Below are positions 1-64,000 of a DNA stretch of 64,000 bases, one piece after another (within the stretch, counting starts at the first letter, position 1; each line of letters starts with the position of its first letter). A program made the position numbers and the translations under genes. The notes below the pieces were generated by a model, which made no database searches, was not told the origin of the DNA, and worked only from the letters and a program-made list of their open reading frames with translations. The stretch covers positions 2,718-66,717 of the forward strand of contig JAEETX010000004.1 in NCBI GenBank assembly GCA_016286665.1, written 5' to 3'. The stretch is from Oscillospiraceae bacterium (GTDB lineage Bacteria; Bacillota; Clostridia; Oscillospirales; Oscillospiraceae).

Positions 1-1
1 G

Positions 2-775
2 GTGGATACCGCCATTCCCCAGGCGATCTATTATCTTTGCTTCGCCGTGCTGGCCCAGATCCTCAACCGCCAGAGCATGGGCGTCATCCGTCAGTTTTAT
101 GACGCCAGCCGGAAAAACGAGATGCTTTCCCTGGAAAAGGAAACGGCGGAGTTCCGGGGACGGATCCAGGAGCGCGAGCGGATCAGCCGGGATATCCACA
201 ACAGCGTGGGACATACCATCACCGCGGCCATCTTCGCCCTGGAAGCTGCGAAAATGCAGCGCCCCAAGGAACCGGAAGCGGCCGACGAAAAAACGGACCG
301 GGCCATTGCGCGCATGCGGGAGAGCATGGACATCATCCGCAACAGCGTGCGCATGATGAACGACCAGAATATCATGGACGTGCAGGAGCTGGAAAAGCTG
401 CTGCTTCTCTGCTGCCGTCAGACGGAGCAGGATTCGGACGTTACGATCGACGCGGATTTCAGCGGGCTGGAAAGCGCCGCGGAAACGCCCATGAGTAGCG
501 AGCGAATGAGCTTTCTTTACGGAATGGTGCAGGAATGCGTGACCAACGGCATGAAGCACGGCGGAGCGCACAGATTCCGTTTGAAATCCGCAGTGGAGGA
601 CGGCGAAATCTACGTCGAAGTATGGAACGACGGCAAGGTGCCGGACGACGCGCCGCAGGAGGGCTTCGGTTTGCAGCATCTGAGGAGCTACGCGGAAAAA
701 GCGGGAGGCAGCTTTCAGATCAAGGCGGGCTACGGTTTTTCCGTTCGCCTTTCGCTCCCCCTGGAAAAGCTTTGA
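2..775 (+). CDS. Sensor histidine kinase, C-terminal part (HisKA_3-type H-box plus HATPase_c); 5' end lies outside the window
   Basis: ORF is open at the window edge. It has an H-box-like SRDIHNSVGHTITAAI and ATPase motifs ECVTNGMKHG and EGFGLQHL. Confidence 0.85.
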   Translation: MDTAIPQAIYYLCFAVLAQILNRQSMGVIRQFYDASRKNEMLSLEKETAEFRGRIQERERISRDIHNSVGHTITAAIFALEAAKMQRPKEPEAADEKTDRAIARMRESMDIIRNSVRMMNDQNIMDVQELEKLLLLCCRQTEQDSDVTIDADFSGLESAAETPMSSERMSFLYGMVQECVTNGMKHGGAHRFRLKSAVEDGEIYVEVWNDGKVPDDAPQEGFGLQHLRSYAEKAGGSFQIKAGYGFSVRLSLPLEKL

Positions 776-786
776 GGAGGGACAGA

Positions 787-1998
787 ATGATCACGGTCGC
801 AGTGATCGGCGGCGGCGCCTCCGGGATGATGGCTGCGTTGACAGCCGCTTCCCGCGGCGCCGCGGTTACTGTATTTGAGCGGCAGAGCCGGCTTGGACGA
901 AAGCTGGCCGTTACGGGCAACGGCCGCTGTAATCTGACGAATCTTCACGCTTCGCCGGAATCCTATCACGGGACGGATCGGAGCTTTGCCGTCCCCGCCC
1001 TCCGGCGATTCGGGCAGGAGGAAACACGGAAATACTTCCGTGAACTTGGCCTCATTACCGTCGCAGAGCCGAACGGCAAGGTCTATCCTCTGTCGGATAC
1101 GGCGGGCAGCGTGGTGGATGTGCTGCGCTATGCGCTGGACGCAGCGGGCGTTCGTCTCCTTGACGGCTGTGAGGTGAACCGTCTGGAGAGGACAAAAAAC
1201 GGCTTGCTTATTTCGTGGGCGGGCGGCAGTATGGCCGCGGACCGCGTGATCGTGGCCTGCGGCGGCATGGCGGGGGAGCGCTTCGGCGGCACAGGCCTGG
1301 GCTACCGCCTGCTGGGGGAGCTGGGCCATCCCTGTACGCCCCTGCGCTGTGCGCTGGTGCAGCTGCGCTCCGATAATCCCGGCTGCCGCAGCCTGAAGGG
1401 TGTGCGGGCGGACGCCGGCGTCACGGTGACCCGCCGCGGCAGGATTCTGGCCGCGACGGAGGGCGAAGTGCAGTTCACCGACACGGGGCTCTCCGGTCCC
1501 GCGATCTTTGAAATCTCCCGAACCGCGCTGGAGCAGCCGGAGACCGTGGTGAACCTCGATCTTGTCAGGGACCTCAGCGAGGAGGAATTGGCCGGGATGC
1601 TGCTTCGCCGCGCAAAAAACACGCCCCGGCTGACGCTGGGAGATGTGTTTGTGGGAACGGTGCAGAACCGCATCGGACGGGTGCTGGTTGCCGCAGAAGG
1701 ATTGAAAGCCTCGGAAAGCGTGGCCGGGCTTGCGGAAAAAACGGCGCTGAGACTGGCGAAAAGGGCAAAATGCTTCGCCTTTCCCGTGACCGGGGATCTG
1801 GGCCCCGCCAATGCCCAGGTGACGGTGGGCGGCATTCGGACGGACGGTTTCGATCCGCACACGATGGAAAGCCGGCTTTGTCCCGGCGTCTATGCCTGCG
1901 GGGAAGTGCTGGATGTGGACGGGGACTGCGGCGGGTATAATCTCCAGTGGGCCTGGTCCAGCGGTCGCCTTGCAGGCGTGTGCGCTGCCGGGGGATAA
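787..1998 (+). CDS. NAD(P)/FAD-dependent oxidoreductase, HI0933/BaiN-like flavoprotein
   Basis: In-frame ATG at 787 follows GAGGAGGG. N-terminal dinucleotide fold VAVIGGGASGMMAA; C-terminal GEVLDVDGDCGGYNLQWAWSSG is typical of this family. Confidence 0.8.
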   Translation: MITVAVIGGGASGMMAALTAASRGAAVTVFERQSRLGRKLAVTGNGRCNLTNLHASPESYHGTDRSFAVPALRRFGQEETRKYFRELGLITVAEPNGKVYPLSDTAGSVVDVLRYALDAAGVRLLDGCEVNRLERTKNGLLISWAGGSMAADRVIVACGGMAGERFGGTGLGYRLLGELGHPCTPLRCALVQLRSDNPGCRSLKGVRADAGVTVTRRGRILAATEGEVQFTDTGLSGPAIFEISRTALEQPETVVNLDLVRDLSEEELAGMLLRRAKNTPRLTLGDVFVGTVQNRIGRVLVAAEGLKASESVAGLAEKTALRLAKRAKCFAFPVTGDLGPANAQVTVGGIRTDGFDPHTMESRLCPGVYACGEVLDVDGDCGGYNLQWAWSSGRLAGVCAAGG

Positions 1999-1999
1999 G

Positions 2000-3592
2000 A
2001 TGCTGCGATTAAGAAATCTGACCCTGTCCCCGGAGGAGGATCGGCCGGAAAAGCTGAAAAAACTGGCCGGAGAAGCGTTGGGACTTCCTCCTTCGGAAAT
2101 CAGGGAGCTGCGGATCGTGCGCCGCAGCATCGACGCGCGGAAAAAGGATCGCGTCAAGCTCCTCTATACCGTGGATGTCTCGGTGGAGGAGGAAGACGCT
2201 CTGGCGGAAAACGTCAGTGCCGAGCTGGCCGCTCCGGAAGATGCGTTCCGCATGCCCGAGCCGAAGGGCTTGCCCGGGCAGCGCCCGGTCGTGGCAGGCT
2301 TCGGGCCGGCCGGAATGTTCATCGCACTGGCGCTGGCGGAAGCCGGTCTGCGTCCGCTGGTGCTGGAACGGGGCCTGCCCGTGGAGCAGCGCCGCGAAAA
2401 AGTCCGGCTGCTTCGGGAAACGGGTGTGCTTGACCCGGAATGCAACGTGCAGTTCGGGGAGGGCGGCGCCGGCACCTTCTCCGACGGAAAACTGAATACC
2501 GGCATCGGCGGTTCGGAGGCCGCCTATGTCCTGCGCCGTCTGGTGGATTTCGGGGCAAAGCAGCGCATCCTCTGGGACGCAGCGCCCCACGTCGGCACCG
2601 ACGTGCTTGCCCAGGTGGTAGCAAATCTTCGCAGGCATATCCAGTCTCTGGGCGGGGAGATCCGCTTCGGCTGCCGGGTCGCCGATTTGATCCTTCGGGA
2701 CGGCGTTTTGATGGGCGTCCGGACGGAATCCGTCGACGGGATGGGGGAGATCGACTGCGACACCCTGTTTCTGGCGGTGGGACACAGCGCCAGAGATACC
2801 TTTGAAATGCTGCTGCGCCGCGGTGCGGCGATGGAACCCAAGCCCTTTGCCATGGGCGTTCGCATCGAACACCTGCAGGAACGGATCGACCGGATCCAAT
2901 ACGGGCGCTATGCCGGACATCCTTCCCTCGGCGCAGCGAGCTACAAGCTGGCGGTGCATCTGCCGGACGGTACGGGGGTTTATACCTTCTGCATGTGTCC
3001 CGGCGGCTATGTGATGGCGGCGGCCTCCGAGGAAGGGGGCGTCGTCACCAATGGAATGAGCTATTCCGGCAGAGCGGGGAAGAACGCCAACAGCGCCCTG
3101 CTGGTTTCCTTGAAGCCGGAGCAGTTTCCGGAAAAGGACCCGCTGGGCGGGATGCGCTGGCAGCGGAGCCTGGAAAAGCGCGCGTTTGCATCCGGCGGAG
3201 GAAGCTACGCTGCGCCGGTACAGACCGTGGGGGATTTTCTGGACCGCCGGCCGTCGACCGGCCCCGGCAGCGTCGTTCCCACGTACCTGCCGGGCGTACG
3301 ATACGGAGACCTGGATCGGTCGCTTCCCAGCGTCATCACCGATTCCCTGCGGGCCGGCCTGCCTTTGCTGGACCGAAAGCTGAAAGGCTTTGCCGATCCG
3401 CAGGCGATCCTCACCGCGCCGGAAACCCGTTCCAGCTCCCCGGTGCGCCTGCTGCGCCTGGAAGACCGGCAAGCGGTCGGCATTCGCGGCCTGTACCCCT
3501 GCGGGGAAGGGGCCGGTTGGGCCGGCGGCATCGTCTCCGCCGCCGCGGACGGGCTCCGAAGCGCTGCAGCATATTTGAAGAAATTGAAGTAA
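2000..3592 (+). CDS. FAD-dependent protein (COG2509-type NAD(P)/FAD oxidoreductase)
   Basis: ATG at 2000 lies 1 nt after the previous stop. Motifs VVAGFGPAGMFIAL, FSDGKLNT and CPGGYVM, plus C-terminal YPCGEGAGWAGGI. Confidence 0.75.
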   Translation: MLRLRNLTLSPEEDRPEKLKKLAGEALGLPPSEIRELRIVRRSIDARKKDRVKLLYTVDVSVEEEDALAENVSAELAAPEDAFRMPEPKGLPGQRPVVAGFGPAGMFIALALAEAGLRPLVLERGLPVEQRREKVRLLRETGVLDPECNVQFGEGGAGTFSDGKLNTGIGGSEAAYVLRRLVDFGAKQRILWDAAPHVGTDVLAQVVANLRRHIQSLGGEIRFGCRVADLILRDGVLMGVRTESVDGMGEIDCDTLFLAVGHSARDTFEMLLRRGAAMEPKPFAMGVRIEHLQERIDRIQYGRYAGHPSLGAASYKLAVHLPDGTGVYTFCMCPGGYVMAAASEEGGVVTNGMSYSGRAGKNANSALLVSLKPEQFPEKDPLGGMRWQRSLEKRAFASGGGSYAAPVQTVGDFLDRRPSTGPGSVVPTYLPGVRYGDLDRSLPSVITDSLRAGLPLLDRKLKGFADPQAILTAPETRSSSPVRLLRLEDRQAVGIRGLYPCGEGAGWAGGIVSAAADGLRSAAAYLKKLK

Positions 3593-3606
3593 CCGAAACC
3601 GAAAAG

Positions 3607-3636
3607 AAAACCCGCCGTCTTAGAACGGCGGGTTTT
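3607..3636 (+). terminator. Rho-independent terminator
   Basis: Stem aaaacccgccgt / acggcgggtttt with a 6-nt loop, ending in a T run. Confidence 0.8.
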
Positions 3637-3700
3637 GCTGCAAGAAAGCAATAATCAAATGGCAGAGAATGAAATTCGCAGAAATAATTATATAATCGGA

Positions 3701-3729
3701 TTGACAAATCATAACGGACGTGCTATACT
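3701..3729 (+). promoter_or_regulatory. Sigma-70-type promoter (TTGACA-17-TATACT)
   Basis: -35 TTGACA at 3701-3706, 17-nt spacer, -10 TATACT at 3724-3729, just upstream of the RHH gene. Confidence 0.65.
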
Positions 3730-3748
3730 GTGCCTGTCAGAAGGAGAG

Positions 3749-4408
3749 GTGTATGGCAAAGTGAAAAAGACGCTGTACAGTCTGCTGCTGGATGAAGATG
3801 TGGTGCGGGCGGTGGATCAGCTGGCGCATCGCCGCGGGACCAGCCGCAGCGCGCTGGTGAATCAGCTTCTGGCGGAACAGCTGGATCTGATGACGCCGGA
3901 GCGCAGGATCGCCGAGGTTATGCAGGTCATGGAATCCCTCTTCCGGCCGGACCCTGAGCTGATCCCCATGGTTACTCCCAATGCCCTCAGCATGTCCATG
4001 AAGAGCGCGCTGGATTATAAATACCGGCCTACGGTGAAATACGAGGTGGAGCTTTACCGCAGCGGGGAAGGCTCCATCGGGGAACTGACGGTATCCTACC
4101 GGACGCAGTCCGCCGAGCTGCTGAATGCCATGGGGCGGTTTTTCCGCCTGTGGAAGCAGCTGGAGGACGCTTATCTCGCGCCCAAGCTGGGCCACGAAGT
4201 CCCCTGCGTTCTTTATGACGGCAAATTCGTCCGCAGCATTTCCGTTCCCAGCCGGGATTGCTCGGCAAAGGAACTGGCGGAAACCATCTCGGAATACGTT
4301 CATTTGTTTGACAGGCTTTTGAAAGGCTGTCTGTCCGGCAGGCTGAACGCTGCGGAAGCAGAGCGGCAGTATGCCGCCCATGTCAACGCCGGCGGCCTGC
4401 TGATTTAA
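3749..4408 (+). CDS. Ribbon-helix-helix (CopG-like) domain protein with an uncharacterised ~170-aa C-terminal domain
   Basis: N-terminus [40 protein letters not shown] looks like an RHH fold. Start is GTG 3749 or, more likely, GTG 3761 after AAGGAGAGG. The longer track ORF from 3635 would overlap the promoter and terminator. Confidence 0.6.
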
Positions 4409-4421
4409 GGAGGCGAACATC

Positions 4422-7004
4422 ATGGACAGCAATAAGTACACGCAGAAAACGGTGGAAACTCTGAAAGCCGCCCAAAATCTGGCGGAGGAAAACCACAACC
4501 AGTATATCACACCTGAGCACATCCTGTTCGGTCTGCTGTCCCAGGATAACGGTCTGATCCCGTCGCTGTTCGAGAAACTGGGAGCGGACAATGAAGCTAT
4601 CCTGACGGAGCTCAGCAGCGAGATTTCCAAGCTACCCAAGGTGGGCGGCGCGGACGACAAAATCTATATTTCCCATGAAACGGAGCGGGTCCTGCGGGCT
4701 GCGGAAAAAGCGGGGGACTCCATGCATGACGAATACCTCAGCGTGGAACACCTGATGCTGGGCATCTTTGCCGCGCCGACGGCGGCGATCCGCCGGATCC
4801 TCAGCGACCACGGCATCCGAAAAGCCGCCTTTGCGGAGGCGCTCAGCCAGGTGAAGACGTCGCCGGTCACCAGCGACAATCCCGAAAGCACCTATGACGC
4901 CCTCTCCAAATACGGGACCGATCTGGTCAAACGCGCCAGGGAACAGACGCCGGACCCGGTCATCGGCAGAGACGCGGAGATCAGAAACGTGATCCGCATC
5001 CTCTCCCGCAAGACGAAGAACAACCCCGTCCTCATCGGCGAACCCGGCGTGGGCAAGACCGCCATCGCCGAGGGCCTGGCCCAGCGGATCGTCCGGGGCG
5101 ACGTGCCGGAGGGCTTGAAGGACAAATCCATCTTTTCCCTGGATATGGGCGCGCTGATCGCCGGGGCAAAATACCGGGGCGAATTTGAGGAACGGCTGAA
5201 AGCGGTGCTGGAGGAGATACGCAAGAGCGAAGGGAAGATCCTCCTGTTCATCGACGAGCTGCATACCATCGTCGGCGCAGGCCGCACGGAGGGCAGCATG
5301 GATGCGGGCAATCTGTTGAAGCCCATGCTGGCCAGGGGTGAGCTGCACTGCATCGGCGCGACGACGCTGGACGAATACCGCAAGTATATCGAAAAGGACG
5401 CTGCCCTGGAGCGGCGCTTCCAGCCCGTCATGGTGGATGAACCCACAGTAGAGGATACCATTTCCATTCTCCGCGGCCTGAAGGAGCGGTATGAGGTTTT
5501 CCACGGCGTGCGCATCCACGACAGCGCTTTGGTGGCGGCGGCCACCCTGTCCAACCGCTATATCAGCGACCGGTTCCTGCCGGATAAAGCCATCGACCTG
5601 GTGGACGAAGCCTGCGCCAAGCTGCGCACGGAGATCGATTCCCTGCCTTCCGAGCTGGACGATGTGCGGCGCAAGGTGATGCAGCTGGAGATCGAGGAAA
5701 TGGCCCTGAAAAAAGAGACCGACCAGCTCTCCCAGGAGCGGCTCGGGAAGCTGCGGGCCGAGCTTGCGGAGCAGCGGGATCTGTTCAATGAGATGAAATC
5801 CCGCTGGGAGCGGGAGAAGGACAGCGTGGAATCCGTGAAGACCCTCAAGAGCGAGATCGAGCGGGTGAAGGGCGAGATCGAAAACGCCCAGCTGCGCTAT
5901 GAGTATGAGACGGCGGCCAAGCTGAAATACTCTGATCTGCCCGCCCTGGAGCAGAAACTGAAGGAAGCGGAGGAAGCAGGGGCCGCGAAGAAAGGCGACA
6001 GCCTGGTCCACGACACGGTGACGGAGGAGGAGATCGCCGATATCGTCGCCAAGTGGACGGGAATCCCGGTTTCCAAGCTGATGGAGAGCGAGCGGCAGAA
6101 GCTGCTGCAGCTGGACAAGGTGATCCATAAGCGGGTCGTCGGCCAGGATGAAGCCGTGCAGAAGGTGACGGAAGCGATCCTTCGCTCCCGCGCCGGCATC
6201 GCAGACCCCAACCGCCCCATCGGCAGCTTCCTGTTCCTCGGCCCCACGGGTGTGGGCAAGACGGAACTGGCCAAAGCGCTGGCGGAGTGCCTCTTTGACG
6301 ACGAGCACAGCATGGTGCGCATCGACATGACGGAGTATATGGAGAAGTTTTCCGTCAGCCGTTTGATCGGCGCGCCTCCGGGATATGTGGGTTATGACGA
6401 GGGCGGCCAGCTGACGGAAGCGGTCCGCAGGAAACCCTACAGCGTTGTGTTGTTTGACGAGGTGGAAAAAGCCCATCCCGACGTGTTCAACATCCTGCTG
6501 CAGATCCTGGACGACGGACGCATCACGGATTCCCAGGGCCGTACCGTGGATTTCAAGAACACAGTCATCATCCTCACCAGCAATCTGGGCAGCCAGTATC
6601 TGCTGGACGGCGTAAGGGAAGACGGCACGATCCGGGAAGACGCCGAGGAAGCGGTCATGGGCGAACTGCGCCGCTGCTTCCGGCCGGAGTTCCTGAACCG
6701 GCTGGACGAGACCATCTGCTTCCGCCCGCTGACGAAGGACAACCTGACCGGCATCATCGATATCCTGACGGAATCCCTCCGCAGCCGCCTGGCGGAAAAG
6801 TCCCTGGGTCTGGTGCTGACGGAGGCCGCGAAGACCTATGTCATCGACAACGCCTATGATCCGGCCTACGGCGCGCGGCCGCTGAAGCGCTTCCTGCAGA
6901 GCCGGGTGGAGACCCTGGTCGCACGAAAGATACTGGGCGACGAGCTCAGCGCAGGGGATACCATTACGATCGATGTGTCGAACGGTCAGCTGATCTGCAG
7001 ATAA
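4422..7004 (+). CDS. clpB: ATP-dependent chaperone ClpB
   Basis: 860 aa with two AAA+ modules ([10 protein letters not shown] and [12 protein letters not shown]), a long middle coiled coil and a Clp N-domain. Confidence 0.97.
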
Positions 7005-7020
7005 TCTGGCCATAGCGAGT

Positions 7021-7057
7021 CCCCGGCAGGTTAAAACGCCTGCCGGGGCTTTTTTTC
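7021..7057 (+). terminator. Rho-independent terminator of clpB
   Basis: Stem ccccggcagg / cctgccgggg followed by 7 T. Confidence 0.9.
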
Positions 7058-7086
7058 TTGCATTAGCGGGAAAAAGGCGGTATAAA
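7058..7086 (+). promoter_or_regulatory. Sigma-70-type promoter (TTGCAT-17-TATAAA)
   Basis: -35 at 7058-7063 and -10 at 7081-7086, about 30 nt upstream of the 7117 start. Confidence 0.55.
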
Positions 7087-7116
7087 TAAAGAAAGACAAA
7101 TTCGGGAGGAATCACC

Positions 7117-8778
7117 ATGTATCAGGATGGAAAACTCTGGATCGCAAAATCCGTGAACGGCGAAAAGGTATGCATCGAACCCGACAAAGCCAACCGGCAC
7201 GGCCTCATCGCCGGCGCAACCGGCACCGGCAAGACCGTCACCCTCAAGGTCCTGGCGGAGAGCTTTTCCGACATGGGCGTGCCCGTGTTTCTGGCGGACG
7301 TCAAGGGCGACCTGGGCGGCATGGTGGCTCCCGGCCGCGACACGGAGGATATGCAGAAGCGCATCGCCCGTTTTGGTATCGAGGGCTGGAAATACCAGGC
7401 CTATCCCACCCGCTTCTGGGATGTTTACGGAGAGGGCGGGCATCCGATCCGCACCACCATCAGCGACATGGGGCCCCTGCTCATGGCCCGCGTGCTGGGT
7501 CTGAATGAAACGCAGACCGGCGTCCTCAACATCGCATTCCGCGTAGCGGATGAAAACGGATTGCTGCTGCTGGACCTGAAGGACCTCAAGGCCATGCTGC
7601 GCCTCATTTCCGAGCAGGCCAAAGAACTGAGCCTGGAATACGGCAATATCGCGCCGCAGTCCGTCAGCGCCATCATCCGCAGCCTGGTCTCTCTGGAGGA
7701 CCAGGGGGGCGACCTGTTCTTCGGCGAACCGGCCTTTGAGGTGAAGGATTGGATACAGACCACCTATGACGGGCGGGGATGGATCAATATCCTCCACTGT
7801 GTGAAGCTGTTCCAGCATCCCGCGCTGTATTCCACCTTCCTCCTGTGGATGCTGTCGGAACTCTATGAGAATCTGCCGGAGGCCGGCGACCTTACCAAAC
7901 CGAAGATCGTGTTCTTCTTCGATGAGGCGCACCTCCTGTTCAATGAAGCGCCGAAAGCGCTGCTGCAGAAGATCGAGCTGATCGTGCGCCTGGTGCGCAG
8001 CAAGGGCGTTGGCGTCTATTTCATCACCCAGAGCCCCACGGACCTGCCCGGCGATATCCTGGCGCAACTGGGAAATCGCGTGCAGCATGCCCTCCGCGCC
8101 TATACCCCGGCGGAGCAGAAAAAAGTCAAGGCCGCCGCCGAGACCTTCCGGCCCAATCCGGAATTCAAAACGCTGGACGCCATTATGGAGCTCGGCACCG
8201 GCGAAGCGCTGGTCTCCTTCCTTTCCGCCGACGGCAGCCCCATGGCGGTGGAGCGCTGCTTCATCCTTCCGCCCCAGAGCCGCATGGGCAGCATCAGCGA
8301 CGAGGAGCGGGCGTCGGCCATCGCTAACGACGGCATCGGGGACCGATATGATACGCCCGTAGACAGGGAATCCGCCTATGAGATTCTGGCGGCCAGGGCG
8401 GAAGAAGTACAGGAGGAGCTGGAGCGGGAGCAGGAGGAAAAGCAGGCGGCCAAGGAAGCCGCAGCGGCGCAGAAGGCTGCGGAGAAAGAAGCGCTGGCAG
8501 CGCAGAAGGCCGCGGAAAGAGAGGCCGCGGCTGCACAGAAAGCGTCGGACCGGAAAAAGAGCCAGGTCATGAAAAAGGCGGAGCGGATCACAACCAACGC
8601 CGCCAAGAGCGCGACCACCAGCGTCATCAGCAGCACCATCCGGCGTCCCACCGGCAAAAAGCTGGGCGTGGGAAAGCGGGCGGTCAACAGCGCTTTCAAC
8701 AGCGTCGTCAACGGCGTCGGCAGGGAAATCAGCGGCAGCATCGTCCGCGGCATTTTCGGCACGCTGACGAAAAGATAA
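7117..8778 (+). CDS. HerA-like/DUF853 (YjgR-type) P-loop ATPase with a Lys/Ala-rich repetitive C-terminal tail
   Basis: Walker A GATGTGKTVT and Walker B IVFFFDEAHLLF. The tail repeats AAQKAAEKEA-like units. Confidence 0.75.
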   Translation: MYQDGKLWIAKSVNGEKVCIEPDKANRHGLIAGATGTGKTVTLKVLAESFSDMGVPVFLADVKGDLGGMVAPGRDTEDMQKRIARFGIEGWKYQAYPTRFWDVYGEGGHPIRTTISDMGPLLMARVLGLNETQTGVLNIAFRVADENGLLLLDLKDLKAMLRLISEQAKELSLEYGNIAPQSVSAIIRSLVSLEDQGGDLFFGEPAFEVKDWIQTTYDGRGWINILHCVKLFQHPALYSTFLLWMLSELYENLPEAGDLTKPKIVFFFDEAHLLFNEAPKALLQKIELIVRLVRSKGVGVYFITQSPTDLPGDILAQLGNRVQHALRAYTPAEQKKVKAAAETFRPNPEFKTLDAIMELGTGEALVSFLSADGSPMAVERCFILPPQSRMGSISDEERASAIANDGIGDRYDTPVDRESAYEILAARAEEVQEELEREQEEKQAAKEAAAAQKAAEKEALAAQKAAEREAAAAQKASDRKKSQVMKKAERITTNAAKSATTSVISSTIRRPTGKKLGVGKRAVNSAFNSVVNGVGREISGSIVRGIFGTLTKR

Positions 8779-8797
8779 CAGAGTCTAAGAGAGTGGA

Positions 8798-8825
8798 AAT
8801 GGCCGCCGGGAACCCGGCGGCCATT
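8798..8825. terminator. Hairpin terminator between convergent genes
   Basis: 12-bp stem aatggccgccgg / ccggcggccatt with a 4-nt loop. Confidence 0.7.
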
Positions 8826-8836
8826 CTTCAGCGCTC

Positions 8837-9817
8837 TTATTCCTTGCTGCGGTCCCAGTCTTCCTTGAGACCCGGCGGCGTGGTCTGCTTTTCATAGACG
8901 GGGTTATAGGTGAGGCTGCCGAAGAATTTCAACGCCTCCGCCCGTTCCTTGCGCTTGGGGGTGATGGGTTCGTCGGGGATAGCCCGCACCTGCGCGTCGT
9001 TGCGGCACTGCGCGCCGGCTTTGAATTCGGGGTGGGTCCAGATGAAGATGTCGCCCCGCTGTACGCCCATGATGACGCGCTCGCCAAGCTCATCGGGGGT
9101 CATAAAGATGTTGCTGAAATCCGGAAAAGCCGGCATCTTCGGCGCTTCCTCACCATCCTTGCGGGGAGGGGGCGCGAAGGGAATTTCGCCCTTGTTTTTC
9201 AGCGCTTCCGGTCTGACGGCGGAGGAGCTGATGCCCAGCTGGCTGTTGGTGGGTCCCGGATAAAGCACGCTGGCGCCCACGTTGGTGCCCTGCAGATCGG
9301 CGGCGCAGCACTCCATGAGACCGCTGACGAAGAATTTCGTTGTGTTGTAAAGCGCGCAGCCGTCCACGGCGAAAACGCCGCCGGTGGAGGAGGTGGAAAC
9401 CACATGGGCTTCCTCACCGTGCTTGAGCATCCTGGGAACGATGGTCTTGATGCCGTTGACCACGCCCATGCAGTTGATGCTCATGATGAAATCCCAGTCA
9501 TTCCAGGTGGAATCCCAGGCGTTGCGCCCGGCGGACACGCCGGCGTTGTTGACCAGAAGGTGGATTTTGCCATAGACTTCTTCCGCCTTGTCAGCGGCTT
9601 TGGCATAAGCCTCCCGGTCCGTCACGTCCAGGGGAATGGCGATGGCGTCATATCCCCGTTCCTCGTACCACTTCATTGCTTCCTTGAGCGCATCCTCCCG
9701 CTTGTCCACGACGCAGACCTTCATGCCGTGCTTGGCGCAGGCGTGGGCAATGCCGCTGCCGATACCGCTGGCGCTGCCGGTGATAAAGGCAACCTTGTCC
9801 TTGAATTCACGAATCAT
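8837..9817 (-). CDS. SDR-family oxidoreductase with a long C-terminal extension
   Basis: Start MIREFKDKVAFITGSASGIGSG follows GGAAAGAGG. Motifs NNAG and YNTTK are present. The 27-codon upstream extension in the track has no SD. Confidence 0.85.
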   Translation of the reverse strand: MIREFKDKVAFITGSASGIGSGIAHACAKHGMKVCVVDKREDALKEAMKWYEERGYDAIAIPLDVTDREAYAKAADKAEEVYGKIHLLVNNAGVSAGRNAWDSTWNDWDFIMSINCMGVVNGIKTIVPRMLKHGEEAHVVSTSSTGGVFAVDGCALYNTTKFFVSGLMECCAADLQGTNVGASVLYPGPTNSQLGISSSAVRPEALKNKGEIPFAPPPRKDGEEAPKMPAFPDFSNIFMTPDELGERVIMGVQRGDIFIWTHPEFKAGAQCRNDAQVRAIPDEPITPKRKERAEALKFFGSLTYNPVYEKQTTPPGLKEDWDRSKE

Positions 9818-9928
9818 GATAATTCCTCTTTCCTTGTTTATTTTGCTGTATAGATGATAGCAAATGACGGGCAAAATTGCAAGAGATTCACAAAACAAAT
9901 GCGATATCGGAGAATTCGGAAAAAGCGC

Positions 9929-9956
9929 TTGACAAAAGAGGAAAATCGGGTATAAT
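9929..9956 (+). promoter_or_regulatory. Sigma-70-type promoter of tRNA-Gln (TTGACA-16-TATAAT)
   Basis: Consensus hexamers at 9929-9934 and 9951-9956, about 28 nt upstream of the tRNA. Confidence 0.7.
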
Positions 9957-9983
9957 TACGAATGTTCGCCAGAGAAGCGATAA

Positions 9984-10057
9984 AGCGGGATTGTGTAAGG
10001 GTAGCACAGCGGACTCTGACTCCGTATGTGAGGGTTCAAATCCTTCTCCCGCTGCCA
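9984..10057 (+). tRNA. tRNA-Gln (anticodon CTG)
   Basis: Manual cloverleaf: acceptor AGCGGGA/TCCCGCT, anticodon stem GCGGA/TCCGT with loop CTCTGAC, T-loop TTCAAAT, encoded CCA; 74 nt. Confidence 0.9.
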
Positions 10058-10110
10058 AATCGAGTGGCAATAACGGATTTCACGTTGTTGCCACTCGATT
10101 TCTATATCAT

Positions 10111-10136
10111 TGCAGGCTTTTGCCTGCATTTTTCTT
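10111..10136 (+). terminator. Rho-independent terminator after tRNA-Gln
   Basis: Stem tgcaggc / gcctgca with loop tttt, followed by tttttctt. A second 13-bp hairpin (10058-10100) lies directly after the tRNA. Confidence 0.75.
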
Positions 10137-10173
10137 ACGCGAGCTTGGAAGAACGTCTCCTTTGCACAGACTT

Positions 10174-10830
10174 CTATATCAGCTGCTGCTCGTTGATCAT
10201 CAGCTTGAATTCAAGGCCAAGCTTTTCAGCGGCTTTCCGGCATAGAATCATACGCTGCAGAAAGATTTCAAAATAATCCATCACGGAGCCGTAACGGGTA
10301 TCAACAGACAGCTTCAATTTGATGATCGTATGAGCTCCGTTGATTTTCAGCTCTGCTTTTTTAACTGAGTAGTTTACGCGGTCATGGATATCAAAAGCAG
10401 ATTCATCCTGATTCCGCACACGATTCCGCCGCACATCGCTTTTATCTGCCAGAATCAAGGCCGCAGCAAGCGGGCTGACAGGCACTCCGGTTCCTTCGTC
10501 GTGATTCCCGATGGCCGCGACGATCTGGCCGATCTCTTCAGCCGGAAAGCCCAGGTGGTCCAGAATGCGAAAAGCCATGATTGCGCCTGACTGACTATGC
10601 GCCACGCGGTTTACCAGATTCCCGATATCATGGAGATAAGCTGCAATTTTCGCGAGCTCTACAGTGCGCGGCGGGTATCCGAGACTGGATAGGATATACC
10701 CGGTTTTTTCTGCCACCAGCGTCACGTGAGCAAAGCTGTGCTCCGTAAAGCCGAGCGCTGACAGCGTTGCATCTGCCTGCCGGATATAAGTGTTGATTTC
10801 TTCATTTTCCTTGATTTCCTGATATGTCAC
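10174..10830 (-). CDS. HDIG-domain metal-dependent phosphohydrolase
   Basis: GTG start after GAAGGATG. Motifs SFAHV, YLHDIGN and GNHDE. Visibly more AT-rich than the neighbouring genes. Confidence 0.8.
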   Translation of the reverse strand: MTYQEIKENEEINTYIRQADATLSALGFTEHSFAHVTLVAEKTGYILSSLGYPPRTVELAKIAAYLHDIGNLVNRVAHSQSGAIMAFRILDHLGFPAEEIGQIVAAIGNHDEGTGVPVSPLAAALILADKSDVRRNRVRNQDESAFDIHDRVNYSVKKAELKINGAHTIIKLKLSVDTRYGSVMDYFEIFLQRMILCRKAAEKLGLEFKLMINEQQLI

Positions 10831-11020
10831 ATTTCCACATCCTTCTCATGTAAAATCGGAGTAAAGCATCGCTGTTATCTGTTCCCGTTAGTAAATAATA
10901 AGATCAATGCAAGCGAATCCATATGCGTGTTGTTCATGAAGCGGCGGGGATGACCCCACCGCCAGGCAGCTGAAAGATATCCGCTCGTGATCAACGATCT
11001 CCGTCGCAGCACTCATGTCT

Positions 11021-11055
11021 AAAAAGCACGGTTTCTATCATGAAAACCGTGCCCT
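11021..11055 (-). terminator. Rho-independent terminator of the alarmone synthetase gene
   Basis: On the minus strand, gcacggttt / aaaccgtgc followed by ttttt. Confidence 0.8.
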
Positions 11056-11079
11056 TTGCGTTCTCAGCGGCAATGGCGC

Positions 11080-11829
11080 TTACCGCAGGTTATGACTCTG
11101 ATCCGTCCACCGGACCGGCTTTTCGCCGCTGTCTGCGCCGCGCTGCGCATTCTGCTGCAGCATCAGCTGCCGCAGACCATCCATCCTTTCGTCCAGCTCC
11201 GCGCTGAGATGGGCGCAGGTGTAAAGCTCTCGCTCCATATCCGCGGCAAAATCAAAATCCTTTTTATACCGAAGCTGATGCTCCAGCGTCGCCCAAAAAT
11301 CCATCGCCAGGGTCCGCAGCTGTATCTCCACCCGCATATATTTCTTTTCGTGAGCCAGAAAAATGGGAACGGAGACGATCATGTGCAGGCTTCGGTAGCC
11401 GTTGGGCTTGGGGTTGCGGATATAATCCTTTCGTTCCAGAAGAATGATATCGTCCTGCTGCATCAGCGCTTCCGACAGCATATGCACGTCTTCCCGGAAG
11501 GAGCAGATGACCCGGACGCCCGCCACATCGTTCAGGTTTTCTTCGATGGATTCCAGCGTAAAGGGATGACCGCGCCGCTCCAGCTTTTCCAGAATGCTGG
11601 GCAGCGTTTTCAGCCTGCTTTTGATGCCGGTGATGGGGTTGCGGTCGAATTGCAGGGAGAACTGTTCGTTCAGAACATTGAACTTGGTGACCACTTCCAT
11701 CATGGCGCAGCGATAATACGACATGAGCCTGTTCAGCTCCTGCATCCGTTCCAGGGAAACCTGCCCTGTGCCGGGACCCAGGAGCTCCTGCATGCTGTCG
11801 GAGAGGAAGCCGCTCTTATTCTGTGACAT
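11080..11829 (-). CDS. Small alarmone synthetase (RelA/SpoT-domain GTP pyrophosphokinase, RelQ/RelP type)
   Basis: 249 aa with synthetase motifs DVAGVRVIC, YRSLHMIV and EIQLRTLAMDFWATLEH. No hydrolase or regulatory domains. Confidence 0.9.
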   Translation of the reverse strand: MSQNKSGFLSDSMQELLGPGTGQVSLERMQELNRLMSYYRCAMMEVVTKFNVLNEQFSLQFDRNPITGIKSRLKTLPSILEKLERRGHPFTLESIEENLNDVAGVRVICSFREDVHMLSEALMQQDDIILLERKDYIRNPKPNGYRSLHMIVSVPIFLAHEKKYMRVEIQLRTLAMDFWATLEHQLRYKKDFDFAADMERELYTCAHLSAELDERMDGLRQLMLQQNAQRGADSGEKPVRWTDQSHNLR

Positions 11830-11971
11830 AGCGCCGCACCTCCTTGTAAAAGTATTCTACCCTGAATCCTGTCGGAAGTCAATCGGATTCCGGCCGCCGT
11901 CTCACACCGCTGCCGCGCAGGCATAGAATGAAGAGGAGCCGAAAGGCGACAAATCCGATAGGAGAATAACT

Positions 11972-12823
11972 ATGCCGACTTTTCAGAATTATGCGACCGT
12001 TTCCTATCAAGGCCGGACGGCGGTATCCAACCTGGTCACGGGGGAGATCGCAGCCAGTCTGCGCATGACGAAAACGGCGGTCACGGACACCTATGAACCG
12101 GGGGATAGCATCACCTATGCGGTGAGTATCCTCAATTCCGGCAGCACTGAGCTGAGCGGACTGACCCTCAGCGACGACCTGGGAGCTTATCAATTCGGAG
12201 CGCAGACCCTGACGCCGCTGGATTATGCGGCGGGTTCTGCCCGTGTGTATATCGACGGCGAACTGCAGGACGCGCCGGCAGCGCTGGCCGGTCCGCCGCT
12301 TCGCATCACCGGCCTCAGCGTGCCCTCGGGCGGCAATACCATCGTTCTTTACACAGCCAGGACCAACGCGTATGCGCCGGGTTGTTCCGAGGGCCAGATC
12401 ATGAATACGGCGACGCTGTTCGGTACGGGGATCACGGAAGCCTTGCAATCCTCCGCTGCCGTCACGCCGTCGTGCAATGCGGATTTGAAGATCACGAAAA
12501 CCGTTCAGCCTGCGATGGTGCGGGAAAACGGCGTGATCACGTATGCTTTCCACATCACGAATCTCGGCGGTCTGCCGGCGGAAGGCAGCGACAACGTCAC
12601 GGTCAGCGATTCCTTCGATCCTGTCCTGCATGACATCACGGTCACGCTGAACGGGCAAATCCTCAGTGACAGCCAGTATGCCTATGACGCGACCAGCGGC
12701 GTATTTTCCACCGTTCCCGGCGTCGTCACAATCCCGGCGGCAAGCTTTGCCCAGGACCCGGCCACCGGCATATGGACGCGCAGCCCCGGCGAAGCGACGC
12801 TGACGGTGAGCGGCAGGATCTGA
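11972..12823 (+). CDS. DUF11-like tandem repeat-domain protein with no recognisable signal peptide
   Basis: Two similar ~120-aa modules (YEPGDSITYAVSILNSGSTELSGLTLSDDLG and VRENGVITYAFHITNLGGLPAEGSDNVTVSDSF). SD AGGAG lies upstream. Confidence 0.6.
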   Translation: MPTFQNYATVSYQGRTAVSNLVTGEIAASLRMTKTAVTDTYEPGDSITYAVSILNSGSTELSGLTLSDDLGAYQFGAQTLTPLDYAAGSARVYIDGELQDAPAALAGPPLRITGLSVPSGGNTIVLYTARTNAYAPGCSEGQIMNTATLFGTGITEALQSSAAVTPSCNADLKITKTVQPAMVRENGVITYAFHITNLGGLPAEGSDNVTVSDSFDPVLHDITVTLNGQILSDSQYAYDATSGVFSTVPGVVTIPAASFAQDPATGIWTRSPGEATLTVSGRI

Positions 12824-12839
12824 ATGCGCGAGGTCTCGG

Positions 12840-12864
12840 CGCCGCAGGGAAACCTGCGGCGTTT
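12840..12864 (+). terminator. Hairpin terminator
   Basis: Stem cgccgcagg / cctgcggcg with loop gaaa, followed by ttt. Confidence 0.6.
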
Positions 12865-12870
12865 CCGCAC

Positions 12871-12899
12871 TTGCAAAGGGGACGGGCATTTGCTACAAT
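12871..12899 (+). promoter_or_regulatory. Sigma-70-type promoter of tgt (TTGCAA-17-TACAAT with TGn extension)
   Basis: -35 at 12871-12876; TGc then TACAAT at 12894-12899. Confidence 0.55.
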
Positions 12900-12933
12900 G
12901 TGCCGGGTATCTTGAGGGAAATGAGGGCATGAC

Positions 12934-14064
12934 ATGGCATTTGCGATCATCCGAAGGGAAGGGAAGGCCCGCCGCGGCCGATTCGAAACCGCGCACGGGA
13001 CCGTAGAAACGCCGGTATTCATGAATGTGGCGACCCAGGGGGCCATTAAGGGCGGCCTGAACAGCGAGGACCTGGAGCGGCTGGACTGCCGCGTCGCCCT
13101 TTGCAACACCTATCATCTGCATCTTCGGCCGGGAGAGGACGTCATCAAATCCCTGGGCGGACTTCACGGTTTTATGGACTGGCGTCTGCCGATCCTGACG
13201 GACAGCGGCGGATTCCAGATTTTTTCCCTGGCCTCCCTGCGGAAGATCACGGAGGAGGGCGTCGCTTTTCGCTCCCACATCGACGGCGCGAAAATCTTCA
13301 TGTCCCCGGAGGACAGCATCCGCATTCAATCCGGCCTCGGCTCCGATATTGCCATGGCCTTCGATGAATGCGTGAAGATTCCGTCTCCACGCGAATACAT
13401 CGCCGAATCCTGCGAGCGCACTTACCGCTGGCTGCTGCGCTGCAAGGAGGAGCTGCGGCGCATGAACGAGCGGGAGGACACCGTGAACCGCGGTCAGCAG
13501 CTGTTCGGCATCAATCAGGGCGGGATCGACCGGGAGCTTCGGCTGAGCCACATGGCCAAAATCGCGGAACTGGACCTTCCGGGCTACGCTGTGGGCGGTC
13601 TTGCAGTGGGGGAGAGTACGGAAGAAATGTACGCCACGCTGGATTATCTGGTGCCGGAAATGCCGGAGGACAAGCCCCGTTACCTCATGGGCGTGGGGAC
13701 GCCGGAAAACATCGTGGAGGGCGTGGCCAGAGGCATCGATTTCTTTGACTGCGTCATGCCCGCAAGAAACGGGCGGCATGCTAAATTTTTCACGCACGGC
13801 GGGACCATGAACCTGAAAAACGAGAAATACGCCAGAGATGAACGGCCGATAGAGGAGGGCTGCGGCTGTCCTGTCTGCCGCCGCTATTCCCGCGCCTATA
13901 TCCGCCATCTGTTCAAGGCGGAGGAGATCATGGCGCTCCGCTTCGGCGTCCTTCACAATCTCTGGTATTACAACCACCTGATGGAAGAAATCCGGAATGC
14001 CCTCGCTGACGGCCGCTTCGCGGAGTTCCGGCGGGAGTTTTACCGTCAGAGAGAAAATGATTGA
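12934..14064 (+). CDS. tgt: Queuine tRNA-ribosyltransferase (tRNA-guanine transglycosylase)
   Basis: Motifs GRFETAHGTVETPVFM, LTDSGGFQ and GLAVGE, plus zinc site CGCPVC...RAYIRHL. Confidence 0.97.
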   Translation: MAFAIIRREGKARRGRFETAHGTVETPVFMNVATQGAIKGGLNSEDLERLDCRVALCNTYHLHLRPGEDVIKSLGGLHGFMDWRLPILTDSGGFQIFSLASLRKITEEGVAFRSHIDGAKIFMSPEDSIRIQSGLGSDIAMAFDECVKIPSPREYIAESCERTYRWLLRCKEELRRMNEREDTVNRGQQLFGINQGGIDRELRLSHMAKIAELDLPGYAVGGLAVGESTEEMYATLDYLVPEMPEDKPRYLMGVGTPENIVEGVARGIDFFDCVMPARNGRHAKFFTHGGTMNLKNEKYARDERPIEEGCGCPVCRRYSRAYIRHLFKAEEIMALRFGVLHNLWYYNHLMEEIRNALADGRFAEFRREFYRQREND

Positions 14065-14116
14065 CTTTGTGTGAGCGCGAATATATAATCAAGTATCTAA
14101 AACTGGAGGGTTTTTC

Positions 14117-14398
14117 ATGGAAGGTTTGGGTAGTTACAGCGGTATTATTATGATCGTCCTGCTGTTCGCGGTGTTCTATTTCTTCCTGATCCGGCCTGAG
14201 AACAAGAAGAAAAAGAAGCTGCAGGAAATGCGCACCAATCTGCAGGTGGGGGATCAGATCACAACCATCGGCGGCATCGTGGGCAAGATCGTCGGCATTA
14301 AGGACGACATGATCACCTTTGAGACCGGTGAAGATCGGGTGCGTCTGCAGATCATGCGCTGGGCCATTTCCACCAACGGGATCGATACCCAGGGTTGA
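14117..14398 (+). CDS. yajC: Preprotein translocase subunit YajC
   Basis: 93 aa with a single TM and FFLIRPENKKKKKLQEM...GDQITTIGGIVGKIV. Conserved tgt-yajC synteny. Confidence 0.92.
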   Translation: MEGLGSYSGIIMIVLLFAVFYFFLIRPENKKKKKLQEMRTNLQVGDQITTIGGIVGKIVGIKDDMITFETGEDRVRLQIMRWAISTNGIDTQG

Positions 14399-14416
14399 TA
14401 GCATATTGTTTGCATG

Positions 14417-14460
14417 CCTCCGCATATCCTTTGAACGAGGATATGCGGAGGTGCTTTTTT
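14417..14460 (+). terminator. Rho-independent terminator after yajC
   Basis: 14-bp stem cctccgcatatcct / aggatatgcggagg followed by tgctttttt. Confidence 0.85.
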
Positions 14461-14880
14461 ATGGTCAAACGGTCGGGAAAGAATTCGTTCGGTGCATTTT
14501 GGCGCATTCCGGGAGCGACGGCAGCAAGCCTTGTGCTGCTTCTTTGCGTCGAAGCGGGATTGATCCAAAAGGGTGTTCTCAGCATAAAACAAGCTGAGCC
14601 GGGAATCATCCTTTGCTGCCTGATTGCAGGAACGGTCGGCGCTGCGTTGAAGCAGAAAGGAGAGGGAAGCAGTCGAACGATGCTGCTTGGGTGCGCGATC
14701 CCCGCGATCCTTCTAATGATGTCCGGTGTCGTCTTTTCTGAGGGAAGCCAGATACAGCCGGAAATCTTCGCTCATGCGATTTGCGTCATTCTTCCGGGAC
14801 TGATAACTGCAATGGGCGTAGAGCTGAGAAACAAGAAAGGGAAAAAGCGAAGAATCCACAGACGATCCTCATTCAAATGA
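14461..14880 (+). CDS. Small multi-pass membrane protein, possibly TIGR04086/YrzE-like
   Basis: The internal ATG at 14461 was chosen because the upstream part of the ORF is the yajC terminator. Three or four hydrophobic segments and a basic C-tail. The family name is a guess from synteny with yajC. Confidence 0.4.
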   Translation: MVKRSGKNSFGAFWRIPGATAASLVLLLCVEAGLIQKGVLSIKQAEPGIILCCLIAGTVGAALKQKGEGSSRTMLLGCAIPAILLMMSGVVFSEGSQIQPEIFAHAICVILPGLITAMGVELRNKKGKKRRIHRRSSFK

Positions 14881-15171
14881 ACAGTTTACATATTATCGGT
14901 TGGTGATACCAGATATTGTGGCAATGCCGTGAGATAACACAATAACCTGGAAAAATCGACGGATTTTCAGGACTTTTCGTGAACTTTCGGATAACCCGTT
15001 ACAGAAGTAGACATAATGTAGTAGACATAATATCTATGCATAATGCACAAAATTACGGTTTTTCCGGCGAATCTCTTGAAAGCCGGACGACGCTGTATTA
15101 TGATGTAATCCGAGCCGGAAAGGCGCTTTCTTTTTCCCTTCCGCCCGGAGCAAGGGCGGAGGTATCGCGAC

Positions 15172-15696
15172 ATGGAACACTCTCAGGCGCAGAAGCGGAT
15201 GCTGATTTGCGCCGCATTCTTTTCTTTCGGGACGCTTTGCGGCGCGCTCTCTTTCCTTCAGCTTTCCGTTCCCGCGTCCATGCACATCTGGGAGCTGGTT
15301 TTTGGTTTTGTTGCGCGTCGTCCGCTGCTCCTCGTTCCGGCGGCTTTCTGTGCCGCTCCGCTTCTGTTGCTCGTTTTCGGCTTTTCCGCGTCGGGATTTG
15401 TTTTCTCCGATCTTATTTTGACGTTTGCCGGATTCGTTTCTGCTTTTGCTGTTGGAATGCTTCTGAGATTTACGCACGATGGGTTCCTTTGCTCTGCATT
15501 CCTTTGGCTTGCCTGCCTGTGCCTGGTGGTGACCGCTGCCTCTGTCCGGCGGCTGTCGTTTCTCATCCGCACGCAGATTCGTTCCGGCGGACTGTTGCGT
15601 CCGGATTACGCCTATGATGCGCTGCGCATCAGCGTCTGTTTTTCCGTGATTCTTCTGGCAGCCTTTGCTCTCGCATATTACATTCTGAGTGTTTAG
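15172..15696 (+). CDS. Multi-pass membrane protein, possibly SpoIIM-like
   Basis: 174 aa and very hydrophobic; SD GGAGG upstream. It sits next to xerD, as spoIIM does in Bacillus. Sequence similarity was not verified. Confidence 0.35.
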   Translation: MEHSQAQKRMLICAAFFSFGTLCGALSFLQLSVPASMHIWELVFGFVARRPLLLVPAAFCAAPLLLLVFGFSASGFVFSDLILTFAGFVSAFAVGMLLRFTHDGFLCSAFLWLACLCLVVTAASVRRLSFLIRTQIRSGGLLRPDYAYDALRISVCFSVILLAAFALAYYILSV

Positions 15697-15718
15697 CCTC
15701 AGGGAAAGGAGGAAGTCT

Positions 15719-16612
15719 TTGACGGAACTTGAAAAGTCCCTGCGGGATTTTGAAGGCTATTTGAAAAAGGAAAAGAATGCTTCCTCCAACACCCTCAGCA
15801 GTTATCTTCGGGACCTCCGGCAGTTCGGCGAATGGCTTCGGAATACCGCGGAGAAAACGCTGCTGCAGGCGGGGGAGGAAGATATTTCCGCCTATTACCG
15901 CTTCCTCCGCGCTTCCGGCAAATCCCAGTCGACGGTGCAGCGATGCAGCGCGACCCTGCGTTCCTACTATGCTCATCTGCTTGAAAAACGAAAGCTGAAA
16001 GACAATCCCGCGCGGCATGTGACCATGGACCGGCAAAAGCGAAAGCTGCCGCAGATCCTGTCGAGCAGCGAGGTGGAACAGTTTTTGGAGCAGCCGGACA
16101 CCCAGGAAGCCAAAGGCATCCGCGATAAGGCCATGCTGGAACTGCTCTACGCCACGGGCATCCGCGTTTCGGAGCTGATCGGCCTGGATATCGGAGACGT
16201 GAATCTGTCCGTTGGCTTTATCCGCTGCCGCGGGGAAACAAAGGAGCGCGTCATCCCCATGTATAAGGTCGCCGTCAAAGCGCTGAAGGACTATCTGGAG
16301 GATGTTCGGCCGGCCATGGTGGATGAGGTGGACGAGCCCGCGCTTTTCGTGAATCTCGGCGGCAGCCGCATGTCCCGCCAGGGTTTCTGGAAAATCGTGA
16401 AAGCCTATCAAAAAAAGGCCGGCATCGAGAAGGAGATCACGCCCCATACTCTGCGCCATTCCTTCGCAGCCCATCTTCTTGTCAACGGGGCTGATCTGAA
16501 GGACATTCAGGAGATGCTGGGCCATGCGGACCTCTCCACCACGCAGATCTACACCCAGGTCGTTCAGGATCATCTGACGGAGGTTTATCAGAAGGCCCAT
16601 CCCAGAGCCTGA
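15719..16612 (+). CDS. xerD: Site-specific tyrosine recombinase XerD/XerC
   Basis: TTG start 6 nt after GAAAGGAGG; the track start GTG 15689 is also possible. Motifs ELLYATGIRVSEL, HTLRHSFAAHLL and LGHADLSTTQIYT. Confidence 0.9.
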   Translation: MTELEKSLRDFEGYLKKEKNASSNTLSSYLRDLRQFGEWLRNTAEKTLLQAGEEDISAYYRFLRASGKSQSTVQRCSATLRSYYAHLLEKRKLKDNPARHVTMDRQKRKLPQILSSSEVEQFLEQPDTQEAKGIRDKAMLELLYATGIRVSELIGLDIGDVNLSVGFIRCRGETKERVIPMYKVAVKALKDYLEDVRPAMVDEVDEPALFVNLGGSRMSRQGFWKIVKAYQKKAGIEKEITPHTLRHSFAAHLLVNGADLKDIQEMLGHADLSTTQIYTQVVQDHLTEVYQKAHPRA

Positions 16613-16644
16613 CGGCTTGGCGAAAGCAAGGAGTCATTCGTTCC

Positions 16645-17610
16645 ATGAGCTTATTCCGCCCCTATATCTATAAAAACAGGCCGGATCTGCTGGATAACGC
16701 GCCGGTCAAAAAGGGCTTTTTTCGTTTCTTTGAGCTGTATTTCCGAAAATTCTGGCGGTTTTTGACCCTGAATCTTTGGGTTTTCCTGCTGACGCTGCCC
16801 ATGGTCCTCTATGTATTCTATACGCTGAACGGACTTTTTGCCGACCGCCTGAAGGAAATCGGCGACGGCGTGATCCTGCTGGCCGGCGTCGGTTTTATCG
16901 CTTCCTTTTTCAGCTTTGTGCCGGAGGTGCTCAATCGCCCGCTGCTGATTCTGTCCGTGCTGCTCTACGGTCCCATCACCATGGGCTTCACCTATATCCT
17001 GCGGAACTTCGCGCGGGAAGAGCATGCCTGGATGTCGGATTTCTGGAGCCGCGCCTGGAGCAATGTCAGGCAGGGGCTGTTTTTCGGCGTGGCGGACCTC
17101 CTGGTGCTCTGGATCTGCCTCAACGGCATGTTCGGCGGCATCGCGGAAGCCGGGAAAAACGTGGGCTATGCTCTGTCCGTCATTCTTTCCGTGATCTGCG
17201 GCCTTGTTCTGCTGGTGTGGCTTTTCATGCGGCACTATACCTATCTGATGGCCGTGACGGTCAATCTGAATGTCTTCCACATCCTGAAGAATGCCTGGCT
17301 GTTCGTGTTCCTGGGCTTCGGCAGGAATGTCCTCAGCAGCCTGGTGACCCTGGCCTGCATCGTGGTGACCTTCCTTCTTGCGCCGCTGCTGACCATCATC
17401 CTTCTGCCGCTGTTTTTCTTTTCCTTCAGCTGGTTCTGCACCGTTTTCACCTGTTACCCCATCATTAAGAAATACATCATCGTTCCGGCGCTGGAGGCGC
17501 AGGCGGCGGAGACTGCCGGGGAGCCAAACGCGGAAAAAGCGAACAGCGGCGGCGAACAAGTCGAGGAAACCGATTTGGAACCCGAATCGGAGGAATCACA
17601 CGAAAACTAA
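16645..17610 (+). CDS. DUF624/YesL-family integral membrane protein with an acidic C-terminal tail
   Basis: N-terminus FFRFFELYFRKFWRFLTLNLWVFLLTLP, six or more TM segments, SD AAGGAG. Confidence 0.6.
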   Translation: MSLFRPYIYKNRPDLLDNAPVKKGFFRFFELYFRKFWRFLTLNLWVFLLTLPMVLYVFYTLNGLFADRLKEIGDGVILLAGVGFIASFFSFVPEVLNRPLLILSVLLYGPITMGFTYILRNFAREEHAWMSDFWSRAWSNVRQGLFFGVADLLVLWICLNGMFGGIAEAGKNVGYALSVILSVICGLVLLVWLFMRHYTYLMAVTVNLNVFHILKNAWLFVFLGFGRNVLSSLVTLACIVVTFLLAPLLTIILLPLFFFSFSWFCTVFTCYPIIKKYIIVPALEAQAAETAGEPNAEKANSGGEQVEETDLEPESEESHEN

Positions 17611-17636
17611 AACAGCCGGAAGCCGGCGACATGAAA

Positions 17637-17676
17637 TATCCCCCGTTCGTTTTCGAATGAGAACGAACGGGGGATA
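17637..17676. terminator. 15-bp perfect hairpin, probable terminator
   Basis: tatcccccgttcgtt / aacgaacgggggata with a 10-nt loop and a weak T tract. Confidence 0.55.
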
Positions 17677-17689
17677 ATCCATAAGCAAA

Positions 17690-17837
17690 CACCGCGCAAT
17701 TCGCGGCACAGATCATTCATGTCGATGATGCCGTCATGCTGACCAAAACCTCGACAATACCCAAGCATTCCCTCGGGTTTTCATCCGGCCTGGCGAAGAA
17801 TCCATCTGCACGATCCGCGCTCCGGAATTGCGCGGTG
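17690..17837. repeat. 148-bp intergenic segment bounded by a 13-bp perfect inverted repeat
   Basis: caccgcgcaattc at 17690-17702 and its reverse complement gaattgcgcggtg at 17825-17837. Similarity continues imperfectly for about 12 more bp inward. Confidence 0.5.
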
Positions 17838-17866
17838 CTGCCGTAAAGCGGCAGTGAGAGGTACAT

Positions 17867-18382
17867 TCAGCTGTGCATCATCAGGTAGAGCTTTGCGGTG
17901 GCCTTGGCGTCGCACCAGGCCCGATGCGCGTCCTCCTGGGCGATACCGTGATAATCCGTAAGGTAGGTCAGCTTATAGCTGGGGAGCCCGGGCCAGACAC
18001 GGCGCGCCAGCTTCACCGTGTCTACTACCGGATTCAGTATGCGGATGCCGAGCTTTTCCGCTTCCCGATAAAGGAAGGAACAGTCAAAGGACGCATTGTG
18101 GGCGATGAGGGGATCGTCGCCGAGGAAGGCAAGAAAACGGGGCAGCAGTGTGGAAAAGCGAGGCGCATCGGCTACCAGCTCGTCGGTGATGCCGTTGAGC
18201 AGCTGAACGGGGTAGGGGATATGGCAGCCGGGATTCACCAGGGAGGAGAAACGCGCGATGAATTCTCCGTGTTCCACCTTCACCGCGCCGATTTCCGTGA
18301 TCCCGGCGGCGGTTCCGAATCCGGTGGTCTCCAAATCGAAGACGACGAAGCGATCAAAATCCCGTTCCATGGAAAAACGCAT
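17867..18382 (-). CDS. DnaQ-like 3'-5' exonuclease (DEDDh family)
   Basis: Motifs VVFDLETTG, IAHNASFDCSFL and HRAWCDA. Confidence 0.85.
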   Translation of the reverse strand: MRFSMERDFDRFVVFDLETTGFGTAAGITEIGAVKVEHGEFIARFSSLVNPGCHIPYPVQLLNGITDELVADAPRFSTLLPRFLAFLGDDPLIAHNASFDCSFLYREAEKLGIRILNPVVDTVKLARRVWPGLPSYKLTYLTDYHGIAQEDAHRAWCDAKATAKLYLMMHS

Positions 18383-18522
18383 CAGGCAACCCTCCTTTGC
18401 CGTATCCTGTCGATTCAGAGCGTATCACAATGTTGAAAACAGGGCAAGACCGGAGTTTACAAAAGCACTTCGGCCTGATAAAATGGAAAAAACAAAATAA
18501 AAACAGGAAAGGATGGTTCACC

Positions 18523-20280
18523 ATGCTGGAAAGCACCTGCTTCGTTGACCTTTTGAGTACCCCCTTCTCCCGCCGGGGCAGCTATCTCGCCTTTGCCAAC
18601 CGCAACGACGGCGACGCCCAATTCGGCAAAAACACCCTGTATCTCACCACCTGCAAGGGCGGCGGCAGCGGCATGAGCGGCCTGAATGCCCAGAATTCCT
18701 GCCGCCAGATGTCCATGGAGCTGCTCTGCAAGGGGCAGAAGCTGCCCACAGTCATCTCTACGACCCCATCGGAAGTCATCCTCCAGTCCCTGAAGGGCAG
18801 CGCCCGTTTCTGCATCGCGGAAAAGAGCCTGATCCTCGGACGGGGCACCGACGGCCTGAGCCTTCGGATCAGCACACAGAGGGGCGCTTTCGGCAGCACG
18901 CCGCTGGAGCTTCCCAACGGCACCTGGCGCTTCACCTTCTCCGACGACACCGGGCTGCTCATCGTTTTCCGCGGCGCAGTCCAAGCCATGCCCGGCGGCG
19001 GCTTCGTGATCAACCCCGATCAGGAGGGCGTCTTTGAATTCGGCATCGAGGAATACGCGGCGGACCCCTGCGGCCGTGCGCTGGATTCCTACCCGGCCTA
19101 TGACGAGGCCGTAGCGGCGGTGGAGAAGGAATTCGACGATTTCTGCACCAGCCTCTATCCCTCGCTGCCCGAGGAATTCGAGCCCATGCGCCGGCAGGCC
19201 CTCTGGACCACCTGGAGCCTGATGGTAGATCCGGACGGGGTCACGGCTTATCAGCACACCATGGTGAAGATGATGCGCATCATCTTCGAAAGCGCTTTCG
19301 GCTGGCAGCAGGCCATGCAGGCCATCTTCCTCAGCAAGGACACTCGCCTCGCCTGGGATATCCTGCGCTCCTGCTTCGATCATCAGGACGCCAACGGCCG
19401 CATCGAGGACGCGATCTCCCACAAGTCCGGCATGAGCAGCAGCATGAAGCCGCCCTTCCAGGGCGTCGCGCTGGACTGGCTCATGGAGCACTGTGACCTG
19501 AGCGCGATCCCGCTGGAGGAAAAACAGTTTGTCTATGACCGCATGGCGAAGTGGACGGAGTTTTTCTTCAAGTTCCGCGATATGGATGGGGACGGCGTAT
19601 GGGAGAACCAGGGCGCCATCGAGACCGGCTGGGAGGACGCGGCTTACTTTTATGTGGGCTTCCCCCTGGCTTCCCCGGATATGAACGCCTACACGGTCCG
19701 CATGATGGACGCGCTGGCAAAGCTGGGAAGGAGCATCGGCGTGCCGGAGGCGGAGTGCGCCGCCTGGACGAAGCGGGCCGACGAGCTGACGGAGAAGCTG
19801 ATCAAGATGCTCTGGAACGGGGACCGCTGGGTGGTGAAAAATATCCGCACCGGCGCCGTGGCCGATACCCTGAGCCTGCCCATCTCCGCAGCGCTGATCC
19901 TTGGCGACCGTCTGCCCAAGGAGATCATCGAGAAGACCGTGGATTTCATTTGGGCCAACGGTTTTATCACGCCCTTCGGCTTCGCCTCCGAAAGCCCGGA
20001 GAGTCCCTACTTTAACCACGGCTTCACCGCCGGCAGCGTGATCGTTCCCGCCCAGTTGATCATGTGCCTGTCTCTGGAAGCCGCCGGAAAGCCGGAGCTG
20101 GCAAAGGAAATGGGCCTGCGGTATGCCCGCACTCTGCGGGACAACGGCATGTTCCACATCCACAACGCCCTGGACGGGAAAGGGGAGCGCGGCCTGGTAG
20201 CCTTTGGCGAAAAGCAGCTCTTCTGGTCCTCCTGGGCTTCCTCCTGCTATCTCTTCCTGGCGGACCGCTACGGAAAGTAA
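18523..20280 (+). CDS. (alpha/alpha)6-barrel glycoside hydrolase, GH63/MGH1-like
   Basis: ATG at 18523 follows AGGAAAGGATGG. Motifs LWTTWS, GWQQAMQAIFL, DANGRIEDAI and ETGWEDAAYF resemble GH63/GH37-clan enzymes. Confidence 0.6.
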   Translation: MLESTCFVDLLSTPFSRRGSYLAFANRNDGDAQFGKNTLYLTTCKGGGSGMSGLNAQNSCRQMSMELLCKGQKLPTVISTTPSEVILQSLKGSARFCIAEKSLILGRGTDGLSLRISTQRGAFGSTPLELPNGTWRFTFSDDTGLLIVFRGAVQAMPGGGFVINPDQEGVFEFGIEEYAADPCGRALDSYPAYDEAVAAVEKEFDDFCTSLYPSLPEEFEPMRRQALWTTWSLMVDPDGVTAYQHTMVKMMRIIFESAFGWQQAMQAIFLSKDTRLAWDILRSCFDHQDANGRIEDAISHKSGMSSSMKPPFQGVALDWLMEHCDLSAIPLEEKQFVYDRMAKWTEFFFKFRDMDGDGVWENQGAIETGWEDAAYFYVGFPLASPDMNAYTVRMMDALAKLGRSIGVPEAECAAWTKRADELTEKLIKMLWNGDRWVVKNIRTGAVADTLSLPISAALILGDRLPKEIIEKTVDFIWANGFITPFGFASESPESPYFNHGFTAGSVIVPAQLIMCLSLEAAGKPELAKEMGLRYARTLRDNGMFHIHNALDGKGERGLVAFGEKQLFWSSWASSCYLFLADRYGK

Positions 20281-20290
20281 GAACCGACAC

Positions 20291-20322
20291 AAAACCCGCC
20301 CGGCAGCCGCCGGGCGGGTTTT
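20291..20322. terminator. Bidirectional rho-independent terminator
   Basis: 14-bp stem aaaacccgcccggc / gccgggcgggtttt, flanked by A/T runs on both sides. Confidence 0.9.
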
Positions 20323-20339
20323 ATCTTGGCGTTCAGCGT

Positions 20340-21698
20340 TTATTTCGCTTCTTCCTCGTCCTTCTCCTTGGAGAGCATCACGTTGGCGAGGATGCCCAGG
20401 ATCAGGGCGCAGGCCGTGGTACGGATGGTGACGTTGCCAAAGGAAATCATCATATTGCCGACGCCGGCAACGAGAATGATGGAAGCGACGAACAGGTTGC
20501 GGTTTTTGTTCAAGTCGACTTTCTGAAGCATCTTCAGACCGGAAACGGCAATGAAACCATAGAGCGCGAAGCAGACGCCACCCATGACGCAGTCGGGGAT
20601 CGTTTCCAGAAAAGCGACCAGCGGGGAGATAAGGGAGAATACGATGCAGGCCACAGCAGCGCCCCAGATGGAGACGGTGGAGGCGTTGCGGGTGATGGCG
20701 ACAGTGGCGATGGATTCGCCGTAGGTGGTGTTGGGGCAGCCGCCGAAGAAGGTGCCCACGATGGACCCGATGCCGTCGCCCAGGAGCGTGCGGGTGAGGC
20801 CGGGCTCCTCCAGAAGATCGACGCCCACGATGCTGGAGAGGTTCTTGTGGTCGGCCAGATGCTCCGCGAAGACCACGAAGCCTACAGGCACATATGCGGC
20901 AAATATGGTGAGAATGTAGGTCCCGTTGATCTGTGCCAACCCGCCCTTGCCCAGAGCGAAAGCAAAATCGGGGAGCTTGAAGACGCCGCAGCCATCAAAA
21001 GCGCTGTAGTTGATGACGATGAGGGCAGGATTGTTTGTCGCCTTGCCGATGAGGTAGAAGATGGTGGCGGCGATATAGCCCGCCAGAATGCCGATGATGA
21101 AGGGGATCAGCTTCAGGCTTCTCTTTCCGTAGGTGGCGGACAGCATGGTCACAGCCAGGGTGATCAAACCGCAGATCAGGCAAACATAAATGCTTCCTCC
21201 GGCGACGCTGCTGCTGGTAAGACCGCCCACGGCATTGCCGGACAGGCTGAGACCGATGGTTGCGACGACGGGCCCGATGATGACAGGGGGCATCAGCTTG
21301 TCGATCCATTTTACCCCGCAGAATTTAACGACGATGGCGATGATGACGTAGACGAGACCGGCCATCAGCGCGCCGATAATGATGCCCCAGTATCCCGCCT
21401 CGACGCTGAGACCGATGGCGGCGGCGCCGCTGAAAGCGGAGATGATGGAGCCGATGAAAGCGAAGGAACTGCCCAGGAACACAGGACTGCTGCTCCGGGT
21501 GCAGAGCAGGTAGATGATGCTGCCGCAGCCAGCGCCGAAGAGAGCGGCGGAGGCGGAAAGCACCGGCGACTGCAAGGCCTGATTCACGGAAGCGGGGACC
21601 GCGATGGTGGCGGCCATGATGGCCAGCAGCTGCTGGAGCGCGAAGAGCACGACCTGCCCGAATTTCGGTTTGTCCTTGATACTGTAGATCAGTTTCAT
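20340..21698 (-). CDS. NCS2-family nucleobase (uracil/xanthine) permease
   Basis: Start MKLIYSIKDKPKFGQVVLFALQQLLAIMAATIAVP follows GGAGGG. About 12 TM segments and a GESIATVAITR-type motif. Confidence 0.88.
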   Translation of the reverse strand: MKLIYSIKDKPKFGQVVLFALQQLLAIMAATIAVPASVNQALQSPVLSASAALFGAGCGSIIYLLCTRSSSPVFLGSSFAFIGSIISAFSGAAAIGLSVEAGYWGIIIGALMAGLVYVIIAIVVKFCGVKWIDKLMPPVIIGPVVATIGLSLSGNAVGGLTSSSVAGGSIYVCLICGLITLAVTMLSATYGKRSLKLIPFIIGILAGYIAATIFYLIGKATNNPALIVINYSAFDGCGVFKLPDFAFALGKGGLAQINGTYILTIFAAYVPVGFVVFAEHLADHKNLSSIVGVDLLEEPGLTRTLLGDGIGSIVGTFFGGCPNTTYGESIATVAITRNASTVSIWGAAVACIVFSLISPLVAFLETIPDCVMGGVCFALYGFIAVSGLKMLQKVDLNKNRNLFVASIILVAGVGNMMISFGNVTIRTTACALILGILANVMLSKEKDEEEAK

Positions 21699-21730
21699 AT
21701 GTCCCTCCATAGTATTCCAGCCCTGCGGAC

Positions 21731-21766
21731 AAAGAAAAATACCCTGCCGCCTGTTCGCCGGCAAGG
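21731..21766 (-). promoter_or_regulatory. Terminator-like hairpin inside the permease 5' leader (candidate attenuator or riboswitch expression platform)
   Basis: Minus-strand RNA ccuugccg-gcgaacag-cggcaggg followed by uauuuuucuuu, ending about 30 nt upstream of the start codon. Confidence 0.5.
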
Positions 21767-21953
21767 TAACCACACGCGCTCTTCAGCGCCCCTGTGCGAT
21801 TGTGCGATATCTTGTCGGCTTCACGAGCCGTCTTAAAGTTATCGTCCGTATGTTAGCATACAAGATGTAGTATGTCAACCGATTTTCCGACAAGAAGTAG
21901 CAAATCTTCGGTTATTCGAACACAAATCTTCGGCGTTTCAAACGCCGGAAAAG

Positions 21954-21982
21954 TTGACTTTTTCCGGCAACGGTGGTAAAAA
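21954..21982 (+). promoter_or_regulatory. Sigma-70-type promoter of metG (TTGACT-17-TAAAAA with TGn extension)
   Basis: -35 at 21954-21959; TGg then TAAAAA at 21977-21982. Confidence 0.5.
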
Positions 21983-22013
21983 TATATGTCACATTCTATT
22001 AGGAGGCAAAATC

Positions 22014-23966
22014 ATGAGCAAAGGGACATTTTACATCACGACCCCCATCTACTATCCGTCCGCCAATCTCCACATCGGGCACACCTACTGCACCGTGGCA
22101 ACCGATGTCATGGCGCGGTATAAGCGAATGCGGGGTTTTGACGTGATGTTCCTCACTGGCACGGACGAGCACGGCCTGAAGATCGAGGAAAAGGCCAGGG
22201 AGGCCGGCGTCACGCCGCAGCAGTTCGTGGACCGCGTGGTCGCGGGCATCAAGGACCTGTGGAAGCTGATGAACATCTCCTATGACCGCTTTATCCGCAC
22301 CACCGACGATTATCACGTCACCTCCATCCAGCGCATTTTCAAAATGATGTATGACAAGGGGGATATCTACAAGGGCGCTTACCGCGGCCTCTACTGCACC
22401 CCCTGCGAGAGCTTCTGGACCGAGAGCCAGTTGGTGGACGGCAAGTGCCCCGACTGCGGCAGGGAAGTGAAATACGCCGAGGAGGAAGCCTATTTCTTCC
22501 GGGCCAGCAAGTATGCCGACCGCGTGCGGGAGCTGCTCAAGACCACGGACATCCTGGAGCCCGCCAGCCGGGTCAATGAAATGATCAATAATTTCCTGGA
22601 CTGCGAGGGCGGCCTGCAGGACCTCTGCGTCAGCCGCACCACCTTCAAGTGGGGCGTTCCCGTGGACTTCGATCCGGGCCACGTGGTCTATGTCTGGCTG
22701 GACGCGCTCTTTAACTATATGACCGCTCTGGGCTACTGCAACGACGCCCACCACGATCTGGAAAAATACTGGCCGGCCGACGTGCATTTCGTGGGCAAGG
22801 AGATCGTCCGTTTCCATTCCATCTACTGGCCCGCTTTCCTTATGAGCCTGGACCTGCCCCTTCCGAAAAAGGTCTACGGCCACGGCTGGCTGCTGCTGGA
22901 CGGGGGCAAGATGTCCAAGAGCTTCGGCAACGTGGTGGACCCGGTGCTGCTGGCAAACCGCTATGGGGTGGACGCCCTGCGCTATTTCCTGCTGCGGGAA
23001 TTCCCCTTCGGCAGCGACGGAAACTTCTCCAATGAAGCTCTGATCGCCCGCATCAACGCGGACCTGGCGAATGACCTGGGCAACCTGATCTCCCGCAGCG
23101 CCGCCATGATGGAAAAGTATTTCGACGGCGTCATTCCCGAAAAACGCGCCTCCGGCCCGGAGGATGAAGAACTCCTGGCGATGGTGAAGGCGCTGCCCGG
23201 GCGCTTTGAGGAGCAGATGGAGAAGTATGCTTTCCAGCAGGCTTTGCAGGAGGTTTTCAAGGTTCTCTCCCGCGCCAACAAGTACATCGACGAGACGGCG
23301 CCCTGGGTGCTTGCCAAGGACCCGGAAAAGGCGGAGCGCCTCGGCGGCGTGCTGTATAACCTGGCGGAGGCGGAGCGCGTCTGCGTGACCCTGCTGAAGC
23401 CCTTTATTCCCGACAGCGCAGAGAAGTTCCGGGTGATGCTGGGCGTCCCGGAGGATCGCTTCGGCTGGGACGACGCCCTGTGCTGGGGCGTGCTGACGCC
23501 CGGCACAAAGGTGAGCAAGGGCGAGAACGTCTTCCCCCGCATCGATATGCAGAAGGAACTGGCTGCGCTGGAGGCCATCCATCAGACCGCGAAGAAGGAA
23601 GCATCCCCCGCGGAAGAAAAAAAGCCGGAGGAGCCCGCTGCGGGCCTTGTTTCCATTTCCGAATTCCAAAAGCTGGATCTGCGGGTGGCAAAGGTCCTCA
23701 GCTGCGAGCCGGTGAAGAAATCCGATAAGCTCCTCTGCCTGCAGCTGCAGGTGGGCCAGGAGCAGCGGCAGGTGGTGTCCGGCATCCATGCCTGGTATCA
23801 GCCGGAGGATCTGATCGGTAAAAAGGTGCTGCTTGTTTATAACCTGACCCCGGCGAAGCTGCGGGGCGTGGAATCCTGCGGCATGATCCTCGCCGCCACG
23901 GTGGGGGATCGTGCCCAGGTGATCTTCGCGGACGACGCCATCCCCGACGGCAGCCGCCTTTCCTGA
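22014..23966 (+). CDS. metG: Methionine--tRNA ligase with a C-terminal tRNA-binding (EMAP/Trbp111-like) domain
   Basis: ATG follows TAGGAGG. Class I motifs HIGH (ANLHIGH) and KMSKS (GKMSKSFGN), and a zinc knuckle CPDCG. Confidence 0.97.
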   Translation: MSKGTFYITTPIYYPSANLHIGHTYCTVATDVMARYKRMRGFDVMFLTGTDEHGLKIEEKAREAGVTPQQFVDRVVAGIKDLWKLMNISYDRFIRTTDDYHVTSIQRIFKMMYDKGDIYKGAYRGLYCTPCESFWTESQLVDGKCPDCGREVKYAEEEAYFFRASKYADRVRELLKTTDILEPASRVNEMINNFLDCEGGLQDLCVSRTTFKWGVPVDFDPGHVVYVWLDALFNYMTALGYCNDAHHDLEKYWPADVHFVGKEIVRFHSIYWPAFLMSLDLPLPKKVYGHGWLLLDGGKMSKSFGNVVDPVLLANRYGVDALRYFLLREFPFGSDGNFSNEALIARINADLANDLGNLISRSAAMMEKYFDGVIPEKRASGPEDEELLAMVKALPGRFEEQMEKYAFQQALQEVFKVLSRANKYIDETAPWVLAKDPEKAERLGGVLYNLAEAERVCVTLLKPFIPDSAEKFRVMLGVPEDRFGWDDALCWGVLTPGTKVSKGENVFPRIDMQKELAALEAIHQTAKKEASPAEEKKPEEPAAGLVSISEFQKLDLRVAKVLSCEPVKKSDKLLCLQLQVGQEQRQVVSGIHAWYQPEDLIGKKVLLVYNLTPAKLRGVESCGMILAATVGDRAQVIFADDAIPDGSRLS

Positions 23967-24005
23967 GCTTCCGGGGTAAAATCAAAACGATGATCATTGG
24001 ATTTG

Positions 24006-24040
24006 CCGCCCACGGCCTGAAGCTGCGGGCGGTTTATTCT
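24006..24040 (+). terminator. Probable terminator of metG
   Basis: Imperfect stem ccgccc...gggcgg followed by tttattctt. A second perfect 11-bp hairpin lies at 24063-24088. Confidence 0.55.
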
Positions 24041-24102
24041 TGCGTTTTCAAGGAAACACCATGAGGGCCTGCCGGATGGCAGGCCCTCACAACGTCTTCG
24101 CG

Positions 24103-24477
24103 TCACACTTCCGCGATGGCTTCGATCTCAAACGCGCCGCCCTTGGGCAGGGCGCTCACCTGTACACAGCTGCGGGCAGGGAAGGGGGAAGTAAAATACC
24201 GGGCGTAGATTTCGTTCACGGCGGCGAACGCGCCTATATCCGTCAAAAACACCGTGGTCTTGACGACGCTGCCCGTATCCGTTCCCGCTTCCTTCAACAC
24301 GGCGCTGAGGTTCTTCAGCGCCTGCTCCGCCTGCTCCGTGACGGTCGTTTTCAGGTTTCCGTCCGCCGGATCGATGCCCAGCATGCCGGACACATAGACC
24401 ATGCCTCCCGCGCGGATCGCCTGGGAATAGGGACCGATGGCGGCAGGGGCTTCCTTGGATTCAATCGCTTTTTTCAT
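24103..24477 (-). CDS. ridA: RidA family (YjgF/L-PSP) reactive intermediate deaminase
   Basis: 124 aa with [12 protein letters not shown]...VYVSG...KTTVFL...[22 protein letters not shown]. Confidence 0.92.
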
Positions 24478-25576
24478 ATGGATTCTCCTTTATTTCCGTT
24501 TCATTCATAAACTGCCGAAAAGCCGTCGGCAGGGAATAGCGCTCCTTGATCTCCTCCGAAGAAGCCCAGATAAAGCCGTCCGCCGGGTTTTGACATTCGA
24601 TCACCCATGCGGGAAGCTCCCAGAGGATATGGGTGAAAATATGCCGCTTTTCCGTGTGCCGGAGAAGCCGGATCGGGCGGCAGTTCCACGCCGCAGCGGC
24701 GTCAAGGGCGGCTTGCGCCTCCAGGTCGCCGGGCAGATTCGGGAATTCCCACAAGCCGGCCAGCAAGCCCTTCTTCGGGCGCTTCCGCAAAGCCCATGCG
24801 CCGCCGCAGCAGAGCAGAAACACGGTATGCCGCTCGACCCGGCGCTCCTTCAGCTCGCTTTTGAAGGGGATTTCTCTCCACAGTCCGGCGGAAGAAGAAC
24901 ACAGCTTTTGCAGAGGGCAAACGCCGCAGTCCGGCGCGCGGTTCGGCTGACACACCAGCGCGCCAAGCTCCATCAGCGCCTGGTTGAGCGCACCGCTGCT
25001 GACGCCGTCGAACAGCGGCGCCAGCGCCTGCCGGACCTCCGCCTTCGTGCGCTCCCTGCGGATATCCCCGCGGAAAGCCCTCAGTCTGGTCACGACACGC
25101 AGAACATTCCCGTCCACGACAGGGCAGGGGAGATCAAAGCAAATGGAAGCAATGGCCGCCGCCGTATAGTCGCCGATGCCGGGCAGCGCCCGGATCGCAG
25201 CGAAATCCGAAGGGAAGACCCCGCCGTATTCCCGGCAGATGATTTCCGCGCTGCGCTTCAGATTGCGGGCGCGGGAATAATAGCCCAGCCCTTCCCAGAG
25301 CTTCGAGAGCTGTTCCTCCGGGCAGACGGCCAGATCCTCGATCGTGGGCAAAGCAGTCAGGAAGCGGTGATAATACCCCTTGACGGCCTCCACGCGGGTC
25401 TGCTGACACATGACTTCGCTGAGCCAGACATGATAGGGCTCCCGGTCCGCACGCCAGGGAAGGGAGCGCTTGTTTTTTTCATACCAGGGCAGCAAAAGCC
25501 CGGCGATTTCCCGATCCAGCTCCACATCCACCCGACCTTTCGCCCTAACTCTACCATCCGGAAAGAAGAAACGCAA
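24461..25576 (-). CDS. mutY: A/G-specific adenine DNA glycosylase MutY
   Basis: HhH-GPD motif ([15 protein letters not shown]), 4Fe-4S cluster cysteines ([13 protein letters not shown]) and a NUDIX-like C-domain. The track start is TTG; GTG codons 16 or 18 are plausible alternatives. Confidence 0.9.
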
Positions 25577-25671
25577 GGGTTATTCGGTGAAAGTGCCCGG
25601 AACGCTTGACAGAAAGCGCAGAACAGTTGTAGAATATAAACATCAAATGAATCACTTTTGGAGGTATCAAC

Positions 25672-26673
25672 ATGTTCATCGATCTGAAAGGTAAAACCGC
25701 ATTCATCACCGGCGGCGCCAGCGGCATGGGCCTGGGCATCGCCAAGGCCTGCGCCCGCGAGGGCATGAATGTTGCCATCGCCGACTTCCGGCAGAGCGCC
25801 ATCGACGAAGCGCTTCCCTGGTTCGAGAGCCATGGCTTCCCCGCCATGGGCGTCAATCTGGACGTCACCGATCGGGAAGGCTATGTCAAGGCTGCCGACG
25901 CTGTGGAAGCCAAGTTCGGCAATATCCATGTCCTGGTGAACAATGCCGGCATCGGCAATGCCGAGCCCCGTCTCACCACCGGCGAATTCGACTGGAAGAC
26001 CATCGACCTCTGCATCGACGTCAACTATCGCGGCATCCTGAACGGCATCGGCACCATCCTGCCCCGTATCACCAAGCACGGTGAGGGTGGCTATGTGGTC
26101 TCCACCGCCTCCATGTCCGGCATCTTCCCGGTCAAGGGCTTCCCGATGTACGACTCCCTGAAGATGGGCGTCATCACTCTGATGGAAGAACTGGCCATGG
26201 AACTGGAAGGCACCAACGTCGGCTCCGCCGCGTTCTGCCCCGGCCCCTATTCCACCAACCTGGGCGTCAGCTCTCAGGAAGTCATCAAGAAGCACCTGGG
26301 CGAGGATGCCGTGCCCAAGATGCCCGCTCGCCGCGAGCCCCCGAAGGACAAGGACGGCAAGCCGCTGCCCATGCCCAAGTTCGAGCCCCCGAAGGACGAG
26401 AACGGCAATCCCATCGACTTCAGCAAGCTCTCCCGCGATCCTGACGACGCCGGCGAGCGCGTGGTCCGCGGCATCAAGCGCGGCGACAAGTTCATCTTTA
26501 CCCATGTGGACTTCAAGCCCGGCTGGGAGCTGCGCATGAACGCCATCCTCCGCGCATTCCCCGACGAGAAGCCTACCCCCGGCTTCGCCACCGTCTTCCG
26601 CGGCAACGTCTATAATCCCATTTACGAGCAGCAGGAGCAGGTTCCCGCTTTTGAGTTCGTGAAGAAGGACTAA
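25672..26673 (+). CDS. SDR-family oxidoreductase, paralog of 8837-9817
   Basis: Motifs TAFITGGASGMGLG, NNAG and YDSLK, with the same extended C-terminus as the other copy. Confidence 0.85.
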   Translation: MFIDLKGKTAFITGGASGMGLGIAKACAREGMNVAIADFRQSAIDEALPWFESHGFPAMGVNLDVTDREGYVKAADAVEAKFGNIHVLVNNAGIGNAEPRLTTGEFDWKTIDLCIDVNYRGILNGIGTILPRITKHGEGGYVVSTASMSGIFPVKGFPMYDSLKMGVITLMEELAMELEGTNVGSAAFCPGPYSTNLGVSSQEVIKKHLGEDAVPKMPARREPPKDKDGKPLPMPKFEPPKDENGNPIDFSKLSRDPDDAGERVVRGIKRGDKFIFTHVDFKPGWELRMNAILRAFPDEKPTPGFATVFRGNVYNPIYEQQEQVPAFEFVKKD

Positions 26674-26704
26674 GCCTGACCCGGGAAAAACAAAACAGCG
26701 AAAC

Positions 26705-26735
26705 AAGGCCGCCGGATAACATATCCGGCGGCCTT
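26705..26735. terminator. Bidirectional hairpin terminator
   Basis: 14-bp stem aaggccgccggata / tatccggcggcctt. Confidence 0.8.
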
Positions 26736-26740
26736 TCATA

Positions 26741-27598
26741 CTATAAAATTGTTTTAATATAACTAGATAGCGTTAAATAATCACGCAGACTAAGCCTTTC
26801 ACCGCGGACAAGAGGATCAAATCCGCAAGCGGCGACAGCCGCCTGAAGCTCTTCTTTGGTAAGCTTGCCCGCGAACAGGGAAGAGAGGCTGTTGACCAGC
26901 GTTTTCCTTCGCTGGGAAAAGGCAGCACGCGTGATGGAAAACAGAAAATCACGGTCTTCCGGGCTGATATCCCGCGTCTTTCTATGCAGGGTGATCACGG
27001 TCGAAGTGACCTTGGGCCTGGGATAAAAGCAATCCGGAGGAACGTCGAAACAAATGGCAGGCGAAGCATAGAATTCCGTGAAAACGGTGAAAGCTCCGTA
27101 TTCCGGTGTGCCGGGTTTGGCGCAGATCCGCTGCGCGACTTCTTTTTGTATCATCACGGTGATCTGCGCAAAGCGCTCGGATTCCATGAGCAAGCGAAGC
27201 ACCGGCGTCGTGATATTATAGGGGAGATTGGCGCAAACCTTGAGCGGCAGGCCGGGAAGCTGGTCGGAGAGCAGCTGCATCAGGTCGAGTTTCATGATAT
27301 CGCCGCTTACGATCTCCGCATTGGAAAAAACCGCCAGTGTTTCTTGCAATACCGGTATCAGCCTGTGATCCAGTTCCACAGCCACGATTTTACCGGCGGC
27401 AGAGCAAAGCTCCTGCGTAAGGACGCCGATACCGGGACCGATCTCCAGAACGCCGTCGTCACAGGTGATGCCGGCGACCTCCAGGATTCTTCGCGGGACC
27501 CAATCCCGTATGAGAAAGTTTTGTCCCATGGATTTTGAGAAATGAAAACCGTGTTTTTCCAGCAACGGTCGGATCACGGTCAAATCATGAAGCTCCAA
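26741..27598 (-). CDS. rsmA: 16S rRNA (adenine1518/1519-N6)-dimethyltransferase
   Basis: TTG start 8 nt after GGAGG. Motifs SMGQNFL, LEIGPGIGVLT and NLPYNITTP. Confidence 0.93.
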   Translation of the reverse strand: MELHDLTVIRPLLEKHGFHFSKSMGQNFLIRDWVPRRILEVAGITCDDGVLEIGPGIGVLTQELCSAAGKIVAVELDHRLIPVLQETLAVFSNAEIVSGDIMKLDLMQLLSDQLPGLPLKVCANLPYNITTPVLRLLMESERFAQITVMIQKEVAQRICAKPGTPEYGAFTVFTEFYASPAICFDVPPDCFYPRPKVTSTVITLHRKTRDISPEDRDFLFSITRAAFSQRRKTLVNSLSSLFAGKLTKEELQAAVAACGFDPLVRGERLSLRDYLTLSSYIKTIL

Positions 27599-27803
27599 TT
27601 GGAATTCCTCCGATAAACAGTAACCGAAAGGGGACGACAGCAGCTTCTGACAGCAGTTACTTTAACATAAACAATACTTTCAACAAAATAAAAATTTTGC
27701 GTCAAGTAGGGGGCTTTTCGCAGAGGACTGTGCCGATAAGGGCCGCATTTTTACACTTGCGTAAGGTGCGGCTGTGAAATACCGTAAACGCGGTCTTTCG
27801 GAT

Positions 27804-28232
27804 TCAGCGGACGCCCGTGCTCCCGAAACCGCCGCGATCCGTTTCCTCCAAGGCATCGACTTCCTGAAAGCTGACCTGCGGCATTCGTTTCATGATGCGA
27901 AACTGGCAGATACGATCGTTCACTTCGATCACCGCATCGCGCGTCGCATAAACCGGCAGCTTCCAGATATCGTTGGTCCCGGCGTAGCTGTTGTCCACGA
28001 CGCCGACGCTGTTGGTCTGCAGAAAGCCCCATTTTGCAAAGCTGGAGCTGCGCGGCGCGATATGCGCTTCGTAGCCCTCCGGCAGTTTCATGGAGACGCC
28101 GAGAGAAATCAGTCGGAAGTCGCCAGCTTTCAGTTCCACATGCTCGGCGGAGCGCAAATCGATCCAATCACCGATTTGGAGGCTTCGCACCCTTTCCAGC
28201 TCGGGAAGATGGTATTTGATCAATATTTCCAT
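27804..28232 (-). CDS. dut: dUTP diphosphatase (trimeric dUTPase)
   Basis: Internal ATG at 28232 (MEILIKY...). Motifs IAPRSS, GVVDNSY and a C-terminal RGGFGSTG. The longer track ORF would overlap radA. Confidence 0.85.
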   Translation of the reverse strand: MEILIKYHLPELERVRSLQIGDWIDLRSAEHVELKAGDFRLISLGVSMKLPEGYEAHIAPRSSSFAKWGFLQTNSVGVVDNSYAGTNDIWKLPVYATRDAVIEVNDRICQFRIMKRMPQVSFQEVDALEETDRGGFGSTGVR

Positions 28233-28261
28233 AGGACCGTCTCTTTCATCAAGTACCTGAA

Positions 28262-29647
28262 CTATTCGGGGTCGCCCGATACAGTCTGCCGTTTCGCTCC
28301 GATGACCGCTGCCAGAGCTTCCTGGATATTGCGCACTTCGATCAGGCGGAGTCCTTTCGGTACATTTCGCTGAACGCCTTTCCATTTCGGCACGATGCAG
28401 CAGTCAAAGCCGAGCCTGCGGACCTCGCTCAGCCGCTGCTCCATCCCGGACACGGTTCGGATCTCCCCTGTCAGCCCCACTTCCCCGATAGCCGCCGTTG
28501 TTTCTGGTATGACGCGCTCCGTGTAGCTGGAAGCGATGGCAAGGACTGCCGCCAGGTCGGCTCCGGGTTCGTCGAGCTCCAGGCCGTTAACGACGTTGAT
28601 ATAAGCGTCGCAGGCGCCGAGGCGCAGACCGCCCCGTTTTTCCAGGACTGCAAGCAGCAAAGTAGAACGATTAAAATTTAACCCATTGAAGCTTCTTCTT
28701 GGAATATTGGCGCTGGATTTTGTTATCAGAGCCTGGATTTCCGCCAGAATGGGGCGGCTGCCCTCCATCACGCAGGTGACGCAGGTCCCCGCGGCGCCGA
28801 CGGGCCGCCCGGCCAGGAGACTCTCCGAAGGATTCGGTATTTCTGCCAGGCCCTCGCCCCGCATCTCAAAGACGCCGATCTCATTGGTGGAGCCAAAGCG
28901 GTTCTTGACAGCCCGGAGGATGCGGTAACCGGCGCCGCCGTCACCCTCAAAATACAGGACGCAGTCCACCATATGTTCCAGCACCTTCGGACCGGCGATC
29001 GCGCCTTCTTTGTTCACGTGGCTGACGACGAAGACGGTGACGCCCTCGTCCTTGGCAAGGCGCATGAAGGCCATGGTGCAGTCCTTCACCTGGGGAACGC
29101 TGCCGGGCGAGGATTCCAGGGATGCGTGGTACATGGTTTGAATGGAATCCACGATCAGCACGTCGGGGCGGAATGCGGAGACAGACTCCAGAATCGCGTC
29201 CAGGTCGGTTTCGATCAGGACATAGAGCCTGTCCAGGTCACAGCCCAGGCGCTGCGCACGCAGCTTCAATTGACGGCCGGATTCCTCTCCGCTGATATAG
29301 AGGATCTTCTTTTCCGGCGGCAGGCTTCCGCAAAATTGCAGCAGCAGCGTGGACTTCCCTATTCCCGGAGCGCCGCCCACCAGCACGAGGGAACCGGTGA
29401 CCGCACCGCCGCCCAGCACGCGGTCCAGCTCGCCGATACCGGTGGAAAACCGGACTTCCTCCTCCGATTCCATCTGCGAAAGCTTTTCCGGCATCCGGGC
29501 GGCGACGAAAGCGGAGGGACTGTTCTTTCCCGTATCTTTATGCTCGACGATGGTATTCCACGCGCCGCAGGAAGGGCACCTCCCCTGCCATTTCACCGTC
29601 TCATTTCCGCATTCCGTGCAGTAAAACACGCTTTTAGCCTTTGCCAT
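28262..29647 (-). CDS. radA: DNA repair protein RadA/Sms
   Basis: Zinc finger CTECG...CPSCGAW, Walker A GGAPGIGKST, a KNRFG motif and a Lon-like C-domain. Confidence 0.96.
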   Translation of the reverse strand: MAKAKSVFYCTECGNETVKWQGRCPSCGAWNTIVEHKDTGKNSPSAFVAARMPEKLSQMESEEEVRFSTGIGELDRVLGGGAVTGSLVLVGGAPGIGKSTLLLQFCGSLPPEKKILYISGEESGRQLKLRAQRLGCDLDRLYVLIETDLDAILESVSAFRPDVLIVDSIQTMYHASLESSPGSVPQVKDCTMAFMRLAKDEGVTVFVVSHVNKEGAIAGPKVLEHMVDCVLYFEGDGGAGYRILRAVKNRFGSTNEIGVFEMRGEGLAEIPNPSESLLAGRPVGAAGTCVTCVMEGSRPILAEIQALITKSSANIPRRSFNGLNFNRSTLLLAVLEKRGGLRLGACDAYINVVNGLELDEPGADLAAVLAIASSYTERVIPETTAAIGEVGLTGEIRTVSGMEQRLSEVRRLGFDCCIVPKWKGVQRNVPKGLRLIEVRNIQEALAAVIGAKRQTVSGDPE

Positions 29648-30365
29648 AGTGCGCCTCCAGCTCCTGATAGTGATGGATGCAGCCGGCGGTCAGTGCAAGC
29701 GCCAGCTTGGTGCGGTATTCGTCGCTTCGCAACAGGGACAGTTCCTCCGGATTGGACAGGAAGCCGCATTCCACCAGAATGGCCGGGCAGTTTGCCTGAC
29801 GCATAAGGTAAATATCCTCCGATACCGGCGCAGCCTTGCGGTGATCGCCGCATAAGAGTGCAAGATTTGCCTGCATTTCCTTTGCAAAGGCTTCGCTGCC
29901 GGAAACGCTGCTGTAAAATACCTGGGCCCCTCTGGGTCCGGAAGAAGTATAGTTGTTTTGATGGATGCTCAGCAGCACGCCGCGATCCGTGCCGCGGATC
30001 AAAGCGGCTCTGTATTCCTGGTCCGCCCGCTTGCGCTGCCGGGTGGTTTCCGCATAATCGGGATAAGCGATATCGTCGCTGTCTCTTGTCAGGCGGGTGG
30101 GGATCCCGCAAAGCCCCAGCAGCTGGTCCGTCCTGAGAGCGATCGCCAGGTTTACATCGCTTTCCTTCAGCCCGTCCGCAGCGACGGCGCCTCCGTCTTC
30201 CCCACCGTGCCCCGCGTCAATGATCATCACCACGCAATCACCCCGGTCAGTCCGGAACACACGGCGCGACAGGGGAAAGCAGAAAAACGCCCAGGCGATC
30301 AGCATGATCGCGGCAGCCAGCGTCACAAGACGAAATTTCAAGAACAGTCCCTCCCCTCCCTGCAT
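29634..30365 (-). CDS. cwlD: N-acetylmuramoyl-L-alanine amidase (Amidase_3), CwlD-like
   Basis: N-terminal TM, then IDAGHGGEDGGA, LLSIHQN and ILVECGFLSN. Confidence 0.75.
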   Translation of the reverse strand: MQGGEGLFLKFRLVTLAAAIMLIAWAFFCFPLSRRVFRTDRGDCVVMIIDAGHGGEDGGAVAADGLKESDVNLAIALRTDQLLGLCGIPTRLTRDSDDIAYPDYAETTRQRKRADQEYRAALIRGTDRGVLLSIHQNNYTSSGPRGAQVFYSSVSGSEAFAKEMQANLALLCGDHRKAAPVSEDIYLMRQANCPAILVECGFLSNPEELSLLRSDEYRTKLALALTAGCIHHYQELEAHYGKG

Positions 30366-30386
30366 CCTATGGGAAGGGAGACCGGC

Positions 30387-30971
30387 TTATGACCTGCGCG
30401 ACTTCTCCTTCTTCTGCTCCTTCGGCATTTTGTAAACAAAGATATTGGCGAGATAGATGCCCCGGTATCCCAGATGATACGCGCCGGTTGCAAGGATCAG
30501 CGGCAGCAGCAGCGGCAGGAAATAGACAAACGGAAAGGAATCCTTGCATCTGGCCAGAAGCCAGGAGGCATAGAAATAAAAGACGCTGAAAATGGAACGT
30601 CCCCAATCCCGCGTGGAAGGGATCACGGCAAACAAGGCGAGAAGGAAGCCGGGGATCTGACTGCAGGCGGCAGCAATCAGAGGCTTCCATTTATTGTATG
30701 TGATATGATGGTAGAGCACCTGATTGTAGTCCCGCTGTCCGATGCGCCAGCACTGGACATAGACATAGACCAGGTAGAACAGGAGACAGGCGACGGTGAC
30801 CGCCGCATTGTAAAGCCCGTCCGGCTGGTGGATGCCGATCAGCTGCAGATTGTCTACCAGGAAATAGACCACCAGCATGATCAGGATACTCATTACATGA
30901 GCATAAAAAATCCGGCAGGCAAAACGGAAGATCGTGGTCTTGCCGGAATCCTCAACTCTTCGCTTGAACAT
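30387..30971 (-). CDS. Hypothetical integral membrane protein
   Basis: ATG at 30971 lies 6 nt after AGGAGG (the track ORF extends to 31034). About five hydrophobic helices and no recognisable motif. Confidence 0.5.
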   Translation of the reverse strand: MFKRRVEDSGKTTIFRFACRIFYAHVMSILIMLVVYFLVDNLQLIGIHQPDGLYNAAVTVACLLFYLVYVYVQCWRIGQRDYNQVLYHHITYNKWKPLIAAACSQIPGFLLALFAVIPSTRDWGRSIFSVFYFYASWLLARCKDSFPFVYFLPLLLPLILATGAYHLGYRGIYLANIFVYKMPKEQKKEKSRRS

Positions 30972-31090
30972 GGGGCGCCTCCTGAGCTTGTTTCTGACAA
31001 AGCTCATTATAGCATAGCCCGTTGCAAATTTCAAAAAATGTTATATAATAAAATGAAATCAACCACGATACAGAAAGGAACCTGCCGAAG

Positions 31091-31645
31091 ATGGATATGG
31101 CCATGCTGCGCGAAGAAGCGCTCGGGATCGGATTCACCCTTGCCGAACCGATGAAGGTGGAAACCATTAAGCTTCGTGAAGAAGTGCGGGAAATGTGCGC
31201 CGTCAACAAATGCCACGCCTATAACACCAATTGGAGCTGCCCGCCGAACTGCGGAACGATCGCGGAATGCCAGGAACGGGTAAACCGATATGAGGCCGGC
31301 CTGATCGTCGAGACGACGGGTCAGTTGGAGGATGATTTCGATTTTGAGACGATGGAGGAAACGGCGAAGATACATTCGGCGCATTTTGTGGAATTCCTGA
31401 AAAAGCTTCGGAAAGAGCACAAGGAGCTGGAGGTGCTTCCGCTGGGTGCGGGTGAATGCACACATTGTCAGAAATGCACCTTTCCCGACGCGCCATGCCG
31501 CTTCCCCGATCTCATGAGCAGCCCCATGGAAGGATACGGTATGGTCATCAGCGACGTGTGCAAGGACAACAACATCCTGTATAACCACGGACGGGGCACG
31601 CTTACTTATGTGGGCTGCTACCTGTTCCGGGAGGTGACGAAATGA
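31091..31645 (+). CDS. DUF2284-family Cys-rich metal-binding protein
   Basis: Cysteine pattern CAVNKCHAYNTNWSCPPNCG...CTHCQKC...C, typical of DUF2284. Confidence 0.7.
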   Translation: MDMAMLREEALGIGFTLAEPMKVETIKLREEVREMCAVNKCHAYNTNWSCPPNCGTIAECQERVNRYEAGLIVETTGQLEDDFDFETMEETAKIHSAHFVEFLKKLRKEHKELEVLPLGAGECTHCQKCTFPDAPCRFPDLMSSPMEGYGMVISDVCKDNNILYNHGRGTLTYVGCYLFREVTK

Positions 31646-33432
31646 AGGTAACGTTTTTGCCCTCCGGTCTTGTTTTTGAAGCCAGCGCCGGCATGTCCAT
31701 CATGGACGCCATCCGCGCGTGCGACCTCAAGCTGGACGCGCCCTGCGGCGGCAACGGGACCTGCAAGAAGTGCAAGGTCATGGTCACGGATGACGGCGGC
31801 GAGCGTGAGGTCCTGGCCTGCATGACCAAAATCACGGGAGATATCACGGTGGATATTTCCCGCAAGGACGAGGGACACCGCATCCTCATGGGCGGCATCA
31901 CGCGGGAAGTCGCGCCTACGCCCGCCGTCAGGGTCTACACGCTGGAGATCCCGAAGCCCAGCACCGCCGATCTTCGGGATTCCTGGCTGCGGCTGACGGA
32001 CGCGCTTTCCGAAGCTGCGCGTGTTGAAAAGGGCTTTTTCAAGCCCAATCTTCGCGTTATTTCCAAGCTCTACAACACGCTGGAGGAAAACGCCTATCGC
32101 GTGGATGCGATCGTCTGCGCCGATGAGATCCTGGATGTGGTGAGCGTCGGCTCCCCGGTGCTTGGCCTGGCTTACGATATCGGCACGACGACGGTCGCCT
32201 GCTATTTTGCCGATCTGCGCAGCGGCGAACAGATCGCACAGGCCAGCCTGCTGAATCCGCAGACGACCTATGGCGGTGACGTGATCATGCGGGTCAAATA
32301 CTGCGTTGAGAACGGAATGGAGGGTCCCACCGGGGATATCCGCAAGGCGCTGAACCAGCTTGCGGCCAATTGCGCCGCTTCCGCAAAGCAGAAGATGAAA
32401 AACATCTATCTGATCACCGTCGTCGGCAATACCTGTATGCATCACCTGTTTTTGGGCATTTCTCCCGCTTCCCTGGCTTATGCGCCCTACACGCCTGCCG
32501 CAGCGGAGCCTATGCAGCTTGCGGCTTCCGAATTCGGCTTCACGGTGAATCCCTCTGCGAAGCTCTATATGCTGCCCAATATTGCCGGCTTTGTCGGCGC
32601 GGATACCGTCGGCGCGGCCCTGGCCGCTTCCATGGACGAGAAGAAGCAGATCACGCTGCTGATCGATATCGGCACCAACGGCGAAATGGTCCTGGGGACG
32701 GAAAAACGCCTCATTGCCTGCAGCACGGCAGCCGGCCCCGCTTTTGAAGGCGCGCTCATCACCTGCGGCATGCGCGGCGCGGAGGGCGCCATCGACCACG
32801 TGAGTCTGAAAGACGGAAAATATACCTACAGCGTGATCGGCGGCGGAAAACCGATCGGCATCTGCGGCAGCGGCCTGATCGACCTGATGAGCGAGCTTGT
32901 ACGCGCCGGACTGGTGGAATCCGCCGGACGGCTGCTTCCCCCCGAGGAGATCGAAACCCCGGAGGGGCTGCTGCTGAAGGACAGGATCACCGAATATGAG
33001 GGACAGCGCGCGTTCCTCCTGGCAGACGCGGCTTCCTCCGGCACCGGGGAGGCGCTTGTCTTCACGCAGAAGGATGTGCGGGAAGTGCAGCTGGCCAAAG
33101 GCGCTATGGCCGCGGGCATCCAGATGATGTGCAGCCGCTTGGGCATCGTCACCGGCGACATTCAGAGTGTGATGATCGCCGGCGCTTTCGGCAGCTACAT
33201 GTCCCCTGCCAGCGCCTGCGGCATCGGCCTGATCCCGCCTGAGCTGGAGGAGAAGGTCATGGCCATCGGCAATGCCGCCGGGCAGGGCGCCAGGCTCTGT
33301 GTGCTGAGCATCGACGAGTACCGGCGGGCGGCTGTGCTGGCGAAAAGGATCGAATATCTGGAACTGGCGGCCGATCCCCAATTCCAGGACGTCTTTGTGG
33401 ACGAGCTGGAATTCCCCGGAGAGGACGAATAA
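31642..33432 (+). CDS. 2Fe-2S ferredoxin plus ASKHA-fold (DUF4445) protein, RACo-like corrinoid reductive activase
   Basis: N-terminus C..GNGTCKKCKV...C, then DIGTTTV and DIGTNGE ASKHA phosphate motifs. The start overlaps the upstream stop (ATGA). Confidence 0.75.
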   Translation: MKVTFLPSGLVFEASAGMSIMDAIRACDLKLDAPCGGNGTCKKCKVMVTDDGGEREVLACMTKITGDITVDISRKDEGHRILMGGITREVAPTPAVRVYTLEIPKPSTADLRDSWLRLTDALSEAARVEKGFFKPNLRVISKLYNTLEENAYRVDAIVCADEILDVVSVGSPVLGLAYDIGTTTVACYFADLRSGEQIAQASLLNPQTTYGGDVIMRVKYCVENGMEGPTGDIRKALNQLAANCAASAKQKMKNIYLITVVGNTCMHHLFLGISPASLAYAPYTPAAAEPMQLAASEFGFTVNPSAKLYMLPNIAGFVGADTVGAALAASMDEKKQITLLIDIGTNGEMVLGTEKRLIACSTAAGPAFEGALITCGMRGAEGAIDHVSLKDGKYTYSVIGGGKPIGICGSGLIDLMSELVRAGLVESAGRLLPPEEIETPEGLLLKDRITEYEGQRAFLLADAASSGTGEALVFTQKDVREVQLAKGAMAAGIQMMCSRLGIVTGDIQSVMIAGAFGSYMSPASACGIGLIPPELEEKVMAIGNAAGQGARLCVLSIDEYRRAAVLAKRIEYLELAADPQFQDVFVDELEFPGEDE

Positions 33433-33437
33433 GGAAA

Positions 33438-33461
33438 AGAGGCTGCCTTTCGGCAGCCTCT
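33438..33461. terminator. Bidirectional hairpin terminator
   Basis: Stem agaggctgcc / ggcagcctct with loop tttc. Confidence 0.75.
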
Positions 33462-33471
33462 CCGGCAGACG

Positions 33472-34293
33472 TCAGGTCTGCGCCCCCTGCGCCGCCGCTT
33501 CCCGATAGGTCTCGCAGTTCTGCAGAGTATCGGGCGGGAAGAATTCGTCCACGGGAAAGCGTATCCGTTTGAACAGCTCATAGGGATCGTCTCCGGTTCC
33601 GGCGGTGCAGCCCTTTTCCGGCAGACAGTAATCGTAAGCCGGGATCAGTATCTGGGAATCCCGCTCCAGCCGGATCATGCTGAACTGCCCCAGGGTCACA
33701 TAGACCCGTTTCGTGTCGCCTGTGAAGCACAAACCATCCGGAAATGCGCCTTTGATGAAATCCGGTATCTCCTTCTGGTCGAATTCCCCCGTATGCGCTT
33801 CGCTTACATCCGCCAAACGGATGTTGAGGATGATGGGGTCCACCGCGTCCACGACGGCGACCGGCAGACGCACGCAGTTGAGCTGCGCGCAGGAATCGGA
33901 GGAGAACACCTTGGCGTTCCCTTCGCTTCCGAACAGCAGCACCCGCTTATCACAGACGCAGAGGCCGGTAATGGCGCTGCTCCCGGCGGTGATGCTGTAG
34001 GCTTCGCCCCGGATGCGGTAGAAGAAGCGAACGTCTACGGTATAGTATCCGCGGTTGAAAGCCGCTTCCTCCACCGCGATGCCTGCATGCAGCAGCTCCA
34101 CGGATTTTGCCCGGATGCCGATGGCCGCGGCGATGGCCGCCTGGGACGAGACGTCGGGATACAGGCGCAGGTCCTCCAGGCAATCCTTATCACGGCAGGA
34201 ATCATAGATTTTCTTTGTATGGACGCTCACGGCTTCCCGGATCGCGGCTGCGTGATCGACAGGTCCCGGTTTTACTCTGTCCGCCATAGACAT
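33472..34293 (-). CDS. Hypothetical Cys-containing protein (273 aa)
   Basis: Clean ORF with an SD (AGGAGG). N-terminus KKIYDSCRDKDCLEDL. I recognise no family. Confidence 0.55.
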   Translation of the reverse strand: MSMADRVKPGPVDHAAAIREAVSVHTKKIYDSCRDKDCLEDLRLYPDVSSQAAIAAAIGIRAKSVELLHAGIAVEEAAFNRGYYTVDVRFFYRIRGEAYSITAGSSAITGLCVCDKRVLLFGSEGNAKVFSSDSCAQLNCVRLPVAVVDAVDPIILNIRLADVSEAHTGEFDQKEIPDFIKGAFPDGLCFTGDTKRVYVTLGQFSMIRLERDSQILIPAYDYCLPEKGCTAGTGDDPYELFKRIRFPVDEFFPPDTLQNCETYREAAAQGAQT

Positions 34294-34386
34294 ACCTCCT
34301 GACAGGATGATTTCAATATCAGTCTATGCCGGTAGGTCCCGTTTGTGACGGTTTGGGCGGACGATAACGAATCAGAGGTGATCAGT

Positions 34387-34917
34387 GTGGATAATTACGG
34401 ATTCATCAGGCAGAAAATCGACATCAAGGTCCTTATCCTCTATATCCTGAAAAGGCTTCCCGCTCCTGTGTCGCAGAATATGCTCACGGAGCTTACCCTG
34501 ATTGACAACGCCACCAATTACTTTGACTACATCGAGTGCCTGACGGAGCTGGAGGAAAACGACCTGATCATCCTTGCGCAGGACAAGTACAGCATCACCC
34601 CCAAGGGCATCCGTACCGCATCCGAGATGGAGAGCAGTCTCCCCTACACCGTCCGGATCAAAGCAGCCTCCGGCGCGGAACGGGCGGCCAAGATACTGGC
34701 GCGTGAAGCCATGATCAAGACCTCCCATCGTGAAAAACCGGAGGGTGGGTTTACCGTCAGCCTCTCCCTTTCGGACGGGCTGGGAGAAATGCTGCATCTG
34801 GATATCCTGGCCGGCAGCGACCAACAGGCCTCGGAAATGGAAAACCGCTTCCGCAAAAACGCGGAATCCCTCTATCTCCGCATTGCAGGGATACTGACCG
34901 GGGAGCCGGAGGCGTAA
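34387..34917 (+). CDS. DUF4364-family protein
   Basis: GTG at 34387 lies 6 nt after AGAGGTG (the track ORF starts at 34345). IKVLILYILKRLPAPVSQNMLTEL...NYFDYIECLTELEENDLI resembles DUF4364. Confidence 0.6.
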   Translation: MDNYGFIRQKIDIKVLILYILKRLPAPVSQNMLTELTLIDNATNYFDYIECLTELEENDLIILAQDKYSITPKGIRTASEMESSLPYTVRIKAASGAERAAKILAREAMIKTSHREKPEGGFTVSLSLSDGLGEMLHLDILAGSDQQASEMENRFRKNAESLYLRIAGILTGEPEA

Positions 34918-34941
34918 TACCTGGTATTTCCAATTATAAAT

Positions 34942-34973
34942 CAGCTCCCGCTTCGATGACCGAAGCGGGAGCT
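34942..34973. terminator. Bidirectional hairpin terminator
   Basis: 14-bp stem cagctcccgcttcg / cgaagcgggagctg. Confidence 0.8.
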
Positions 34974-35017
34974 GTTCATCTCGGATCAGGCTTCAGCGAT
35001 CCGTGCCCCTCACTCTT

Positions 35018-35911
35018 TTACACCAGGTAGGGGCAGGGATCCGTAAAAAAATGCTCGTCAACCTCTTCCGGAGAAGCGTATTTACCGATCATGACGAAGA
35101 TTTCGCTGTCCTTGCCTTCGTGGGTGGCGGTGCCGTAGCCGCGGCCGACGCTGTACATCCGGTTCCAGTTGTCCAGGAAGCAGAGGGTATCGCTGCGGAA
35201 GCCCATCTTGTCGCCCAGGATTTTCTCCATGTTCTGCTCGGTGCAGCTCACGAGATACATGCCTTCCTTGATCTTCACATAGAAGCAGGGTTCATCGGGA
35301 CCGGGCAGCAGATTGGTGACGGCGTTGTTGAGATTCTCCGTGGACACCGGCTCCTCGGGCTTGGATTTGTCGCGCGGATAGGTGATCCGATACCAGTTGG
35401 AGCTGTAATAGACATGAACGGTGGCGAGCTTGTGACCGTAGGTCCACTTGACGCAGGTGCCGGTCACATCGTCGGTGAAGCCGTGGCGGCGGCGGTCCGT
35501 GTGCTCCTTCCCTTCCTCGAAGATATAGCCGAAGGTCCAGTGGCTTTCGATCAGGTAGGGGTAATAGGGATTCTCGCCCAGGGGGCAGCGCAGGAAGGTC
35601 ACCAGGCCCTGCTCCTTGTCGATGACAAACGTGTGGTTCTCTCTGGGGTCCTGCAGGCAGTAGGTCACGAGATAGGTCCAGTCGTCGCTCTTGCGGCATT
35701 CATAGTTGGCCTCGCCGCTGCGCTTGCCGTTCTGAACGCTGAACTGCACCTTGGTCTCATCCACGAAGTTCAGAACGATATCGCCGGTCTCCTCGCCGGT
35801 GTCCATGATAAAGCGGAACTCTTTTCCCGCAAGCTCAAAGCAGCGGGGCGGGCAATACTGGCCGATGGAAAGGCCGGCTGCAATGGAATCGTACTTTTCG
35901 GAAAGGTTCAT
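35018..35911 (-). CDS. MoaF-like (calycin/lipocalin-fold) protein
   Basis: ATG at 35911 follows AAGGAGGAG. ELAGKEFRFIMDTGEETGDIVLNFVDETKVQF resembles the MoaF N-domain. This assignment is from memory only. Confidence 0.4.
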   Translation of the reverse strand: MNLSEKYDSIAAGLSIGQYCPPRCFELAGKEFRFIMDTGEETGDIVLNFVDETKVQFSVQNGKRSGEANYECRKSDDWTYLVTYCLQDPRENHTFVIDKEQGLVTFLRCPLGENPYYPYLIESHWTFGYIFEEGKEHTDRRRHGFTDDVTGTCVKWTYGHKLATVHVYYSSNWYRITYPRDKSKPEEPVSTENLNNAVTNLLPGPDEPCFYVKIKEGMYLVSCTEQNMEKILGDKMGFRSDTLCFLDNWNRMYSVGRGYGTATHEGKDSEIFVMIGKYASPEEVDEHFFTDPCPYLV

Positions 35912-36105
35912 GGATACTCCTCCTTTTTTCATTTTTTCTGATTCAAGATTACCTTATTACAAAGAGAAAGTCAATGCAATCTTCCCTTTCCCCCGCCAAA
36001 ATTTCAATAGCTAGATATGTAGTATGCGCTTGATTTCAACCTGTATGCTTGATATAATAATGAAAACCAAATCATCAAAGAATCAATATTAAAGGATTAA
36101 GCGTC

Positions 36106-37581
36106 ATGAGCAATGAAGAACGGCTTCTGCGGGCAGCCGAGCGCAGAGACCTGACCCAGGGGCCGATTACAAAGAAGATACTTCTTTTTTCCCTTCCCAT
36201 CATTTTCGGCAATCTGTTTCAGCAGCTTTATAATGTAGTCGACTCCGTTGTCGTAGGCAATTTCGCTGCCGACGGCACCCATTGCCTTGCGGCCGTCAAT
36301 GCCAGCTTCGCCATCATGATGGTATTCAACGCCCTGTATATGGGCGTCAGTATGGGCGCCAACATCGTCATTTCCCAGTATAAAGGCGCCAAGGACGCCA
36401 AGAAGCTGGAAGAATCCATGACCACCACTTTCCTGATCAGTATGCTGGCGGGCCTTTTTATCACGGTGGTCGGTTTTATCTGCGCAAAGCCCATGCTGCG
36501 GATGCTGGGTACGCCGGCGGATATACTGGACGACGCGGCGCTGTATATTCGCATCATTTTCGCCGGGACCTGCGGAAACGTGGTCTACAACAATATGAAC
36601 GGCATGGTTCAGGGCCTGGGTGACGCCAAATGGCCCATGTATGCCCTGATCATCTCCAGCATCGCCAACATTCTGCTGGACCTGCTCTTTGTATGCGCGT
36701 TCCATTGGGATGTGGCTGGCGTCGCCTTGGCTACCATCCTCGCCCACATCCTCAGCGGCTGCCTGATGCTCCGCCGTCAGTCTACCGGCGTTTACGGCGC
36801 GAAGATCAATTTCCGGCATCTGCGGATCGACGGCGGCATTGCCAAGCATATCCTTCGTCTGGGTCTCCCCTCCGCGCTGCAGAACATGTGCTTTGCCGGC
36901 GGCAGCCTCATTATCCAGACCTTTTCCAACCGTTTCGGAACGGAATTCATCGCGGCGAATTCCATGCTGATGAAGATCGACGGATTTGTGCTGCTGCCCA
37001 TGATGGGTTTCGGAACGGCCATCACCACCTTCGTCGGGCAGAACATCGGCGCCGGGGATGTGGAGCGCACCAACAAGGGGATCCATTCCGCGCTGCTGTT
37101 ATCCGCGGGCGTAACGGTTTTCCTCTCCGTCATCCTTTATTTTACCTGTTCGTCCATCACCCTGATCTTCGGCGCGAATGCGAATTCCCGCCATATGGCT
37201 GCGCAGGGCATTCGGTTCGTGTGTTTCTTCTATGTCTTTTATTCGTTTCAGAATACGCTTTCCGGCGCTCTCCGCGGCGCAGGAGCCGCCCTTACCAGCG
37301 CCCTCTGCTCCATCGGATCCACGTTGGTCCGCGTGCCCCTCAGCTGGCTCCTGGCCGCGCTGCCTCTGAACCGGGCGTTGGACGCCGCCGTAGCGGCGGG
37401 GCAATTCGCGGACCGTGCTGCCGCAGAGGCCGCCAAGGTGGGCTTTGAACACTATATCGGTATCTTTCAGACCTGGGGATGGTCCATGCTGGCGGGCTTG
37501 CTGCTCATTCTTCCCTGCTATCTGTTCGGACGATGGCGTGAGAAGGGCGTGACGGAACAGGCAAAAAGCATCGGAAAGTAA
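36106..37581 (+). CDS. MATE-family efflux transporter
   Basis: N-terminus GPITKKILLFSLPIIFGNLFQQLYNVVDSVVVG and 12 TM segments. Confidence 0.9.
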   Translation: MSNEERLLRAAERRDLTQGPITKKILLFSLPIIFGNLFQQLYNVVDSVVVGNFAADGTHCLAAVNASFAIMMVFNALYMGVSMGANIVISQYKGAKDAKKLEESMTTTFLISMLAGLFITVVGFICAKPMLRMLGTPADILDDAALYIRIIFAGTCGNVVYNNMNGMVQGLGDAKWPMYALIISSIANILLDLLFVCAFHWDVAGVALATILAHILSGCLMLRRQSTGVYGAKINFRHLRIDGGIAKHILRLGLPSALQNMCFAGGSLIIQTFSNRFGTEFIAANSMLMKIDGFVLLPMMGFGTAITTFVGQNIGAGDVERTNKGIHSALLLSAGVTVFLSVILYFTCSSITLIFGANANSRHMAAQGIRFVCFFYVFYSFQNTLSGALRGAGAALTSALCSIGSTLVRVPLSWLLAALPLNRALDAAVAAGQFADRAAAEAAKVGFEHYIGIFQTWGWSMLAGLLLILPCYLFGRWREKGVTEQAKSIGK

Positions 37582-37603
37582 AACATGTATCAGAAAGTAA
37601 CCA

Positions 37604-37629
37604 AGGGGCCTGCCGGCGGGCAGGCCCCT
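37604..37629. terminator. Bidirectional hairpin terminator
   Basis: Stem aggggcctgcc / ggcaggcccct. Confidence 0.8.
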
Positions 37630-37649
37630 CTTTCAATGAAATTCTTAAA

Positions 37650-38306
37650 TCAATAGAGCTTGGCGTCCTTCTTGTCGATCGTCTTCGGCTCGGAAGGCTT
37701 GTAATCGTAGCAATCCACGCGAGCCGTGACGATATAGATCTCGTCTCTCGGATAGTTGTTGGCGTCCACATCCATCTTGGAAATGGCGACGATGTCGTCC
37801 ATCCCGGAGATGACCTTCCCAAAGGCGGCGTAGTAACCGTCCATGGTTTCCTTCGGCTCCAGCATAATGAAAAACTGACTGCTGGCGGTATCAAAGAACT
37901 TCTTCGACTCGTTTTCGTCGCTGAGACGGGCCATTCCCACGATCCCTTTGGCAAAGGTCAGATCGCCCTTGGCGTAGTTGTTGGCGGTAAACTCCCCTTT
38001 GATGTAGTAACCCGCGTCCGTCGCATCGCTGTCGGCGGGCATTCCCATCTGAACGAGCACATATTCCATGATCCTGTGAACGGTGCTTCCGTCATAAAAC
38101 CCGGAATTGCAGAGCTTGATAAAGTTGTTCACCGTGTTGGGGCATTTATCGGGATACAGGCGGATGCGCACCTCGCTGCCGTTGGAAAAAACGATGGTAC
38201 AGATCGGTTTTCGCTCGCCGATCACGACGCAGCCGCCGAATGCAGCCGTCATCATGGCAGCGAGGAGCAAAAGGGCTGCCAGCCTCAGAAATGTTTTTTT
38301 CATCAT
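37650..38306 (-). CDS. Cyclophilin-type peptidyl-prolyl cis-trans isomerase, lipoprotein
   Basis: Start MMKKTFLRLAALLLLAAMMTAAFGGC has a lipobox. Also NFIKLCNSGFYDGSTVHRI and the FFIML motif. Confidence 0.88.
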   Translation of the reverse strand: MMKKTFLRLAALLLLAAMMTAAFGGCVVIGERKPICTIVFSNGSEVRIRLYPDKCPNTVNNFIKLCNSGFYDGSTVHRIMEYVLVQMGMPADSDATDAGYYIKGEFTANNYAKGDLTFAKGIVGMARLSDENESKKFFDTASSQFFIMLEPKETMDGYYAAFGKVISGMDDIVAISKMDVDANNYPRDEIYIVTARVDCYDYKPSEPKTIDKKDAKLY

Positions 38307-38397
38307 TGCGGAACCTCCGGGGAAATCTGCGTTCTTTCTGCTCAAACTTATACCATAACGCCGCAGAAAAAGCAACTTTTGAAATGCAAAATCACTA

Positions 38398-38425
38398 TTG
38401 CTATTGGCGCGCGTTTTGATATAAT
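38398..38425 (+). promoter_or_regulatory. Sigma-70-type promoter of pckA (TTGCTA-16-TGaTATAAT)
   Basis: -35 at 38398-38403 and an extended -10 at 38417-38425. Confidence 0.55.
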
Positions 38426-38472
38426 ATATTGAATTGGACAGAACTCAAATGTCTGAAAGGAGCAAATACCCT

Positions 38473-40053
38473 ATGCTGAAGTACATCGAATCCCTGGGGA
38501 TCATCGCCCCCAAAGCGGTTTATTACCAGCCCTCCCCTGCCGTGCTGACGGAAAAAGCGGTGGAACGGGGCGAAGGCACCCTGAGCGAAACCGGCGCTCT
38601 GGTCGTCAACACCGGCAAATACACCGGCCGCAGCCCGGACGACCGCTATGTGGTGGACGTGCCCTGCATTCATAACGACGTGGACTGGGGCAAGATCAAT
38701 GTACCGATTTCCGCTGAAAAGTTTGATTCCATCTATCAGAAGCTGACCGCCTATCTGCAGGGGCGGGACATTTTTGTGTTCGACGGCTTCGCAGGCGCCG
38801 ATCCTGCCTATCATCTGCCCGTTCGCGTCGTCAATGAGCTGGCCAGCCAGAATCTCTTCATCCATCAGCTGCTTGTCCGCCCCACGGAAGAAGAACTGAA
38901 GGATTTTGCGCCCGGCTTCACCGTCATCGCCGCGCCCGGCTTTAAGTGCATCCCGGAAGTGGACGGCGTCCACTCTGAAGCTGCGATCCTCCTGAATTTC
39001 GAGAAGAAGATCGTGCTGATTGCCGGCAGCCAGTATGCGGGCGAGATCAAAAAGAGCATTTTCTCCGTGATGAACTATTTCCTGCCCAAGCAGGGCGTTT
39101 TCTCCATGCACTGCTCCGCGAACATCGGCAAGGATGGCGACACGGCTATCTTCTTCGGCCTCAGCGGCACCGGAAAGACGACACTCTCCGCCGATCCCAA
39201 CCGCCAGCTCATCGGCGACGACGAGCATGGCTGGAGCGACAAGGGCGTTTTCAATATCGAAGGAGGCTGCTATGCCAAGTGCATCCGCCTCAGCAAGGAA
39301 AATGAGCCGCAGATCTGGAACGCCGTCCGCTTCGGGACGCTGGTAGAGAACGTCATCATGGACCCCGACACCCGTATCCTCGATTTTGACGACGCTTCCC
39401 TGACGGAGAATACCCGCGCCGGATACCCGGTGACGTTTATCCCCAACTGCGCGATCCCCGGCGTCGGCGGCCATCCCAAGACGGTGATCTTCCTCACGGC
39501 GGACGCTTTCGGCGTACTGCCGCCCATCAGCAAGCTCAGCAAGGAACAGGCTATGTATCACTATGTCAGCGGCTATACCGCCAAGGTCGCCGGAACCGAA
39601 CGCGGCGTCACGGAGCCGCAGGCCACTTTCTCCACCTGCTTTGGCGCTCCCTTCCTGCCCCTGCATCCCTCCGTGTATGCGGAAATGCTGGGCAAGAAAA
39701 TCGAGGAGCATGAAACGAACGTCTATCTGGTCAATACGGGTTGGGCAGGCGGCCGATACGGCATGGAGCGCTGCTTCCGCATGAAGCTGCCTTATACGCG
39801 CGCCATGGTCACGGCGGCCCTCAACGGCGAACTGGAAAAGAGCGAATTCGAGAAGGACCCGATTTTCGGCCTCTCCGTTCCCAAGACCTGCCCCGGCGTG
39901 CCCAGCGAATTCCTGAGCCAGAAGGCGCTGTGGCAGAATGACCAGGCCTACGAAGCCGCCGCGAAGGAGCTGGCCCAGAGCTTTATCAAGAACTTCAAGA
40001 AATACACCAATATGCCGGATACCATCGTCAACGCCGGACCGAAGGCAGAGTAA
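38473..40053 (+). CDS. pckA: Phosphoenolpyruvate carboxykinase (ATP)
   Basis: ATG at 38473 follows GAAAGGAG (the track ORF starts at TTG 38434). Motifs [23 protein letters not shown] and IGDDEHGW. Confidence 0.96.
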
Positions 40054-40088
40054 GACAGAGAACAACATTCGATATTTCGGGGGAAAAG

Positions 40089-41468
40089 ATGAGCGGGAAC
40101 AAGAAGCCAAACAAAGTGAATGAAGACGCCAACATCGTATCGTGGGTCGTGACTGCGGTGCTGTTGGCTGTCAACGCTTTCCCGGTCGGTCTCTTTTTCC
40201 TGATTATGAAGCTGACCGGTAACGATGTGCTGGGCAGGCTTTTCATGTCGCTTCAGGAGGGATTTCGGAATAACGGCACTCCCGACGCGACGAGGGCTTC
40301 CTCCAGCCGTGCGGGACAGAAATATGCATCCAATTCCTCCTCCCGCTCCCGCGCTGCCAGAGAGGGAGAGCCGGTGGTCGTGCATGAGCCCGTCCCCACC
40401 GTGCACCATCCCATGGGGCCGCAGCAGCAACAGACACAGCAGCCCGCGCAGCCGCAGCCGGTCCCGCAGCAGCCCGTGCAGCCCAAACCGCAGCCGCAGC
40501 AAAGACCGGCCCAGGCACAGCAGAAGCCGGCCCAGACTCAGGAAAAGGACAAGCCGGACGATGGGATACAGCATATCTCCAAGGGAAAGAAAGCGCTGTT
40601 TACCCTGGGGTGGGTGTTCCTGGCCCTCGGCGTTTTCGGCAGCATCTATGCCATTGCCGGTTCCGGGGTTCTTTGGAAAATCCTTCAGTGGATCGCAGTC
40701 GCCCTGGGCGGCGGCGGGATGCTCTTTGCAGCCCATTCCAAGGATAAGAAGGAGCGGCTTTACCAGAACATCGTGAAGATCATCGGGGATAAAGCCTACG
40801 TGGACCTGAAGTCTCTGGCCTCCGCCGCAGGCGTGAAAGAAAAAACGCTGATCCGCGAGCTGGATGAAATGGTCGAACGGGGTTACCTGCCGGGTTCCGC
40901 TTATTTTGACAAGGCCAAGGGAGTACTGATTCTGGACCAGACCAAGGCGGAGGATCAGATCGTTTCTCAGGTATCGGATGAACCTGGACGGGAAGAAGAC
41001 AAATATGACCTGCTGCTGAAAGAGATGGAGCGGGCCTGCGGCCGTATCCGCGACAGGGACATGCTGGAAAAAGCGGTTCAGATCCGAGGACTGGCAGCCG
41101 CCATCTTCAATGCGGTCCGACAGGACCCGGAAAAACAGCCGCAGATCAGCAGTTTCCTCAACTACTACTTCCCCACGACCCTCAAGCTGCTGGACAGCTA
41201 TGCGGATTTTGAGGAAAAGGGCTTTCAGGGCGATAAGCTTTCCCAGACGAAAGAGCGGATCGAAGCTACCATGGATACCATTATTTCCGCCTACCGCAAA
41301 CAGCTGGACAACCTGTATCTGCACGACACGCTGGACGTGGACACGGATATTGACGTGCTGGAAACCATGCTGAAACGGGATGGGCTTTCCGAAAGCGACT
41401 TTGCAAGTATCGAGCAGGAGGGTTTCCCCGGCGTCATGAACGAGGGTACGCCCGGAACGATGAACTGA
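40089..41468 (+). CDS. Membrane protein with a Gln/Pro-rich linker and an XpaC-like (5-bromo-4-chloroindolyl phosphate hydrolysis protein) C-terminal domain
   Basis: TM segments, a QP-rich low-complexity stretch, then ISSFLNYYFPTTLKLLDSYADFEEKG, typical of the XpaC family. Confidence 0.55.
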   Translation: MSGNKKPNKVNEDANIVSWVVTAVLLAVNAFPVGLFFLIMKLTGNDVLGRLFMSLQEGFRNNGTPDATRASSSRAGQKYASNSSSRSRAAREGEPVVVHEPVPTVHHPMGPQQQQTQQPAQPQPVPQQPVQPKPQPQQRPAQAQQKPAQTQEKDKPDDGIQHISKGKKALFTLGWVFLALGVFGSIYAIAGSGVLWKILQWIAVALGGGGMLFAAHSKDKKERLYQNIVKIIGDKAYVDLKSLASAAGVKEKTLIRELDEMVERGYLPGSAYFDKAKGVLILDQTKAEDQIVSQVSDEPGREEDKYDLLLKEMERACGRIRDRDMLEKAVQIRGLAAAIFNAVRQDPEKQPQISSFLNYYFPTTLKLLDSYADFEEKGFQGDKLSQTKERIEATMDTIISAYRKQLDNLYLHDTLDVDTDIDVLETMLKRDGLSESDFASIEQEGFPGVMNEGTPGTMN

Positions 41469-41473
41469 ACACA

Positions 41474-41505
41474 TACGCGGCCGTCTTTTGCGAGACGGCC
41501 GCGTA
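41474..41505. terminator. Bidirectional hairpin terminator
   Basis: 13-bp stem tacgcggccgtct / agacggccgcgta. Confidence 0.8.
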
Positions 41506-41557
41506 ATTCTATGAAGATGAAGCGTTGGGCGGCAAGGACATGGTCCTTGCCGCCGGT

Positions 41558-41853
41558 TTATTCTTCCGCAGACACTTCCGCCTCCGGCGTCAGCACCGTG
41601 ACGGATTCGGCGTCCACGCGGGCAAAACCGCCGCGGACGCGGGCGGAAAAGACGAGCTTTCCCTCTGTGAGCACCCGGATCGGCCCATCCTCCGCAAGAG
41701 CAATGACCGCCGGGAGATGGCCGCGGCGAATGCCGATGCCGCCTCCGCCCCAGCCCTCCGCAGGGTCCTTTTCAAAAAGATTTACCGTATCGCAGGTACA
41801 GGAGACGACCTCCTTCATGGGCGTCAGCAGCTGGAAGCGAAGTTCGCCTGCCA

Positions 41854-41854
<1 letters not shown>
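41558..41854 (-). CDS. atpC: F1 ATP synthase epsilon subunit, short form (beta-sandwich only)
   Basis: 98 aa with LLTP...GIGIRRGHLPAVIAL...VRGGFARVDAESVTVLTPEAE. The start overlaps the atpD stop (TGATG). Confidence 0.85.
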
Positions 41855-46305
<4,451 letters not shown>

Positions 46306-46728
46306 TCAGCGTTCTCCGAAAGCCATCAGCTTATCCGTAAAAGTATCCACGTGATCCTTCAGGGAGACGGCCAGCTGCGGAACGAGCGCGGCGGCTTCCG
46401 CCTCCGCTTCTTCACGACGCGCCTGTGTTTCCTGCCGGAATCGCCTGTCTCTCGCTTCCCTTTCCAGCCGGCTTTCCTCCCGCAGGGACTGGACTGCCTG
46501 CTTCCGTTCTTCCGATCTGCGATGCGCCTCCGCCAGGGCCAGAGCTTCCGCCTGCGCGCGAAGCTCCGCTCGCTCCGACGACTTGTCCAGACTGCGGGCA
46601 TGGGCGATTTTCGCATTCCTGGCGTCCATAAAGGTCAAAAGCGGTTTCAGCAGCAGACGCCAGAGGATCAGCATGAAAGCGCAGAAGCAGATGACAGTCC
46701 AGATCAGAATATTGAGCTGAATGGTCAT
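46306..46728 (-). CDS. atpF: Fo ATP synthase subunit b
   Basis: 140 aa with an N-terminal TM and a long charged helix. Its stop abuts the start of the fusion gene (TGAATG). Confidence 0.85.
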   Translation of the reverse strand: MTIQLNILIWTVICFCAFMLILWRLLLKPLLTFMDARNAKIAHARSLDKSSERAELRAQAEALALAEAHRRSEERKQAVQSLREESRLEREARDRRFRQETQARREEAEAEAAALVPQLAVSLKDHVDTFTDKLMAFGER

Positions 46729-46736
46729 CGTCCCGA

Positions 46737-46970
46737 TCAGCCGATCTTACCCACCAGCATGAACGCGATGAGCAGACCGTAGATGGTGAGGGCTTCCATC
46801 AGCGCCAGGGACAGAAGAAGCGCGCTGCGGATATCCTTGGCGGCGTCCGGCTGACGGGCGATACCCTCCAGCGCGGCGCGGGCCGCTTTGCCCTGCGCAA
46901 GGGCGGGGAAGATGGTGGACACTGCGATGCAGAAGGCCGCGGCAAGGGCGATAATGGCGGAATCGGTCAT
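46737..46970 (-). CDS. atpE: Fo ATP synthase subunit c
   Basis: 77-aa hairpin with GIARQPD in the loop and the carboxylate in [13 protein letters not shown]. Confidence 0.95.
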
Positions 46971-46997
46971 AGGGGATTCTCCTTTCTGTGAAAAGGC

Positions 46998-47660
46998 TTA
47001 TTCTTCTATGAACTCCTGAAGATAGGAGGCTGTGAGCATGGTGTAGACGATGGCCTGAATGGCGCAGAACAAGAGGCTGAGCACCATCATGATGATCGGA
47101 GCGCCGATGGGAAGCAGATGATAGAGGTTTTCCATCACGGTTTCCTCGCCGAAGATATTGCCGAACAGACGAAGGGCCAGGGAGGCGGGCTTGATGAGCT
47201 CATCCAGCAGCAGCAGCGGGACCACCGGGGTCAGAAAATGCTTGAGATAATGTTTTGCGCCGGCATGGACGCCCGCCGCCTGCAGGAAAATAAAGGTAAC
47301 GATGCCCAGCCCCAGGGTGACGGAAAGGGACGAAGTGGGCGCTTTGATATATTTGCTGAGCCCGACGCCGGGCACAAGTCCGGAATAATTGGAAAGCAGG
47401 ATAAAGCAAAACAGCGGACCGAGGAAAAAAAGGTAGCGCCGTCCGTTTTCCGGACCCAGTATGCCCGCGAAGAAATTATCCAGGGCTTCCACAGCGATCT
47501 CCAGCAGGTTCTGCAGCTTTCCCGGCCGTTCCTTCAGCCGCCGGGTGACTGCGAGGGATATCACCGCCGCCACAGCCAGGAATACCCACATGGCGATCAC
47601 TTCCCCGGTCACATCCAGAATGCCGAAAATGCGGATGACCGGCTCGGAGGCTTCACCCAT
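46998..47660 (-). CDS. atpB: Fo ATP synthase subunit a
   Basis: Essential Arg in SLALRLFGNIFGEE, multiple TM segments, SD GGAAAGGAG. Confidence 0.93.
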   Translation of the reverse strand: MGEASEPVIRIFGILDVTGEVIAMWVFLAVAAVISLAVTRRLKERPGKLQNLLEIAVEALDNFFAGILGPENGRRYLFFLGPLFCFILLSNYSGLVPGVGLSKYIKAPTSSLSVTLGLGIVTFIFLQAAGVHAGAKHYLKHFLTPVVPLLLLDELIKPASLALRLFGNIFGEETVMENLYHLLPIGAPIIMMVLSLLFCAIQAIVYTMLTASYLQEFIEE

Positions 47661-47666
47661 TCATCA

Positions 47667-47984
47667 TCACTCCTTTCCCTGCCCGTTCATTTTCCCCGTA
47701 AGGAGAATCGTGAAGAGCAGCAGCGTCACGGTCAGTCCCAGGGCGCCGCCCACCAGCAGCGCGGTGAGATTGAGCTCCGTATGCTTGCCGACATAGTACA
47801 GAATCAGGAGGTAGGCGGCGCTCATAAGCATGCGCAAGGGAGAGGCAAGGCCGATTCCCGTCTCTCCTTTCGCCTTCATGAGCGCCCGAAGAAGAAGGAA
47901 ATTCACCCAGGAAACAAGCGCTCCGCCGGCAAATGCCGCAAGGGCGGTCAGGATCGATTCCGCGGGACTCCCCTCCTTCCCCAT
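47667..47984 (-). CDS. atpI: AtpI-like small membrane protein (ATP synthase protein I)
   Basis: 105 aa with three or four TM segments, first gene of the atp operon. No clear SD at the annotated ATG. Confidence 0.55.
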   Translation of the reverse strand: MGKEGSPAESILTALAAFAGGALVSWVNFLLLRALMKAKGETGIGLASPLRMLMSAAYLLILYYVGKHTELNLTALLVGGALGLTVTLLLFTILLTGKMNGQGKE

Positions 47985-47996
47985 GCATTTTTGTAC

Positions 47997-48030
47997 GTAA
48001 GGCAGGCCATACCAGCATGGCCTGCCTTAC
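47997..48030. terminator. 14-bp perfect hairpin between ptsH and the atp operon
   Basis: gtaaggcaggccat / atggcctgccttac with a 6-nt loop and no U tract on either strand. Confidence 0.45.
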
Positions 48031-48074
48031 GGTCACTCTCATGAATCAAACGGATGATGCAGACGGGGATACGG

Positions 48075-48347
48075 TCAGCCGGCAAATTCCCTGAAGTCCG
48101 TCTCGATCAGCTGCTGAAGAGCCAGCACAGCCGCTTCTTCATCGGGACCTTCCGCGCCGATGGAAATATCCGTACCCTTGACAATGCCGAGAGAGAGTAC
48201 ACCGAGAAGGCTTTTGGCGTTAACCTTGCGCTCCTCTTTTTCGATCCAGATGGAGCTTTTGAATTCGTTGGCTTTCTGGATGAAAAAAGTCGCAGGTCTG
48301 GCATGGAGTCCCACCTGATTGTTGACGGTAATCGTCTTCATGTACAT
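48075..48347 (-). CDS. ptsH: Phosphocarrier protein HPr
   Basis: His15 site GLHARPA and Ser46 site NAKSLLGVLSLG. Confidence 0.9.
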   Translation of the reverse strand: MYMKTITVNNQVGLHARPATFFIQKANEFKSSIWIEKEERKVNAKSLLGVLSLGIVKGTDISIGAEGPDEEAAVLALQQLIETDFREFAG

Positions 48348-48538
48348 ACGGCGTCACGACCTTTACATTGTTTTTCCCTGTGTGTCACTTTTACACTAAA
48401 ACATTCTAGCAAGGAATCCTTCATCCGTCAATAGTCAAAGTGCCGATAAACGACGGCGGAATCTGCCGGCAAATGTCGTTTGCAGATAATTCTCTTTGCC
48501 GGGAAAACGCAGCGTCCGACTGTGTGAGAACACCGGCA

Positions 48539-50920
48539 TCATATTTTCAGTTCCGCGATGGTGACGCCGTCTTCCCCTTCTCCGTAACGTCCCAGCCGGA
48601 AGCTTTTGACACCGGGATCGCGGCGGAGATAATCCTGAACGGCTTTGCGCAGAGCGCCGGTACCCTTGCCGTGGATGATGCGCACGCTGGGCAGCTTCGC
48701 CGTCCTCGCGGAATCCAGATACCGTTCCAGCATCAGCAGCGCTTCGTCCGTCATGCTGCCCCGCAGGTCCACCTCCGGGCTGACCGCCAGCCTGTGGATC
48801 TGCGCGTCCGTTTTTTTCTTGAATTTGAGCTTGACCTTTTCGGCCTCCTCCACGAGGCGAACTTCCTCCTGCTTGGCTGTGATGCGAAGGATGCCTGCCT
48901 GCAGGGTCAGGGTACCGTCCGCGCCGGCGGAGATCACGCTGGCCTGGGTGCCCAGCTTCAGCAGCAGAACCGTGTCGCCGGCCCTGGCCGGGCGTGTGGG
49001 CTTCTGCGAAAGCTCCTCCTCGTCATGGGAAACGCCCAGACTGTCCTGCGCGTCGTTCAGCTTCTTCATGAGACTGACGCGTTCTTCGTTGATCTGCTGG
49101 GCGTTCTCCGCCCGAACAGCCTTCTTGCGCATCTCGTTCAGCTCGTCGAACACTTCATCGGAGACGCGCTTTGCCTCCCGCAGCAGACGGTCCGCTTCCC
49201 GTCTGGCGCCGGCGCCGGCCTTCTGCCGTTCCTCCTCCGCCGCTTTTCGCTGTTCGGCGGCCGCTCTGGCGTCTTCCTCCGCCTGGAGACGAAGTTTTTC
49301 CGCCTCCAGCTTTGCCTGCTCCATCTTCTGCTGTTCCTTCTGCAGCAGGGACACCACCTGTTCAAAGTCCGTCTGCTCCGAGGCCATCCGCCCCTTGGCG
49401 TCGTCGATGATGCTCTCGTCCAGGCCGAGCCGGCGAGAGATCTCAAAGGCGTTGGATTTTCCGGGAATACCCATGAGCAGACGGTAGGTGGGGCGAAGGG
49501 TCTCCACATCGAACTCGCAGGAGGCGTTCATGACGCCGGCGGTGGCGGTTGCGTAGACCTTCAACTCCGCATAATGGGTCGTGGCGGCGATCCTGGCCCC
49601 CTGGCTGCGGGCATATTCAATAATGGCGATGGCAAGCGCCGCGCCTTCCGCCGGATCGGTGCCCGCTCCCAGCTCGTCAAAGAGGATCAGCGTGTCTTCA
49701 TCCGCTTCTTTCAGCATTCCGACGATGTTGCTCATATGGGAGGAAAAGGTGGACAGGGACTGTTCGATGCTTTGCTCATCCCCCACGTCGGCCAGCACCT
49801 TTTTCAGTACCGGCACGGCGCTGCCGCTGTCTGCGGGGATATGGAGGCCGCAGGCGGCCATGAGACAGCAGACCCCCAGCGTTTTCAGGCTGACGGTCTT
49901 CCCGCCGGTGTTGGGGCCGGTGATCACCAGGGTGTCGAACTGCCCGCCCACGGAGATATCGATGGGGACCGCTTTTTTGGGGTCGATGAGGGGGTGCCGG
50001 GCGCGTTTCAGGCTGATGCAGCCGTCTTCACTGAGCCTCGGCGCATCTGCCCGCATCCGGTAGCTGAGCTTTGCCTTTGCAAAAACGAGGTCGAGACGCA
50101 CCAGAACATGCTGATCGCACAGGATGTCCTCCTCAAAGGAGGCGGCGTCATTGCTCAGCTCCATCAGGATGCGTTCGATCTCCTTCTTCTCCTTCGCCTG
50201 GAGCTCCCGAATCTCGTTGTTCGCCTGCACCACCTGCATGGGCTCGATAAAAATCGTCTGCCCGCTGGAGGATACGTCGTGCACCAGCCCGCCCAAAGCG
50301 CCCTTGTGCTCCGCTTTTACGGGGATCACATAGCGGTCGGAGCGCATGGTGATGATGGGTTCCTGCAGGACCTTGGCATAGGAGGGCGAAGTGATGATCT
50401 TATTCAGCACGTCCCGGATGCGGGCGTTGGCCGCCCGCATGTGGCGGCGGATGGAGGCCAGCTCGCTGCTGGCCGCATCGGCGATTTCTTCCTCCCCCAC
50501 GATGGAGAGGGTGATCTTCTCCTCCAGGAATTTGTTGGCGATCAGGGCGCCGAAAAGGCCGGTCAGGCTCCCGGCTTCGTCGGAGGTCCAGCTTTTCATC
50601 TGCCTTGCTGCCCGAAGGACGCCGGCGATATCCAGAAGCTCCCTTGTATTGAGCATGCCGCCCAGGCGGGCCCGGGAGAGGCTGCCGGTCACTTCCCGGA
50701 TATCGGATAGAGGGGGCGTTCCCTTCAGGGAAATGAGCCTCTTTGCGTCCGAGGTCTCCTGCAGCTTTTCGCTGACCTCCGTCCGGATATCCGCAGGCCG
50801 CAGCTTCAGGGCTTCGTCTTTGGCCGCTTCACAGACCGCCTCCTCCTGAAGGAGCTTCAGGATCTGCGGCAGCTCCAGTGTTCGCATGGATTTTTCATAG
50901 AATTCTTCTCTTGTAATCAT
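48539..50920 (-). CDS. mutS2: Endonuclease MutS2 (MutS domain V ATPase plus C-terminal Smr domain)
   Basis: 793 aa with Walker A GPNTGGKTVSLK, Walker B LILFDELGAGTDP and Smr LDLRG...IIHGKGTGALR. Confidence 0.95.
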   Translation of the reverse strand: MITREEFYEKSMRTLELPQILKLLQEEAVCEAAKDEALKLRPADIRTEVSEKLQETSDAKRLISLKGTPPLSDIREVTGSLSRARLGGMLNTRELLDIAGVLRAARQMKSWTSDEAGSLTGLFGALIANKFLEEKITLSIVGEEEIADAASSELASIRRHMRAANARIRDVLNKIITSPSYAKVLQEPIITMRSDRYVIPVKAEHKGALGGLVHDVSSSGQTIFIEPMQVVQANNEIRELQAKEKKEIERILMELSNDAASFEEDILCDQHVLVRLDLVFAKAKLSYRMRADAPRLSEDGCISLKRARHPLIDPKKAVPIDISVGGQFDTLVITGPNTGGKTVSLKTLGVCCLMAACGLHIPADSGSAVPVLKKVLADVGDEQSIEQSLSTFSSHMSNIVGMLKEADEDTLILFDELGAGTDPAEGAALAIAIIEYARSQGARIAATTHYAELKVYATATAGVMNASCEFDVETLRPTYRLLMGIPGKSNAFEISRRLGLDESIIDDAKGRMASEQTDFEQVVSLLQKEQQKMEQAKLEAEKLRLQAEEDARAAAEQRKAAEEERQKAGAGARREADRLLREAKRVSDEVFDELNEMRKKAVRAENAQQINEERVSLMKKLNDAQDSLGVSHDEEELSQKPTRPARAGDTVLLLKLGTQASVISAGADGTLTLQAGILRITAKQEEVRLVEEAEKVKLKFKKKTDAQIHRLAVSPEVDLRGSMTDEALLMLERYLDSARTAKLPSVRIIHGKGTGALRKAVQDYLRRDPGVKSFRLGRYGEGEDGVTIAELKI

Positions 50921-50932
50921 ATCTATTCACCG

Positions 50933-51679
50933 TTACAGACTTTTATAATAGTCCAGCGTTCGGAAGGAACGCTCCAGCTGTTCCTTGACATAGCCTTCCG
51001 CCACATCGGAAAGCCGGCGTAGTCCGCTGTCGCTGATGCGGAAGGAAAAAACGCTCTTTCTCGGCGCGGAAACGATGTGGCGGATCGCCAGAAGGGAGGG
51101 CTCGTCCAGCGTCATTGGCCGCTCGGCCAGCGCCTTCAGGGCACAGTCGCGGCAATACAGCGCGCCGCCCCGCAGGTCCAGCGCCGGAACATCCGGCTTC
51201 GCTTTGCCGCAGGCGGCGCACTGCTCCGTTTCCGGCTGATAGCCCAGCAGCGTCATAAGGCGCAGCTCAAAGGCGCTTTTCACCAGCTGCGGCTCTTTTT
51301 TGCCCTCAGATAGCAGCCATAGCGCGTTGAGGCCCAGGGTGAGCGCTTCCGGCTCCTCCACGGTCTCCGGGCAGGAGGCGTCCAGAAGCTCCAGAAAATA
51401 GCATCCCAGTGCGTAATTTTTCAGATCAGCGGTGAGGCCGGAAAACGTTTCCAGGGTGGAAGCTTCCTTCAGATAATACCGTTCCTTAGTCTCCGAAAGG
51501 GTCATTTCCGAGAAAACCAGGGGCTGACATGCGGCGCTGATGCGGCTTTTGAGACGGGTCGCGCCGCGGGCAGAGACGCTGATCTTTCCCAGAGCGTCTG
51601 TCAGCACCGTGAGCATCTTGCTGCTTTCCTTGTAATCCGCGCTTCGCAGCACCAGCCCTTTGAGCACGATCTCACTCAT
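50933..51679 (-). CDS. recO: DNA repair protein RecO
   Basis: An OB-fold N-terminus (GLVLRSADYKESSKMLTVLT) and zinc motif C..CG...C..C. Conserved era-recO synteny. Confidence 0.9.
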   Translation of the reverse strand: MSEIVLKGLVLRSADYKESSKMLTVLTDALGKISVSARGATRLKSRISAACQPLVFSEMTLSETKERYYLKEASTLETFSGLTADLKNYALGCYFLELLDASCPETVEEPEALTLGLNALWLLSEGKKEPQLVKSAFELRLMTLLGYQPETEQCAACGKAKPDVPALDLRGGALYCRDCALKALAERPMTLDEPSLLAIRHIVSAPRKSVFSFRISDSGLRRLSDVAEGYVKEQLERSFRTLDYYKSL

Positions 51680-52565
51680 GATAGCCGAAGTTGCGCAGCA
51701 TAGCGTCCTGATCCCGCCAGTTTTCCTTCACCTTGACCCAGCTTTTGAAGTAGACCTTGGTGCCCATATAGCGCTCCACGTCTTTTCTGGCCAGCTCGCC
51801 GATGCGCTTGAGCATGCTGCCGCCCCGCCCGATGATGATGCTCTTGTGGCTGGCTTTTTCGCAGTAGATCGTCACCTCAAGGTCGATGATCCCGTCGTCC
51901 CGCTCGCTGAAGCGCTCCACCTCCACGGCAGTGCCGTGGGGTATCTCATGCTCCAGGCAGTACAGCAGCTTTTCCCGCACGATCTCCGCCACGATCTGCC
52001 GGTCCGGCTGATCCGTCACCATATCGTCGGGGAAAAGCTGCGGACCCTCGGCGGCATAGCCCCGAAGGATCGTCAGCAGCTCCTCCACGCCCTCTCCGGT
52101 TTTTGCGGAGATGGGGATGATCTCGGCAAAATCCCCCGCTTCGGCATAAGCGCTCATCACCGCCAAAAGCTCCGGCTTGTTCACCGTGTCGCACTTGTTG
52201 ATGGCCAGAACGGCGGGAGAACCGGAGCCGCGGATCATTTTGATCAGCGCCTGCTCCTGCTTGCCCACGTTGGCAATCGGCTCCACCATCAGCACCACGG
52301 CGTCCATATTGTCCGCCACGCTGCTCTCCACGATCCTGTCCAGATAGCTGTCCAGGGCGTTCTTCGGCTTGTGATAACCCGGCGTATCCAGAAAGACGAG
52401 CTGCGCGTCCTCCCGCTGGCAAATGGCGCTGATGCGGCTGCGGGTGGTCTGCGGTTTGTGGGAGACGATGGCGATCTTCTCCCCCGCGATATAGTTGGCC
52501 AGCGTGCTTTTTCCCACATTGGGGCGCCCCGCGATGGTGAATACTCCGGTTTTTGTGATTTTCAT
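51672..52565 (-). CDS. era: GTPase Era
   Basis: G1 GRPNVGKST, G3 DTPG, G4 NKCD and a KH domain at the C-terminus. Confidence 0.96.
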   Translation of the reverse strand: MKITKTGVFTIAGRPNVGKSTLANYIAGEKIAIVSHKPQTTRSRISAICQREDAQLVFLDTPGYHKPKNALDSYLDRIVESSVADNMDAVVLMVEPIANVGKQEQALIKMIRGSGSPAVLAINKCDTVNKPELLAVMSAYAEAGDFAEIIPISAKTGEGVEELLTILRGYAAEGPQLFPDDMVTDQPDRQIVAEIVREKLLYCLEHEIPHGTAVEVERFSERDDGIIDLEVTIYCEKASHKSIIIGRGGSMLKRIGELARKDVERYMGTKVYFKSWVKVKENWRDQDAMLRNFGYHE

Positions 52566-53044
52566 AGTCTCATCGTCCTCATGATCGCCCGTTCTCTCGC
52601 GCGCATCCGCCGCTTTTCCTCTCCCTCGTCCATGTGGTCGTAGCCCAGAAGGTGGAGAACGCTGTGCACGGTCAGATAGGCGGTCTCGTGTTTTTCTCCG
52701 GTGCCGTATTCCTTTCCCTGCAGCCGGATGCGGTCCAGATTCAGGGCCATGTCGCCCAGAGGCAGCAGCGCGGTTTCCGGGTCGAATTCTCCGTCCGATG
52801 GGTCGAAGGCCTCCGGCGTGAAGTTGAAAGCCGGGAAAGAAAGCACGTCCGTCGCCTTATCCACATCCCGCAGATCCCGGTTCAGCGCGCGGATGCCGGC
52901 GTCGTCCGTAAACAAAACGTTGATTTCGCAGGGAACGCGTACGCCCTCCAGCCGCAGGACCGTGCGGATGCAGCGCCCTGCCAGCCGGGCAGCCCAGCGG
53001 GGATAGGGAACTTCCCCGCTCATCAGTATGGAATGACGTGCCAT
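52562..53044 (-). CDS. ybeY: rRNA maturation RNase YbeY
   Basis: Motif HSVLHLLGYDH. Confidence 0.93.
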   Translation of the reverse strand: MARHSILMSGEVPYPRWAARLAGRCIRTVLRLEGVRVPCEINVLFTDDAGIRALNRDLRDVDKATDVLSFPAFNFTPEAFDPSDGEFDPETALLPLGDMALNLDRIRLQGKEYGTGEKHETAYLTVHSVLHLLGYDHMDEGEEKRRMRARERAIMRTMRL

Positions 53045-54045
53045 CAGCTTTGCCTTCTTCTCCGGGCCGCCGTCGCCGCAGTATCCCGCGGGTGGCCCTT
53101 TTCGTATTTTTCATAGGCTTCGATGATTTTCTGCACCAGCGCGTGACGCACGACGTCGTCTCCGGTCAGGCGGCAGATTTCGATGTCGTCGATGTCCCGC
53201 AGCACGTTGACGACCTCCTTGAGGCCGCTGACCTTGTCCCGCGGGAGATCGATCTGGGTAACGTCGCCGGTGATGACCGCCTTGCTTCCGAAGCCGATGC
53301 GGGTCAGGAACATCTTCATCTGTTCCCGCGATGTGTTCTGCGCTTCATCCAGGATGATGAAGGAATCGTCCAGAGTCCGCCCGCGCATATAGGCCAGAGG
53401 CGCAACCTCGATATTCCCCTTTTCCAGGTAATTCTGATAGGTTTCGGCCCCCAGCATGTCGAAAAGCGCATCGTAGAGCGGGCGCAGATAGGGGTCGACC
53501 TTGTTCTGCAGATCGCCGGGCAGGAAGCCCAGCTTCTCCCCCGCTTCTACCGCGGGCCGGGTGAGAATGATGCGGTTGACTTCCTTGGCACGGAAAGCCG
53601 TCACCGCGCAGGCGACGGCCAGATATGTCTTGCCGGTGCCTGCCGGACCGATCGCCAGGGTCACCGTGTTATTGCGGATCGCCTCGATATAGCTGCGCTG
53701 TCCCAGGGTCTTCGCCTTGATGGGTTTGCCCTTGGCGGTGATGCAGACGACGTCGTCCGCCAGCTGGGAGATCCGATCCGCCCGCCCGTCCATCGTCAGC
53801 TTCAGGGCGTAGCGCACATTCTGCGTGGTGACCGGTTCGCCGCGGGAGGCAAGGGCTAAAAGTCCGGTCAACGCCTGTTCCGCATAGCTGACCGGCTCCT
53901 CCTCCCCGACGATATGCAGCTCGGAATCCCGGTCGGTGATGTGTACGCCGAGTTCGCTTTCCAGAATATGAAGGTTTTCATCGAAGGAGCCGAATACGCT
54001 AACCAGGTTTTCGATCCGGTCGATGCCGATGGTTTTTTCCGCCAT
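53044..54045 (-). CDS. phoH: PhoH-family ATPase (YbeZ-like)
   Basis: Walker A GPAGTGKTYLAV, Walker B IILDEAQN and the motif ITGDVTQIDLP. Confidence 0.93.
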   Translation of the reverse strand: MAEKTIGIDRIENLVSVFGSFDENLHILESELGVHITDRDSELHIVGEEEPVSYAEQALTGLLALASRGEPVTTQNVRYALKLTMDGRADRISQLADDVVCITAKGKPIKAKTLGQRSYIEAIRNNTVTLAIGPAGTGKTYLAVACAVTAFRAKEVNRIILTRPAVEAGEKLGFLPGDLQNKVDPYLRPLYDALFDMLGAETYQNYLEKGNIEVAPLAYMRGRTLDDSFIILDEAQNTSREQMKMFLTRIGFGSKAVITGDVTQIDLPRDKVSGLKEVVNVLRDIDDIEICRLTGDDVVRHALVQKIIEAYEKYEKGHPRDTAATAARRRRQS

Positions 54046-54072
54046 AGTTTCCTCTCTCTTTTGTTCAGTTTC

Positions 54073-55266
54073 TTATGTTCCGCTGATATCCCGCTCCTCG
54101 CCGATATTCTCCCGGCACTGGGCCAGCATCGTCACGCGGAGCACGCCCCCTCTCCGCTCCCGCTGGAAGCCGGTTTCCAGGACCTCCGCTTCCGGCGCTT
54201 CCAGGCTGAGCCGGTAAAGCAGGCGATCCTCCAGAAGCTGAGCGCCTTCTTCTTCGCCGAGCTCCCGCGAAGAGAGCGCATAGGCGCGGCAGCGGGTCCT
54301 GATAAAGCGCAGGGGCAGCGCCAGTCCGAAAGCGGACAGGCGTTTGCTTTCCTGTATTCTATCATAGCAATCCCCGGAAATGCTACAGTCATTGTAAAAA
54401 TTCAGCCGCAAATCGCCGATTTCCAGGCTGCACAGCGCCCTTTCTTCGCCGGTGTACGTCTTTTCCCATATTTCCAGCGGCATTTCCGCGCTCAGTATAT
54501 ACCAAGTCCTGGCAAAAACGCGTCCCATGGCGTGAACGCGCCGGGTCTGACCCTGCCGGTCGGTCAGAACGCCGGTGATCAGCGTCTGGCCGCGAAGCAC
54601 CGTATCCCCCTTCTTCACCAGCGCCCTGCCTTCCAGGATGTTCATGCTTTCTATGGTGCCGGTCTTTCCGGCCGCGACCTCCCGCGGAAGATGATCGTCC
54701 ACGATCTCCGGCGGCAGCCGCCGCTCCCGCACGACCACCAGTGCCCTGCTGCCGTGGACCTGCACCGTGCACCAGCTGAGCTTTTCCAGGGCCTCCTGCA
54801 TCCGGCTGCGTATCTGCGCGTTGTCCAGATGAAGACCACTGACGCCGGGATAGACCCCCACTGCCTCCAGAGCGGAGAGGATATCCCCGTGGCTGACGGT
54901 CAGGTTCCCGCTGACTTCGATTTCCCATAGGCAGGTGGAAAGCCACAGGAAGCACAGGAGGAACGGAAGCGGGATCAGCAGAAGATAAGCCCGTTTTCGG
55001 AAGCGGCGCAGAAAATGGAGAAAGCCTGCCCTGCGGAGCACGGAAATCTCCGCGCCGGTCCGGCTCCCGATCGCCTGCGCCCGGTCTGCGGCGTACGCCG
55101 GGATATCGAAGCGGTATCGGTTCTCCCCCATGCAGCGGAAATCGGAAGCGTCGATCCCTGCAAGACAGAACGCCGTCATCAGCTCTGCCGGATCCCGGCA
55201 GAGGGCCTGCATCCGCACCCCTTCCGTCAGCCACAGCTCAGAGCGCATGTTCGGCAACAAGTTCAA
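54073..55266 (-). CDS. yqfD: Sporulation protein YqfD
   Basis: 397 aa with a central TM (LLIPLPFLLCFLW) and WEIEVSGN. Conserved yqfC-yqfD-phoH synteny. Confidence 0.85.
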   Translation of the reverse strand: MNLLPNMRSELWLTEGVRMQALCRDPAELMTAFCLAGIDASDFRCMGENRYRFDIPAYAADRAQAIGSRTGAEISVLRRAGFLHFLRRFRKRAYLLLIPLPFLLCFLWLSTCLWEIEVSGNLTVSHGDILSALEAVGVYPGVSGLHLDNAQIRSRMQEALEKLSWCTVQVHGSRALVVVRERRLPPEIVDDHLPREVAAGKTGTIESMNILEGRALVKKGDTVLRGQTLITGVLTDRQGQTRRVHAMGRVFARTWYILSAEMPLEIWEKTYTGEERALCSLEIGDLRLNFYNDCSISGDCYDRIQESKRLSAFGLALPLRFIRTRCRAYALSSRELGEEEGAQLLEDRLLYRLSLEAPEAEVLETGFQRERRGGVLRVTMLAQCRENIGEERDISGT

Positions 55267-55549
55267 CGGCGCTGAAAGCGCCCTGCAGGCGAAGCTCCCG
55301 CCAGGTCATTCGTTTCATCACGATATCCTTTCCCCGAATATGGATCAGCCCGCCGCCGGTCTCCACCAGCACACTTTCCTCCGCAAAGGAGCGCAGGCCC
55401 CGATGCGGTTCGATCACCAGGCTGCGCATGGCGTCGATCCGGATTTCCGGAAGACCTCCGTCGAAGCTGAGCGGGATATCCGCCGGGCCTGTCAGTTTTC
55501 GGAGCGCAAGTGTTATCCCCTTCAAGAAAGATCGCCTCCCTGTCCGCAT
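55238..55549 (-). CDS. yqfC: Sporulation protein YqfC (YabP family)
   Basis: DIPLSFDGGLPEIRIDAMRSLVIEPHRGLRSF...IHIRGKDIVMK. An alternative TTG start at 55525 lies 9 nt after GGGAGG. Confidence 0.8.
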   Translation of the reverse strand: MRTGRRSFLKGITLALRKLTGPADIPLSFDGGLPEIRIDAMRSLVIEPHRGLRSFAEESVLVETGGGLIHIRGKDIVMKRMTWRELRLQGAFSAVELVAEHAL

Positions 55550-55589
55550 AGGTTTATATCACCTATTCTATCTTTGCGGGGGTCGGGAT

Positions 55590-56570
55590 ATGCGGAGACG
55601 GTCTTTGAAGAATCTCACGCTCTTTCTGCCGGTTACGGCGGCGTTTCTCCTGCTGGTCCTTCACGCGGACGCCGCCTCCGCGGCGGCAAAGGCGGGTCTG
55701 GAAGTTTGCCTCCGGAGCGTGATCCCTTCGCTGTTCCCCTTTCTGATCCTGACGAATCTTTTGCTGCGGCTGGAGCTTCCGGATATCCTGACGGATATAC
55801 CGGGAAGACTTTTCGAGCGGGTATTCCACATACGGCGGAGCGCATTTCCCGCGCTTCTGGCCGGTCTCATGGGCGGTTTTCCTGTGGGTGCGGAAGCTGC
55901 GGCAGCCTGCTGCCGGCTGGGTAAGTGTTCGCCGGAGGAGGCCGGCCGGCTGGCGGTGTTTTCCGATAATTGCAGTCCCGGCTTCCTGTTCGGCCTTGTC
56001 GGCAGCATACTGCCTGGCGGAAACCGTCAGGCGTTTCTCCTCCTTGTGCTGCAATGGGCGGTTTCCCTGGGAATGGGCGTGATTCTCGGGATCGGTCGTC
56101 AGCCGTCGGAAGGCGCATCCGGCCCGGAGGCCGCATCGTCGGATCCCGTATTCGGAAAAATCACCGCCTCCTTTCTCGGCGGCGGGCGTTCCGTGCTGCT
56201 GATCTGCGCCTACGTCGTCTTTTTCCGGGTGCTCAGCGCATTTCTTCCGGAAGACGCGCTTCTGCGGGGCATGTTCGAGTTGACCGGCGGCATCCTGCTG
56301 CTGTCCGGTCCCCGGGCGGCGGCAGTCGCCGCGTTTCTGATCGGCTGGGGCGGACTTTCCGCCGCCTTTCAGGTGTTTTCTTCGCTGGAGGGTAGCGAAG
56401 TTTCCGTGGTGCGCTATATTCCCCTGCGGCTGCTTCACGGCGGTATGATGGCTGTCTGCGTTCTGCTCCTGCCATATAGCGCGGCGTTTCCCGTCCTTTT
56501 TGCCGCCTTGCTTTTCACCGCCGCGTTTTTTGTGAAAAGAGGTAGAAAAAAGGCGGTTTCTGAGCTATAA
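55590..56570 (+). CDS. ylbJ: YlbJ-like sporulation integral membrane protein (nucleoside-recognition/Gate domain)
   Basis: Internal ATG at 55590. AAKAGLEVCLRSVIPSLFPFLILTNLL and GGFPVGAE are typical of the family. Confidence 0.6.
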   Translation: MRRRSLKNLTLFLPVTAAFLLLVLHADAASAAAKAGLEVCLRSVIPSLFPFLILTNLLLRLELPDILTDIPGRLFERVFHIRRSAFPALLAGLMGGFPVGAEAAAACCRLGKCSPEEAGRLAVFSDNCSPGFLFGLVGSILPGGNRQAFLLLVLQWAVSLGMGVILGIGRQPSEGASGPEAASSDPVFGKITASFLGGGRSVLLICAYVVFFRVLSAFLPEDALLRGMFELTGGILLLSGPRAAAVAAFLIGWGGLSAAFQVFSSLEGSEVSVVRYIPLRLLHGGMMAVCVLLLPYSAAFPVLFAALLFTAAFFVKRGRKKAVSEL

Positions 56571-56590
56571 TGCCGGTGAGGTGATCCGCT

Positions 56591-56797
56591 GTGCTGTTCC
56601 GCAGTAAAATCGAACCCTCCTGCTCCTATTGCCGGCATGGCCGCCCCGGTCAGGATGATGAAGTGCTCTGTATCCATCACGGGGTCATGCAGCCTTGGGA
56701 CAAGTGCCGCCGTTTCGACTATGATCCTCTGCGCCGTGTTCCGGAATCGGAACCCGTTCCGCTTACGGACGTCGATCCCGCTTCCTTTGAGCTTTGA
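56591..56797 (+). CDS. Small Cys-containing hypothetical protein (68 aa, CxxC...C...C)
   Basis: GTG start. CSYCRHG...VLCIHHG...DKCRRFDYDP resembles small proteins I recall being conserved in Clostridia. Confidence 0.45.
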   Translation: MLFRSKIEPSCSYCRHGRPGQDDEVLCIHHGVMQPWDKCRRFDYDPLRRVPESEPVPLTDVDPASFEL

Positions 56798-56800
56798 TAT

Positions 56801-56965
56801 TAGAGCGTGTTCACACTACCGCTCAACGACCGGATTTTGGCCTGTTTTCCGCCATGCTGCGTTGCATTCCCTTGAAATACACAGAGTATTTCTGCGGAAA
56901 TGCGCCTTGCCTGACGAAAAACAGACGCAAAACCAGCTCATCTCCGGTAGTGTGAACACGCTCTA
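56801..56965. repeat. 165-bp MITE-like palindromic element with 21-bp perfect terminal inverted repeats
   Basis: tagagcgtgttcacactaccg at 56801-56821 and cggtagtgtgaacacgctcta at 56945-56965. The interior is also an imperfect palindrome with apical hairpin gaaatac/gtatttc. TA occupies the outermost position at each end. Confidence 0.7.
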
Positions 56966-57083
56966 GCCTCTTGGGCAGGAATCGAGAAAACGGGGCTTGC
57001 TATTTCCGAGCGGACGGCTTATGATACGCGTAAGAGAATAACATGACCGCCGCTTTCGAGCGGCGGAAGAATCGGAGGCTGCT

Positions 57084-58127
57084 ATGAATTCCATTTTTGC
57101 CGAAGCCGCAGCGCTTTGCAGGGCGGGAACGCCCTTCGTCTGGGCTTCCATCATTTCACAGGACGGTTCCACGCCCCGCGGCGCCGGGAGCCGGATGCTG
57201 GTGCTTGAGGGCAGCATTGTCGGCACCATCGGCGGCGGCGGCATGGAGGCCGGCGTCATGTCCATGGCCAGAAACAGCGTTTTGAAAGACGGGAAGCCCC
57301 GCATCATGCATTACGATATGAGCGGGACCGAGGCTGCCACCGCAGGGCTGATCTGCGGCGGTGTGTGCGACGTCCTTCTGGCCTATATGGAACCGCAGTA
57401 TGCCGATGTGCTGGAGGCTGCGGCACAGGCGGAGAGCGACGGCACGCCCGCCTGGATTTTCTATATTCTCGACGAGAGAGAGGACAGCGAGCTCCCCTTC
57501 CAGCTCTGCCTGAATGTGGGCGGCGAACGGCTGGTGGGTTCCTTCCGCGGCAATCAGAATTTTGTCCGTCAGATGCTCCTGAATCCGATCCGGGTCGCCA
57601 TCCACGGCGATATGGCCGATGGGATGCGCTTCATCGCCCAGGATGTGGGTTCCGCCCCCAGAATGTATCTTTTCGGCGCGGGCCACGTCTCCTGCGAGGT
57701 GGCAAAGATCGCCGTGAACTGCGGCTTCCATGTGACCGCCATTGACGATCGGGCGGATTTCTGCAACACTGATCGCTTCCCCGGCTGCAGCTGCGTTGTG
57801 ATCGACAGCTTTGAGCGCATGCCCGATTTTCCCGTCGACGGGGCCAGCTACGTCGTCATCATGACCCGGGGACATTCCTACGACAAGGAAGTGCTCCGCT
57901 GGGCGCTGGGGAAAAAACCCTCTTATCTGGGCATGATCGGCAGCAAATCCAAGCGGGACACGCTCTACCGGAAGCTTCATGAGGAAGAAGGCTTTCCCAT
58001 GGAGCAGCTGCAGGCCGTCTGCTGCCCCATCGGTCTCAGCATCTCGGCCGAAACGCCGGAGGAGATCGCCGTCAGCGTCATGGCGGAGGTCATCCGGCAT
58101 CGCCGGGCGTCCATGAGCGGCAAATAA
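57084..58127 (+). CDS. XdhC/CoxI-family molybdoenzyme maturation protein
   Basis: N-domain WASIISQDGSTPRGAGSRMLV and a Rossmann-like C-domain LFGAGHVSCEVAKIA. SD GGAGG. Confidence 0.8.
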   Translation: MNSIFAEAAALCRAGTPFVWASIISQDGSTPRGAGSRMLVLEGSIVGTIGGGGMEAGVMSMARNSVLKDGKPRIMHYDMSGTEAATAGLICGGVCDVLLAYMEPQYADVLEAAAQAESDGTPAWIFYILDEREDSELPFQLCLNVGGERLVGSFRGNQNFVRQMLLNPIRVAIHGDMADGMRFIAQDVGSAPRMYLFGAGHVSCEVAKIAVNCGFHVTAIDDRADFCNTDRFPGCSCVVIDSFERMPDFPVDGASYVVIMTRGHSYDKEVLRWALGKKPSYLGMIGSKSKRDTLYRKLHEEEGFPMEQLQAVCCPIGLSISAETPEEIAVSVMAEVIRHRRASMSGK

Positions 58128-58130
58128 TCC

Positions 58131-58158
58131 TTGCAATCTCAGGGGAATATGCTATAAT
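58131..58158 (+). promoter_or_regulatory. Sigma-70-type promoter of tRNA-Arg (TTGCAA-16-TATAAT)
   Basis: -35 at 58131-58136 and -10 at 58153-58158. Confidence 0.65.
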
Positions 58159-58199
58159 GCCTCTTGCCCCTCATGGGGCAAGAGGTTTCTGCACGTCAA

Positions 58200-58276
58200 G
58201 CCCACGTAGCTCAGCAGGATAGAGCGGCCGCCTCCTAAGCGGCAGGCCAGAGGTTCGAATCCTCCCGTGGGTGCCA
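58200..58276 (+). tRNA. tRNA-Arg (anticodon CCT)
   Basis: Manual cloverleaf: acceptor GCCCACG/CGTGGGT, anticodon stem GCCGC/GCGGC with loop CTCCTAA, T-loop TTCGAAT, encoded CCA; 77 nt. Confidence 0.9.
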
Positions 58277-58308
58277 AAAAGGAAGCTGGATTTCCAGCTT
58301 CCTTTTTT
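58277..58308 (+). terminator. Rho-independent terminator after tRNA-Arg
   Basis: Stem aaaaggaagctgg / ccagcttcctttt followed by a T run. Confidence 0.85.
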
Positions 58309-58532
58309 ATTGGGTTCGACATAGGTTCGATCAGGAATCCCGCTCAAGCCGGCGAGAGATTCAGATCTTTTTTCTTCTTTTTGCCCAGCCAGTCGGCTGC
58401 GGTTCCGCGCGTCCGGTCCGGATCGGAGGCTGCGGCAGTCTCACTGTTCGTCGGCGGGACGTTGGCTCGTTTGCGCTTCGCATATGTATAACGAATTGTC
58501 CAACTCCGCACTGCCTCGGCAGGCTGTTATGA

Positions 58533-60014
58533 TCAATTATAACCCATGCGCTCGCGCGCGGCCTTGAAGCTCTCCATCGCCTCGCGGATCGCTGCTTCAT
58601 CGCCGCTCCCCTGCAGACTTTTCACCTTGTCATACTGGCGGCGGGCGATGACCGCCATCTGCGTGGGATCGCTGGAGGTGGGGTCGGGGGTGTATCTGGG
58701 ATCGTTTGCCAGCTTGGCGATCTCGGGGCTGCGGTAACTCAGCGTCTCCTCGCTGCCTTCCCCGACGGGGCCTTGCGCCGTCGCCGTGTCGGCTGCGGCA
58801 GGCGCACCGCCGCCCCTGAGCCGGCCTGCCAGGCCAAGGAAGTTAAGAATGCCTCTCGAGCCGCTCAGATCCTCAAAGTCTTCCGCGGCAGTTCCCATCT
58901 TCGACGCGTCAGCGCCCTCCATGTTCTGGTTGATGCCTCTCTGAAGCGATTTGGATAGTTTGACCAGCTGCTTCTTCTTTTGGGGATCCGTTTCACCCAC
59001 CGATCTCATGGTGCCGTGCGGCGCAGCGGCGCGCAGCATGAAGTTGCTCATGAGCATCTGGTCCTGATCCGCCTCGTTCGCGTAATGCACGGAGCCCTGG
59101 AACGCCCCTCTCGCGCCGGTGATCATGTGGGTCAGGTGCTTGTCGCCCTCTACGGCGGCGGTGAGCATATCCGAAGCCTGGTCTACCCGCTCCATGCCTG
59201 TCAGACCGCCGGTTGCGTCCTCGATCTTTGACATGTGGGGATCGACAAGGCGCCTGAGCATTTCATTATAGGTCCTGTTGGCGTCGCCGACGCCCGCTGA
59301 TTTTCTCCACGTCTCCGAGAAAGCGACTTGCTTGGACGAGTCGTTGTACTTCTGCAGTTCTCCGCTCATCTCGGCGTTGAAATCCCTGAGCACGCGGTCC
59401 TGCACGTCCTGCCGCTGGAGGTCCTTCAGCTTTGCTCCGCGGATCATTTCAGGCGTGAGCTTTTCGGCGTTGACCAGCTTCTTGGAGCCCTTCGACGCCT
59501 GCATCGGCCCGGCGGCGCTCGTCGCCGAGACGTTCGACATCGCCGCCGTCGGCGCGGCGTAGACCTGCTGGCCTGATGCGGCCATCGCGCCCTCACGGTC
59601 GGCGCGGGCCTCGAGCATGGAATCGTTCAGAAATCCGCCGCCGCTTACCTCGCCGCGCTGCTGCGAAACCACATGGCTGATCTCATGGCCCAGCAGCGCC
59701 TGTCCGCTGTAGCTGGTAAAGTCCAGCACGCCGGGCGCAAAGGCGATGCTGCTGCCCTGGGCGACGGCGTTGGCGCCCGCGTCGGCCACGGTCTGGCTCT
59801 CATAGAGCCTGACGGCGGAGAGGTCGGCCCCGAAGGACGCCTCCATCTTCGCGCGGATGGCGTCGGGCAGATCGACGCGGTGGCCTATCTGTTCCTGACT
59901 CGGCGCGGCGCCTGCGCGCAGGGCTTCCAGACTCGGACCCGAAACGGCGGCTTCCGTCTGGGCCGCCTGCTTCACGGCGCTTTTTTTCTTATCGGCATAT
60001 GCAGAAATCCCCAT
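58533..60014 (-). CDS. DUF4157-domain (HExxH metallopeptidase-like) protein with an uncharacterised ~330-aa C-terminal region
   Basis: N-terminal LPDAIRAKMEASFGADLSAVRLYES...AFAPG...LLGHEISHVVSQQRG matches the DUF4157 pattern. No signal peptide. SD AAGAGGAG. Confidence 0.8.
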   Translation of the reverse strand: MGISAYADKKKSAVKQAAQTEAAVSGPSLEALRAGAAPSQEQIGHRVDLPDAIRAKMEASFGADLSAVRLYESQTVADAGANAVAQGSSIAFAPGVLDFTSYSGQALLGHEISHVVSQQRGEVSGGGFLNDSMLEARADREGAMAASGQQVYAAPTAAMSNVSATSAAGPMQASKGSKKLVNAEKLTPEMIRGAKLKDLQRQDVQDRVLRDFNAEMSGELQKYNDSSKQVAFSETWRKSAGVGDANRTYNEMLRRLVDPHMSKIEDATGGLTGMERVDQASDMLTAAVEGDKHLTHMITGARGAFQGSVHYANEADQDQMLMSNFMLRAAAPHGTMRSVGETDPQKKKQLVKLSKSLQRGINQNMEGADASKMGTAAEDFEDLSGSRGILNFLGLAGRLRGGGAPAAADTATAQGPVGEGSEETLSYRSPEIAKLANDPRYTPDPTSSDPTQMAVIARRQYDKVKSLQGSGDEAAIREAMESFKAARERMGYN

Positions 60015-60054
60015 GGCGATCTCCTCTTAAACCCAAATATTCTCATTTTTTAGT

Positions 60055-60084
60055 ATTATAAAAATACGTCGGTCTCCTTGTCAA
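60055..60084 (-). promoter_or_regulatory. Consensus sigma-70 promoter of the DUF4157 gene (TTGACA-18-TATAAT)
   Basis: On the minus strand, TTGACA at 60084-60079 and TATAAT at 60060-55, about 40 nt upstream of the ATG. Confidence 0.7.
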
Positions 60085-60335
60085 GACCACGGTATGAAAA
60101 ACATCGTGAACCGGTATTTACTAAAATTCATATTGACGAAGCTGATGTGGCAGTGAAATGACGCCAATCGCCGCGCGTCAGCTAACCTCATTTTCTTCTG
60201 ATTTGTGTGCGCTTCCCGCTGCCGTCGCCCTGCTTTGCATGAAAGGAGACGCGACGCTCAGCTTTCCTGTGTATTTACATTCCGCAGATAATCTGATAAA
60301 ATTAACCGAATAATGGAGCAGAAGGTACCGTTTCT

Positions 60336-61805
60336 ATGAGCTATCCCAGTTTATTGTTTACCGAAAAAGCGGCCGGACGGCGGATCGCCGCGCATGTCTT
60401 CGAGGATGTGAAGCTGACCGCCTTTTTCTCGGAGGAATCCATCGGCGCGATGCGGGCTCTTTGCCGTCCGGAGGACATTCCCGTCCGGCAGGACCTGCTG
60501 CGCTATCTGGACGGGAATCCTTCCGTGCGGCAGTCCCTGCAGGAGCTGTCCGATATCACGGTGGAGCTGATGCGCCTTCACGCCGCTTTGCAGGATGTGA
60601 AGTGCGAGAATGAGCGGCACTATGTCTTCGTCGGGCTGATGGCGGCGGCAGCGGATTTCGCGCTGGTAGCCGCCTCCCTTCCCGACGCCGGCGGTCCCCT
60701 GCTGCAGCGCTTCGGGAACCGCTTCCGCGCAGACTGCGGGGACGCTGCGCGCAGCGCGCAGATCGAAAAAGCGCGGGAGCTTCGCAAGATGGCGGACGAG
60801 GCCCGGCGGGAGACCTTCCGCATGTCCGGGGATAACCTCTGGATGCGTCCGGATTTCCGGGAGAGCTATGTGGAGCGGCTGAAACGCTGCGCGGACGAGC
60901 TGGGACTCCCGCCCTATCGGGGCAGCCGGGATGTTTCCCTGCGCCTTGACGCCAGGATGGTGAACGCGCTGGCCCGGCTGCACCCGGAAGCATTCCTGGC
61001 ATTTCGGGAATTCTACACCAGCTGCGCCGGGAGCTTTGACGAATCCATCCTCAGCTACCGTTTCGAGCTGGACTTTTATCTGGAAGCGCTGAAGCTGATG
61101 GACCGCATCCGCGCTGCCGGCCTCCCTCTGTGCTGGCCGGTGATTTCCCATGAAAAGGTGATCGAACTCCGCGAGCTCTATGATATCTCCCTGCTGCTCA
61201 AGGAGGGCGTCACCATCATTCCCAACGACGCCCATTTCAGCGCCAGCGAACCCTTCTTCTTCCTGACCGGCGCAAACGGCGGCGGCAAAACGACCTATCT
61301 CCGCGCGCTGGCCAACGCCGTGGTGCTTTGCCTCTCCGGCTGCCCCGTCTGCGCCAGGGAAGCGGTCATCTCCCCGCTGGACAATGTGTTCACCCACTTT
61401 CCCCAGGACGAACGCTTTGAGGCAGACGGCCGCTATGCCGACGAACAGAGGCGTGTCGGCGAGATCCTCGATGCCCACAACGGCAACAGCCTGATCCTCC
61501 TGAACGAGACCTACTCCACCACCAACGAGGAGCTGGCCGTCAGCAGCACCCTGGAGCTGACGGAAAAGCTGAAAGGAAGCGGCAGCTTTACCCTCTATAT
61601 CACCCACCAGCACGGGCTGGAATCGGCGAACGTACCCTTCCTCAGCGTCATCGTGGATCAGGACGACCAGAACCGGAGGACCTACCGCATCGCCCGGCGG
61701 CTGGAGGCGGAGGGGTCCTACGCCGCCGATATCCTCCGGCGCTATGGCCTGGATGAGGAATCCCTGCTTCGGCGCTTCGGCGGGAACGGAGGTGCGCAAG
61801 CATGA
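60336..61805 (+). CDS. MutS-related ATPase A (core/clamp-like helical region plus domain V; no mismatch-binding, Smr or other nuclease domain)
   Basis: 489 aa with Walker A LTGANGGGKTTYLRAL, Walker B-like SLILLNETYSTTN and THQHGL. Confidence 0.8.
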   Translation: MSYPSLLFTEKAAGRRIAAHVFEDVKLTAFFSEESIGAMRALCRPEDIPVRQDLLRYLDGNPSVRQSLQELSDITVELMRLHAALQDVKCENERHYVFVGLMAAAADFALVAASLPDAGGPLLQRFGNRFRADCGDAARSAQIEKARELRKMADEARRETFRMSGDNLWMRPDFRESYVERLKRCADELGLPPYRGSRDVSLRLDARMVNALARLHPEAFLAFREFYTSCAGSFDESILSYRFELDFYLEALKLMDRIRAAGLPLCWPVISHEKVIELRELYDISLLLKEGVTIIPNDAHFSASEPFFFLTGANGGGKTTYLRALANAVVLCLSGCPVCAREAVISPLDNVFTHFPQDERFEADGRYADEQRRVGEILDAHNGNSLILLNETYSTTNEELAVSSTLELTEKLKGSGSFTLYITHQHGLESANVPFLSVIVDQDDQNRRTYRIARRLEAEGSYAADILRRYGLDEESLLRRFGGNGGAQA

Positions 61806-63304
61806 AATTCAGTCTGCTCTACAAGAACTATGAGGAAATGCGGCAGTTCACCGCCGATCCCATGCGGGAGGCCATGGAGGAGACGCTGTATGACCTCAGC
61901 GTAGATAAAGCCGTCATGGAGCTCTGCGCCTCCGGGGAAACCGGAAGCTATACCTTGGAAGTACTGAAAAAGCCCCTGAAGAACGCCGCGGAAATCGAAT
62001 ACCGGCAGGCGATCCTGATGGATTTCGTCAGCAGTCCACGCCTGCTGGAGGAATTGCAGGATATCTTCAAGAACTATGACACCCTGCAGAGCGACTGGCG
62101 GGAGATGCAGGCCGGCATCTATACTTACGGGGTGCCCCAGACCTCCGGCGGCGTGCTGGACGCCACCTACGAAGCGCTGAAGCTCACCGCATCCTTTGCC
62201 AGAAAGACCGTCAGCTATTTCCGTACGGTCTATGAGACCGTCGGCCGCTACGAGGTCCGCAGCGAGGGGCTGACGGGCATCCGGGAATACTGCCGTGAGA
62301 TGACGGAAAACCGCTCGCTGGACGAGATCGCCGAGATTTCTTCTCTGTTCCAGCGGGAAACGGTGGACGCCTATCGGTTCAAGGTCCGCTCGGAAACGGA
62401 CGACACCCTGCGCATCACCTCCGCCAGCCTGACGGAGGTGCTGGAGACGGAGGACACCAGCCTCAGCGAACGGATGAAGCGCCTGGCGGCCCGCCTCACC
62501 CGCACGGCCCCTCCCCCCGACGAAACGCCGGAGGTGGACATGGGCGAATTCCACCTGGAGACTGCCCGCAGCATCCTCAATGAGGGCCTTTATGAGCTCT
62601 ACACCGTCCTGGGCAGCATTGCCGGAAGCATCTATGAATTCTTCCGGGGCATCAGCGGCGAGCTGGGCTTTTATGACACCGGCCTGCGCTTTGTCCGCCG
62701 CCTGCTGAAGGAGGGCGCGCCCATGTGCATGCCGAAGATGCTGCCCATGGAGGCGGACGCTTTCCGCACGAAGAATCTCTATGACCTGCATCTGCTGCTG
62801 GAGGGTATGCCCATCACGAAGATCGTCCGCAACGATGTGGTGATCGAAAACTGCGACGGGACGCTCATCCGCGGCGCCAACTCCACCGGAAAGACCTGCA
62901 CCATCCGGTCCATCGGCGCGGCCATCCTCTTTGCGCAGGCAGGGCTGCCGGTCTGCGCGGAGAACGCGGAGATCAGCCTGCGGGACATGCTTTTCTGCCA
63001 GTTCTCCTCCGCGGAAAAGGATTTCGACGCTTCCGACGCTGCCGGCCGCTTTGAGGGCGAGGTCAAGGAAGTCGCCGCCATTCTGGAAAAGATCACCCCC
63101 TGGTCCCTGGTGCTGTTCAACGAAACCTTCCAGACCACCTCCTATGCGGAGGGTGCCAAGGGCATGCAGCACATCCTGGAAGCCCTGACGCGTTCGGGAT
63201 GCCGCTATGTTTTCGTGACCCACATGCCCATCTTTGACCGGATGACCTCTCCCCGCGTCCTGAAGCTGGATTTCGGCAGGGACTATCGCATTACGAGGCT
63301 TTGA
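61802..63304 (+). CDS. MutS-related ATPase B, paralog of A and translationally coupled to it
   Basis: 500 aa with Walker A IRGANSTGKTCTIRSIG, Walker B-like SLVLFNETFQTTS and THMP. The ATGA overlaps the stop of gene A. Confidence 0.8.
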   Translation: MKFSLLYKNYEEMRQFTADPMREAMEETLYDLSVDKAVMELCASGETGSYTLEVLKKPLKNAAEIEYRQAILMDFVSSPRLLEELQDIFKNYDTLQSDWREMQAGIYTYGVPQTSGGVLDATYEALKLTASFARKTVSYFRTVYETVGRYEVRSEGLTGIREYCREMTENRSLDEIAEISSLFQRETVDAYRFKVRSETDDTLRITSASLTEVLETEDTSLSERMKRLAARLTRTAPPPDETPEVDMGEFHLETARSILNEGLYELYTVLGSIAGSIYEFFRGISGELGFYDTGLRFVRRLLKEGAPMCMPKMLPMEADAFRTKNLYDLHLLLEGMPITKIVRNDVVIENCDGTLIRGANSTGKTCTIRSIGAAILFAQAGLPVCAENAEISLRDMLFCQFSSAEKDFDASDAAGRFEGEVKEVAAILEKITPWSLVLFNETFQTTSYAEGAKGMQHILEALTRSGCRYVFVTHMPIFDRMTSPRVLKLDFGRDYRITRL

Positions 63305-63305
63305 G

Positions 63306-64000
63306 ATGCTGAACCGGGAATACCGCACTTCACTCATCCGCAAATATGCCAGAAGTCCGGAGGATGACGCGCTGCTGGCGCGGCTGCTGGACAAGGCGGA
63401 TATCCATGACCGCAGCGGCCTGATGCAGCACAGCCGTTTCCTCAGCGAGCGTGACAGGCTCTGCTGCGAGCCGGTGCTGCGGGAGCTGGGCAAGGAAGCT
63501 GTGTTCTGGGGCGGTTATGCCGAGGCGGAGCGCACGGTGCTGATCCTGCCCGCCCTATGGCAGGATGCGGAGAGCGTCTGCCGGGGCGAAGCTTCCCCGG
63601 TCAGCGTGCTGCGGGCTTCCTTCCGGGCGGAGGAACGCCTGAGCCATCGGGATTTTCTCGGCGCGCTCATGGGCCTGGGCATCGAACGGGATCTGGTGGG
63701 CGATATCCTTCCGAAGGAAGGAAGCTGCGATATCGTGCTTCTCCGCGAGATCGCTCCCTATGTGCAGCAAAACCTTCTCTCCGCGGGCCGCGCTTCCCTT
63801 TCCCTTGCGGAAATACCGGAGGCGGAAGCCGGGGAAGCGGAATTCCGCCTGATCCTGGATACGGTGGCCAGCGTGCGGCTGGATGCGGTGGTGGGCTGCG
63901 GGTTCCATCTGTCCCGCGAAAAGGCGGCTGACGCCATTCGAAGCGGCAAGGTGTTCCTCAGCGGAATGGAATGCCTCAAGCCGGACAAGCCGGTAGAGGC
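63306..64000 (+). CDS. ylmH: YlmH-like S4-domain RNA-binding protein; 3' end lies outside the window
   Basis: Not in the supplied ORF track; translated by hand from ATG 63306, which lies 7 nt after GAGG and 1 nt after the upstream stop. HRDFLGALMGLGIERDLVGDI and VASVRLDAVVGCGFHLSREKAADAIRSGKVFL match the YlmH pattern. The frame stays open to the window end. Confidence 0.75.
   Translation, partial: MLNREYRTSLIRKYARSPEDDALLARLLDKADIHDRSGLMQHSRFLSERDRLCCEPVLRELGKEAVFWGGYAEAERTVLILPALWQDAESVCRGEASPVSVLRASFRAEERLSHRDFLGALMGLGIERDLVGDILPKEGSCDIVLLREIAPYVQQNLLSAGRASLSLAEIPEAEAGEAEFRLILDTVASVRLDAVVGCGFHLSREKAADAIRSGKVFLSGMECLKPDKPVE

Follow-up and report, generated by a model that had tools for sequence, protein, structure and literature searches.

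The MutS4A/MutS4B subfamily was first described in 2007 by Lin, Nei and Ma (PMC2190696) and is defined by two adjacent genes, with the stop codon of A overlapping the start codon of B, whose products contain only the MutSac and MutSd regions (PMC2190696; PMC5742357). The family's only functional experiment is one in which the MutS4 operon of M. yongonense raised homologous recombination in M. smegmatis (PMC5742357). The plasmid-encoded M. branderi pair WP_083134047.1/WP_083134046.1 (locus L083), named MutS4A/MutS4B in Table S3 of Kim et al. (2017; PMC5742357), served as the reference for the present comparison. A second described relative, MutS2 (RqcU, a sensor and splitter of collided ribosomes), shows that ribosomes can be the target of a MutS-family ATPase; in B. 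subtilis, YlmH takes part in ribosome-associated quality control (RQC; PMC11317155). According to Park et al. (2023), as cited in PMC11317155, B. subtilis MutS2 reaches collided ribosomes via its KOW and Smr domains.

The window, the whole 64,000-nucleotide stretch of an Oscillospiraceae genome analyzed here, contains on its forward strand a gene for a MutS4A-like subunit (gene A, 60336..61805, 489 aa) and a gene for a MutS4B-like subunit (gene B, 61802..63304, 500 aa). The ATG of B (61802–61804) and the TGA of A (61803–61805) share the tetranucleotide ATGA (61802..61805), an arrangement typical of translational coupling, and a GGAGG motif is located 8 nt upstream of the B start; the stop codon of B occupies positions 63302–63304. 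A promoter-like site (60274..60302), recognized by consensus match only and consisting of TTTACA, a 17-nt spacer and TAAAAT, with TG ahead of the -10 element, ends 33 nt upstream of gene A. The two products are paralogs, with 32% identity over 222 aa (E = 4e-25). Among the candidates scored, 598 homologs of A and 312 homologs of B were found in the database at E ≤ 1e-5, and 1256 representatives of 50%-identity clusters were recovered at E ≤ 1e-30, indicating that A and B are real genes and not chance open reading frames. Re-reading of the sequence bore out every statement made about the two genes and their overlap in the first-pass annotation.

That annotation presented the pair as a candidate new system, a claim that had to be abandoned: gene adjacency, the stop/start overlap and restriction to MutSac and MutSd constitute the published MutS4A/MutS4B signature, and the proteins group with MutS4. 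In the window, A lies directly ahead of its paralog B, joined to it by the ATGA overlap, and both proteins contain the MutSac ATPase together with a core seen in the structural comparison, and lack MutS-I, MutS-II and Smr. In a bootstrapped neighbor-joining tree, clostridial A, clostridial B, MutS4A and MutS4B were united with 98% support against an outgroup of only two sequences, E. coli MutS and the MutS2 of the window, with no MutS3, MutS5 or KamC among them. Orthology of the individual subunits was weakly resolved (36% for A with MutS4A, 58% for B with MutS4B), while independent duplications in the two branches are disfavored by the low support for joining clostridial A with clostridial B (20%) or MutS4A with MutS4B (2%). 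BLASTP gave a reciprocal-best pattern linking A to MutS4A and B to MutS4B, consistent with the shared motifs at the protein ends. The best partner of A outside its own family was published MutS4A (124–139 bits, compared with 95 bits against B and 46 against MutS2), and that of B was published MutS4B (105–108 bits, compared with 95 for A and 70–72 for MutS4A).

Like MutS4A and MutS4B, the window proteins are about 500 aa long, are encoded in A-then-B order with a stop/start overlap and consist of a MutS core and ATPase only. Further traits shared with MutS4 are an S-L-L-aromatic motif at the N terminus, "YGL" helices at the C terminus of the A subunit alone, an Asn-Glu Walker B motif and a G-[KR]-h signature loop; the last two traits were derived in this analysis and lie outside the published definition of MutS4. 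On the other hand, identity to published MutS4 is only 25–30%, and the clostridial A and B proteins form separate, well-supported clades. The clostridial pair is chromosomal and lies in a housekeeping context, whereas published MutS4 genes are found on plasmids or genomic islands; it lacks the fluoride riboswitch and the crcB and eno neighbors, and in one clostridial sublineage ylmH is appended. The histidine of the T-H motif is kept in clostridial A but replaced by phenylalanine in MutS4A of Actinobacteria, Proteobacteria and Alicyclobacillus. Altogether, the pair very probably represents a distant clostridial (Oscillospiraceae-type) branch of MutS4A/MutS4B.

The only Pfam match in either protein was MutS_V (E = 4e-15 for A and 8e-17 for B), with no match to MutS_I, MutS_II, MutS_III, MutS_IV, MSSS, Smr, HNH or KOW. 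AlphaFold single-chain models (pLDDT 82 for A and 81 for B) matched MutS, MSH2 and MutS2-core structures in Foldseek over about 500 columns, with E-values of about 1e-16 to 1e-18. The earlier description of A and B as minimal paralogs comprising a core plus domain V is thus supported by both the Pfam and the structural results. In protein A, an SLLF motif at the N terminus is followed by a helical MutS core with a vestigial clamp region (residues ~161–201), by the domain V ATPase and by a pair of C-terminal helices (462–481). In protein B, an N-terminal SLLY motif precedes a longer helical core, with a clamp-like β-hairpin (residues 191–215) that is poorly conserved in sequence, and the domain V ATPase, without the C-terminal helices of A. 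With no Pfam match to MutS_I (mismatch-binding domain I) or MutS_II (connector domain II), the proteins fall outside MutS1, the mismatch-repair type; the NCBIfam MutS models scored A and B at 50–67 bits, with cutoffs of 480–642.

The Walker A motif of A, GANGGGKT (residues 312–319; 61269..61292, forward strand), is invariant in its family, and that of B reads GANSTGKT (residues 358–365; 62873..62896, forward strand). The Walker B motif of A carries Asn-Glu (N390-E391 in LLNET; 61503..61508, forward strand) at the position where MutS has Asp-Glu; it is kept in 83 A-family members and in every MutS4A and MutS4B protein examined. The equivalent residues of B (N440-E441 in LFNET; 63119..63124, forward strand) are both invariant in the B alignment. 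In both subunits a Gly-Arg/Lys-aromatic or aliphatic sequence replaces the Ser-Thr-Phe signature loop of MutS and MutS2. The Asn-Glu Walker B, THF..E and G-[KR]-h motifs are conserved across 83 members of the A family and 76 of the B family, were present in all 16 MutS4-type proteins aligned and are absent from MutS2. In E. coli MutS, the D693N substitution leaves the metal pocket empty, weakens ATP binding about 15-fold and impairs switching (PMC2857095).

The gene pair was followed in 82 related loci from different species, a sample biased toward close relatives of the window. Of these, 79 extend far enough past A to be scored: B follows A in the same order in 75, and the other four carry A without B. 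The A–B junction was a 4-nt overlap in 36 of the 75 pairs and a 1-nt overlap in 7 (43/75 together), and a 4-nt overlap was found in all eight plasmid MutS4 loci. In addition, a single natural protein of 1106 aa, which may be an assembly artefact, joins two such modules in a tandem fusion. Co-occurrence, coupling, the asymmetry of the subunits and this fusion suggest that A and B probably form an obligate asymmetric MutS-type heterodimer. The comparison with MSH pairing drawn in the first-pass annotation is in line with the fixed gene order, the usual overlap and the subunit asymmetry. Obligate pairs of diverged paralogs with asymmetric subunits also characterize eukaryotic MSH2-MSH6, MSH2-MSH3 and MSH4-MSH5, the last of which likewise lacks domain I, and the best Foldseek and PDB-sequence matches of A and B were MSH2 and MSH3. 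However, A and B lack both domains I and II, have much smaller clamps and show no specific phylogenetic link to the eukaryotic proteins; judged by architecture, the resemblance is an analogy and not membership.

A third gene starts one base after the B stop codon, at 63306, 7 nt downstream of a GAGG Shine-Dalgarno motif (63295..63298, forward strand), and its frame remains open to the window end. The 231 codons present (63306..64000, forward strand) encode the YlmH RNA-binding domain and the start of the S4 domain, which is cut by the end of the window; the fragment matches YlmH_RBD at 50.3 bits (cutoff 23). Its initial assignment to the YlmH type is therefore confirmed, also at full length, by an ortholog of 266 aa in a relative (locus L001) that contains both YlmH_RBD and S4. 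Relatives show the arrangement dnaG-rpoD-A-B-ylmH. In the YlmH-linked clade the B–ylmH junction is tight in 9/9 cases including the window, ranging between an overlap of 7 nt and a gap of 9 nt, which fits co-expression.

The first-pass annotation had read this linkage as a sign that the pair may be a clamp acting on ribosomes or RNA together with YlmH. According to this explanation, the A/B heterodimer would, like MutS2, sense or split stalled ribosomes, or act on RNA with YlmH, in RQC. The 1-nt gap and Shine-Dalgarno motif in the window, the equally tight junctions in eight related loci and the precedent of MutS2 and YlmH, which the annotation had described accurately (PMC11317155), are consistent with it, as is the translation-rich neighborhood of L001 (L31, HflX-type GTPase, IMPACT/YigZ, AlaX and MetRS). 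A and B resemble MutS2 in the absence of domain I, in the core-plus-domain-V fold (Foldseek match to the T. thermophilus MutS2 core, 7vuf/7vuk, TM ~0.55) and in belonging to a MutS lineage outside mismatch repair. However, YlmH occurs in only 10 of the 82 loci, all within one crown clade, directly adjoins B in eight of them and is separated from it by a Band_7 gene in two; it is absent from the sister clade and all deeper clades, and a profile search of the remaining 72 loci at E ≤ 1 turned up no overlooked YlmH. The downstream neighbors are otherwise unrelated (SLH, Band_7, GDSL, NrdR and others), and the translation-rich context of L001 is missing from the window despite 84% identity. Such sporadic adjacency, which the annotation itself had named as grounds for refutation, confined to one small lineage, makes the YlmH neighbor weak evidence for ribosome rescue and argues against ylmH as a trait of the system. 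Moreover, A and B lack KOW and Smr, which recruit MutS2 to collided ribosomes (disomes), and the window already encodes a canonical MutS2 on the reverse strand (48539–50920), identified in the first pass and verified by its MutS_V, MSSS and Smr domains. A and B differ from this enzyme also in the absence of the MSSS/SH3 region, in the Asn-Glu instead of Asp-Glu Walker B and in their presumed two-gene heterodimeric rather than one-gene homodimeric organization, and BLASTP scores against it are only about 45 bits. A role in ribosome rescue is accordingly improbable. The best reading of ylmH is a lineage-specific operon passenger in a housekeeping context, not a component of the system; a functional tie of A/B to YlmH may exist inside the small YlmH-linked clade.

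Across the 82 loci no constant neighbor other than B was found, and the flanking genes vary, with clade-wise synteny of housekeeping type (rpoD, dnaG, HAD, NrdR). Variable neighborhoods, the horizontal mobility of MutS4 on plasmids and weak PADLOC P-loop matches to PtuA, DndD and mad8 (E ~1e-3) might point to a mobile anti-phage defense module built on an ABC/MutS-type ATPase pair. This possibility is extremely remote, given that the matches do not reach significance and are confined to the Walker A stretch, that the locus has no nuclease or other effector partner, that the surrounding genes are of housekeeping type and syntenic within clades and that the A tree consists of coherent, deep clades resembling vertical inheritance. 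A protein client instead of nucleic acid would be expected if the pair acted like KamC (NF052383), which carries the NCBIfam name of a reactivase ATPase for lysine 5,6-aminomutase. Like KamC (a 508-position model), A is a minimal MutS-like ATPase of about 500 aa with a colinear alignment (A 262–436 to model 263–439), KamC was the top or second NCBIfam match for both proteins, and a mutS-family gene occurs in lysine-fermentation clusters (PMC3149608). However, the similarity is limited to the ATPase half, and the scores of 60.4 bits for A and 59.5 for B, against a cutoff of 300, are no better than those of the MutS1 model. Aminomutase and B12-enzyme families, lysine 5,6-aminomutase among them, do not figure among the 25 Pfam families encoded most often beside the pair in the 82 loci; membership in KamC was rejected on the score and this context, and remodeling of a protein client appears very unlikely. 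More can be said for a role of MutS4-type pairs in the response to fluoride or related ion/phosphoryl-transfer poisoning. Rfam matches to the fluoride riboswitch (RF01734, 39–59 bits, cutoff 34) are present within seven of the eight plasmid MutS4 loci examined: they directly precede MutS4A in M. branderi (L083), Caballeronia (L085), Alicyclobacillus (L086) and B. cenocepacia (L089), head the operon in Klebsiella (L084) and occupy other island positions in Rhodococcus (L088) and Rubrobacter (L090). Annotated neighbors in these fluoride-resistance islands include crcB, eno, a DHHA2-domain protein, a protein of the chloride-channel family (CLC), universal stress proteins and a cation:proton antiporter; enolase is encoded also in the M. 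yongonense MutS4 island, and "mutS" is among the genes under crcB-motif control listed by Weinberg et al. (2010). On this view, nucleotide binding would be largely metal-independent, and hence resistant to Mg/Al-fluoride trapping, owing to the Asn-Glu Walker B and the basic signature loop, as the emptied Mg2+ site of MutS D693N might suggest (PMC2857095), and the clostridial pairs would descend from that function and be expressed constitutively. However, no riboswitch or other Rfam family was detected in 59900–60450 even at E ≤ 10, and no fluoride riboswitch was found in the window or 13 clostridial loci by Rfam; a pattern search recovering 7/7 Rfam-positive cases likewise gave none across the 82 clostridial loci. 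The crcB, enolase and pyrophosphatase families are outside the 25 commonest flanking A/B in clostridial loci, and a P-type ATPase (E1-E2_ATPase) lies upstream of A in only five. Metal independence is extrapolated from one mutant study, and the explanation is silent on what the ATPase acts on. This stress-ATPase explanation is unlikely. The fluoride-regulon tie of MutS4 outside Clostridia, which hints at a role in stress and not in DNA metabolism, counts against the DNA reading preferred below.

The reading preferred here is that two ancient paralogs, always encoded with A ahead of B and in most cases translationally coupled, would pair via the ATPases of domain V to form an asymmetric heterodimer that operates without mismatch-recognition, connector, Smr and KOW modules. 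The Asn-Glu Walker B and altered signature loop at both nucleotide sites suggest that the pair would be a slow, weakly Mg2+-dependent ATP-binding switch and not a fast ATPase. Helical lever arms, with a small β-hairpin clamp in B and a vestigial clamp in A, may close around nucleic acid. The likeliest substrate would be duplex or branched DNA, i.e., recombination intermediates; this assignment is tentative, being drawn from a single, modest experiment in a heterologous host with a distantly related operon. Overall, we lean toward regarding the locus as encoding a MutS4-type asymmetric ATP-switch heterodimer, with DNA as the favored but tentative substrate and ylmH as a passenger.

Gene A (60336–61805, forward strand) encodes a protein of 489 aa and gene B (61802–63304, forward strand) a protein of 500 aa, with the ATG of B overlapping the TGA of A in the sequence ATGA. 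One base past the stop codon of B, at 63306, is the ATG of a third forward-strand gene, which is open to the end of the window and carries GAGG 7 nt 5' of its start. The coordinates and sequence details given for these genes by the first-pass annotation are correct. The third gene product contains the YlmH RNA-binding domain (50 bits, Pfam cutoff 23), and its full-length ortholog in a relative with 84% identity (locus L001) comprises 266 aa and also has an S4 domain. A promoter-like site matching the consensus is located upstream of A (60274–60302, forward strand). No Rfam family was detected in the leader of A, either at the gathering score across the whole window or at E ≤ 10 in positions 59900–60450, and when 79 upstream regions were searched with the 320-nt leader (nhmmer), matches were confined to the two closest relatives.

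MutS domain V is the sole Pfam match in both A (E = 4e-15) and B (E = 8e-17), and the two proteins are paralogs with 32% identity across the ATPase half (E = 4e-25). AlphaFold2 models, obtained from a 14-sequence alignment for A (pLDDT 82) and from 23 sequences for B (pLDDT 81), comprise an all-helical N-terminal half followed by an ABC-type ATPase. In Foldseek searches each model aligned over about 500 columns with MSH2, MSH3, bacterial MutS and the core of Thermus thermophilus MutS2 (E of about 1e-16 to 1e-18), indicating that A and B consist of the MutS core (domain III) and domain V. Sequences and models are consistent with the earlier description of a heterodimer-like pair of minimal MutS paralogs. 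The model of B contains a beta-hairpin (residues 191–215) at the position of the MutS clamp; the clamp-equivalent region of A (161–201) is short and has low confidence. Two conserved C-terminal helices in A (462–481, SYAxDILxxYGL) are absent from B.

The pair had been proposed as a new system, an interpretation that fails because it belongs to the known MutS4A/MutS4B kind, of which it is a distant new member. MutS4 was defined by proteins that have the MutSac domain only and are usually encoded by two adjacent genes, MutS4A and MutS4B, the stop codon of the former overlapping the start codon of the latter (Lin, Nei and Ma 2007, PMC2190696). Its carriers in that study were two archaea and a small number of distantly related bacteria, one of them the clostridial Thermoanaerobacter tengcongensis. 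The overlapping adjacent arrangement is regarded as the signature structure of the subfamily (Kim et al. 2017, PMC5742357). A tblastn search of plasmids revealed pairs on 47 plasmids with B as the query (E ≤ 1e-10) and 95 records with A (E ≤ 1e-3), among them the Mycobacterium branderi proteins WP_083134047.1 and WP_083134046.1, listed as MutS4A and MutS4B by Kim et al. (PMC5742357). In BLASTP comparisons A scored 124–139 bits with MutS4A, 95 with B, 83–99 with MutS4B and 46 with MutS2, and B scored 105–108 bits with MutS4B, 95 with A, 70–72 with MutS4A and 45 with MutS2. The window proteins share with MutS4 an Asn-Glu Walker B motif, THF..E, a G-[KR]-h loop and an N-terminal S-L-L-aromatic motif, and A shares with MutS4A the C-terminal YGL helices, found only in A-type proteins, whereas MutS2 has none of these motifs. 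In a bootstrapped neighbor-joining tree the A, B, MutS4A and MutS4B groups were recovered individually at 100, 99, 95 and 100%, and all four together, with E. coli MutS and MutS2 as outgroups, at 98%. Grouping of A with MutS4A received 36% and of B with MutS4B 58%; independent duplications received 20% and 2%. Based on the overlap signature, the BLASTP pattern, the common motifs and the 98% clade, the pair is classed with MutS4A/B, as a deep branch in Clostridia.

Walker A is intact in both proteins. Walker B reads Asn-Glu in A (LLNET, N390; 61503–61508) and in B (LFNET, N440; 63119–63124), instead of the canonical Asp-Glu of MutS, and this form is conserved in 83 sequences of the A type and 76 of the B type. 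The Asp-to-Asn replacement affects both subunits, in the window pair as well as in all MutS4-type proteins of the plasmid loci of other bacteria (L083–L090). In A and B, Gly-Arg-Tyr/Phe takes the place of the Ser-Thr-Phe signature loop found in MutS and MutS2, and across the MutS4 group the trans signature loop position occupied by Ser-Thr in MutS holds Arg or Lys. In the equivalent E. coli MutS mutant, D693N, the metal pocket is empty and Mg2+ is lost, ATP binding is about 15-fold weaker, and switching and in vivo repair are slowed (PMC2857095).

A profile search over 1.84 billion cluster representatives returned 1256 clusters at 50% identity (E ≤ 1e-30), nearly all of about 480–520 aa; the ten whose names were looked up bore only "hypothetical protein", and their members are unnamed proteins of metagenome-assembled genomes. 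Scanning one genome per species revealed the family in at least 216 species, and 82 loci, the 80 best and two others, were analyzed. Among the 79 loci with sufficient downstream sequence, 75 have B behind A in the same orientation, with a 4-nt overlap in 36 of these 75 and a 1-nt overlap in seven. A solo A gene lacking a B-type partner occurs in four loci of two small clades (L054:2982–4424, L056:101–1549, L059:7001–8449 and L063:4290–5663), suggesting that the pair has occasionally gone back to one gene, whose product is perhaps a homodimer. The genes 3' of the four solo A genes seem to be unrelated, resembling QueA and CysK on visual inspection, and a substitute partner upstream was rejected, as the gene there encodes RpoD or an unrelated protein.

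No constant third partner emerged from all-versus-all clustering of 2622 ORFs: apart from A, B and their antisense shadow ORFs, no family exceeded 10 of the 82 loci. Pfam domains downstream of B (n = 70) included YlmH (8), SLH (6), Band_7 (5), GDSL (5) and NrdR (4), and those upstream of A (n = 76) HAD hydrolases (13), RpoD (9) and CpsB (7). The A-B pair is apparently a self-contained two-gene module with housekeeping surroundings and vertical inheritance. In some relatives (L008:1643–9491 and L016:5031–11160) it is located directly 3' of the macromolecular-synthesis operon, in the order HD phosphohydrolase, dnaG, rpoD, A, B, ylmH; no gap separates the rpoD stop from the start of A in L008, where the two abut or overlap. 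A cobalamin riboswitch begins where gene B ends in L081 (9876–10085, forward strand), and a lysine riboswitch is present about 2 kb downstream of B in L035 (12087–12286, reverse strand); both probably control neighboring genes rather than the pair.

Other genes of the window include a reverse-strand gene divergent from A (58533–60014), encoding a 493-aa protein with an eCIS_core (DUF4157-type zinc-metallopeptidase-like) domain. It stands where close relatives have housekeeping genes upstream of A, and its promoter-like site (60084–60055, reverse strand) is a perfect TTGACA-18-TATAAT. A tRNA gene is located at 58200–58273 (forward strand). A conserved housekeeping run on the reverse strand (48539–55266) encodes YqfD, PhoH, YbeY, an Era-type GTPase, RecO and MutS2, the last being the canonical mutS2 (48539–50920) recognized previously, with MutS_V, the MSSS SH3 domain and Smr. 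Further along the same strand, an OSCP (ATP synthase delta) domain and a complete ATP synthase alpha subunit are joined in a 748-aa ORF (44059–46305), an apparent delta-alpha fusion.

The adjacent ylmH had led to the proposal that the MutS pair acts with YlmH on ribosomes or RNA. YlmH was found by phmmer in 10 of the 82 loci, and a profile built from these ten matches detected no further hidden copy in the 82 loci at E ≤ 1. The gene is directly 3' of B in eight loci and separated from it by a Band_7 gene in two. When A proteins were placed on a neighbor-joining tree with MutS4A as the root, the window and these ten loci fell in one small crown clade; the sister group (L009–L014) and all deeper clades lack the ylmH link. 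The adjacency is thus sporadic, an outcome that the first-pass annotation itself had set against its proposal, and since the 82 loci were selected for best match to the family of the window, the true frequency of ylmH is lower still. The B-ylmH junction is tight in every case within the crown clade, which fits co-expression there; YlmH is a lineage-specific neighbor. Upstream of A in L001 (4688–7823) are genes for ribosomal protein L31, an HflX-type GTPase, IMPACT/YigZ and an AlaX-like editing protein, with MetRS downstream; the window does not have this translation-related context.

In the plasmid MutS4 loci, fluoride riboswitches (Rfam RF01734) are located directly upstream of MutS4A in M. 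branderi (L083:5416–5476), Caballeronia (L085:5450–5513), Alicyclobacillus (L086:3133–3194) and Burkholderia cenocepacia (L089:2569–2630), heading the operon in Klebsiella (L084:3425–3485), and elsewhere in the island in Rhodococcus and Rubrobacter; the Tsukamurella locus is the only one examined in which Rfam found none. Annotated neighbors include crcB, eno, a DHHA2-domain protein, a chloride-channel-family (CLC) protein, universal stress proteins and a cation:proton antiporter. Part of this set is known from the fluoride-resistance operon of Enterobacter cloacae (ppaC, uspA, eno, crcB), enolase is also present in the M. yongonense MutS4 island, and "mutS" was already among the genes controlled by the crcB motif in Weinberg et al. 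(2010). These regulons tie the phylogenetic label MutS4 to the "mutS" of the riboswitch literature. In the clostridial branch, no fluoride riboswitch was found by Rfam in the window or 13 loci, nor in the 82 loci by a regular expression that recovers seven of seven Rfam positives.

A and B are co-inherited, translationally coupled and structurally asymmetric MutS-type subunits, with Walker A intact and Walker B and signature altered. They would dimerize via domain V, as all MutS proteins do. Their working as a pair is supported by a natural protein in which two MutS4-like modules are fused in tandem (P0256, 1106 aa), a single metagenomic sequence on a 25.9-kb Logan assembly contig, whose halves are each about equally close to the A and B families. 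By analogy with the D693N phenotype, and given Asn fixed in both subunits and Arg/Lys in the trans signature loop, the MutS4 pair is likely a slow ATP-binding switch that depends weakly on Mg2+. The family has been the subject of a single experiment, in which the M. yongonense MutS4 operon raised homologous recombination in M. smegmatis (Kim et al. 2017, PMC5742357). This result, with the lever and clamp architecture, makes branched or duplex DNA the first choice of substrate, a tentative one that is more likely wrong than right.

Next in rank, although unlikely, is an ATPase of fluoride or ion stress, whose metal-poor sites would withstand metal-fluoride trapping; the riboswitches and neighbors of the plasmid loci fit this role, and the clostridial loci searched carry no such riboswitch. 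The ribosome model is less likely again, since it leans on a lineage-specific neighbor, and the resemblance to MutS2 does not extend to the relevant domains: KOW and Smr, which recruit Bacillus subtilis MutS2 to collided ribosomes (Park et al. 2023, as cited in PMC11317155), are absent from A and B. In its narrower form, there is a small chance that in the Oscillospiraceae sublineage of the crown clade, with A, B and ylmH in a single translationally coupled operon, the MutS4-type heterodimer was recruited to translation quality control, acting with YlmH on stalled or split ribosomes and using metal-poor Asn-Glu ATP sites as a switch, not a motor. If true, this would for the first time give a MutS4 protein a function, and would add a second ribosome-directed MutS, of independent origin. 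Remodeling of proteins by an ATPase similar to KamC, a minimal MutS-like protein named by NCBIfam as the ATPase of lysine 5,6-aminomutase reactivase, appears very unlikely: the NCBIfam KamC model is colinear with A, and membership in that family was rejected on score (60 bits, cutoff 300). A defense module is the least probable reading, the PADLOC matches being P-loop noise only.

Overall, a known kind of gene pair had been correctly observed and its YlmH neighbor over-read; the claimed ribosomal role is not borne out, while MutS4 itself is a truly uncharacterized family with odd catalytic motifs. Named since 2007 and functionally blank, this MutS branch is far bigger than the handful of species first listed and includes a deep clostridial branch from gut, rumen and digester, apparently inherited vertically. 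The Asp-to-Asn change in Walker B and the basic signature loop predict unusual, weakly metal-dependent nucleotide handling in MutS4, and finding the substrate of the probable heterodimer would fill one of the last blank branches of a textbook family.
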